From Thermodesulfobacterium commune DSM 2178 (lineage in GTDB: Bacteria > Desulfobacterota > Thermodesulfobacteria > Thermodesulfobacteriales > Thermodesulfobacteriaceae): a stretch of DNA of 32,000 bases. Each line of letters opens with the position of its first letter. The first letter of the stretch is position 1. The notes beneath the pieces were generated by a model. It made no database searches. It had not been told where the DNA came from and saw nothing but the letters and a program-made list of their open reading frames with translations. Shown one piece after another: positions 1 through 32,000 of this stretch. The position numbers and the translations under genes are program-made. The stretch is from assembly GCF_000734015.1 (NCBI RefSeq), contig NZ_CP008796.1, positions 1,110,001 through 1,142,000 of the forward strand. Direction: 5' to 3'.

Positions 1-77
1 TTAAATCTTTGCTGAGATTTTTCCACACAGGCATAACCTAAATGATTGAGCCCAGGGTCTATCCCCAAAATTTTCAT
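1..77 (-). CDS. ruvC: Crossover junction endodeoxyribonuclease RuvC, N-terminal fragment running off the window edge
   Basis: The minus-strand ATG at 77..75 overlaps the yebC stop (ATGA). It reads MKILGIDPGLNHLGYACVEKSQQRF..., matching the RuvC N-terminal MxILGIDPG..GY pattern. The ORF is open-ended, so it is absent from the ORF track. Confidence 0.75.
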   Translation of the reverse strand, partial: MKILGIDPGLNHLGYACVEKSQQRF

Positions 78-823
78 CTATTAAGTTTTTCCATGATATT
101 TTCAGGGATATCAAAGTTAGCATATACCTGCTGGACGTCGTCGTTATCATCCAGTGCTTCGATAAGTTTTAAGAGGGTGTTTGCGGTTTGTTCATCTGAG
201 ATAGGAACAAGAGTTTTTGGTACCAAAGTAAGCTTGGCAGAAAGGATTTCAATCCCAGCCTCTTCTAAGGCCTTCTTAACCTCTTCAAACTGAGAAGGTT
301 CTGTGATGATTTCGACCTCACTTTCATACTCTTTGGTATCCTCTGCCCCTTTTTCTATAGCTATCTCTAAAGCCTTCTCTTCATCCTTTTTAGGTACAAC
401 GATCAATCCTTTGTGTTCAAAGATCCAAGAAACTGCCCCTGGCTCTGCCAAATTACCCCCATGTTTACTAAAAATATGTCTTACCTCAGAAACAGTTCTT
501 CTCCTATTATCGGTGATAGCATGGACCAAGATGGCAACCCCACCAGGACCATACCCTTCAAACACCGCCTCTTCATAATTAGTCCCTTCTTCTTGCCCTA
601 AGGCTTTTTTTATGGCCCTTTCGATGTTTTCTTTGGGCATGTTAGCTGCTCTTGCCGCCTGGATAGCTGCCCTTAACCTTGGATTTAAATCAGGGTCTCC
701 ACTTCCACCCGTCCTTACAGCAACCACGATTTCTCTTATCAGTTTAGTAAATATTTGACCTCTTTTAGCATCTTGAGCCGCTTTTTTTCTTTTTATTTGT
801 GCCCAATGGGAATGTCCAGCCAT
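74..823 (-). CDS. yebC: YebC/PmpR family DNA-binding transcriptional regulator
   Basis: 249 aa. The N-terminus MAGHSHWAQIKRKKAAQDAKRG is the YebC-family signature. The yebC-ruvC adjacency is typical. Confidence 0.9.
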   Translation of the reverse strand: MAGHSHWAQIKRKKAAQDAKRGQIFTKLIREIVVAVRTGGSGDPDLNPRLRAAIQAARAANMPKENIERAIKKALGQEEGTNYEEAVFEGYGPGGVAILVHAITDNRRRTVSEVRHIFSKHGGNLAEPGAVSWIFEHKGLIVVPKKDEEKALEIAIEKGAEDTKEYESEVEIITEPSQFEEVKKALEEAGIEILSAKLTLVPKTLVPISDEQTANTLLKLIEALDDNDDVQQVYANFDIPENIMEKLNR

Positions 824-911
824 AATACCACCCCTTTAAAATTTTTTATAAGTATAATAGGTCTTGCCAAAAATTCAAACTCTATTAAAATAGGTTTTTA
901 ATAAATTTTCC

Positions 912-996
912 GCCGGGGTGGCGGAATTGGCAGACGCGGTGGACTCAAAATCCACTGGGGTTCACCCCCGTGCGGGTTCGACTCCCGCCCCCGGCA
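912..996 (+). tRNA. tRNA-Leu (anticodon CAA)
   Basis: Acceptor stem GCCGGGG/CCCCGGC. Anticodon stem GTGGA/TCCAC with loop CTCAAAA. Long variable arm (class II). T-arm GCGGG-TTCGACT-CCCGC, discriminator A, no encoded CCA. Confidence 0.9.
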
Positions 997-1005
997 TTTC
1001 CGGCT

Positions 1006-1206
1006 TTAAACCTCTGTATAAAACTCATACACAGCAATCTCAAAAGATTGAAATTTAAAGACCTCTCCATCAAATCCTGTTCCCTTTTGAATAAGGTATG
1101 GTAAGTCATACCCGTATTTCCAGGTAACTAAAGATCCATTTTTGGGTCCTGAGGATTACCAATAATATTCGGGATCACCTATTATTTTTACCGTTCCGTC
1201 TGGCAT
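1006..1206 (-). pseudogene. 66-codon ORF of unknown function interrupted by an in-frame TAA, inside an otherwise ORF-free stretch
   Basis: From the minus-strand ATG at 1206 it reads MPDGTVKIIGDPEYYW*SSGPKNGSLVTWKYGYDLPYLIQKGTGFDGEVFKFQSFEIAVYEFYTEV*. The in-frame TAA is at 1156..1158. Further short broken frames lie upstream, up to the ATG at 1513 (MVKDFKKKRYRNLDGVIDLKVVGWFLTKKGQRKGLRR*). Confidence 0.3.
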
Positions 1207-1643
1207 CTTAAAAGCCACCTGCTTGCTCTCTGATAAGCCTGGTTGGGTAGGTTAAGCAACTGCCCTCCCTCGAGTGACACAACGATTAAGAGGACAGTCA
1301 GGTGAAAACAAAACATCTCTACAAGAATAATAATCATCTTAGGTCTTCTCTAAACCGATCGACTACCCCCTCAGTTACAGGTTCTTCCGTCAATCAAAAC
1401 TATCGCCTCAACCCTTTCCTCTGACCTTTCTTCGTTAAAAACCAACCAACTACTTTTAAATCTATAACACCATCCAGATTTCTGTACCTCTTTTTCTTAA
1501 AATCCTTAACCATAAAACCTTCCTTTTAAAAGTTTATTTAAATAAATCAATACTATATTCTAAATCGAAACTGCATTTTCCTTTTTCTAATTTTATAGTA
1601 AAATTGATTATACAAGCTTTACATTTCATCAAGGAGGGAAACG

Positions 1644-2123
1644 ATGGGGCTTCAAAAAATAATAACTCAATATCTTCCACAAGGCGTTTTTATCGTTACC
1701 TCTAAGGCTAACGATAAGATAAACGGAATGACAGCAGCTTGGGTGTCTCAAGTATCTTTCAGACCAAGACTTATAGCCGTCTCGATTGCTCCTCAAAGGT
1801 ATACCTATGAACTTATTAAAGAATCTGGATTTTTTTGCCTCAACGTCTTAGGTAAAGGGCAACAGGACCTTGCTAAACACTTTGGGTTTAAAAGCGGAAA
1901 AAACTATAATAAGTTCGAAAACATACCTTATACCTTTTCGTTAAACGGGATGCCTGTGTTAAAAGACGCAATAGCTTACTTTGAGTGCGGGGTCTACGGA
2001 GAATGTAAGGCAGGAGACCACATCATAGTAATCGGAGAGGTTGGAGATTATCAGATCTTAAAAGAAGGGCAAGAGCCTCTTATTTTTAACTGGGATGATT
2101 ATTTTGGTGGACTTGAGGGATAG
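1644..2123 (+). CDS. Flavin reductase-like (FMN-binding split-barrel) protein
   Basis: 159 aa. The GVFIVTS..NGMTAAWVSQVSFRPRLIAVSIAP pattern is typical of the flavin reductase domain family. SD AAGGAGGG lies upstream of the ATG. Confidence 0.8.
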   Translation: MGLQKIITQYLPQGVFIVTSKANDKINGMTAAWVSQVSFRPRLIAVSIAPQRYTYELIKESGFFCLNVLGKGQQDLAKHFGFKSGKNYNKFENIPYTFSLNGMPVLKDAIAYFECGVYGECKAGDHIIVIGEVGDYQILKEGQEPLIFNWDDYFGGLEG

Positions 2124-2126
2124 AGT

Positions 2127-2735
2127 ATGAACTTAGGAGACAAACTTTTATACTATACAGAACGATTGCAACATTTTTTTGACCGCTATCTAAGGCTTAT
2201 CTTAGCTTGTGTGGTAATTCTTATAGGTATAGGAATTTTATGGAGTGGGGTTAAATACTATTTTGCTAAAAAAGAAAAAGAAGCTGCTCTTGAACTTTTA
2301 AAAGCTGTAAGCAGCCCTAACTTGATACCTTCATTAGAAGAGGTAACCAAAAAACATAAAAACACCTCAGCTGGATTAATATCTGCTATAATCCTCTCAG
2401 ACTATTACTATCAACAGAAGAATTTTAACAAAACCCAAGAACTTTTACTTATTTTAGAGAAAAAATATCCTGAAAAAATCAAAGGACTTGTTTGGTATTA
2501 TCAAGCTAAAATAGCCGAATCTCAAGGTAAATGGGACCAAGCCTTCGAACTTTATCAAAAAATCGACCAGAAATATCCTGACCTTCAAAATCTAATATTA
2601 TTAGACTTAGGTCGGGCGGCTGAAAAAATCGGTAAAACCCAGATAGCTAAAGAGTGTTATCAAAAGGCTCTAAATCAAACTCAAGATGAGGTTTTAAAAG
2701 GCATTGCCGAAACCAAAATAAAAAACCTAAACTAA
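2127..2735 (+). CDS. Membrane-anchored tetratricopeptide-repeat protein (YfgM-like)
   Basis: 202 aa. N-terminal hydrophobic helix LILACVVILIGIGILW followed by TPR-like repeats (YYYQQKNFNKTQELL, AKIAESQGKWDQAFELYQKI). It starts 4 nt after the upstream gene. Confidence 0.6.
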   Translation: MNLGDKLLYYTERLQHFFDRYLRLILACVVILIGIGILWSGVKYYFAKKEKEAALELLKAVSSPNLIPSLEEVTKKHKNTSAGLISAIILSDYYYQQKNFNKTQELLLILEKKYPEKIKGLVWYYQAKIAESQGKWDQAFELYQKIDQKYPDLQNLILLDLGRAAEKIGKTQIAKECYQKALNQTQDEVLKGIAETKIKNLN

Positions 2736-2738
2736 ACC

Positions 2739-3200
2739 ATGAGCCTTCTTATTTTTAAAAAGTTGGCCGAAGAAAAAATAAGAGAAGCCATGGAAAACGG
2801 AGAGTTTGACCATCTTGAGCTTAAAGGGAAACCCCTTAAACTTGAAGAAAATCCTTTTGTTCCTGAAGACCTAAGGGTAGTCTATAAAATACTTCAAAAC
2901 GCAGGGTTTCTACCTAAGGAAGTAGAACTCCGAAAAGAGATCTCTAAATTAGAAGAACTTTTAGAGGAAGACTTGCAAGATGCTTATTCAAAGGTTAAGA
3001 AACTTTCAACTCTTCTTTTTCATCTAAACCAAATAAGAAAAGGCCCTATAAACATTCCTGACGAATATTTTTGCAAAGTAGCTGAAAAAATCAAGCTGGC
3101 TAAAGAACGTAGTAAGGAACCTACAGAAAAAAAAGAAATCGATTGGATGAAACTTCAAACCTTTCTATACATTTCTTCTTTAAAGCCAAGAAAAAAATAA
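2739..3200 (+). CDS. DnaJ-like DUF1992 domain protein
   Basis: 153 aa. AEEKIREAMENGEFDHLELKGKPL..ENPFVPEDLR matches the DUF1992 (DnaJC28-like) N-terminal motif. Confidence 0.7.
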   Translation: MSLLIFKKLAEEKIREAMENGEFDHLELKGKPLKLEENPFVPEDLRVVYKILQNAGFLPKEVELRKEISKLEELLEEDLQDAYSKVKKLSTLLFHLNQIRKGPINIPDEYFCKVAEKIKLAKERSKEPTEKKEIDWMKLQTFLYISSLKPRKK

Positions 3201-3203
3201 ACG

Positions 3204-4337
3204 ATGAAAAAGTTGTCTGACGAATTTTTCATGAAACTTGCTATCAAAGAGGCGGAAAAAGGGTTAGGCTACACTTCTCCTAATCCAGTGGTAGGGGCGG
3301 TCCTGGTAGATCCTGTTACTCACACAGTAATCTCCAAAGGTTATCATAAGCACTACGGAGGACCTCATGCAGAAGTAGTAGCCATAGAAAAAGCAAGGGG
3401 GAGAACCCAAGGGGCTATCCTTTATGTTACCTTAGAGCCTTGCAACCATCATGGGAAAACCCCTCCGTGCACCGAAAAAATTTTAGCAAGTGGTATCCAA
3501 AAGGTGGTCTGTGGAATAAGGGACCCAAACCCTGTAGCTAAAGGAGGCCTTGAGTTTCTTGCTTCAAAAGGAATAGAAGTCAAAGCCGGGGTATTAGAAA
3601 GGGAAGTAAAAATTTTAACCCGTTTTTTTCTTAGCAGAATCCTAAGAAAAAGACCCTGGATTTTACTAAAAGTTGCGGCAAGCTTAGACGGCAAAATTGC
3701 TACTTCTACCGGTGATTCAAAATGGATAACCGGGGAAAAAGCAAGAGCATACGCCCATAAGCTAAGAGGAATGTTTGATGCCATCCTGGTTGGGAAAAAC
3801 ACGGTAGTTAAAGACAACCCCCTTCTTACCTGCAGGTTAAAAAAAGGAAAAAACCCTATAAGGATTATTCTTGATACCAATCTAAGTCTTAGCTTGGATT
3901 ATAAGGTCTTTCAAACCTTAGATGAAGCTCAAACGATTATAGTCTGCCAGGAAAAGGTGCCCCAAGAAAAAGAAAAAGCCTTTCAAAACGCAGGGGTTCT
4001 CGTTTGGAAACTTCCGTTAAAAAATAGCAAAATAGACCTGAACTTTTTGATGGAAAAATGTTTAGAACATGGTATCAACTCAATAATGGTTGAAGGAGGC
4101 GCCAGAGTCCATGGGAGTTTTTTAGAAGAAGGTTTGGTAGATGAGGTCTGTTACATGATCGGCCCTGTGATTATTGGAGATAAAAAAGGAATTTCTGCGA
4201 TAGAGAGAGATCCAATACCAACTCTTAAAGAGGCTGTACGCCTTCATGACCTAAATGTTAAAAAATTAGGAGACTCTTATATGTTTCATGGGTACACAGA
4301 GCAAGGGATTAGTCTTATCGAAACTCCTTTAAAATAG
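3204..4337 (+). CDS. ribD: Bifunctional riboflavin biosynthesis deaminase/reductase RibD
   Basis: 377 aa. Cytidine-deaminase zinc motifs HAEVVAI and PCNHHGKTPPC. The C-terminal reductase domain has KVAASLDGKIA and MVEGGA. Confidence 0.92.
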   Translation: MKKLSDEFFMKLAIKEAEKGLGYTSPNPVVGAVLVDPVTHTVISKGYHKHYGGPHAEVVAIEKARGRTQGAILYVTLEPCNHHGKTPPCTEKILASGIQKVVCGIRDPNPVAKGGLEFLASKGIEVKAGVLEREVKILTRFFLSRILRKRPWILLKVAASLDGKIATSTGDSKWITGEKARAYAHKLRGMFDAILVGKNTVVKDNPLLTCRLKKGKNPIRIILDTNLSLSLDYKVFQTLDEAQTIIVCQEKVPQEKEKAFQNAGVLVWKLPLKNSKIDLNFLMEKCLEHGINSIMVEGGARVHGSFLEEGLVDEVCYMIGPVIIGDKKGISAIERDPIPTLKEAVRLHDLNVKKLGDSYMFHGYTEQGISLIETPLK

Positions 4338-4875
4338 TCTTAATTTCTTCTTTAAGAACCTCTAAGGGTTTTTCTGAAGAAAAAAGCCTATGTGCCCTTT
4401 TGGCTTTTTCTTCTAAGGGGAATTGTAAGCTTGCCAGTTTTAAAACCAACTCAGGAAAGGTTGACCTTGTCTTAATCCTTTCTTGCTGGGTTTTTGAGGA
4501 ACAAACAACCACCCAAACCTCATCAAACATCTCCTCCCATCCACATTCAAACAAAAGAGGGACCTCAACAAAAACCACCTTTTCTCCTTTTTGCCTACAG
4601 GTTTCAAAAAATCTTTTTAATTCAGCCTTGACCGCTGGATGCAAAACCTCTTCTAAAGACTTTTTTGCCTTTTCATCTGATATGATTTTTTCTAAAATCT
4701 TTTTTTTATCCAAAGTCCCAAACAACTGGTAAATTTTTTCTCTAATCTCAGGTTGCTCATAAAGTTTTTTTACTACCTCATCACAAGAAAAAACAGGACA
4801 GCTTAATTCCCGTAAAAGGTTCAATAAGGTGGTCTTACCTGTAGCAACTCCTCCAGTAATGGCTATTTTTTTCAT
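4315..4875 (-). CDS. coaE: Dephospho-CoA kinase
   Basis: 186 aa. P-loop IAITGGVATGKTT at the N-terminus, with family-typical size. Confidence 0.85.
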   Translation of the reverse strand: MKKIAITGGVATGKTTLLNLLRELSCPVFSCDEVVKKLYEQPEIREKIYQLFGTLDKKKILEKIISDEKAKKSLEEVLHPAVKAELKRFFETCRQKGEKVVFVEVPLLFECGWEEMFDEVWVVVCSSKTQQERIKTRSTFPELVLKLASLQFPLEEKAKRAHRLFSSEKPLEVLKEEIKTILKEFR

Positions 4876-5795
4876 TTTTTAACCAGGCTTAAATAAACTT
4901 GAAAATCTTCAGGGATAGGGGCTTCAAATTCCATCTCTATGTTTGAGATAGGGTGGAAAAATTTTAACCGAAAGGCATGAAGCATCAACCTTGGTGGTTT
5001 AGGAACATCAGGTTTTAACCCTCCATAGATAGGGTCTCCCAGGATTGGGTGCCCTAAAAAAGAAAAATGAACCCTTAGTTGATGGGTTCTTCCGGTAACA
5101 GGTTTGGCAACAACTAGACATGCTTTGTTAAGATACTCTTTTACCTCATATAAAGTAACAGCAAGCCTTCCTTCTTTCAGAACTGCCATCTTTTTTCTGT
5201 GGGTAGGATGGCGTCCGATAAAGGTTTCTATTTTACCTTGCTGGGGTTTAAGATGTTTGTAGAGAATAGCTAAATAGTTTTTCTCTATCAATCTTTGTTT
5301 AAAAGCCTCTACCAGCAACTTATGAGACATGTCATTTTTGGCAACCAGCATAAGACCTGAGGTATCCTTGTCTAAACGGTGTACTATCCCAGGACGTATT
5401 TTCCCTCCGATGGCTGAGAGATTTTTAAGTCTTTTTAATAAGCCATGGACCAAAGTATCGTCCAAATGCCCTGGGGCAGGATGAACGACAATCCCGGCAG
5501 GTTTGTTGATAATAGCTATATGTTCATCCTCGTAAATTATGTCAAAAGGAACATCCTTAGGATTAAGCTCTAAAGGTTTAGACTTAGGGATTTTAACCTG
5601 AATAAAGTCTTGTATTTTGATTTTATAACTTGGTTTTACTGGTCTACCGTTTACCAAAACCAAGGATGTTTCGATCAACTCTTGGACTCTACTTCGACTT
5701 AAGTCTGAAATTTTTTCTTTCAAAAAAACATCTAACCTCTTTCCTCCATCATGTTCTTCTACCTTAAATTCTAACACTTTTTCTTCCATAGCCAC
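4872..5795 (-). CDS. rluD: RluA-family 23S rRNA pseudouridine synthase (RluD-like)
   Basis: N-terminal S4 domain (GKRLDVFL..SRSRVQELI) and catalytic HRLDKDTSGLMLVAKN. The track start at 5795 is GTG; an ATG two codons downstream (5789) is an alternative. Confidence 0.88.
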   Translation of the reverse strand: MAMEEKVLEFKVEEHDGGKRLDVFLKEKISDLSRSRVQELIETSLVLVNGRPVKPSYKIKIQDFIQVKIPKSKPLELNPKDVPFDIIYEDEHIAIINKPAGIVVHPAPGHLDDTLVHGLLKRLKNLSAIGGKIRPGIVHRLDKDTSGLMLVAKNDMSHKLLVEAFKQRLIEKNYLAILYKHLKPQQGKIETFIGRHPTHRKKMAVLKEGRLAVTLYEVKEYLNKACLVVAKPVTGRTHQLRVHFSFLGHPILGDPIYGGLKPDVPKPPRLMLHAFRLKFFHPISNIEMEFEAPIPEDFQVYLSLVKK

Positions 5796-5801
5796 TTAAC
5801 C

Positions 5802-6848
5802 TTAAATCTCCCAAAATCCTTTAAAAGCAAGCAAATCCTTTATTTTCCTAAAAAGCTCTAAAGCATAAGAAGAAGGTGAAACCTCATAATGTAAAAACCT
5901 CTTTTTTTCTTCTATCAATGTTTTAATTAAAGTTGCGGTACCCTCTGAAAGATTTTTTAAATTATACCCCCCTTCTAAAGAAAACAAAATTTTACCATTA
6001 CAAAAATTATATGCTATCTCTCTTAATATCTCAGTAATTATAGCGATTCCTTTACAACTAACCTCAAGATCTCCTAAAGGATCATCTAACATGCAATCAA
6101 AACCTGCGGAGACAAGTATTAACTGAGGTTTATATTGAAACGCTATAGGTTTAAGAAGGTTTTGATAAAAGAAAATAAAGTCGTCATCTCCACATCCATG
6201 CTTCAGGGGAACATTTATCGTATAGCCTCTTCCATAACCTGTTCCTATTTCATCATAGTTTCCAGTTCCTGGATAATAAGGATATTGATGGGTAGAGAAA
6301 AACAAAACTTCATCAGTATGATAAAAAGACTTTTGGGTCCCATTTCCATGATGAAGGTCAAAGTCTACTATTAAAATCCTTTTAATTCCGTAATAATTTC
6401 TTGCATAGTAGGCTGCAAGAGCTATGTTATTAAAAAGGCAAAAACCCATGGCCCGATCTCTTTCTGCATGATGTCCAGGTGGTCTGACCAAGGCAAACAC
6501 ATAATCAAAACCCTCTTCAAAAATAAGCTTTAATCCAGTTTTTTGAGCACCAACTGCATAGCAAGCAGCCTCAAAAGAATATTCGTTACCTCCTGTATCT
6601 GCATCTATCTGAAAAGTACCTTTCTCTGCACTTGTCTTTATAAAGTTGTATAAACTTTCTGTATGGTTCCAAAGTATTTCTTCTTTTTCGGCCTTTTCAG
6701 GAGGAAAAATTTGTATTAATGGCCTTAAATCTTCTTTGTTTAATCTCTCTAAAATAACTTTTACTCTTTCTGGTCTCTCAGGATGAAAACTGCCAGGATC
6801 ATGTTTTAAAAAAATCTCATCAAATATCACAGCAACTTTATTACCCAT
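5802..6848 (-). CDS. Histone deacetylase / acetoin-utilisation (AcuC-like) family deacetylase
   Basis: Motifs RPPGHHA, DFDLHHGNGTQ and EGGY. The track ORF extends to a GTG at 6905. I prefer the ATG at 6848 (MGNKVAVIFDE) because an AAAGG SD lies upstream. Confidence 0.85.
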   Translation of the reverse strand: MGNKVAVIFDEIFLKHDPGSFHPERPERVKVILERLNKEDLRPLIQIFPPEKAEKEEILWNHTESLYNFIKTSAEKGTFQIDADTGGNEYSFEAACYAVGAQKTGLKLIFEEGFDYVFALVRPPGHHAERDRAMGFCLFNNIALAAYYARNYYGIKRILIVDFDLHHGNGTQKSFYHTDEVLFFSTHQYPYYPGTGNYDEIGTGYGRGYTINVPLKHGCGDDDFIFFYQNLLKPIAFQYKPQLILVSAGFDCMLDDPLGDLEVSCKGIAIITEILREIAYNFCNGKILFSLEGGYNLKNLSEGTATLIKTLIEEKKRFLHYEVSPSSYALELFRKIKDLLAFKGFWEI

Positions 6849-7053
6849 TTTATACCTTTCATTATAACAAAATCTTTTAAAAATTGAACCTAAAAATCTC
6901 CACACTATTTACACACTTTATTTTATACTCAATAACTACAATATTTGGTTTTTATTATATTATTGTTCCAAGCTTATCTACTTATATTATTGATTTATTT
7001 TTTTCTTAGGTTATAATTTAAAATTCCAAAACAGAACAATAGGAGGAAAAATT

Positions 7054-7287
7054 ATGAGAAAAAGAAGTAGATTTATTACAGTTGAGGATGTAAAATTTGT
7101 ATATGAAAACTATGCCAAAATGAGTGCATCTGAGATAGCAGAAAAATTAGGAATTAGTAAATTTCAAGTTAATAAAATCGTCAATGAACTAAGAAAAAGA
7201 GGAATTAACATTCCCAAAAAAATAGGTAAAAAGAAAAATGTTTATGATCAGTTTGTAGAGATGTTAAAAGAAGAAAATAAAGCTTAA
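7054..7287 (+). CDS. Small helix-turn-helix DNA-binding protein (77 aa), family unknown
   Basis: MSASEIAEKLGISKFQVNKIVNELRK is a classic HTH, followed by a Lys-rich tail. SD AGGAGG lies upstream. A TTGATT-N16-TATAAT promoter-like sequence sits in the AT-rich spacer. Confidence 0.6.
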   Translation: MRKRSRFITVEDVKFVYENYAKMSASEIAEKLGISKFQVNKIVNELRKRGINIPKKIGKKKNVYDQFVEMLKEENKA

Positions 7288-8204
7288 TCGGTTAAGATTG
7301 TGTCTATCAATCGGCAATCTTTACTGATTTGGGCTTTAAGTTCTTCTATAGACCCAAATTTTCTTTCTGGTCTAATTTTCTTAACAAACTCTACTTTAAG
7401 CTGTTTTCCGTACAATTCTTGGTTAAATCCTAAAAGGTGGACTTCTACAGTGAGTTCTTTTTGTTCAAAGGTAGGTTTAACTCCAATGTTCATAGCCCCT
7501 TTAAACCTTTGATTTTGGTAATAAACCCACACTGCATAAACCCCTGAGGGGGGCAAAAGTTTATTTTTAGGTATTTCTATGTTAGCCGTAGGAAATCCAA
7601 GTTTTTTTCCTAGCCCTTGACCTTTTATCACCTTTCCTATCAGAAAGTAGCGATGTCCAAGAAAAAGATTGGCCTTTTCTATATCTCCTTTTTCGATGGT
7701 TTGTCTTATCAAAGTGCTTGAAACCGTGGTATGATCGACAGTAACAGGATCTACTGTCTTTACCACAAAACCGAACCTTTCTCCTAATCTTTTTAAAAAT
7801 TCTGGGTCACCCTCTCTTTTTCTGCCAAACCTAAAGTTAAAACCTATAACTACTCCTTTAGCCTTAAGACTATCTACTAAGTATTCTTCTACAAAGAGGT
7901 CTGGGGTAAGCTTGGCCATGTTAACTGAAAAAGGTATTATAGCAACATGTTCTATGTTTAGACGAAAAAAAAGGTCAAGTTTTTCTTCAAAGGTGGTTAA
8001 AAGTTTAAAGTTGGCTTCAGGAAACAAAACAGTTCGAGGATGAGGGTCAAAAGAAACTAACAGCGGGGTTACGCCTAACTCGGTGCTAAGGGCAAAAGTT
8101 TCTCTAAAAAGGTTTTTGTGTCCTAAATGGATACCGTCAAAACTTCCTATAGTAACAGCGGTTTCAAAAGGTAAAGGGAAATCTTTAGGGGTATATATTT
8201 TCAA
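7284..8204 (-). CDS. ribF: Bifunctional riboflavin kinase / FAD synthetase
   Basis: 306 aa. IGSFDGIHLGH nucleotidyltransferase motif and a C-terminal riboflavin kinase domain (GFPTANI). TTG start preceded by GGAGGG. Confidence 0.9.
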   Translation of the reverse strand: MKIYTPKDFPLPFETAVTIGSFDGIHLGHKNLFRETFALSTELGVTPLLVSFDPHPRTVLFPEANFKLLTTFEEKLDLFFRLNIEHVAIIPFSVNMAKLTPDLFVEEYLVDSLKAKGVVIGFNFRFGRKREGDPEFLKRLGERFGFVVKTVDPVTVDHTTVSSTLIRQTIEKGDIEKANLFLGHRYFLIGKVIKGQGLGKKLGFPTANIEIPKNKLLPPSGVYAVWVYYQNQRFKGAMNIGVKPTFEQKELTVEVHLLGFNQELYGKQLKVEFVKKIRPERKFGSIEELKAQISKDCRLIDTILTD

Positions 8205-9318
8205 CCTTTCCCTCCACCAGTTTTAAAAAGCTGTCAAAAAGATAGACTGAATCATGAGGCCCAGGTGCGTTTTCAGGATGGTATTGGACTGACATTGCCC
8301 TAAGGTCTGGAACAAAAATCCCTTCAAGGGTGTCATCGTTAAGATTTACATGGGTAATCACCGTATCCTTAGGAAGCTCTTCTTTTTTAACACAGAAACC
8401 ATGGTTTTGAGAAGTAATCTCTACCTTTTTGTTTATCAGGTTTAAAACAGGATGGTTTATCCCTCTATGTCCAAACTTTAGTTTATAAGTAGTAGCTCCC
8501 AAGGCTTGTCCTAAGATCTGGTGCCCCAAACATATACCGAAAATAGGTTTTTTACCTAAAAGTTGTTTTACTGTGTTTACGATATGCTGTAAAGGTGCAG
8601 GGTCTCCTGGACCGTTAGAAAGGAAAATCCCGTCAGGATTATGGGCAAGAATCTCGTCAGCTGAGGTATAGCACGGAAACACCAAACACTCGGCATCTCT
8701 TTCTACAAACAACCTTAACTGATTAAACTTTAACCCACAGTCTAACACCGCTATTTTGTACTTAGCTTCCCCCTTAAAAGTGGTTAACCTTTCCTTCCCC
8801 TGTTTTCCGTAGTAATAAGGCTCTTTACAAGTAACATATTGGACTAAATCCCTACCTACGTAATCAGGACTCTCTTTTATCTTTTCTAAAAATTTTTTAG
8901 GATCCAAAGTCTCGGTGGTTATTCCTCCCTTCATAGAACCGTAAAGTCTAAGGTGCCTGGTTAAAGCTCTGGTGTCTATTCCCTCTACCGCCAAAACGTT
9001 ATTTTCAATCAACCACTCTCCTAAAGACTTTTCAGCCCTCCAGTTGCTGTAAAAAGGTTGATATTCTCTTACGATAAAACCCGCTACTTGAATCCTTTCG
9101 CTTTCCATATCTTCAGAATTGATCCCATAGTTTCCGATAAGAGGATAAGTCATGGTTACTATCTGACCATAATAAGAGGGGTCGGTAAGTATTTCTTGAT
9201 AACCGGTCATCCCTGTGTTAAACACTATTTCACCATAGGTTTCTCCGGTTATGGTAAAAGACCTTCCCCAAAAGTAGGTTCCGTCTTCTAACATTACCAA
9301 GGCTTTTGGTTTGTCCAT
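8185..9318 (-). CDS. carA: Carbamoyl-phosphate synthase small (glutaminase) subunit
   Basis: 377 aa. GICLGHQ catalytic Cys motif, and an N-terminus typical of CarA (LEDGTYFWGRSFT). Confidence 0.92.
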   Translation of the reverse strand: MDKPKALVMLEDGTYFWGRSFTITGETYGEIVFNTGMTGYQEILTDPSYYGQIVTMTYPLIGNYGINSEDMESERIQVAGFIVREYQPFYSNWRAEKSLGEWLIENNVLAVEGIDTRALTRHLRLYGSMKGGITTETLDPKKFLEKIKESPDYVGRDLVQYVTCKEPYYYGKQGKERLTTFKGEAKYKIAVLDCGLKFNQLRLFVERDAECLVFPCYTSADEILAHNPDGIFLSNGPGDPAPLQHIVNTVKQLLGKKPIFGICLGHQILGQALGATTYKLKFGHRGINHPVLNLINKKVEITSQNHGFCVKKEELPKDTVITHVNLNDDTLEGIFVPDLRAMSVQYHPENAPGPHDSVYLFDSFLKLVEGKVENIYP

Positions 9319-9335
9319 AAAGCACCCCTTAGTCC

Positions 9336-10479
9336 TTAAGTTTTTTGATTAAGCTTTTGCTTTGCATCCCACAGTAAATATTCCCGGATAAAATCGTCTA
9401 TCTCTCCATCTAAAACATCTTCCACCTTAAAAACCTCTAACTGGGTACGATGATCCTTTACCACCTTGTAAGGATGTAAGATATAACTTCTTATCTGATT
9501 ACCCCAACCTATTTCTTTTTTTTCACCGATCAGACTTTCTTTTTTCTGTTCAAGTTTTTGCTTTTCTAACTGATATAATCTTGATTTTAATATTTTCAAA
9601 GCTATGGCTTTGTTAAGATGTTGACTTCGCTCATTCTGGCAAGAAACCACTATCCCTGTAGGGATATGGGTAATCCTAACCGCACTTTCTGTTTTGTTAA
9701 CATGCTGGCCTCCGTGGCCACCTGCCCTCATAGTTTCAATCTTTAAGTCTTCAGGTCTTATCTCCACCTCTATGTTTTCGTCTATTTCAGGAATTACCGT
9801 TACCGAAGCAAAAGAAGTATGTCTTCTTGCATTAGCATCAAAAGGTGATATTCTAATCAACCTATGAATACCTTTTTCTCCTTTAAGATACCCATAAGCC
9901 CAAGAGCCTTCAACTAAAATTACTGCACTCTTTATCCCTGCCTCTTCTCCAGGCAGGCTGTCTACCAATTTTACCGAAAATCCCTTTTTTTCAGCCCACT
10001 TTACATACATCTTTAGCAACATATAAGCCCAGTCCTGAGCGTCTGTGCCTCCTGTTCCTGCATGGATGCTTAAAATGGCAGAAGAATAGTCATACTCATC
10101 GGAAAGAAGAAGCTTGCTTTCTTCTTTCTTTAGTTTTTTTTCAAACCGTTCTATGTCTTCAAAAAGGATTTCTAAATAATCTGGATTTTTTTCCTCTTTG
10201 TAAAGTTCATACCACTCAGAAAGGTTTAAAAAATCTTTTTCTAAATCTTCAAAAAGATTTAACCTTTCTATCAGGCTTGCACGCTCTTTAAGCAGGTTCT
10301 TAATAGAAGGGGATTCCCAGTCGATGTTGTTTTGTTGAAAAACTTCTTCTATCTGAGAAAGGCGTTTTTTGATAGAATCGGGGTCAAAGACACCCCCTTA
10401 AATCTTGAAGCTGTTCAGAAAAATAATTTAAAATCTTTTCTAAGTCTATGTTTTTATAAACCTGAGCCGCTGTTTTCAT
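9336..10479 (-). CDS. prfB: Peptide chain release factor 2, requiring a programmed +1 frameshift
   Basis: ORF1 (ATG at 10479) reads MKTAAQVYKNIDLEKILNYFSEQLQDLRGCL and stops at TGA 10386..10384. The +1 frame continues DPDSIKKRL... into the track ORF 9336..10022. That ORF contains the GGQ motif (AGGHGGQHVNK) and SPF. Confidence 0.92.
10383..10398 (-). promoter_or_regulatory. prfB autoregulatory +1 frameshift site
   Basis: The minus strand reads AGGGGG TGT CTT TGA C. This is an internal SD-like AGGGGG three nt upstream of the canonical CTT-TGA-C slippery/stop context. Confidence 0.9.
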
Positions 10480-10511
10480 AGCGAGATAAATATAAAACAA
10501 TTTTTTAAAAA

Positions 10512-11243
10512 TTAAACCCTAAAAACTAAACTTTCTGAACTTTTATATCGGATATCTTGGCCATCAAACATAAGGAGCCGAAATCTTTCTTTTTTAAACT
10601 CCTCTAACCGTTGTTTTATCGGAGTTGGGTCTAAGTTAAGAATAGACAAATCAGGAGAAATCTGAGAAAGTGACCATAAACTTAAGAAGCTTACTATCTT
10701 GTCTGTAGAAAAGATATGATCATACACATAAACATGCGCCTTTCTTTCGATGAGGTCCTCAGTCTTAGCTTGAGCTAATCTCCCTATTCCCCAGATTATC
10801 CCTCTCTGAGCCGGAGGAAACTCCAAGTAATTATCTGCCTTATATTTTCTTTCATCCTTTGGGTCCCAGATGTAAGAAACATAAATCGAAAGATATTCTT
10901 TCCTCAAAACCTCTGAATAAAACATCGCCTCAGCAAATCCTTCAGGAACCCCCCAAGCCATGCTCCCTGACTCCTCATTTAACATCCACATAAGCCTTCT
11001 GATTACTACCCTTGCTCTCTCTATATCCTGATCTGCTATTTTCTTTACAACCACACCAAAACAGGCTATAGCCTTCCACCTTACCATTTCATCTTTATGC
11101 AAAAAAGCCCCGATTAAAAAGCTTACCACCTTAGAAGGGGGAAGTGTCTTTATAGTTTCTATTGCCTTAAAAAGAGGGTCCTCTTCTAAAGTCTTGAGGA
11201 CCCTCTTTTTAAGTTGGGGCTGGTAAAGATTAGGCAAAACCAA
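10512..11243 (-). CDS. HEAT/armadillo-like repeat protein of unknown function (resembles what I recall as the DVU0298 family)
   Basis: 243 aa. It contains HKDEMVRWKAIACFG and LMWMLNEESGSMAWGVPEGFAE. TTG start with an AAGAGG SD, 8 nt after the flavodiiron gene. Confidence 0.5.
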   Translation of the reverse strand: MVLPNLYQPQLKKRVLKTLEEDPLFKAIETIKTLPPSKVVSFLIGAFLHKDEMVRWKAIACFGVVVKKIADQDIERARVVIRRLMWMLNEESGSMAWGVPEGFAEAMFYSEVLRKEYLSIYVSYIWDPKDERKYKADNYLEFPPAQRGIIWGIGRLAQAKTEDLIERKAHVYVYDHIFSTDKIVSFLSLWSLSQISPDLSILNLDPTPIKQRLEEFKKERFRLLMFDGQDIRYKSSESLVFRV

Positions 11244-11250
11244 CCTCTTT

Positions 11251-12441
11251 TTATACCTCTTTTATCTTTTGAGCTAAAAGCCTTCCCAAATCTGCGCAGC
11301 TTTTAAGTACTTCTTGATTAGGAGCATACTTGCATTTTATACCTTCGTGGATAACCTCAGCCTGTATCTCTTTTAAATACTCGTTTAGCTGAGCTACTGC
11401 CTCTCCACTCCATCCGTAGGAACCAAAGGCAAACCCTAATTTTTTTCTCGGTCTAAGTCCTTTCATATAGGTTACAAAGGAAGCCATGGTAGGAAGCAGG
11501 TTGTTGTTAAGGGTGGAAGAACCTAAAACTACACCTTTAGCAAGCATAACCTCAGTCATCACATCTGTTATGTCAGAAACAGAAAGTTTAAACACCCTCG
11601 CCTCTACACCTTCTTTAACAACTCCTTCAGCAATAGCATAAGCCATCTTTTCGGTGCTCTTCCACATAGTATCATAAACTATCACCACCCGATTATCTGC
11701 CTCATAAGAACTCCACTTATCATAAAGTTCTAAAATGTCTTTTATCTTGCTTCTCCAAACCACACCATGGTCAGGACAAATGGTCTCTATTTCAAGACCT
11801 AAATCTTTTATGGTTTTTAACAGCTTTTGAACCTGAGGAGAAAAAGGTAAAACGATGTTAGCGTAATACTTAGCTGCCTCTTGGATTAAAACACAGTAGT
11901 CTACCTCGTCATCAAACCTTACACTGGTTGCGTAGTGCTGTCCAAAGGCATCCTGAGAAATAAGGATCTTCTCTTCAGGAATATAACTCACCATGCTATC
12001 AGGCCAGTGTATCATCGGGGTTTCTATAAACCGGATGGTTCTTTTACCTATCTTTACTTCGTATCCCGTCTTTACCTCTTCAAAGGGAAAGTCAGTGTTA
12101 TGTAGATAGGCAGAAAGCCCTAATTTTCCGTTTCTGGTAATGAAAATCTTTTCAGGGTTGATTTTTTGAGCAATATAGCTGAAACCTCCTGCATGGTCAG
12201 GTTCAATATGGTTTACCACTAAATAATCAATCTTTTCAGGATTGATTATCTTAGAAATACGCCCAAGCATCTCATCCTCAAAACCGTGTTTTACGGTATC
12301 AAACAGCGTAACCTTTTCATCGATCACAAGGTAACTATTGTAGGTAGTACCCTTAATGGTTGTGTAACCATGAAAATTTCTTACATGCCAGTCTACCGCT
12401 CCTACCCAATAAATCCCTTCTTTAATCTTAACTGGCTCCAT
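11251..12441 (-). CDS. fprA: A-type flavodiiron protein (FprA / rubredoxin:oxygen oxidoreductase-like)
   Basis: Metallo-beta-lactamase-like diiron motif NHIEPDHAG plus a C-terminal flavodoxin domain (VVIVYDTMWKSTEKMA). The track start (TTG at 12456) actually lies within the SD CAGGAGGAG. The real start is the ATG at 12441 (MEPVKIKEG). Confidence 0.9.
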   Translation of the reverse strand: MEPVKIKEGIYWVGAVDWHVRNFHGYTTIKGTTYNSYLVIDEKVTLFDTVKHGFEDEMLGRISKIINPEKIDYLVVNHIEPDHAGGFSYIAQKINPEKIFITRNGKLGLSAYLHNTDFPFEEVKTGYEVKIGKRTIRFIETPMIHWPDSMVSYIPEEKILISQDAFGQHYATSVRFDDEVDYCVLIQEAAKYYANIVLPFSPQVQKLLKTIKDLGLEIETICPDHGVVWRSKIKDILELYDKWSSYEADNRVVIVYDTMWKSTEKMAYAIAEGVVKEGVEARVFKLSVSDITDVMTEVMLAKGVVLGSSTLNNNLLPTMASFVTYMKGLRPRKKLGFAFGSYGWSGEAVAQLNEYLKEIQAEVIHEGIKCKYAPNQEVLKSCADLGRLLAQKIKEV

Positions 12442-12475
12442 AAACTCCTCCTGCAATCATTTAATATGTTTAGAG

Positions 12476-12823
12476 TTAGAGTGTAATGATAGTATAACCT
12501 TTTTTTATAAAGTTTGCCATACCAGCATGCCCATACATATCTTCCAAAATCTCAAGTCCTTTTTCTTTAGCTACCTCTAACGTCCCCATCTTTTGTGCAC
12601 AAGCCTTACAAACACCTGCGATAAGATTTTTTTCTAAACATTTTTGAAAAAGATTGTATAACACGCTCTTTTCGGAAAAAAGTTCAGGAATTAACTTGGT
12701 AGAAGCACCCTCTAAAACTACCTTTACTTCAAGACCTTTTTCTGCTGCATCCAAAGCATTTAACAAAACATGGATAAAACACATAGGCTCTTCTTTAAAG
12801 GCAAAAAAGGCTATTTTATTCAT
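12476..12823 (-). CDS. DsrE/DsrF-like family protein
   Basis: 115 aa. The small alpha/beta protein pattern KIAFFAF...CFIHVLLNALDAA...GVCKACA is reminiscent of DsrE-family proteins. Confidence 0.55.
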   Translation of the reverse strand: MNKIAFFAFKEEPMCFIHVLLNALDAAEKGLEVKVVLEGASTKLIPELFSEKSVLYNLFQKCLEKNLIAGVCKACAQKMGTLEVAKEKGLEILEDMYGHAGMANFIKKGYTIITL

Positions 12824-12850
12824 AACATCACCTCTAAATTTTTAAAGGTA

Positions 12851-12877
12851 AAGAAGGGAGGATTTTCCTCCCTTCTT
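12851..12877 (-). terminator. Perfect 11-bp stem hairpin between rubredoxin-1 and the DsrE-like gene (possible terminator or attenuator)
   Basis: AAGAAGGGAGG-ATTTT-CCTCCCTTCTT. On the minus strand it is followed by TTTACCTTTAAAAATTT, a weak and interrupted T tract. Confidence 0.45.
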
Positions 12878-12885
12878 TTGATCAA

Positions 12886-13047
12886 TTAATCTTCTGGTAC
12901 GAAATCGCTTTTAGCTGCTCCACAAATCGGACAGGTCCAATCATCAGGAAGACTCTCAAAAGGAGTGCCTGCAGGAATACCATTGTCAGGATCCCCGTTG
13001 GCCGGGTCATAAACATAACCACAAACACTACACTTGTACTTTTTCAT
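12886..13047 (-). CDS. rub: Rubredoxin (53 aa; below the ORF-track size cutoff)
   Basis: Hand translation gives [53 protein letters not shown]. It has the canonical CxxCG...CPxCG pairs. SD AGGAGG lies upstream. Confidence 0.92.
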
Positions 13048-13088
13048 AGGTAACCTCCTGGTTTAATTTTTATGGTTTAAGTAACAAC

Positions 13089-13283
13089 TTAAAAACCTCT
13101 TTCCTCTTCCTTAAAGGTAGTCTTGTTAGCCCCACAATGAGGGCAAGTCCAGCTTTCAGGTAGGTCCTCAAAACAAGTTCCTGGAGGAGAAACAAACCTT
13201 GAAGGATCCCCTTTCTCCGGGTCATAAAGGTAACCACAACATTTACACCTATATTTTTTTCCTTTCTTGTGCTTCTTTTCCAT
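13089..13283 (-). CDS. Rubredoxin paralogue with a Lys-rich N-terminal extension
   Basis: 64 aa. [17 protein letters not shown]...[10 protein letters not shown]. Confidence 0.88.
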
Positions 13284-13310
13284 AAAACGTATTCCTGTTT
13301 ATTTTACTAA

Positions 13311-13487
13311 TTAATCGGGTAAAGGTAGAAACATATTTTTAGGAGCTCCACATCTTGGGCACTTCCAGTTGTCTGGTAGTTTCTCAAAAGGTGTCCCTGG
13401 AGGTATATTTCCTTTTGTATCTCCTTGTTCAGGGTCGTAGATGTAACCACACCTGCTACATTTATATTTTTTAGGTTTGTCAGCCAT
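13311..13487 (-). CDS. Rubredoxin paralogue
   Basis: [23 protein letters not shown]...[11 protein letters not shown] prefer the ATG at 13487 (SD GGGGTGA upstream) over the track start at 13526, which would overlap dfx. Confidence 0.88.
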
Positions 13488-13510
13488 AACTTCACCCCTG
13501 CCTTTAAAAT

Positions 13511-13891
13511 TTATGCGCCTTGCCAATATCCATGAAGGTTACACCACTCCTTAGCCACTACCTTGGCTGCTTTTACCTCAAACACCGCCTCAGGAGCCTC
13601 CCCAGGCTTCAAGAACTTAATGTAAACCTTATCTTCATCAGCATGCAACTCAATCCACTCTATGTAATGTTCCTCTGTCATGGGATGAGGCACACTTCCT
13701 ACCTTTACCTTATAGACATCTCCTTCTTTTTCTATCACAGGAACATGCTTCTCAACGGCCGCATCCACTGTATTAGGAGTTTGTAACTCCATAGGTTTTC
13801 CACAACAAACCAACTGACCTTTTCCTCCATGCATCACCAACACTATGTTTCCACAGACCTGACATTTATAAAGTCCAAGTTTTTCCGCCAT
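13511..13891 (-). CDS. dfx: Desulfoferrodoxin (2Fe superoxide reductase)
   Basis: 126 aa. N-terminal desulforedoxin domain [10 protein letters not shown]...LVCCGKPM and a C-terminal SOR domain (EKHVPVIE...[14 protein letters not shown]). Confidence 0.92.
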
Positions 13892-13918
13892 AACCCCCTC
13901 CTTTTTATAAAAATTTTA

Positions 13919-13932
13919 AATTAAAAATAATT
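13919..13932. promoter_or_regulatory. 14-bp dyad AATTAAAAATAATT in the dfx promoter region (candidate operator)
   Basis: AATTA-N4-TAATT inverted repeat. On the minus strand it overlaps a putative -10 (TATTTT) located 17 nt downstream of TTGACT (13952..13947). The identical 14-mer recurs at 31439..31452. Confidence 0.4.
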
Positions 13933-14061
13933 CATTTTAAAATAAAAGTCAATACCTTTTCAAAAAATTTAAAAAAAATTTTTTATCTATTTAAAATCTC
14001 TCAAAGTTTAGATTTATTTAGCAAAACCAGCCGAAAATAGGAAACTTAAGGATTGTAATTT

Positions 14062-14418
14062 TTATAAAGACTTGTAGATTTCTTTAAGTTCTTTGATTAC
14101 TTCCCTGATAAGCTTTCTCAGGGCTTTTTCTTTTGTAAGGACCTCTTTTGGACTGAAAAGGGCTGGTTGTTCAAGTTTATAAAGGTTCAAAAACTTTTTA
14201 ACCCCTTCTAAGGTATACCCTTCTTCTATCAGTTTTTTTACCTTAAAAAGAAGTTCAAGTTGGTCTTTTTTGTAAAACTTTCTGTTAGAAATTCGATAAG
14301 GTTTAAGCTGGGGGATCTTTTTTTCCCAGTAATAAAGCACATGAGGTTTTATATTTAAAAGTTGAGCAACCTCAGAAAGAGGAACATAAAGGGTTTCTAA
14401 AGGCTTTTTAGGTTTCAT
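14062..14418 (-). CDS. MerR-family transcriptional regulator
   Basis: 118 aa. The N-terminal HTH reads LSEVAQLLNIKPHVLYYWEKKIPQLKP, followed by YTLEGVKKFL. Confidence 0.8.
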   Translation of the reverse strand: MKPKKPLETLYVPLSEVAQLLNIKPHVLYYWEKKIPQLKPYRISNRKFYKKDQLELLFKVKKLIEEGYTLEGVKKFLNLYKLEQPALFSPKEVLTKEKALRKLIREVIKELKEIYKSL

Positions 14419-14701
14419 CTTGAAGTTCAGCTTTAAACTGAGGAGCTATCTTAAACCTTACCTTTTTAAACGAAGGTATCTTGACGACCTCCCCAGTTTT
14501 TAAGTTCCTCCCTATTTTCTCCTTGGTTTTATAAGGAATAAAACTTCCAAACCTTACTATCTGAACCTCTTCCCCTCTTTCTAACCCAAGTTTTATTTCT
14601 TCTAAGATTTCTTCCACAATCCTACCTAAGGTCCTCTTAGAAAGACCAGTCTTTTCAGCCAAAACCTTTATTACTTCTTTTTTGGTTATCGTCTTTTTCA
14701 T
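14408..14701 (-). CDS. ihfA: Integration host factor alpha / HU-family DNA-binding protein
   Basis: 97 aa. Motifs GLSKR and GRNLKTGEVVKIP, with the beta-arm. It lies directly downstream of pheT (ATGA overlap), as ihfA does in E. coli. Confidence 0.8.
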   Translation of the reverse strand: MKKTITKKEVIKVLAEKTGLSKRTLGRIVEEILEEIKLGLERGEEVQIVRFGSFIPYKTKEKIGRNLKTGEVVKIPSFKKVRFKIAPQFKAELQDET

Positions 14702-17100
14702 CGTGGTTTAGCGTTAAATTTATCAAAAATCTTTTTAGCTACCTCATCTTGAATGTGATTGACCTCTTCATCGGTTAAGGTTCTATCTTCAGCTCTATAC
14801 CAAAACCTCAAACTTACGCTTTTTTGACCTTCTGGAATAGGTGGGCCTTCATAAACCTTCACACAGCTGACCTTCTCTAAGTAAGGAATAGATAAATTTT
14901 TAATAAAAGCTAATATCTCTCCCACCTCAAAATTTCTATCAACTACACAGGTTACATCCCTGGTGGTAGAAGGAAACTTAGGAGGCTTTTTAAGCTTTTT
15001 AATGCTACCTAAAGAAGGGAAAATTTTCAAAATCTTTTTTAAGTTTATCTCCCCCACCAATACGTTGGTCTTAAGGTCAAAACTCTTTAATATAAAGGTT
15101 TTTACTTCTCCTGCAAAACCGATTTTTTCTTCTCCAAGATAAAGGTCAAAAGAAAGACCGCGTTTTAAAAAAGGCTCTTCAGAATATGGCTTAAACGCTA
15201 CTTCAAGGGTTAGGATCTCAAAAAACTCCTCCAAAACACCTTTAAGGTCATAAATATCAAATTTTTCTGGTTGACCATGCCAGTTCTCGGTATTCTTTTG
15301 TCCCATCAATAAAAATCCCAGGTATAAAGGCTCATCTGGGAGGAGTTCTTGATTAGGTATAAAGACCTTTCCTGTTTCAAAGATAGCAAGAGAATTAACC
15401 TCTCTAAAAAAGTTAAAACAAGCAGTCCTGAGAAGCCCAGGGATTAAAGTAGTTCTCATCACAGACTGGTTAGAGGCAAGAGGATTAGCTATCTCTAAAG
15501 GTTTAGACCTAAGGTCTTCTGGATCGAGATGAAGTCTGTCTAAATCCTTTGGGTCTATAAAACTATAGGTAATTACCTCAAAAAATCCAAAGGCTCTAAA
15601 AAGCTCCTTTACCTTTTCTTCTAACCTTAAAAATGGGCTTTTCCCTTTAGCCCAAAGGTCTGCTTTAGGAAAAGTAGTAGGTATTTTTTCGTATCCATAT
15701 ACTCTGGCGATCTCTTCGATCAAGTCCTCTGGTATCTTTAAGTCCTGTCTGTAGGAAAAAGGTTTTACTTCAAAACTATCTCCTATAGACCTTACCTCAC
15801 CCACCTTCGAAAGAATACCTTTTATTTCCTCTACAGGAAGAGAAAACCCTAAATATTTGGTTACCTTTTTTTGTGATAACACGATTTGAGGATATACATA
15901 AGGCTTAGGATAAAGGTCTACCATCTCAGAAAAACGCTCGGCCTTGGCTGTCTCTAAGATCATCTGAGTAGCCCTTAACACCGCTAAAGGTATACCCTCA
16001 GGATCTATGTTTCTTTCAAACCTGTAGGAGCTTTCAGTTGAAACCTTGTGTCTCTGAGAACTCATCCTTATCCATTTAGGATTAAACCAGGCAGCCTCTA
16101 AAAAAAGATTTTTTGTTTCTTCAGAAACCCCTGACTCCTCTCCTCCCATGATACCCGCAAGCACAAGGGCTTTTTCTGCATCGGCTATCACCAAATCTTC
16201 TTCTGTAAGAGTTCTCTCTATCCCGTCAAGCATCATTAATTTTTCCTGAGGATAGGCTCTACGAACGATTATCGCATGCCCATTTATCTTGTCCCAATCA
16301 AATGCATGTAAAGGCTGTCCTAATTCTAAAAGAACATAATTGGTGATATCTACCACGTTGTTGATCGGTCTTAAACCACATTCCCATAGTCTCTTTTGAA
16401 TATAAAAAGGACTTTCCCCTATTTGAACGTTTTCAAAGGTTCTCCCTATATACCTAAAACAACCTTCAGGCTCTAAAATCTTGATCTCACCTTTAAAATA
16501 TTTACCTTCTTTTAAGTAATCCTCAAAAAGAAGAGGTTTTAACTCCCAGGAAGTTAACAAATGAAGTTCTCTTGCTGCACCCAAGACAGAAAGTACATCT
16601 CCTCTGTTAGGAGTTACCGCAAGTTCTAACACAGCCTCATTTATTCCTAAAATTTCATAAACAGACCTTCCTAACGGAGAACCCTCTGGTAAAACCAGTA
16701 AGACCTCCTTTTCAGGGCCTGTCCCAGCTTCATAAGGAGAGAGAAACATCCCCTCAGATTGATACTTTTTTACCCTCTTTACTTCTACCTTATCTCCGGA
16801 AAAAGTATTACTCCCAGGTTTGGCTAAGGCTAAAATAAGTCCTGGTTTTACCTGATCTTTAGCCGTGGTAAAGACTGTAAAGACCTCTTTCCCGTCGGTA
16901 ACTTTACAAAGAGCTACTTCCTTAAGGTCTTCTGGAGTTAAAACTTCTATGATTTTTACCGAGATTATCTCTCCCAAACGTTGGTATGGATCTTCTACTG
17001 CTTCAACCTCGATACCACCCATCGTAAAGATTTCAGCAATCTCTTCTGGAGACTTTTGAAGGTCTATGAACTCTGAAAGCCAACTGACGGGGATTTTCAT
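14698..17100 (-). CDS. pheT: Phenylalanine--tRNA ligase beta subunit
   Basis: 800 aa. N-terminus MKIPVSWLSEFIDL, then B3/4, B5 and the C-terminal anticodon-binding domain. It lies downstream of pheS. Confidence 0.93.
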   Translation of the reverse strand: MKIPVSWLSEFIDLQKSPEEIAEIFTMGGIEVEAVEDPYQRLGEIISVKIIEVLTPEDLKEVALCKVTDGKEVFTVFTTAKDQVKPGLILALAKPGSNTFSGDKVEVKRVKKYQSEGMFLSPYEAGTGPEKEVLLVLPEGSPLGRSVYEILGINEAVLELAVTPNRGDVLSVLGAARELHLLTSWELKPLLFEDYLKEGKYFKGEIKILEPEGCFRYIGRTFENVQIGESPFYIQKRLWECGLRPINNVVDITNYVLLELGQPLHAFDWDKINGHAIIVRRAYPQEKLMMLDGIERTLTEEDLVIADAEKALVLAGIMGGEESGVSEETKNLFLEAAWFNPKWIRMSSQRHKVSTESSYRFERNIDPEGIPLAVLRATQMILETAKAERFSEMVDLYPKPYVYPQIVLSQKKVTKYLGFSLPVEEIKGILSKVGEVRSIGDSFEVKPFSYRQDLKIPEDLIEEIARVYGYEKIPTTFPKADLWAKGKSPFLRLEEKVKELFRAFGFFEVITYSFIDPKDLDRLHLDPEDLRSKPLEIANPLASNQSVMRTTLIPGLLRTACFNFFREVNSLAIFETGKVFIPNQELLPDEPLYLGFLLMGQKNTENWHGQPEKFDIYDLKGVLEEFFEILTLEVAFKPYSEEPFLKRGLSFDLYLGEEKIGFAGEVKTFILKSFDLKTNVLVGEINLKKILKIFPSLGSIKKLKKPPKFPSTTRDVTCVVDRNFEVGEILAFIKNLSIPYLEKVSCVKVYEGPPIPEGQKSVSLRFWYRAEDRTLTDEEVNHIQDEVAKKIFDKFNAKPR

Positions 17101-17138
17101 AAGGTCTCTCCTGTCTTAGGCTAAAGATTTAAAGGTCT

Positions 17139-18155
17139 TTACTTAAAACTTTCAAGGAAATATAGATGGTTATCAAAAAACAGCCTGATGTCATCTATTT
17201 CATATTTTATCATCGCTATCCTTTCGATACCAAGCCCAAAGGCAAAACCTTGCCATATAGAAACGTCATAATTAACCGACTTAAACACCTCAGGATGCAC
17301 CATCCCAGCCCCTAAAATTTCTAACCAACCCGTACCACTACAAACCCTACATCCCTTTCCATTACAAATCACACAACTGATGTCCATCTCAACACTTGGT
17401 TCAGTAAAAGGAAAATAGCTTGGTCTAAACCTAACCTTGGTCTTTTCTCCAAAAACCTCTTTAGCAAAATAAGTAAGGACTCCTTTAAGGTCAGAGAAAC
17501 TCACCTCTTTGTCCACCATCAAGCCTTCTATTTGATGAAACATCGGGGAATGTCTTACATCGTCATCGCATCTATAGACTTTACCAGGAGCGATGATCCT
17601 TAAAGGAGGCTTTCTCTCAAGCATAGTCCTTATTTGAATAGGGGAGGTGTGGGTTCTGAGGATACTTCCGTTTTTAAGATAAAAGGTTGCTTGCATATCC
17701 CTTGCTGGATGCCATTCTGGGATGTTCAAAGCGGTAAAGTTATAATATTCTGTCTCTACCTCAGGGCCCTGAACCATATCAAAGCCTAAACGCCCAAAAA
17801 CCTCACAGATTTCCTTAATAACCTGGGTTAATGGATGAAGACCCCCTACTACAGGCCTTCTTCCAGGAAGCGTAAGGTCTAAGCCTGGAAGAATATCTTC
17901 CTGTTTAAAAAGAATTTCCTGCTCTTTTTTGACTAAAATTTCTTCTAAGAGATCTTTGAGTTCGTTTAAGATGGTTCCAACTTGTTTTTTTTCTTCCAAA
18001 GGGAGGTCCTTAAGCTTTTTAAGATAGCTGGTAAGGACCCCTTTTTTTCCTAAATATTTTAGACGAAACGCGTTAAGTTCTTCAAGAGTAGAAAGGGTTT
18101 CAACATTTTTTAAAGCTTCTTGTTTAAGTTGTTCCAGTTCCTCGATTACCATCAT
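17139..18155 (-). CDS. pheS: Phenylalanine--tRNA ligase alpha subunit
   Basis: Class II aaRS motifs ([25 protein letters not shown]). The ATG at 18155 overlaps the rplT stop (ATGA). The track start at 18161 is a GTG two codons upstream. Confidence 0.92.
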
Positions 18156-18508
18156 TGCCACTGAGCTTTAGCCACTTCAACCAGCTTCGCAAAGGTTTCA
18201 GGCTCAGTTACCGCAAGATAGGCAAGCACTTTTCTGTTAAGGTCAACCCCTGCCTTCTTAAGACCTCCCATAAACTTGCTGTAATTCAAACCATAAGGTC
18301 TTACAGCAGCATTAATTCTTATCTGCCAAAGTCTTCTAAAATCTCTTTTCTTTTGGCGTCTATCCCTATAAGCATAAACCAAAGCCCTTTCTACGGTTTC
18401 CTTAGCTCTTCTGTAGACGTTTTTCCTCTGTCCCCAGTAGCCTTTGGCTAATTTTAAAAGTTTTTTATGCCTTCTTCTGGTCTTAAAACCACCTTTAGCC
18501 CTTGGCAT
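18152..18508 (-). CDS. rplT: 50S ribosomal protein L20
   Basis: 118 aa. [16 protein letters not shown]... is the canonical L20 N-terminus. Confidence 0.95.
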
Positions 18509-18541
18509 AAACTTTTACCTCCTGTAATTTAAAGATTCAAA

Positions 18542-18748
18542 CTAAAATTTATATGGGATAATCTTAGCCACGTGATCATAAAACCCAGCAAAAATCTCTT
18601 TGTATTTTTTAAGGTGCCTTTTGGTTTTTCTGCTCTTTTTCCTAAGAAGGTGACTTTTGCCGGCTTTTTTATGCATAATCTTACCATTAGCAGTAACCTT
18701 AAACCTTTTGGCAGCTGAACGGTTAGTCTTCATCTTAACCTTAGCCAT
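18542..18748 (-). CDS. rpmI: 50S ribosomal protein L35
   Basis: 68 aa. MAKVKMKTNRSAAKRFKVTANGK is canonical L35. Confidence 0.93.
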   Translation of the reverse strand: MAKVKMKTNRSAAKRFKVTANGKIMHKKAGKSHLLRKKSRKTKRHLKKYKEIFAGFYDHVAKIIPYKF

Positions 18749-18818
18749 AAGACAACACTCCCTTATAAAATTTTTATAATTTGAAAACTTTACACCAATT
18801 TTTTATAAAAACAACCCC

Positions 18819-19658
18819 TTAATCTTCTAACAATTCTTTAAGAATCTCTTGAGAAAGGGAAAAACTTTCCTTTTCAGAAGGGAACACTTTTTCTTTACAT
18901 TCCTTTATATATTGCTCTAAAGCCTTTTTAAAAGCACCAAATCCATCAAAATAAGCCTTAACAAACTTAGGTCTGAACCTTTTAAAAAGACCTACTATAT
19001 CATGAAAAACCAAGATTTGTCCATCCACAAAGGGACCTGCACCTATACCTATGGTAGGAACGTTTACTTTTTCGGTTATCACCTTAGAAAGCTCTGCAGG
19101 CACACATTCTATAACTATAGCAAAAACTCCTGCCTTCTCTAAAATCTTGGCATCCTTTATCAACTTTCTGGCACTTTCTATGGTTTTACCCTGAACCTTA
19201 AGGCCACCTAACTCCGCCGCCCTTTGAGGGGTAAGGCCTATATGCCCAAGTACAGGTATCCCTGCCCTAACAATAGCTTCAACCGCCTCTGCCACCTCTT
19301 CTCCACCCTCTACCTTAACTCCATGACACCGTCCTTCCTTGATCATCAAACCTGCATTATAAACTGCCTGTTCCTTTGAAACCTGATAGCTTAAAAACGG
19401 CAAATCACCTATCCTTATAGTATTAGGAGCCCCTTTACTTACTGCCCTACAAAAAAGAAGCATCTCTTCCATCCCAATAGAGAAGGTATCTTCATGTCCT
19501 AACATCACCATCGCCGCCGAATCACCAACAAGGATAAAATCTACTCCTGCAGCCTCAGCAATCTGAGCAGAGGTATAGTCATAAGCAGTTGAGGCCACGA
19601 TAACCTCTTTTCCCTTTTTTTCCCTAAGACCATAAGGGCTTATTTTGAAAAGAGACAT
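18819..19658 (-). CDS. panB: 3-methyl-2-oxobutanoate hydroxymethyltransferase
   Basis: 279 aa. The VGDSAAMVMLGH, VKVEGG and GHIGLTPQ motifs are typical of PanB. Confidence 0.9.
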   Translation of the reverse strand: MSLFKISPYGLREKKGKEVIVASTAYDYTSAQIAEAAGVDFILVGDSAAMVMLGHEDTFSIGMEEMLLFCRAVSKGAPNTIRIGDLPFLSYQVSKEQAVYNAGLMIKEGRCHGVKVEGGEEVAEAVEAIVRAGIPVLGHIGLTPQRAAELGGLKVQGKTIESARKLIKDAKILEKAGVFAIVIECVPAELSKVITEKVNVPTIGIGAGPFVDGQILVFHDIVGLFKRFRPKFVKAYFDGFGAFKKALEQYIKECKEKVFPSEKESFSLSQEILKELLED

Positions 19659-20638
19659 AAACCTTCCTCCAAGGGATTTATACCAAACCTTTCTTTAAGA
19701 TAAAGATAGCCTTTTTGGGTAAGCACCCTTCCTTTTCTTGTGCGAGCAAGCATCCCTAACCTGATGAGGGCTGGTTCATAGATACTTTCTAACTCTTCAA
19801 CACTTATACCTGAAGATAAAGCAAGGGACCCTAAACCCACCGGACCACCCTTAAACTCTTTATATAATGTTAAAAGGCACTTTCTGTCCTCAGGAGTAAG
19901 TCCCCATTCGTCTATGTCTAAAAGCTCTAAAAACTCTTTTACCAAGCCTTCGTCTACTTTTATAGGTTCTTCTGACTGGCTACGAGTTAACCAGGCAAAA
20001 TCTTTTAACCTCCTTAATAAGTTTATAGCCTGCCTGGGGATGCCCTTTGAAGCCTTGGCTAAACTTAAGGCTGGCTTTTCGTCTATGTAAAGACCGTAAG
20101 CTTTACCTACTTTAATGATAATCTCTTTTAATTCTTCGTCAGTATAAAAATTAAGTTTAAAAATAAGCTGAAACCTGTCTCTTAGTGGTGCCAAGCAAAG
20201 ATTAGGTTTATTGGTTGCGGCAATCAGCGTAAACTTAGGAAGGCTTAACCTGATGGTTTTGGCCACCTGACCTTTACCGATCACGATGTCTAACGCAAAG
20301 TCTTCCATGGCTGCATAAAGCACCTCTTGACATACCTTAGGCATACGATGTATCTCATCTATAAAAAGTATATCCCCTTCCTTAAGGTTTGTAAGGACTG
20401 CGGCTAAGGTGCCTGTTTTATCGAGGACAGGACCTGAGGTAATCTTAAGGTCTCTTCTTAACTCAAAAGCTATAATCCTTGCTAAGGTTGTTTTCCCAAG
20501 ACCTGGAGCACCTATAAAAAACGTATGAGGAAAAACTTCTTGTCTGCTTTTTACAGAAGGAATGTATATCTTAAGCTCTTCTTTTATTCTTGTTTGACCT
20601 ATAAATTCTTCAAGACTTGACGGTCTATATAAAACCAT
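19640..20638 (-). CDS. ruvB: Holliday junction branch migration helicase RuvB
   Basis: 332 aa. RPSSLEEFIGQ, Walker A GAPGLGKTT and Walker B LFIDEIHR. Confidence 0.93.
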   Translation of the reverse strand: MVLYRPSSLEEFIGQTRIKEELKIYIPSVKSRQEVFPHTFFIGAPGLGKTTLARIIAFELRRDLKITSGPVLDKTGTLAAVLTNLKEGDILFIDEIHRMPKVCQEVLYAAMEDFALDIVIGKGQVAKTIRLSLPKFTLIAATNKPNLCLAPLRDRFQLIFKLNFYTDEELKEIIIKVGKAYGLYIDEKPALSLAKASKGIPRQAINLLRRLKDFAWLTRSQSEEPIKVDEGLVKEFLELLDIDEWGLTPEDRKCLLTLYKEFKGGPVGLGSLALSSGISVEELESIYEPALIRLGMLARTRKGRVLTQKGYLYLKERFGINPLEEGLCLFSK

Positions 20639-20733
20639 ACAAAATTATTATACCACAAAAGAGAAGTCCAAATAGTATCAAAAAAACTCATTAAAAAAAT
20701 TCAAAGCTTAAAATCTTTTTAACAAAAACAAAC

Positions 20734-20762
20734 TTGACAAAAAAGGATAGAAGCTGTAAATT
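20734..20762 (+). promoter_or_regulatory. Putative sigma-70-type promoter of nrdD
   Basis: TTGACA (20734..20739), a 17-nt spacer, then TAAATT (20757..20762). Confidence 0.5.
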
Positions 20763-20768
20763 TAAAAT

Positions 20769-20816
20769 TAACTAAATATTGTGGTATTTTCAAAGAAAAA
20801 ACACAATATATTGTAG
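20769..20816 (+). promoter_or_regulatory. Two NrdR boxes upstream of nrdD
   Basis: Box 2 ACACAATATATTGTAG (20801..20816) closely matches the 16-bp palindromic NrdR-box consensus acaCwAtATaTwGtgt. Box 1 TAACTAAATATTGTGG (20769..20784) is weaker. The boxes start 32 bp apart (about three helical turns) between the promoter and the SD. Confidence 0.7.
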
Positions 20817-20837
20817 TTAAACTAACAGGAGGTCTTG

Positions 20838-23800
20838 ATGGAGCCGTTAGTCAGAAAAAGAAACGGCAAAGTTGTTCCTTTTTCTCGTTTTAGGATCATA
20901 AACGCTATCCATAAGGCTATGAAGGCTACCCAAATAGGCACCAAGGCTGATGCTGAAAAAATAGCTGATGCTGTTTCTATCTTTCTTTACAGAAATTATT
21001 TTAAAAAGGGAGACATTCCTCATGTGGAAACCATCCAGGACATCATAGAAAGAACTTTGATGGAAAGAGGGTTCCCTGAGGTAGCTAAGGCTTATATTCT
21101 TTATCGTGAAAAGAGGCGTCAGGCAAGAGAAATCGGGCAAGCCTTAGTTGACGGTATTAACCTTATAGAGGAATATATCGGCAATGAAGACTGGAGGGTA
21201 AAGGAAAACTCTAACATGAGTTTTAGCCTTCAAGGGCTTAATTTTCATGTAAGTTCTTCTATCGTTGCCCGTTATTGGTTAGAAAAGCTTTATCCTAAGG
21301 AAATCGCCGAAGCTCATAGAGAAGGGGACTTTCATATTCATGACCTTGGCTGTCTTTCAGCCTATTGCATGGGATGGGACCTATATGACCTTCTTTTAAG
21401 AGGATTTGGAGGGGTGAGTGGTAAGGTTGAAAGTGCCCCTCCTAAGCATTTTAGGTCTGCCCTTGGACAGATAGTAAACTTCTTTTATACCCTTCAAGGA
21501 GAAGGGGCTGGGGCTCAAGCCTTTTCTAACTTTGATACCCTCCTTGCTCCTTTTGTAAGGTATGACAAACTAACCTACCCTGAAGTAAAACAATGTATGC
21601 AGGAGTTTCTCTTTAATGTAAATGTGCCAACCAGAGTAGGTTTTCAATGCCTTTCTGAAGATACAGAAATTTTAACTCCAAATGGTTGGAAGAGGTGGAA
21701 TGAAGTTAATGAAGGAGATTTTATCTATACTTTTAATCTTGAAAAGGGGACTATAGAACCTGCAAAGGTTACTTATGTGTTTAGAAGGAAGTATGAAGGC
21801 ATAATGTATAACTTAAAAAATCGCAACCAGGATCAGCTTATCTCACCTGGCCATAGAGTTGTAAGACAAATATTTAATACAGATAAATTTATCCTTCAGC
21901 CTATTGAGGAGATACTTGGGTTTAAATCTCCTATTCCAATACCTGTTACAGGAGAAAACTCAAAAGAAGATTATCCCATTTCAGATGAGGAATTAAAGCT
22001 TTGTGCCTGGGTTCTTTCAGAGGGTTCAATAGAAAAAGACGGATCTAAAAGAGTTAGTATTTATCAGTCTAAGGAAAAACATCCTGAAAATTACGAAGAA
22101 ATCAAGGCTTTACTTGAAAAATTGAACCTTAAATATACGGAAAGAGAACAGGAATCCTGGGGGAAATGTATCCATATAAGACTTTCTCCAGAGTCAAGCA
22201 AGTTTGTTCATGCGGTAATGGGAAATCCAAAAAAGATATTCCCTTTTTATCTTTATCAGTTAAGTAAAAGACAGGCTCGTCTTTTCCTTGAAACTTATGC
22301 TAAGGGTGATGGATGGATTGATGGAGGGAGGATAAGAATTACAACTACTGATAAAGATTTTGCTGATGGACTTATGGCAGTGGGAGTTCTCGCAGGATAC
22401 AATGTTTCCATAAGAGAACGCAAACCCGAAATAAATAATAAAAAATTAAGATATGAGCTAACCTTTACTCAGACTAAAACTGATTATATCCAACAAATAG
22501 ATAAGGTTCCTTACTGTGGTATCATCTGGTCAGTTCATACCGAAAATGAAACTGTAATTGCAAGAAGAGCTGGGCAGGTGTTTATAACTGGAAATACACC
22601 TTTTACCAATCTTACCTTTGATCTTAAGCCTTCAAAGCTTTATGCCAAGGCAAATGTCATAATAGGAGGGAAACCTCAAGACAGTGTGTATGAGGAGTTT
22701 CACAAAGAAATGTCTATGATAAACAGGGTTTTCTGTGAGTTAATGATGGCAGGAGATGCTAAGGGAAGGATTTTTACCTTTCCTATTCCTACTTATAACA
22801 TCACTAGGGATTTTGACTGGGATAATCCTGAATATGAACCTCTCTGGGAGATGACCAGAAAATACGGGATACCTTATTTTGCAAACTTTGTCAACTCAGA
22901 CATGGACCCAGAGGATGCCTTCAGCATGTGTTGTAGGCTTCGTCTTGACAAGAGAGAACTGAGGAAAAGAGGAGGAGGGTTGTTTGGGGCTAACCCTTTG
23001 ACCGGAAGTATAGGGGTGGTTACCATCAACATGCCAAGGCTTGGATATCTTGCTACCTGTGAAGAGGATCTTTTTGAAAGGTTAGAAAGGTTGATGGAAC
23101 TTGCTAAGGTATCCCTTGAGATCAAAAGAAAAGTGATCGAGGATTTTACTGAAAAAGGACTTTATCCATATTGTAAAGTTTACCTAAGCTCGGTAAAAGA
23201 GGCGAGAGGTGCTTACTGGGCTAACCATTTTTCTACCATAGGACTTGTAGGGTTGAATGAGATGTGTCTTAACTTTTTAGGTAAGCCCATATATGATCCA
23301 GATGCCAAGGAATTTGCTATAAAGGTATTAAAGTTTATGAGAGATAAAATTGCAGACTTTCAGGAAGAAACAGGAAATCTTTACAATCTTGAGGCCACCC
23401 CAGCAGAAGGAACAAGCTACAGACTGGCAAAAATTGACAAGAAAAAATTCCCTAGGATCAAAACCGCAGGTACTGAAGAAGCTCCTTACTACACTAATTC
23501 TTGCCATCTCCCTGTTAACTATACAGACGATATTTTTGAGATACTTACCCATCAAGATGACCTACAGATACTTTTTACTGGTGGAACGGTCGTTCATCTT
23601 TTTATCGGAGAAGAAATCCATGATACCAACGTGGTAAAGGACCTGGTAAAAACCGTGGTAGAAAACTTTAGGCTTCCCTATTTTTCCATCACACCCACCT
23701 TTTCTGTCTGTCCTGTACATGGCTATCTACCTGGGAGACATGACTTCTGCCCCTATCCTCATTCTGAAGCTGACTTAAACAGGTTTGGGGTAGAAATGGA

Positions 23801-23849
23801 GCTTCCGATTAGTCTGGCTAAAAATTTTGCTAATACAGCTATAAGTTAA
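20838..23849 (+). CDS. nrdD: Anaerobic (class III) ribonucleoside-triphosphate reductase NrdD, intein-containing; it ends before the glycyl-radical motif
   Basis: N-terminal ATP-cone (VRKRNGKVVPF...ILYREKR). Class III core, and the first part of the C-terminal zinc knuckle (FSVCPVHGYLPGRHDFCPY). ATG at 20838, 5 nt after AGGAGG; the track start at 20835 is TTG. TAA at 23847..23849. Confidence 0.9.
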   Translation: MEPLVRKRNGKVVPFSRFRIINAIHKAMKATQIGTKADAEKIADAVSIFLYRNYFKKGDIPHVETIQDIIERTLMERGFPEVAKAYILYREKRRQAREIGQALVDGINLIEEYIGNEDWRVKENSNMSFSLQGLNFHVSSSIVARYWLEKLYPKEIAEAHREGDFHIHDLGCLSAYCMGWDLYDLLLRGFGGVSGKVESAPPKHFRSALGQIVNFFYTLQGEGAGAQAFSNFDTLLAPFVRYDKLTYPEVKQCMQEFLFNVNVPTRVGFQCLSEDTEILTPNGWKRWNEVNEGDFIYTFNLEKGTIEPAKVTYVFRRKYEGIMYNLKNRNQDQLISPGHRVVRQIFNTDKFILQPIEEILGFKSPIPIPVTGENSKEDYPISDEELKLCAWVLSEGSIEKDGSKRVSIYQSKEKHPENYEEIKALLEKLNLKYTEREQESWGKCIHIRLSPESSKFVHAVMGNPKKIFPFYLYQLSKRQARLFLETYAKGDGWIDGGRIRITTTDKDFADGLMAVGVLAGYNVSIRERKPEINNKKLRYELTFTQTKTDYIQQIDKVPYCGIIWSVHTENETVIARRAGQVFITGNTPFTNLTFDLKPSKLYAKANVIIGGKPQDSVYEEFHKEMSMINRVFCELMMAGDAKGRIFTFPIPTYNITRDFDWDNPEYEPLWEMTRKYGIPYFANFVNSDMDPEDAFSMCCRLRLDKRELRKRGGGLFGANPLTGSIGVVTINMPRLGYLATCEEDLFERLERLMELAKVSLEIKRKVIEDFTEKGLYPYCKVYLSSVKEARGAYWANHFSTIGLVGLNEMCLNFLGKPIYDPDAKEFAIKVLKFMRDKIADFQEETGNLYNLEATPAEGTSYRLAKIDKKKFPRIKTAGTEEAPYYTNSCHLPVNYTDDIFEILTHQDDLQILFTGGTVVHLFIGEEIHDTNVVKDLVKTVVENFRLPYFSITPTFSVCPVHGYLPGRHDFCPYPHSEADLNRFGVEMELPISLAKNFANTAIS
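21648..22595 (+). mobile_element. Intein (316 codons) with a LAGLIDADG homing-endonuclease domain, inserted in nrdD
   Basis: The junctions are VGFQ|CLSEDTEILTPNGW ... GQVFITGN|TPFTNLTF. Block B reads SPGH. Two LAGLIDADG-like motifs are present (LCAWVLSEGSI and LFLETYAKGDGWI). Block F-like IIWSVHTENETVIA. The C-terminal Asn is followed by a +1 Thr. Confidence 0.85.
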
Positions 23850-23873
23850 AACTCCCACCCAAGGAGGATTGAG

Positions 23874-24056
23874 ATGAAAGAAGAAAAGACTCAAAAGGTA
23901 AAAGTGGTTCCTTGTGAGGTTTATAGCAGAGTGGTTGGTTATTTTAGACCGGTACAGAACTGGAATAAAGGTAAACAACAAGAGTTTAACGAAAGAAAAA
24001 CTGTAAGACTTGACGGTTCTTTCAAAGTAAATTTTTCTCCTGTAGGAAAACATTAA
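23874..24056 (+). CDS. Stand-alone NrdD glycyl-radical domain ORF (60 aa)
   Basis: MKEEKTQKVKVVPCEVYSRVVGYFRPVQNWNKGKQQEFNERK... carries the class III RNR glycyl-radical signature (RxxGY...WN.GK..E). AAGGAGGA (23861..23868) lies 5 nt upstream of the ATG. The ORF is in the same frame as nrdD, 8 sense codons after its TAA. Confidence 0.8.
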   Translation: MKEEKTQKVKVVPCEVYSRVVGYFRPVQNWNKGKQQEFNERKTVRLDGSFKVNFSPVGKH

Positions 24057-24290
24057 TGGAAGACCAAAAAAGGGAGTGTTACCTCCCTTTAGTAAAGGAA
24101 AAAAAGCTTAAAGAAAAAGGTTGGGGCTGGGGTCTGTGATTTTTGTGGAAAATCCCAGTCCTTTTGTTATCTCTGTACCCACTGCGGTCTTACCATTTGT
24201 CAAACTTGTTTTATAGAAAATCAGAGAATGTTTACCAGAAGTGGGGTAACCTGGGTTTGTCCTTCTTGCCTTAACTGGGAAACTCTTTAG
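24056..24290 (+). other. Cys-rich (9 Cys) zinc-finger-like mini-ORF, frame-disrupted
   Basis: The ATG at 24056 overlaps the upstream stop (TAATG) and gives MEDQKRECYLPLVKEKKLKEKGWGWGL*. The +1 frame has no start codon. From 24135 it reads CDFCGKSQSFCYLCTHCGLTICQTCFIENQRMFTRSGVTWVCPSCLNWETL*. A-runs lie between the two parts. Confidence 0.35.
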
Positions 24291-25090
24291 ACTAAAAATT
24301 TAGCTATTAAAGGGGCATGGTCTGACGGCTTAGGTTTAGTTCGAAAACTTTTTTCTACATAAACGTCTCCTAACTTTTCTAACAAAGGCCTAGTGATAAG
24401 AATATGGTCAAGACGCATCCCCTGATTTTTCTTAAAAGCCCCAAACTGATAATCCCACCAGGTAAAAACCCCTCGGGCATCGGGATACTTCTCTCGCAAA
24501 GTATCATAAAAACCAAAAGAAAGAAGGTCAAAAAAAGCTCTTCTTTCCTTTTCAGTAAAACAGATATGTCCTTCTAATAAACCTGGGGCAAACACATCCT
24601 TATCTTCTGGGGCTACGTTAAAGTCTCCCATAAGGATGATAGGGTCCTCAGGAGAAAAGGTTTTCTCAAAAAACTCTTTGAGCTGCCAGAAAAAACTTAG
24701 TTTGTAGTAATAGTAATCTGACTCAGGTTGACCTCCGTTTGGTATATACACCGAAAAAACCCAAAGAGAAGCGAAACCAAAGCCCTCAACCTCTATCCCA
24801 ATAAGCCTTTCTTCTGCATCAGGAAAACTCTCAGGCTCTGAAGTATTTTCGAAACCCCGTTTTATAATCTTTGGAGCCACCTTTGAAAGTAAAGCCACTC
24901 CATTTCTCCCCTTCCCTCCAGAATGAACTACATGATAACCTATCTCTTGATAGGGTTTAAAAGGGAAATCTTCGGTCTTTACCTTGGTTTCTTGTAAAGC
25001 AAGGAGGTCTGGACCGACCTCCTTTAAAAATTCTAAAACCTGTTCTTTTCTAACTTTTATAGAGTTAACATTCCAGGTAGCAACTACCAT
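24287..25090 (-). CDS. xth: Exodeoxyribonuclease III
   Basis: 267 aa. WNVNSI...LLALQETKV at the N-terminus and SDHAPL at the C-terminus are typical of the Xth/APE1 family. Confidence 0.9.
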   Translation of the reverse strand: MVVATWNVNSIKVRKEQVLEFLKEVGPDLLALQETKVKTEDFPFKPYQEIGYHVVHSGGKGRNGVALLSKVAPKIIKRGFENTSEPESFPDAEERLIGIEVEGFGFASLWVFSVYIPNGGQPESDYYYYKLSFFWQLKEFFEKTFSPEDPIILMGDFNVAPEDKDVFAPGLLEGHICFTEKERRAFFDLLSFGFYDTLREKYPDARGVFTWWDYQFGAFKKNQGMRLDHILITRPLLEKLGDVYVEKSFRTKPKPSDHAPLIAKFLV

Positions 25091-25101
25091 GATAAATAGA
25101 A

Positions 25102-25272
25102 TTACCCAGCTTTTTTCTTACATCCTCTTTTCTTAGGCTCACAAGAAGAGGATGAATTAGCTTCTGTCCCTTCTTTAACCATCGTGTTCATCTCTCCACA
25201 TTTAGGGCATTTTTTAGGCTTACACCTTGATTCTTTTGTTTCTCCGCAGTTACTACATTTCCACAACCCCAT
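25102..25272 (-). CDS. Small zinc-ribbon protein (56 aa), function unknown
   Basis: MGLWKCSNCGETKESRCKPKKCPKCGEMNTM... with CxxC..CxxC and a basic Cys-containing tail. The ATG at 25272 is preceded by GAGGAGGAGG. The track start at 25290 lies inside that SD. The gene ends 12 nt upstream of xth. Confidence 0.55.
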   Translation of the reverse strand: MGLWKCSNCGETKESRCKPKKCPKCGEMNTMVKEGTEANSSSSCEPKKRGCKKKAG

Positions 25273-25436
25273 AGTCCACCTCCTCCTCAAAATAATATAA
25301 AACTTAACTTTTATTAATACTCATTTTAGAAAAATTTCAAGACCTTTAATACGAAATTTTCTACCTGTTTTTATCTGAGGGAAATTTTTTTTTTACTGAA
25401 CATCAACTTAAATATGGTTAATATTTAAAAGTTAAG

Positions 25437-25462
25437 AGGGATAACCTTGAGGGGTTATCCCT
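25437..25462 (-). terminator. Hairpin downstream of the porin gene
   Basis: AGGGATAACC-TTGAGG-GGTTATCCCT is a 10-bp perfect stem, 24 nt after the porin stop. The T tract is weak on the minus strand. Confidence 0.5.
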
Positions 25463-25485
25463 TTGTACTATTTGTCTTACAAAGC

Positions 25486-26637
25486 TTAAAAAGTTAAGTT
25501 TAGCCTTACCCCGAAGATATGACCTTTATTTTCTGGGTTTTCCTCGTACTTAAGCCTATCTTTCATCCATTGCCAGTCAAAGGTGAGATGTGAGGCAAAG
25601 AGTTTTTCTTTTTCGTATATAGGAACAGAAAGATAGGCTTCTACAGCTTGTGTATGTTTTAGTTCTTCGTTTTTGGAAGAGGCTTTAAGGTAAGCGTAAC
25701 CTACCCCTAATTCAACGTTTTTTACACCAAAGGGTTTAAACTTATAGTTCAACCCTAAGGAATACATGCTTTTGTAGTCTATTTCTGCGTCATCATCCTG
25801 AAAACCAGCTCTTGCAAAAACCCCAAGGGTATCTTTGATTATATCCTGGTCTATAGAAATACCCCAGCCTTTTAAGGCCTTTTTCTTTTCTCCATCCCAA
25901 TCAGGGAAACGCTTGTTGGTAGTAAAGACAAAAACCCGATAGTTTCCTTCTCCAAGAGAGGTTTCTAATTTATACCCTACCTGAGCAGCATAATAATTAT
26001 AAGTTTTCTTGTCAAACCTCGGGTCCTCATTCTCGTCAGTTTTACTTTGCATCCCCAATAAGGCTAAACTAAAAGGCCCCTTAGACCACTCTACAGCTAC
26101 CCCGTAGTCATAACTTACAAGGTTAGCCAACGGGTTGTTTACAAAAGCCTCGTTCATAAACTGGGTCAATTCATCGTTTGCAAACCGGTTTTGGTCGATG
26201 AAAGCGGTTGCGTCTATGATTCCCAAGGTTGTTTTAAGGGTTGAGTTGCCTGGTAGATCAAAGGTTCTTGCATACCAAAGTTCTTGCAAATGGTCTCTTG
26301 AACGGTTGTTGATGTTGTGAAGGTCATCCCTGAGGTCATCTGAATTAGGGGAGAGTTTAAAAGGACTAACCTTTTTTAATCCATTTCCTTTGGCAAAACT
26401 ACCTCTTACAGAAAATTCATCCTTTTCTGTAGGTTTAAACGTAACCCTTGCGTCAAGAACCACAGACCCTTTTTCCTCGTCCTTAAAATCTCCCTTTCTC
26501 TTATCTAACCACTGGTAAACCCCTGTCAAGTTTGCCTCGATAGAGAGTTTTTCGTTTACCTCATAAGCCTTAGCCTTAACAGGAACTCCAAAAACCAAAA
26601 GACCTAAGGACAAGGTCGTAAAAACCTTTCTTATCAT
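25486..26637 (-). CDS. Outer-membrane beta-barrel porin (possibly OprB/carbohydrate-porin-like)
   Basis: 383 aa. Signal peptide MIRKVFTTLSLGLLVFGVPVKAKA, alternating beta-strand pattern, and a C-terminal ...GVRLNLTF ending in Phe. It lies downstream of feoB. Confidence 0.65.
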   Translation of the reverse strand: MIRKVFTTLSLGLLVFGVPVKAKAYEVNEKLSIEANLTGVYQWLDKRKGDFKDEEKGSVVLDARVTFKPTEKDEFSVRGSFAKGNGLKKVSPFKLSPNSDDLRDDLHNINNRSRDHLQELWYARTFDLPGNSTLKTTLGIIDATAFIDQNRFANDELTQFMNEAFVNNPLANLVSYDYGVAVEWSKGPFSLALLGMQSKTDENEDPRFDKKTYNYYAAQVGYKLETSLGEGNYRVFVFTTNKRFPDWDGEKKKALKGWGISIDQDIIKDTLGVFARAGFQDDDAEIDYKSMYSLGLNYKFKPFGVKNVELGVGYAYLKASSKNEELKHTQAVEAYLSVPIYEKEKLFASHLTFDWQWMKDRLKYEENPENKGHIFGVRLNLTF

Positions 26638-26727
26638 AATCTCCCCCCTGATTTAGTTTTAGCTACATGTTTTTACAATTTTAACATAAACTTTAAAGTT
26701 GTGCCACCTTTATCATAAAAATAATTT

Positions 26728-28872
26728 TTATAAAATTAACCTTGCAAGATGATAAACTACAAAAGATACTATCCAGGCAACGATAAAGGTAACCAAAATT
26801 ATCTGACAAACGAACTTAAAGGATCCTGCTTCTATCCTCACGGTTGCTGCATAAACCATGCATGGAAAATATAGGAGTACAAAAACCATAAAAGAAAGAG
26901 CTGAAGCAGGGGTAAACCTATTTTGAAGTTCAGATAAAATACCTGTACCTTCTTCTGATACCTCTGCCGTGAGGGTAACGATCCTAAAAGTAGAGATCAG
27001 ATTAACCCCTACTTCTTTTGTTTTTTCAGCAAAAAGCAAAATCAATTCTTTAAGGTCTTCTTTAAAAGAAAGTTCCTCTTGGGGATTATCTTCAACATCT
27101 CCACCATAAATTTGTGCCATCGTTGAAACTATAACCTCTTTTGCAGGAAACCCTGCCAAAAGGCTGGCACTACTTGCCCAATCTCCAAAACCGAGAGGTT
27201 TAAAAATAGGGGCTATCAGATGTCCTGTTTTGCCTAAGATTGAGTCTTCAGGTTTTTCAGGCTTCCAGGGAAGGTTCAGTGCCATCCATATGAGAACATT
27301 AAACGCCAAAACCAAAGTCCCTGCTTTGACCACAAAATGTTTTAGCTTAAGCCAGGTGTGGATGGCAAGATTTTTAAGGGTAGGGATACGATAAGGCGGT
27401 AGTTCCATGATGAAAGGTCCGCTAACCCCCTTAAAATAGGTTTTGTGAAGAATAACAGCAAGGCTAAGAGCTACAGCTATACCCAACAGATAGATGAAAA
27501 GAAGCACCGCTGCTGAGTGAGTTGCAAAAAAAGCTGCCACAAACAAAGCATAAACTGGCAGTCTTGCTCCACAAGACATAAAAGGAACTATAAACATCGT
27601 AAGTTTTCTCTCATGCTCCTGTTCTAAAGTTCTACAAGCATATACAGACGAAACATTACAACCAAACCCCATAAGAAGAGGGATAAAAGCTTTTCCCTGA
27701 AGACCAAAGTATCTCATGATTCTATCCATAAGAAAAGCCGCCCTTGCCATATAACCTGTAGCTTCAAGAAAGGTTATCATAAACATGATCATCCCGATGA
27801 TAGGAATAAAAGACAACACAGTCCCTACTCCTACCCAAATACCATCCACCATAAGGGAAATTAACCAGTCTGTTATCCCTGCAGAGGAAAGCCCTGCCTC
27901 TATCCATTTTCTAAAAACTTCATTTATAGCTTTGTCCAAAAAATCTATGTAAGGGTTAGCTACATCAAACGCAACCTTAAAAGAAAGCCACATCACCAGA
28001 AGAAAAAGAGGTATACCTAAGATCCTGTTTAAAACTATCTTGTCTATCTTTTCTGTAAAGGTCTCCCGTCTGATTTCTGGACGTTGAAGCACCATTTTGG
28101 CAATCCCGGTTGCTAAACCATACCTGACATCAAGCAAGTAATCACTAAACTCTACCTCGTGGACTGTCTTAATGTGTTTGAGGATGTTTTCTATTTCTCT
28201 TCTATCAAGCTCAATACCCAACTTTTTTAAAAGATCCTCCTCTCCCTCTAACAACTTAAAAACCACAGCCAAGCTTACCCTTTCTAAATCCGGTTTTACC
28301 GCTTTTATACGGTATAAAATCGTTTTTATTAAATCCTCTAACTCCTCTCCATAAGGAAGCTTAGTTGGCACGATTGCCCTTTCAAAGACTTCGATCAAGG
28401 CCTCCTTAATTTCTTCAACTCCCTGTTCTTTCACCGCTACCGTTGGGATTGCCTTTACTTTAAGGATTTCTTGTAAAAGTTCTATGTCTACCTTATATCC
28501 AAGTTTTTTTGCCTCATCAAACATATTCAAGGCAATTACCATAGGCTTTTCAAGTTCTATCAGTTGTACCACAAAATAAAGGTTTCTTTCAAGATTTGTG
28601 GTATCAACCACACATAAAATAACGTCGTAGTCTTCAAGAAAGAGAAAATCTCTGGTAATGGTTTCGTCTACGGTATAAGGGGTTAAACTGTAAGTACCAG
28701 GCAAGTCGATGAAGTGTAAAATATAATTTTTATAGGATAGTTTTGCCTGTTTTTTTTCTACCGTTACCCCAGGCCAGTTGCCAACTTGAAGGTTAGCCTT
28801 GGCAATGGCGTTTATCAAACTTGATTTACCTGTGTTAGGATTACCAACCACTGCTATCTTTATTTCTTTCAT
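26728..28872 (-). CDS. feoB: Ferrous iron transporter FeoB
   Basis: 714 aa. N-terminal G domain (VGNPNTGKSSL, DLPGTYSL) followed by a polytopic membrane domain. Confidence 0.93.
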   Translation of the reverse strand: MKEIKIAVVGNPNTGKSSLINAIAKANLQVGNWPGVTVEKKQAKLSYKNYILHFIDLPGTYSLTPYTVDETITRDFLFLEDYDVILCVVDTTNLERNLYFVVQLIELEKPMVIALNMFDEAKKLGYKVDIELLQEILKVKAIPTVAVKEQGVEEIKEALIEVFERAIVPTKLPYGEELEDLIKTILYRIKAVKPDLERVSLAVVFKLLEGEEDLLKKLGIELDRREIENILKHIKTVHEVEFSDYLLDVRYGLATGIAKMVLQRPEIRRETFTEKIDKIVLNRILGIPLFLLVMWLSFKVAFDVANPYIDFLDKAINEVFRKWIEAGLSSAGITDWLISLMVDGIWVGVGTVLSFIPIIGMIMFMITFLEATGYMARAAFLMDRIMRYFGLQGKAFIPLLMGFGCNVSSVYACRTLEQEHERKLTMFIVPFMSCGARLPVYALFVAAFFATHSAAVLLFIYLLGIAVALSLAVILHKTYFKGVSGPFIMELPPYRIPTLKNLAIHTWLKLKHFVVKAGTLVLAFNVLIWMALNLPWKPEKPEDSILGKTGHLIAPIFKPLGFGDWASSASLLAGFPAKEVIVSTMAQIYGGDVEDNPQEELSFKEDLKELILLFAEKTKEVGVNLISTFRIVTLTAEVSEEGTGILSELQNRFTPASALSFMVFVLLYFPCMVYAATVRIEAGSFKFVCQIILVTFIVAWIVSFVVYHLARLIL

Positions 28873-29099
28873 CCTATCACCTCCACCTCTATCAACTCTG
28901 CCTCTTTTTTTCTGATAGAAAGATGATATCCTCGCACTTCTACATCTACAGGGTCAGCAAGAGGAGCAATCCTAACTATTTGAAGCTCAACCCCAGGGGT
29001 TATACCCATTTCCTTTAGGCGTTGTTTTACCGATGGCGGTCCTTCAACAGAAACTACTTTAACTCTCTTCCCTAAATTAACCTTAGAAAGTTTGGGCAT
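28869..29099 (-). CDS. feoA: Ferrous iron transport protein FeoA
   Basis: 76 aa. LGKRVKVVSV...RLKEMGITPGVELQIVRIAPLADPVDVEV..HLSIRKKEAELIEV is the FeoA SH3-like pattern. It overlaps feoB by 4 nt. Confidence 0.88.
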   Translation of the reverse strand: MPKLSKVNLGKRVKVVSVEGPPSVKQRLKEMGITPGVELQIVRIAPLADPVDVEVRGYHLSIRKKEAELIEVEVIG

Positions 29100-29115
29100 C
29101 GGTTTTCACCTCCTT

Positions 29116-29790
29116 TTAAGATTTGGTTATCAAACCTAACCAACCCCTTATTCTTTCCTCCATGCTAAGAAAAATGTCTACTATTTCTGGGTCAAACTGA
29201 GAACCTGAGCCTTTTTTGAGTTCTTCCAAAGCTTCTTCGAAACTTAAAGGTTCTCTGTAAGGGCGATTGTCTGTCATCGCAGAAAAAGCGTCAGCTACAG
29301 CTATTATCCTTGCTCCAAGAGGTATTTCCCGTTTTTTTAGACCTGCAGGATAACCCTTTCCATCCCATCTTTCATGATGATAAAGCACCATCTCTATAAC
29401 CCCACCTTTGCCTTGAAAAATCCTGATATCCTTGAGATAATCTGCCCCAATCACTGGATGTTTTTTGACTATATTCCACTCCTGCTGTGTTAAAGGACCT
29501 GGTTTTTTCAAGATTTCATCAGGTAGAGCAAACTTTCCGATATCATGGAGATGTCCTGCTATATGAATAAGGTCTGCCAGTTTAGGAGGAAGCCCTAAGG
29601 CTAAAGCAAGCATGTAGCTTAACACAGCTACTTTTTCTGAGTGGTATTTGGTATACAGGTCTTTACTTTCCATGAGATTGGTCAAGACTTCACAAATTTG
29701 ATGAACAGTAACCATCAGAGGTTGACATTTTTCTATCTGACAACATAATTCTACGATTTCAGGGTCATAAAGGCACTGTTTGGCCAACAT
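29116..29790 (-). CDS. HD-GYP domain c-di-GMP phosphodiesterase
   Basis: 224 aa. HLHDIGKFALP and YHHERWDGKGYP are the HD and GYP signatures. Confidence 0.88.
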   Translation of the reverse strand: MLAKQCLYDPEIVELCCQIEKCQPLMVTVHQICEVLTNLMESKDLYTKYHSEKVAVLSYMLALALGLPPKLADLIHIAGHLHDIGKFALPDEILKKPGPLTQQEWNIVKKHPVIGADYLKDIRIFQGKGGVIEMVLYHHERWDGKGYPAGLKKREIPLGARIIAVADAFSAMTDNRPYREPLSFEEALEELKKGSGSQFDPEIVDIFLSMEERIRGWLGLITKS

Positions 29791-29795
29791 CTTCC

Positions 29796-30554
29796 CTACT
29801 CCTCACAAACAGAAACTGAGTTCTTCCCAGACCTTTTTGCTTGATAAAGGGCCTTATCAGTCATTTCAAAAAGTAGTTCCAGGGGTCTAACCGGGGGAGC
29901 TCCACAAATCCCAAGACTTACGGTAACTTTTAAAGGTTGACCCTGCCACCAGACAACATGGTTAGCCACAGCCCTTCTTATACGCTCGGCAATCAACTTT
30001 CCTAACTCAAGGGTAGTATTTTTTAATAACAAGGCTATTTCCTCTCCACCCCATCTAACAGCCAGGTCTGTTTTCCTGAGGTTGGTTTTGATGACTTGAG
30101 AGATATCTTTTAAAACCCTATCTCCTGCTTGGTGCCCAAAGGTGTCGTTGAATCTTTTAAAATCATCCACATCTGCTAAAACCAAGCAATACGGTGGGTT
30201 GGCTAACTCTTTTCTTAAGAGATTTTCAGCAAACTGTCGTGTTAGAAGACCTGTCAACTGGTCAACCCTTGCAAAATCTCTCAACATCTCATAGGAGGTT
30301 TTCAACGGTCTAACCAAGATATACTTTAGGAATGCTTTATCTAAAGCTACTCTACTTTCGTTAAACCTGACTACCACCCTATCTCCAAAAGGGTCCTGAT
30401 GGATAATTTCTACCAAAGTTCCCTCCTGAACGCCAATGCTTTTTAACCTCAGGCTTAAGTCAAAGGAAGAAATACATATCACCTCAGCCAATTCTCCTAA
30501 TGGGAAGTTAGACAGGGGATAAACGGTAAATTTTTGACATTTTCGTATACTCAT
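29796..30554 (-). CDS. FeoA-domain / GGDEF-domain fusion protein (putative diguanylate cyclase)
   Basis: 252 aa. The N-terminus is FeoA-like: LGELAEVICI...RLKSIGVQEGTLVEIIHQDPFGDRVVVRFNESRVALDKAFLKYILV. The C-terminus is GGDEF-like: DVDDFKRFNDTFGHQAGD and RWGGEEIALLL. An RKTD I-site-like motif lies 5 residues before GGEEI. Strong SD AAGGAGGGAGG. Confidence 0.8.
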   Translation of the reverse strand: MSIRKCQKFTVYPLSNFPLGELAEVICISSFDLSLRLKSIGVQEGTLVEIIHQDPFGDRVVVRFNESRVALDKAFLKYILVRPLKTSYEMLRDFARVDQLTGLLTRQFAENLLRKELANPPYCLVLADVDDFKRFNDTFGHQAGDRVLKDISQVIKTNLRKTDLAVRWGGEEIALLLKNTTLELGKLIAERIRRAVANHVVWWQGQPLKVTVSLGICGAPPVRPLELLFEMTDKALYQAKRSGKNSVSVCEE

Positions 30555-30574
30555 CCCTGCCTCCCTCCTTTTAA

Positions 30575-30907
30575 CTATGATTTATGGTTTGTTTTAAGAA
30601 CCATTATTTTCATCGCCAGTTTTCGGCTTAGCGCGATAAAAGTTTCTTCTACCCTAAGAAGAATAGGATTACCTGGCTTGTTTTGTTTTACCTCTACTAC
30701 CTGCCCGGGTTTAAGCCCCATAGACCCAATCTTTTGGTTAACAACATCTTTTTTACCTCTTAGACAACACTTAACACCACCACAACCTCTACAGGTATAC
30801 CAAGAATCAACCTTTAAGTCTGAAGAAAGAGAATAGATTTTGCCAAGCTCTCCTTCTCTAAGAAGAGCTAAAGGGATTAATCCCTTTTCTTTTAAACCCT
30901 CAACCAT
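30575..30907 (-). CDS. FeoA-like protein with a Cys-rich insertion
   Basis: 110 aa. The FeoA-like ends are LREGELGKIYSL... and ...IGSMGLKPGQVVEVKQNKPGNPILLRVEETFIALSRKLAMKIMV. They flank an inserted SWYTCRGCGGVKCCLRGKK. SD GGGAGG. Confidence 0.65.
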   Translation of the reverse strand: MVEGLKEKGLIPLALLREGELGKIYSLSSDLKVDSWYTCRGCGGVKCCLRGKKDVVNQKIGSMGLKPGQVVEVKQNKPGNPILLRVEETFIALSRKLAMKIMVLKTNHKS

Positions 30908-30967
30908 GTCTGACCTCCCTTATTTAATTTATTCTGCATTTCATTTGCAATAAATAGACAAAAAAAT

Positions 30968-31246
30968 TTAGGCATGCACCCTTAACTGGGTAATAAGTTT
31001 TTTGATTCTACAAAGACCTTTGGACCGGCAAAAGATACATTTTTTCTTACCGCAACTTTTAGCAAGCTTAACAAGCTCATGAGATACACATCCTGTTATT
31101 ATGATTATGTAATCAGCTGATGAAAGGGTATAAGGAGCTTGAGGAGACCATCTGTTAATAAACCTGAGTTTCAGCTGGTTTTCTTTAGCATATTCTTCTA
31201 ACTAAGGTTTTAACCTATCGTGCCCTCCTACGACCACAACTGTCAT
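30968..31246 (-). pseudogene. DUF2325-like gene with an in-frame TAG at codon 15
   Basis: Hand translation gives MTVVVVGGHDRLKP*LEEYAKENQLKLRFINRWSPQAPYTLSSADYIIIITGCVSHELVKLAKSCGKKKCIFCRSKGLCRIKKLITQLRVHA*. The TAG is at 31204..31202. SD AGGAGGG lies upstream. There is no alternative start after the stop. Confidence 0.55.
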
Positions 31247-31294
31247 ACCTACCCTCCTGTTTGTTTTTACCATCCTGCTTTTTAAAATTGCAAT

Positions 31295-31309
31295 TGAAAT
31301 TAAATCTCA
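31295..31309. promoter_or_regulatory. Fur-family-like 7-1-7 dyad overlapping a minus-strand promoter
   Basis: The minus strand reads TGAGATT-T-AATTTCA, within the larger AATTGA-N9-TCAATT (31292..31312). It overlaps the putative -10 TAAATT (31314..31309), which lies 16 nt downstream of TTGACA (31336..31331). That promoter faces the DUF2325/feo genes. Confidence 0.35.
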
Positions 31310-31390
31310 ATTTACTCATATTTTTTATTTTGTCAAGTCTTTTTAGAATGTTTAAATTTTAAATTTTTAGGGTATTTGAATTTTTACCCC

Positions 31391-31418
31391 TTGACAAAAT
31401 TTTATCCTGCATTATAAT
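31391..31418 (+). promoter_or_regulatory. Consensus sigma-70-type promoter of the peroxiredoxin gene
   Basis: TTGACA (31391..31396), a 16-nt spacer, then TATAAT (31413..31418). Confidence 0.6.
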
Positions 31419-31438
31419 TCTTATTAAAAATTAGTTTT

Positions 31439-31452
31439 AATTAAAAATAATT
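31439..31452. promoter_or_regulatory. Second copy of the AATTAAAAATAATT dyad (candidate operator)
   Basis: An exact 14-mer match to 13919..13932. It lies between the -10 and the SD (AGGAGG 31455..31460) of the peroxiredoxin gene. Confidence 0.4.
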
Positions 31453-31466
31453 ACAGGAGGTGGGTT

Positions 31467-32000
31467 ATGGAAGAGGTAAAAGAAGTAATCAGTATGCCAA
31501 GGATTGGAGACCAAGCTCCAAGTTTTGAGGCTATGACCACGATGGGACCTATCAAGTTTCCAGAAGACTTTAAAGGACAGTGGGTGGTGTTCTTTTCCCA
31601 TCCGGCAGACTTTACTCCAGTTTGTTCTACCGAGTTTTTAGCCTTTGCTCAGATGAACGAAGAGTTTGCCAAAAGAAACGTTCAGCTTTTAGGTTTAAGC
31701 ATAGACAGCGTGTTCTCTCACATCGCCTGGGCTATGAACCTAAAAGAAAAAACCGGAATAGAGATTCCCTTCCCTATAGTAGCTGATGCTGATGGTAGAG
31801 TAGCAAAGCTTTATGGGATGTTACATCCAGGAGAAAGTTCCACCGCTACCGTAAGGGCTGTTTTTATCATAGACCCTAACGGTAAGATAAGGGCTATAAT
31901 TTACTATCCTCTTTCTGCAGGAAGAAACATGAGAGAAATCTTAAGGTTGATTGATGCCTTACAAACTGCTGACAAGCATGGGGTAGCCACTCCTGCCAAC
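31467..32000 (+). CDS. Peroxiredoxin (Prx6/1-Cys-like AhpC/TSA family), truncated by the window edge
   Basis: The ATG at 31467 opens a frame that runs to the window end: [57 protein letters not shown]... This includes the peroxidatic Cys motif. The ORF is open-ended, so it is absent from the track. The track ORF 31580..31786 is off-frame inside it. Confidence 0.88.

Follow-up and report, generated by a model that had tools for sequence, protein, structure and literature searches.

The anaerobic (class III) ribonucleotide reductase (RNR) encoded in the window, the whole 32,000-nt stretch of DNA analysed here, is probably (about 0.86) a naturally split, obligate two-subunit enzyme made of a large chain and a 60-residue radical peptide. 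The peptide would be an obligate subunit because the large chain is without a glycine loop. The original prediction had held that nrdD ends at a TAA without its glycyl-radical motif and that the motif lies in a separate 60-codon ORF with its own strong Shine-Dalgarno sequence (SD) and ATG. The ORF list, the sequence and the ends of the Pfam and NCBIfam profiles confirmed both points, the second ORF being at 23874..24056. Among the readings it had offered, a genuine two-piece RNR with a separately made radical part is the one supported and singled out by the comparative data.

The large-subunit gene, nrdD, is a 1004-codon ORF (20838..23849; all coordinates are on the plus strand unless stated) encoding an intein-bearing precursor with ATP-cone, NRDD and LAGLIDADG intein domains (Pfam, NCBIfam). 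The NRDD barrel domain scored above the curated cut-off (PF13597, 577.7 vs 26.2 bits), as did the match to NF006126 (1017 vs 548 bits). The ATP-cone spans residues 5-95 (20847..21119; PF03477, E = 1e-22). The 316-aa intein (21648..22595; CLSEDTE...FITGN followed by TPF; Pfam/NCBIfam matches) is inserted at the conserved GFQ/TPFTN motif of nrdD, and the syntenic orthologue of Thermodesulfobacterium sp. TA1 (686 aa) has no intein. The finger-loop motif SMCCRL (residues 697-702; 22923..22940) contains a cysteine pair that is invariant in 54 relatives (C382/C383 in alignment numbering) and that, by analogy with the family, is the expected thiyl-radical site.

The C-terminal part of the large chain carries a putative zinc site, C959-x2-H962...C972-x3-H976 (CPVH...CPYPH; 23709..23762), all four residues of which are invariant (alignment A4). 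These residues likely form the C-terminal metal site, with Cys2His2 in place of the usual Cys4. The split leaves the second zinc knuckle intact, the complete Cys-His-Cys-His set being on the large chain. Cys14 of the peptide was considered as a fourth zinc ligand shared between the chains and rejected, because this position is V/T/A/M in many orthologues and the large chain has four invariant ligands itself. Behind the site is a C-terminal tail, SEADLNRFGVEMELPISLAKNFANTAIS (23763..23846; consensus CPYPHTEExLxRYGxExELxxxxLxxLxxxAY), whose first half is common to fused relatives and whose second half (ELP..L..L...AY-like) was found only in split forms; its dN/dS is 0.25-0.32. The tail ends in FSVCPVHGYLPGRHDFCPYPHSEADLNRFGVEMELPISLAKNFANTAIS, directly followed by the TAA (23847..23849). 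The stretch of about 50 codons that had been noted between the second knuckle and the radical motif does exist, but only part of it, ~28 codons out of 51, is restricted to split forms, because fused relatives already have 16-23 residues between CP and CEVYSR. Across the whole clade, the CPxxH second knuckle is followed by a (S/T)E(E/D)L..(Y/F)G segment.

Upstream of nrdD are an SD (AGGAGG, 20827-20832), an alternative TTG start (20835) and a promoter-like site, TTGACA-17-TAAATT (20734..20762), with 10/12 consensus matches, which is a consensus match only. An NrdR-box-like palindrome, ACACAATATATTGTAG (20801..20816), lies 22 nt before the start codon with 2 mismatches to the consensus ACACWATATATWGTGT; the match is only modestly above chance. 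In a consensus scan, the region immediately in front of the small ORF had no promoter-like site as good as the one upstream of nrdD.

The small ORF (23874..24056; beginning MKEEKTQKVKVVPCEVYSRVVGYFRPVQNWNKGKQQEFNERK) encodes 60 aa including the glycyl-radical loop EVYSRVVG22YFRPVQNWNKGKQQEF, with the Gly22 codon at 23937-23939, as indicated by Pfam/NCBIfam matches, relatives, dN/dS and an AF2 model. A 24-nt intercistronic spacer (23850..23873) separates it from nrdD and contains the SD AAGGAGGA (with AAGGAGG; 23861-23868), 5 nt before the ATG at 23874. The R-V-x-G-Y motif is absent from the barrel polypeptide and present on this ORF instead, and the family profiles are divided between the two: for NRDD, the large ORF stops at position 528 of 562 and the small ORF covers 533-560 (E = 5e-10), while in NF006126 (684 positions) the match of the large ORF reaches position 655 and that of the small ORF spans 650-682. 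At E <= 0.01, the small ORF matched only PF13597 in Pfam, not PF01228. Its AF2 model, based on 30 homologues, reached a pLDDT of ~90 for residues 11-40, with a hairpin (E15-18/E23-26) having Gly22 at the turn, then a helix (32-39). A Foldseek search of this 60-aa model against the PDB had no significant match, T. maritima NrdD being third (E = 5.5), and a phmmer search of the 124-aa junction region against the PDB had none. A 390-aa query retrieved the expected NrdD structures from the PDB, with the Gly loop only weakly aligned.

The ORF list and Rfam revealed no ORF, homing endonuclease, intron or intein in the 24-nt spacer, and scanning 20500-24400 against Rfam gave chance-level matches only. 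The intein lies ~1.2 kb upstream of the split point and is unrelated to the split. A hairpin, CTCCCACCCAAGGAG, that would sequester the SD was rejected: its plus-strand stem consists of four pairs only, too few to mean anything in a thermophile. Downstream, a G+C-rich hairpin (24069..24090, no strand assigned; scored on the minus strand, a consensus match only) lies between the convergent small ORF and xthA and is a possible terminator shared by both.

To profile the split across relatives, the closest homologues of both chains were compared. Among the 120 closest large-subunit clusters (at least 65% identity), 118 end before the Gly motif and only two (P0137 and P0232) are fused. The small ORF had 461 matches, and the best 120 of the 461 are all stand-alone (41-89 aa); the best matches are from Thermodesulfobacterium, Thermosulfurimonas, Caldimicrobium, Thermodesulfatator, Anaerolineae and one archaeon. 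Residues E15, Y17-Y23, R25-V27, W30, G33 and K34 are invariant. The small sequences were left out of the mixed alignment of large and small chains, in which MAFFT scattered them. The two-cistron layout was found in ~42 of 80 GTDB species loci from about ten phyla, including the isolates Thermodesulfatator and Thermodesulfobacterium TA1, and the complete TA1 genome has a syntenic orthologue with the same split. One locus (L012) initially scored as fused is split; the apparent fusion was a spurious high-GC ORF artefact. In most split loci outside Thermodesulfobacteriaceae, the gene order is large nrdD, small ORF, nrdG. The dN/dS of the small ORF was 0.10 against TA1 (dS 1.04) and 0.115 against a second relative (L001), and by this measure the small ORF is evidently under purifying selection.

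As to whether orthologues have a stop, SD and ATG at the same place, all three are conserved in near relatives, and the arrangement recurs in hundreds of independent assemblies (NCBI, JGI, ENA, Logan), complete isolate genomes included. This recurrence, the purifying selection and the varying frame offset exclude, as general explanations, the base-call error, the nonsense mutation with reinitiation and the stop readthrough that had been listed as alternatives. A strain-specific pseudogene, with a stop due to faulty sequencing or assembly or to a nonsense mutation of recent date, has nothing in its favor but the stop itself, in a gene that is undivided in model organisms. Independent assemblies and complete isolate genomes have an identical architecture, the dN/dS is ~0.1 and the stop has the same location in 118 of the 120 nearest large subunits, so comparative sequence data have already refuted this explanation and we give it practically no credence. 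It was also pointed out that the two ORFs share a reading frame. This is true here, where only the TAA and 8 sense codons lie between them, and a trace of readthrough at TAA 23847 could therefore yield some fused chain in this window. The shared frame is without significance, however, as the offset to the large stop is 0, 1 or 2 in ~15, 13 and 10 loci, about equally frequent. A single fused chain made by readthrough or by ribosome bypass of the 24-nt spacer, with the separate ORF incidental, is very improbable: spacers range from an ATGA stop/start overlap (three loci) to more than 100 nt, and one (L023) holds a 1.2-kb IS element with an IS630-like transposase between two intact genes, so neither frame relation nor landing site is conserved. 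The ATG with its SD is conserved (SD match of at least 5 nt before the ATG in 41 of 50 loci), the junction has no Rfam element, and viruses carry the small ORF alone.

The peptide might instead not be the radical carrier of this large chain, acting as a regulator or titrator of NrdG or with another partner, while the large chain is inactive or uses another radical source. Orphan viral copies and the extra copies beside full-length NrdD in Patescibacteria indicate that the peptide can exist apart from a truncated NrdD, and nrdG is not adjacent in this window, which has no ORF with CxxxCxxC in its 32,000 nt. We consider this unlikely, if less so than a fused chain, because the large chain keeps all catalytic hallmarks but the glycine loop, the residues preserved in the peptide are exactly those that do not vary among the Gly loops of fused NrdD, the two genes adjoin in every cellular split locus examined, and the rare fused members of the clade join both parts by a 6-residue linker. 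Rejoining of the chains into a canonical NrdD by trans-splicing or enzymatic ligation is brought to mind by the intein that the gene already hosts, but it seems slightly less probable even than the fused chain. Among orthologues, neither the end of the large tail (17-94 residues) nor the start of the small chain is constant in length or sequence, the junction has no intein block or conserved nucleophile, and no intein family match was detected outside residues 272-587.

In the two-subunit enzyme that we favor, the large chain after intein splicing would be ~688 aa, with ATP-cone, ten-stranded barrel, finger-loop cysteines and a complete Cys-His-Cys-His zinc site, and would end within the loop that connects, in fused relatives, to the glycyl-radical hairpin. 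The peptide, made from the nrdD transcript by means of a separate SD and ATG, would supply the hairpin with Gly22 at its tip and the short helix that follows, and would have to bind the large chain non-covalently, placing Gly22 beside the finger-loop cysteines. NrdG, assumed to be encoded elsewhere in the genome, would put the radical on Gly22; we infer both this activation and the assembly in trans. Oxygen cleaves glycyl-radical proteins at the glycine, and the split may confine such damage to a 7-kDa peptide that could be remade and swapped without resynthesising and re-splicing a chain of 80-115 kDa. With the loop supplied in trans, the oxygen-labile part would be cheap to replace, and, by analogy with the biology of pyruvate formate-lyase (PFL) and GrcA, this could be the selective advantage of a peptide that is potentially replaceable. 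The split may also make the glycine accessible to the activase with no tethered domain having to leave the barrel. The AF2 model of a fused relative (P0137) had a mean pLDDT of 81.7 and fell below 50 over residues 687-712 (the last 26), where the alignment has no depth, so it is uninformative on loop docking. In fused NrdD, the glycyl-radical domain has been described as a mobile, rigid-body element (PMC11226230).

Some copies of the small ORF stand apart from any large subunit. A viral contig (L087) has only the SD and the small ORF (92% identity to that of the window), between DNA methyltransferase genes and a portal gene. Two others (L088 and L089) have an intact small ORF behind a decayed nrdD remnant, and in ~60 further viral loci the small ORF is an orphan, no NrdD barrel being encoded within 4 kb. 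The orphan viral copies suggest an unrecognised class of auxiliary genes. Searching deposited phage genomes with the small ORF (tblastn) gave two weak matches only. More tentatively, and in our opinion with the odds somewhat against it, the 6-7 kDa peptide could be a diffusible, exchangeable cartridge that is charged by NrdG off the enzyme and swapped in after oxygen cleavage of the resident copy, and viruses with just the cartridge gene could thereby re-arm the large subunit of an infected host. If true, this would be the first glycyl-radical enzyme with an obligate, separately encoded and horizontally traded radical-site subunit, and the spare-part principle known from PFL would then hold for ribonucleotide reduction as well.

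Canonical single-chain NrdD/NrdG systems (phage T4, E. coli, Thermotoga maritima 4COI/4U3E, Prevotella copri 8P23) share with the split enzyme the ATP-cone, the barrel, the finger-loop cysteines, a metal site at the C-terminus and the glycine loop E-x-Y-S-R-V-x-G-Y...W-N-x-G-K, and NrdG is adjacent in most related loci. In the split enzyme, the loop belongs to a 60-aa peptide with its own gene and its own translation start, Cys-His-Cys-His takes the place of four Cys in the metal site, and an extra tail on the large chain is apparently specific to the split form. GrcA (YfiD) is likewise a small stand-alone protein with only the radical glycine loop; both it and the peptide presumably dock into the barrel of a larger partner, and both have phage-borne copies. 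Phage T4 Y06I is such a phage-borne, GrcA-like spare part for PFL. GrcA is homologous to the PFL C-terminus (PF01228), whereas the peptide matches only the NRDD family, and GrcA backs up a PFL having its own glycine domain. The GrcA-type spare part of the original prediction was amended accordingly, as the large chain here has no such loop. According to a 2026 review, spare-part proteins are known only for formate-lyases (PMC13450708).

The Patescibacteria proteins of ~92 aa (L026 and L044) have the same NrdD-type loop and are encoded between nrdD and nrdG. The NrdD beside them retains a loop itself, and the small protein contains a separate CxxC...CxxC zinc ribbon; this resembles a true spare part more than an obligate subunit. 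Another RNR catalytic chain encoded by two adjacent genes is the class II NrdJa/NrdJb of Pseudomonas aeruginosa, whose C-terminal piece is needed for turnover (PMC4520616, PMC9669993). That enzyme belongs to a different class and is split in a different place, NrdJb carrying a zinc-finger and reducing-cysteine tail, not the radical site. Aeromonas phage Aeh1 NrdA and the nrdD of T4 (I-TevII intron) and Jug phages are also genes in pieces that still give active enzyme (PMC3653736, PMC12880540). Those splits are due to mobile elements (homing endonuclease, group I intron) at varied positions, whereas the split here is without a mobile element, at the same position across many phyla, with the radical loop as its boundary.

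The fission happened more than once. Split forms of Elusimicrobia and Hippea show a C4 knuckle as well as heptad-like helices on the two pieces, and they group with fused sequences that also have the C4 knuckle. At least two fissions are, on this sequence evidence, independent.

In current descriptions, a glycyl-radical enzyme is one chain, and its C-terminal domain has to swing out of the barrel for activation. We found no description in the literature of a split class III RNR with a separate radical peptide. If the enzyme is always two-piece, the radical loop would be workable as a free subunit in the enzyme making all DNA precursors of strict anaerobes, providing a natural system in which to study access of the activase to the glycine and possible exchange of the loop, with a peptide small enough for synthesis and isotope labelling. 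A two-piece RNR may also explain the tolerance of vent and sediment anaerobes to oxygen pulses. Existing annotation lists the small ORFs as 'hypothetical' or a 56-aa 'reductase', and surveys of RNR content mis-score split genomes because the large ORFs look complete to annotation pipelines.

The nrdD ORF of the window runs for 1004 codons on the forward strand, from an ATG at 20838 behind AGGAGG (a likelier start than the TTG at 20835) to a TAA stop at 23847-23849. It is followed by a 24-nt intercistronic spacer that holds the Shine-Dalgarno (SD) sequence AAGGAGGA at 23861-23868, and by a small ORF of 60 codons from ATG 23874 to 24056. The ORF list and the sequence bore out all the coordinates in the original prediction. 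Pfam and NCBIfam assigned an ATP-cone, a LAGLIDADG intein and an NRDD domain (577.7 bits; NF006126 at 1017 bits, cut-off 548) to the large product. Its NRDD match ends at position 528 of the 562-position profile, and the small product takes up that profile at 533 and follows it to 560 (E = 5e-10). The two ORFs thus share out a single family profile cleanly, confirming that nrdD stops before its glycyl-radical motif, which lies in a separate ORF.

A consensus scan of the window detected a hairpin 3' of the small ORF and no promoter-like site of note between the two ORFs, and most simply they would share one transcript. The nrdG gene is absent from the 32-kb window; in most loci of other lineages where barrel and Gly loop are on separate ORFs (hereafter, split), it lies directly 3' of the small gene. 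An NrdR-box-like palindrome, ACACAATATATTGTAG (20801-20816), is located 22 nt 5' of the nrdD start, with a half-site-like ATATTGTG about 30 nt further 5'; the signal is modestly above chance, as 5 of 100 shuffles had at least two matches at ≤3 mismatches. On the reverse strand, at 25102-25290, a 62-aa Cys-rich, zinc-ribbon-like ORF (CSNCG...CKPKKCPKCG) is encoded between xthA and an OprB-like gene, and its position is kept, as a 55-aa gene, in the complete genome of Thermodesulfobacterium sp. TA1 (CP043908.1). The intein (316 aa, residues 272-587, window 21648-22595) interrupts the conserved GFQ/TPFTN motif of nrdD and is polymorphic: several relatives of 1003-1180 aa have it, and it is missing from TA1's syntenic orthologue and from the majority of relatives 686-690 aa long.

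Error, pseudogene or recoding as the source of the split was ruled out by three independent searches. The small ORF has 461 relatives in NCBI, JGI, ENA and Logan assemblies, from sources including Thermodesulfobacterium, Thermosulfurimonas, Caldimicrobium, Thermodesulfatator, Anaerolineae and an archaeon, and the best 120 of the 461 are all stand-alone (41-89 aa). Invariant in their alignment are E15, Y17-S18-R19-V20-V21-G22-Y23, R25-P26-V27, W30, G33 and K34. Searching with the intein-free large chain, we found that 118 of the nearest 120 clusters (at least 65% identity) stop before any Gly motif and have window-like tails; the other two (P0137 and P0232) are fused, with barrel and loop on one chain, via a short linker (e.g., ...KYGIEVNSRKQIPCEVYSRVVGYF). 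A GTDB scan of one genome per species returned 80 loci, classified by script except for L012, which was corrected by hand, its split having been masked by a spurious high-GC ORF. About 42 of these are split and about 33 fused, and in two an additional small Gly-loop gene accompanies a full-length NrdD. Among the split loci are the isolate Thermodesulfatator autotrophicus S606 and MAGs of Thermodesulfobacteriota, Aquificales, Anaerolineae, Spirochaetota/Leptospirales, Fermentibacteria, WOR-3, Elusimicrobia, Hippea, Micrarchaeia and a gammaproteobacterium. TA1, syntenic with the window (ruvB, nrdD, small ORF, xthA, OprB-like, feoB), has the same split and no intein. A base-call error or a nonsense mutation, both raised in the original prediction, is thus rejected by the same split in the nearest clusters, the GTDB loci and TA1. 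In Thermosulfurimonas sp. F29, the annotated large subunit (P0220, 747 aa) continues in a different frame through the small ORF for about 57 residues, and the small ORF has an annotation of its own, P0042; P0220 is probably a gene call carried too far in GC-rich DNA.

Stop readthrough had been considered as well, and the small ORF had been noted to be in frame with nrdD. The coordinates behind this are right, but the relation has no meaning: counted from the large stop, the small ORF is in frame 0 in about 15 split loci, in frame 1 in about 13 and in frame 2 in about 10, so the window's in-frame arrangement is chance and readthrough cannot be the conserved mechanism. Separate initiation is instead indicated at 41 of 50 junctions, which have an ATG with an SD match of at least 5 nt located 3-12 nt upstream, and three junctions have an ATGA stop/start overlap. 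The combination of stop, SD and ATG, earlier proposed as something to look for in orthologues, was found there: the window's near relatives keep TAA, SD and ATG, and the TA1 junction has diverged in sequence yet retains a stop, GGAGGTG and ATG. In a Spirochaetota MAG (L023), an IS630-like transposase gene (3860-4927) is inserted between the large and small cistrons, and both are intact despite this, with an intact nrdG next. The small ORF is under purifying selection, with dN/dS (Nei-Gojobori) of 0.10 against TA1 (dS 1.04) and 0.115 against locus L001, and substitutions mostly at third codon positions; the large-chain tail had values of 0.25-0.32.

Canonical fused NrdDs follow the pattern ...TPTFSICPxHGY..GEH..CPxC....PCEVYSRVVGY, in place of which the window's clade has CPVHGY...CPYPH. 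C959, H962, C972 and H976 are invariant in 54 relatives, and a complete four-ligand site therefore resides on the large chain; Cys14 of the peptide is dispensable, since many orthologues have V, T, A or M at this position. The conserved segment C-terminal to CPYPH, (S/T)E(E/D)L..(Y/F)G.E.E, is also found in the fused relatives L072 (CPSRHSEEDLRRYGARDASGRAFVPCEVYSR), L010 and P0137, and the split point is the linker between this segment and the strand ..VPCEVYSR. Most split forms have an extra tail of 15-35 residues (ELP..L..L...AY), which some Anaerolineae and Leptospirales splits lack. Based on alignment to solved NrdDs, the cut separates the metal site from the buried Gly loop. The C-terminal region of Prevotella copri NrdD is described as consisting of a zinc site, the buried Gly loop and a tail at the surface, and behaves as a mobile rigid body (PMC11226230). 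AF2 modeling of the peptide with 30 homologues (pLDDT ~90 at residues 11-40) predicted a hairpin whose strands (15-18 and 23-26) are joined by a turn bearing Gly22, then a helix at 32-39. Many small subunits (alignment A1; L002, L005, L007-L009, L013, L031 and others) end in a Cys-rich tail (..CGCGA, ..SCGCGT, ..ACCGS, ..GCNCGCEC) that the window's peptide lacks; such a tail might serve in redox chemistry or as a second metal site.

In a rough neighbour-joining tree, built from the final 330 residues of the barrel and without support values, window-type splits formed one large clade spanning phyla, with L010 the sole fused member inside, and the Elusimicrobia splits formed a separate clade with fused sequences as neighbours. 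This second, independent type (Elusimicrobia L031, L033, L049, L068, L070, L071 and L077, and the Hippea MAG L019) retains the Cys4 knuckle and has heptad-like helices on both pieces (...CPKCKAEKIEAIEKQIALLEEQLYSK before the stop, and MTAQERKNIENKITELKAAKE..G..CEVYSR), a sequence pattern that suggests a coiled-coil docking device. The helix that ends the large chain in this type reads ..IEAIEKQIALLEEQLYSK, and the one that starts the peptide ..QERKNIENKITELKAAKE. A Micrarchaeia archaeon and a gamma MAG hold other, isolated splits. With these and the separate Elusimicrobia/Hippea type, fission at the same structural boundary happened on two occasions at the least, and probably on more.

Scanning IMG/VR yielded 80 loci, four of them with 92-96% identity to the window's small ORF. 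In L087 the homology extends from the SD through the small-ORF stop (gene at 1879-2058, peptide 92% identical), with two DNA methyltransferase genes upstream and an SU10-type portal gene downstream. L088 and L089 (~3000-4180) share this phage context and have an internally deleted, frameshifted nrdD remnant, then an intact small ORF. L096, L116 and about 60 other loci encode a small NrdD-type Gly-loop ORF of 40-100 aa, with neither an NrdD barrel (tblastn E ≤ 1) nor an nrdG motif within 4 kb. The one in L156 (~3990-4120) lies in a temperate-phage replication module with integrase, RecE-like exonuclease, Sak4, SSB and helicase genes. A small gene that viruses retain without the large one must act in trans, and no other indirect evidence speaks as strongly for a peptide that is free and functional. 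These genes may represent an unrecognised class of viral auxiliary gene. Three metagenome contigs (L081, L083 and L084) break within nrdD and run past the small ORF into portal or head-tail adaptor genes; the nrdD 3' end is therefore common to host and virus contexts, which probably causes these assembly breaks.

The two-piece RNR among the readings originally proposed is thus upheld by two cistrons with their own initiation signals, conservation, purifying selection, recurrence and the small gene alone in viruses: this is a real, conserved and widespread two-subunit form of class III RNR. Fragmentation of phage nrdD by introns or homing endonucleases is documented (PMC3653736, PMC12880540). 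In a literature search with most subscription journals outside its reach, we found neither a documented conserved barrel/Gly-loop split of NrdD nor, in full text, a split or autonomous NrdD radical domain, and Pfam, NCBIfam and PHROG have no family for the small protein. Class II NrdJa/b and Aeh1 NrdA are also split RNRs but are cut elsewhere, the latter by a mobile element.

From what is known of the family, the peptide would dock non-covalently with Gly22 facing the finger-loop cysteine motif (SMCC) of the large chain, and NrdG would make the radical. If oxygen cleaved at the glycine, the loss would be confined to the peptide, which could be cheaply replaced; the large chain is costly here, as intein splicing is required as well. 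Access for the activase may also be easier with a free loop. The closest functional analogue is GrcA/YfiD, which serves PFL, and by this analogy a replaceable radical-bearing subunit is a plausible biochemical consequence. Unlike GrcA/YfiD, the split-NrdD peptide has no PF01228 match and its partner lacks a glycine loop of its own.

In Patescibacteria (L026, 5153-5437; L044, ~5140-5430), nrdD is full-length and encodes its own Gly motif, and between it and nrdG lies the gene of a ~92-aa protein with a CxxC...CxxC ribbon and a near-identical Gly loop. This protein has the look of a genuine GrcA-style spare part, in this case for class III RNR. It forms at least 120 clusters (P0241-P0360), one of which is named Minisyncoccus archaeiphilus (MNSN_06970) by its source.

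Follow-up and report, generated by a model that had tools for sequence, protein, structure and literature searches.

The role of FeoA in bacterial iron transport has long been an open question. The domain usually occurs free or fused to FeoB, and its fold is reused in DtxR, IdeR and MntR, where this SH3 domain lies C-terminal to a DNA- and metal-binding core. Two kinds of link between iron and c-di-GMP are known: Fur controls transcription of cyclase and phosphodiesterase genes, or metals act as cofactors of the catalytic or heme sensor domains (PMC13492106). Thus Fur represses hmsT in Yersinia and cdgD and vca0560 in Vibrio, and iron controls c-di-GMP synthesis via transcription (PMC13492106); these cyclases have no FeoA domain and lie outside feo operons. 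On the degradation side, HD-GYP enzymes use Fe2+, Mn2+ or Mg2+, some of them being active with Fe2+ only (PMC13492106, PMC4159591). A Fur-regulated porin adjoining feoAAB has been predicted (PMC545781). The literature searched yielded no mention of the Fur-regulated GGDEF gene gdp (DVU0763) of Desulfovibrio.

Here we describe a FeoA::GGDEF fusion protein (FG) and its HD-GYP partner from Thermodesulfobacterium commune. With cyclases of the PleD, WspR, DgcZ and DosC type, FG shares the GGDEF fold, an RxxD I-site and a short helix joining input to GGDEF domain; it differs in its input, a FeoA SH3-like domain that is neither free nor fused to FeoB, and in the GGEEI A-site of T. commune. Like DtxR, IdeR and MntR it reuses the FeoA fold within a signalling protein, whose metal response we propose; unlike in these regulators, the domain is N-terminal and the sole input of an enzyme, and Pfam finds no HTH or Fe_dep_repress domain. 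Compared with the Fur-repressed cyclases, FG would add a post-translational link. The HD-GYP protein shares with PmGH the HD dyad, HHExxDGxGYP and seven of its eight metal ligands; unlike PmGH-type Fe-dependent enzymes it stands alone, lacking a GAF or REC input domain, and carries Y46 for E185.

An earlier, sequence-only reading of this DNA took the arrangement to be undescribed. This stands as far as function is concerned: we found no functional study of the cassette and no paper on FeoA with GGDEF, and the review of metals and c-di-GMP (PMC13492106) does not include a FeoA input domain. It does not stand for the genes themselves, since the KN400_3199-3206 region of Geobacter sulfurreducens KN400 is annotated, and left unstudied, in Butler et al. 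2012, and Rodionov et al. (2004, PMC545781) predicted GGDEF and HD genes to belong to the Fur regulon of Desulfovibrio.

Gene cluster and promoter

The window, by which we mean the whole 32-kb stretch of DNA analysed, carries on its minus strand the order DUF2325, FeoA (Cys insert), FeoA::GGDEF, HD-GYP, FeoA, FeoB and OprB porin. Its features, in window positions, are:

31294..31336, minus strand: promoter and candidate operator (promoter scan)
30967..31246, minus strand: DUF2325 gene, the first of the cluster (translation; Pfam match of the intact ortholog)
30575..30907, minus strand: type-2 FeoA paralog, 110 aa, with a Cys-bearing loop insert, YTCRGCGGVKCC (Pfam FeoA, E 3.4e-13)
29796..30554, minus strand: FeoA::GGDEF fusion (FG), 252 aa (Pfam, NCBIfam, family alignments, AF2 model)
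29116..29790, minus strand: predicted stand-alone HD-GYP phosphodiesterase, 224 aa (Pfam HD_5, E 2.8e-41)
28869..29099, minus strand: canonical (type-1) FeoA, 76 aa (Pfam FeoA, E 2e-21)
26728..28872, minus strand: FeoB ferrous-iron transporter, 714 aa (TIGR00437 feoB, E 8.8e-180; Pfam)
25486..26637, minus strand: OprB-family outer-membrane porin, 383 aa, the last gene of the cluster (Pfam OprB, E 1.2e-12)
25437..25462, minus strand: intrinsic-terminator-like hairpin closing the cluster (terminator scan)

The reading frames from the FeoA-like gene to the porin are all present on the minus strand where the sequence-only reading had placed them and in the same order. Its spacers of 20, 5, 16 and -4 nt, from the FeoA-like gene to FeoB, agree with those recomputed from the ORF coordinates; the last is a 4-nt overlap of the type-1 feoA stop with the feoB start. 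Another 90 nt separate feoB from the porin, and the hairpin that follows has a 10-pair stem with five GC pairs and a T-rich tail. The upstream DUF2325 gene and the promoter with its Fur-box-like palindrome had been overlooked.

FeoB is complete for a Feo system, with its G-domain, Gate domains and FeoB_C (Pfam FeoB_N, FeoB_Cyto, two Gate, FeoB_C) and an adjoining FeoA. Among the genes of the cluster, none was identified as a c-di-GMP receptor. The feoB-2 locus of G. sulfurreducens (Rodionov 2004) likewise has two different FeoA paralogs, FeoB, an OprB porin, DUF2325 nearby and a Fur-box-like palindrome in its promoter. The two layouts differ in that the FG/HD-GYP cassette of T. commune sits between two feoA genes, whereas in Geobacter it comes after feoB, and in that the T. 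commune porin is last, not first. The porin gene is also kept in loci L083, L085, L088, L099 and L122, the last being that of G. sulfurreducens.

The promoter scan places a -35 box, TTGACA, at 31336-31331 (minus strand). Overlapping the -10 box and the start region is a palindrome, TTGAGATTTAATTTCAA (31294-31310), which we regard as a candidate Fur-type operator. It recurs at the same position in the promoters of L083, L088 and L001, making four Thermodesulfobacteriaceae loci including T. commune; the L085 promoter has a different palindrome. Its consensus, partly derived from this very site, matches once in the 32-kb window against 0.26 matches expected. The palindrome agrees at 14 of 17 positions with the delta-proteobacterial Fur box WTGAAAATNATTTTCAW (PMC545781), a consensus from another lineage. 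Fur boxes of the E. coli and Bacillus types gave no convincing match at the cluster promoters. In GC-rich loci, Fur-box-like sites occur upstream of operons containing FG.

The DUF2325 gene is interrupted at codon 15 by an in-frame TAG (31202-31204). This codon is CAG in eight conspecific contigs, the TAG being private to the T. commune window sequence, and the gene is intact in relatives (Pfam DUF2325, E 2.2e-16 for an intact ortholog). The TAG may have arisen in a single strain, or may reflect an error of sequencing or assembly.

FeoA domain of FG

The N-terminal part of FG matches the FeoA profile PF04023 with E 2.3e-14 (53.7 bits, cut-off 23), residues 13-83 spanning profile positions 2-74 of 74. 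Along the protein, the SH3-like FeoA domain (about residues 11-83) is followed by a short helix (86-96) and then by the GGDEF domain (95-245). The full-length AF2 model (pLDDT 85) gave fold matches to GGDEF only, and therefore the N-domain was modelled separately (pLDDT 79.5). Its top Foldseek matches are the FeoA structures 3E19, 2K4Y, 2K5F and 7R7B, with target TM-scores of 0.65-0.85; the match to 3E19 has E 1.6e-6, target TM 0.85 and rmsd 2.0 Å. The FeoA structures 2K5L and 3MHX also match, all with an SH3-like β-barrel bearing an inserted helix. The FeoA fold assigned earlier to residues ~10-85 is thus borne out both by the profile and by superposition of the model on solved FeoA structures. 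In a second tier come the SH3 domains of metal-dependent repressors (5ZR4, 7B24, 3HRU). The FeoA crystal structure 3MHX carries bound zinc.

In the FG family members examined, the FeoA domain is the sole input domain and no other Pfam domain is recorded. It contains invariant acidic residues, E24 in a GExxE motif and D54, which the stand-alone FeoAs of the same loci lack, and its invariant residues persist down to 36-39% identity. No His or Cys is conserved within the domain in the family alignment of 15 members.

In the 110-aa FeoA paralog the Pfam match is confined to residues 48-103, because the Cys-bearing insert splits the domain. Its orthologs in L083, L085, L088, L089 and L001 have two invariant cysteines in a GC...C pattern. 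The paralog groups with the IPLALL-EGE...ESRIA...AMKIxV type of FeoA.

GGDEF domain and HD-GYP partner

The GGDEF domain of FG is recognized by Pfam PF00990 (E 1.4e-39, residues 95-245) and TIGR00254 (E 1.2e-39), and its AF2 model superposes on solved GGDEF domains with rmsd of 1.5-1.9 Å; for 3IGN, 4ZVG and PleD the values span 1.5-3 Å. The GTP- and metal-binding residues D128, D130, K133, N136 and D145 are invariant in 15 FG members; we take the PleD residues for GTP/Mg binding and guanine specificity to be D327, K332, N335 and D344. The Hypr-GGDEF class, the cGAMP synthases, has Ser or Thr in place of the guanine-specificity Asp. This reading of FG was rejected, D145 being kept and invariant.

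The sequence-only reading had described a cyclase with GGEEI and with RKTD at canonical I-site spacing. Both motifs are there: the I-site R160-K-T-D163 is followed by LAVRW and then GGEEI, so that five residues separate it from the A-site, and neither R160 nor D163 varies among the 15 family members aligned. Activity is less certain, the A-site being atypical. In G169-G-E-E-I173 both glycines and the catalytic Glu are kept and Phe is replaced by Ile, whereas the other 14 members of the 15-sequence alignment (A3) have GGEEF or GGDEF; within the family GGEEI is confined to T. commune. Cyclase activity of this particular FG is therefore uncertain. A paralog in L098 goes further: its A-site has degenerated to DDNDEF, with the FeoA domain retained and the I-site positions kept (RGD). 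The literature on an aliphatic residue at position 5 of GG[D/E]EF conflicts: F-to-L at this position is stated to abolish the activity of WspR (PMC4331095), and DgcP of B. subtilis, listed as a cyclase, has GGEEL (PMC5422440). No mention of a GGEEI motif was found in the literature searched.

The HD and HHERWDGKGYP motifs earlier reported as intact in the HD-GYP protein are located at H82-D83 and H138-HERWDGKGYP-148, the latter preceded by Y137 and ending in GYP at 146-148. The predicted ligand residues are Y46, H50, H82, D83, H111, H138, H139 and D167. We compared them with the PmGH ligands E185, H189, H221, D222, H250, H276, H277 and D305: all but Y46 are the same, and Y46 stands where PmGH has its third-metal ligand E185. 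By the assignment logic of PMC4159591 (Y/F indicates a binuclear centre), the T. commune protein is predicted to belong to the Y/F subfamily with a binuclear centre. Its nearest solved relative is PmGH (4MCW, E 2.3e-36). The cGAMP-specific HD-GYP 5Z7C scores nearly as well, so we infer c-di-GMP as the substrate from the partner cyclase. A short Cys-rich N-terminal extension occurs in Thermodesulfobacteriaceae only.

Distribution of the cassette

The FG family is rare: 20 non-redundant clusters were found. Several searches bear on this count. A scan of a genome collection with the full-length alignment picked GGDEF patterns, 79 of its 80 loci holding unrelated cyclases and L001 being useful. 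An N-domain profile search of a 5.8-billion-protein set gave 12 matches, mostly fragments, and missed known members; it was not used as a census. Exhaustive profile search found at least six full-length FG proteins among the best 150, most of which are multi-GGDEF proteins. The metagenome scan for the FG N-domain used a four-sequence subset of a 14-sequence alignment.

The FG and HD-GYP genes travel as a unit, almost always among iron-acquisition or iron-storage genes. HD-GYP lies directly 3' of FG in 15 of the 19 informative loci, which upholds the synteny expected in relatives; the two reading frames overlap in L081, L082, L087, L099 and L122, and the identities of the two proteins co-vary (r = 0.82, 55 locus pairs). 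Among the 20 clusters, feoB is in the locus in eight, a stand-alone feoA in 10 and DUF2325 in 12. The earlier placement of the fusion inside a feo operon holds for Thermodesulfobacteriaceae and not elsewhere: the cassette is upstream of feo in L099 and downstream in L109, L115 and L122. In L001, L081, L082, L087, L104-L108 and L110 feoB is not nearby, although short contigs may end before it; the sequence retrieved for about half of the clusters contains no feoB, and L001 clearly has none beside the cassette. Other neighbours are Fur genes (L098, L110), flavodoxin and hemP (L082, L087), TonB genes, and ATPases with the FezB motifs DYSCA and HNxxT (L081, L082, L113). As the position relative to feo varies, sometimes with no feoB or next to FezB, the cassette appears to be linked to the iron-limitation gene set at large rather than to Feo alone. 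Chance or an insertion accident was rejected as the cause of the gene order, the cassette staying intact across 20 non-redundant clusters while its position varies.

KN400-type genomes of G. sulfurreducens have the cassette, with 39% identity to T. commune for FG and 50% for HD-GYP. In KN400 it is located between the feo (iron import) and fez ferrosome (iron storage) clusters, the latter flanking it with the FezB homolog KN400_3199. G. sulfurreducens PCA and a closely related Geobacteraceae MAG (L121) do not have it: the cassette is dispensable and accessory.

Proposed mechanism and its rivals

We propose, with a probability of roughly 0.45, that the T. commune ferrous-iron uptake operon harbours a cassette for c-di-GMP turnover under iron limitation, its FeoA domain tying the cyclase to iron status or to Feo and its HD-GYP enzyme resetting the signal. 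One promoter would transcribe the cluster, and a Fur-type repressor would silence it when iron is plentiful; under iron starvation, cyclase, phosphodiesterase and transporter would be produced together. The FeoA domain of FG would dock on FeoB or on the FeoA/FeoB assembly, as stand-alone FeoA does. Since GGDEF domains work only as dimers, docking on an oligomeric transporter would set the pairing of the cyclase domains, and cyclase output would report the occupancy or state of the transporter. HD-GYP, like its characterised relatives, would need Fe2+ (or Mn2+) in its binuclear centre. With scarce cytosolic Fe2+ it would be poorly active; once Feo restored Fe2+, it would switch on, hydrolyse c-di-GMP and reset the signal. 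The c-di-GMP level would then be a readout of ferrous-iron supply, feeding lifestyle outputs or acting back on iron import or storage. For the clusters with no feoB in the retrieved sequence, a strictly FeoB-dependent mechanism requires action in trans. In this T. commune strain the module may be weakened, because of the GGEEI A-site and the DUF2325 nonsense codon.

The frequent absence of a nearby feoB would be explained directly if the FeoA domain were itself the sensor, binding Fe2+, another metal or a small ligand and switching the cyclase without FeoB. The SH3 domain of DtxR, IdeR and MntR takes part in metal sensing, and the family-specific E24 and D54, the second-tier matches to repressor SH3 domains and the zinc in 3MHX point the same way. 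We nevertheless find this unlikely: the domain has no conserved His or Cys, some of the missing feoB genes may lie beyond the ends of short contigs, and to our knowledge physiological metal binding by FeoA is not established. Control could also run in reverse, FG being a c-di-GMP-responsive FeoA in which binding at the I-site alters FeoB engagement and gates iron uptake, with HD-GYP tuning the local pool. Among the established classes of c-di-GMP receptor are degenerate GGDEF proteins whose I-site is intact. The same logic was applied in PMC4331095, and it would suit the atypical T. commune A-site, the invariant RxxD of the 15 aligned members and its survival in the L098 paralog. However, all other members except that paralog keep GG[DE]EF and the GTP/metal residues, which argues that catalysis is selected, and an ordinary cyclase subject to product inhibition would be expected to have an I-site just as well; we consider this reversal distinctly unlikely.

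An equally poor prospect is that the two enzymes serve an ordinary lifestyle switch and come under iron control by their location alone, the FeoA domain being a mere dimerisation or scaffold module. Fur control of cyclases is a known link between iron and c-di-GMP (PMC13492106), and the cassette is accessory and often lost. Yet such co-regulation leaves unexplained why the sole input is a domain not otherwise known outside Feo and DtxR contexts, why its residues stay invariant at 36-39% identity, and why FG is tightly paired with one co-diverging HD-GYP lineage. Finally, F173I and the DUF2325 nonsense codon could reflect relaxed selection on a module that is decaying and non-functional in the T. 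commune genome, the GGEEI motif being unique in the family, the TAG private to the window sequence, and loss of the cassette seen elsewhere (PCA, L121). We consider this highly improbable. The identical GGEEI protein is found on at least 29 contigs (48 index blocks) with the reading frames of all six genes intact in all of them, so the variant is fixed and maintained; the nonsense codon has the other possible origins given above, and DgcP, which is listed as an active cyclase, likewise has an aliphatic fifth residue.

Implications

The cassette reading we favour can be extended to a local, transporter-associated circuit, in which the FeoA domain senses which nucleotide or transport state FeoB is in, HD-GYP reads cytosolic Fe2+, and c-di-GMP feeds back on Feo and on FezB ferrosomes. 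This extension is speculative and, as a whole, somewhat unlikely. If true, iron homeostasis in anaerobes would include a second-messenger layer, and what a FeoA domain senses would for the first time be reported by an enzyme. To the known links between iron and c-di-GMP, a FeoA domain dedicated to input would add one that acts post-translationally. A natural fusion of FeoA to an enzyme whose product is easy to measure offers a direct handle on what FeoA binds or senses, and the genetically tractable G. sulfurreducens provides both KN400-type strains with the cassette and, in the standard laboratory strain PCA, a ready-made natural deletion.

The feo cluster and its fused cyclase

Six tightly packed genes occupy the minus strand of the window between 25.4 and 31.3 kb, and all six assignments are upheld by Pfam and NCBIfam. 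A DUF2325 gene, missed by the sequence-only reading, stands ahead of them.

Genes of the feo cluster and the site upstream of it
31294-31310, palindrome TTGAGATTTAATTTCAA covering the -10 element and the start region, preceded by a TTGACA -35 box (promoter scan)
30967-31246, minus strand, DUF2325 gene, first of the cluster, found at the same place in relatives
30575-30907, minus strand, FeoA-like protein of 110 aa with a Cys insert
29796-30554, minus strand, FeoA::GGDEF fusion (FG) of 252 aa
29116-29790, minus strand, HD-GYP protein of 224 aa
28869-29099, minus strand, FeoA of 76 aa
26728-28872, minus strand, FeoB
25486-26637, minus strand, OprB-family porin

The gene order, the three FeoA-domain genes and the spacers of 20, 5, 16 and -4 nt agree with what had been read from the sequence; a further 90 nt separate feoB from the porin gene. 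The motifs are likewise as described: in FG an RKTD I-site (R160-D163) stands five residues ahead of the GGEEI catalytic motif (A-site, 169-173), and the phosphodiesterase contains its HD and HHERWDGKGYP motifs. Codon 15 of the DUF2325 gene is an in-frame TAG (31202-31204). The same codon is CAG (Gln) in eight conspecific contigs, all encoding an identical FG protein, and the TAG is either a C-to-T nonsense change private to this sequence or an error in the sequence.

With a promoter upstream and a strong terminator 3' of the porin gene (terminator scan), the stretch from DUF2325 to the porin looks like a single transcription unit, divergent from a peroxiredoxin gene. Oxygen-defence genes flank the cluster, all on the plus strand: a flavodiiron protein (11251-12456), a desulfoferrodoxin (13511-13891) and that same divergent peroxiredoxin (about 31468-32000). 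A DUF2325 protein of Campylobacter is under PerR regulation (PMC9426514).

Fold and family of FG

The FeoA fold proposed for the N-terminal domain of FG is borne out by both profile and model. Residues 13-83 cover 73 of the 74 positions of the Pfam FeoA profile (E 2.3e-14), and the GGDEF domain is matched at E 1.4e-39. The full-length AlphaFold model, computed with a 15-sequence family alignment as input, has a mean pLDDT of 85; solved GGDEF structures overlay its C-terminal domain with an rmsd of 1.5-1.9 Å. Modelled alone (pLDDT 79.5), the N-terminal domain best matches the solved FeoA structures 3E19, 2K4Y, 2K5F, 2K5L, 7R7B and 3MHX (target TM-scores 0.65-0.85, rmsd 1.2-2.1 Å). The SH3-like domains of DtxR, IdeR and MntR regulators form a second tier of matches.

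The combination of FeoA and GGDEF appears confined to only a handful of proteins. The window protein is 100% identical to P0001, annotated as Thermodesulfobacterium sp. A first family search gave eleven FG clusters; an exhaustive profile search of 1.84 billion representatives gave at least six full-length single-stretch matches, a lower bound, with multi-GGDEF proteins crowding the top of the match list; and a metagenome scan added fifteen loci. After collapse at 90% identity, and with a Geobacter locus added, the family comprises 20 clusters.

Across 15 members with 36-90% identity to the window protein, E21, E24, L37, G41, G45, D54, V81 and P83 are invariant in the FeoA domain; in the GGDEF domain the same holds for every residue expected for catalysis and for the RxxD I-site. 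Compared with the stand-alone FeoAs of the same loci, the FG domain has its own invariants (E24, D54 and VRP) and resembles type 2, the paralog kind of the 110-aa protein; the 76-aa FeoA is the canonical type 1. Cys-containing inserts such as CRGCGGVKCC, QCRCNNCNC and HCSGLC recur in one loop of type-2 FeoAs, and may serve systems without FeoC as a metal or redox site.

Type-2 FeoA paralogs with a Cys loop insert
Window, 30575-30907
Locus L098 (two FG paralogs), 3246-3518
Locus L082 (GC-rich), 50-280
Locus L122 (G. sulfurreducens, AP017912.1), 4498-4773

Among the family members compared, only the window FG has Ile at the fifth A-site position. Published cases point both ways on whether a cyclase with such a motif is active: Bacillus subtilis DgcP, listed as a cyclase, has GGEEL (PMC5422440), but an F-to-L change is said to inactivate WspR (PMC4331095).

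The HD-GYP partner

The closest solved relative of the window HD-GYP protein is PmGH (4MCW, E 2.3e-36). Seven of the eight metal ligands of PmGH are kept; E185 is replaced by Tyr46, in the local sequence Y-T-K. This E/D ligand is absent from every FG-linked HD-GYP protein compared. Bellini et al. assign such proteins to a Y/F subfamily with a predicted binuclear centre (PMC4159591). According to a 2026 review, HD-GYP enzymes use Fe2+, Mn2+ or Mg2+, and some are active only with Fe2+ (PMC13492106).

Residues 1-25 (29716-29790) form a Cys-rich N-terminal extension with C6, C16, C17 and C22. Within the Thermodesulfobacteriaceae it is common to L083 and partly to L001, with one Cys left in L085; it is missing from the Geobacter-type and low-GC partners outside this family.

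A co-inherited cassette among iron genes

Synteny is conserved in relatives. Those in the Thermodesulfobacteriaceae at 57-75% identity have the window order of DUF2325, FeoA type 2, FG, HD-GYP, FeoA type 1, FeoB and OprB; a Caldimicrobium MAG (L001) keeps the first five genes, with feoB not alongside. The low-GC L099 reads porin, FG, HD-GYP, FeoA, FeoA, FeoB, and L098 has a divergent fur, DUF2325, a degenerate FG paralog, two FeoAs and FG, then a TonB system. GC-rich loci are arranged as DUF2325-FG-HD-GYP, flavodoxin-FG-HD-GYP or FeoB-FG-HD-GYP, or place FG among heme-utilisation, ZnuA-like, TonB-receptor and Fur-family genes. HD-GYP directly follows FG in 15 of 19 informative clusters; in the retrieved loci, 8 clusters have feoB, 10 have a stand-alone feoA and 12 have DUF2325.

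The two reading frames overlap in several loci (L081, L082, L087, L099 and L122) and the pairwise identities of FG and HD-GYP co-vary (r = 0.82), so that the pair behaves, by sequence, like a cassette inherited as one. With respect to feo it may lie inside, upstream or downstream. That the pair stays together through these changes speaks for selection to keep it beside iron genes and against a one-off event in its history.

In G. sulfurreducens AP017912.1 the order is PccH, DUF3793, DUF2325, OprB, FeoA, FeoA, FeoB, FeoB-associated peptide, FG, HD-GYP, hemP, four small genes and a P-type ATPase; FG (249 aa) and HD-GYP (242 aa) have intact motifs. Butler et al. 2012 describe the same region in strain KN400, with KN400_3199-3206 between the GSU3265 and GSU3267 orthologs. 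The ferrosome study lists KN400_3199 as a FezB homolog, and finds FeoA, FeoB, Fur and DtxR near fez clusters, never mentioning GGDEF (bioRxiv 10.1101/2020.01.10.902569). The FezB signature motifs DYSCA and HNxxT occur in ATPases adjoining FG-HD-GYP at L081/L114, L082 and L113. In L122 (9110-12244), L081, L082 and L113 the immediate neighbours of the cassette are ferrosome clusters that combine a FezB-type (P1B-6) ATPase with small R-rich proteins. At L109, the FeoB that precedes FG is 89-90% identical to the FeoBs of Geobacteraceae MAGs and 82% to G. sulfurreducens FeoB-2.

The whole cassette/FezB region is missing from G. sulfurreducens PCA. The closely related Geobacteraceae MAG JBGGIX010000019.1 (L121) carries DUF3793, DUF2325, FeoA, FeoA, FeoB and FeoB-associated peptide without FG and HD-GYP; the cassette is thus accessory, and patchy even within one family.

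Putative Fur control

A TTGAGATTTAATTTCAA-type palindrome lies just after the -35 box in four of five Thermodesulfobacteriaceae promoters. The pattern is found a single time in the window (0.26 expected), at a site that itself helped define it, and is similar to the Fur box that Rodionov et al. give for delta-proteobacteria (PMC545781), a consensus from another lineage. In GC-rich loci, matches to the AT-rich Fur box lie upstream of the FG operons of L081, L082, L113 and, via DUF2325, L109; the G. sulfurreducens matches are at the published PccH site and immediately ahead of hemP-fez. Altogether, these sites are suggestive of Fur-type control of FG operons.

A second AT-rich palindrome, ATAAAAATAATTTTTAT (26715-26731), runs over the feoB stop codon ahead of the porin gene and has two mismatches to the same delta-proteobacterial consensus, drawn from another lineage. 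A promoter-like site lies near it (26707-26678), and a separate, iron-regulated promoter may serve the porin.

Other features of the window

NrdD, the anaerobic ribonucleotide reductase (20835-23849, plus strand, 1004 aa), has a LAGLIDADG homing-endonuclease domain at residues 480-542, making an intein likely. In L083 the NRDD matches are split over two called genes of 686 and 58 aa, the larger running to the end of the retrieved locus. An ORF at 9336-10022 (minus strand) matches a class-I release factor, though over the C-terminal two-thirds alone (PCRF profile positions 121-194 and RF-1). The programmed +1 frameshift of prfB is well known, and the truncated ORF would fit it.

Possible role in iron homeostasis

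From the observed composition, folds, conserved catalytic residues, cassette behaviour and iron-gene context, we propose that transcription of the cluster would be repressed by iron, that the FeoA domain of FG would dock on FeoB or FeoA/FeoB assemblies and so govern the pairing of GGDEF domains, and that an Fe2+-requiring HD-GYP phosphodiesterase would reset the signal when iron returns. Iron coupling of this kind had been suggested from the sequence.

The FeoA domain could instead sense metal directly, or the cassette and the iron genes could share co-regulation and nothing more. FG might also be a c-di-GMP-responsive FeoA that gates iron uptake. In favour of this last reading, the second FG paralog of L098 (2503-3228) has DDNDEF in place of GGEEF at the A-site and keeps the RxxD and a FeoA domain containing GExxE; it may be a version of FG that serves as c-di-GMP receptor, and points to such a role in some FG relatives.

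That the arrangement was undescribed holds in so far as we found, in the literature on FeoA and cyclases, neither a functional study nor a description of FeoA as a cyclase input; the 2026 review of metals and c-di-GMP is silent on Feo and FeoA (PMC13492106). A paper on Feo evolution notes an extra domain on FeoA in some instances and says no more (PMC8749426). Earlier notice does exist, in the Fur-regulated GGDEF and HD genes predicted in Desulfovibrio (PMC545781) and in one annotation phrase for the KN400-type region (Butler et al. 2012). A sensor-fused cyclase paired with a phosphodiesterase is of a familiar kind; this one is set apart by its FeoA input and by its consistent siting among genes of iron import and storage.
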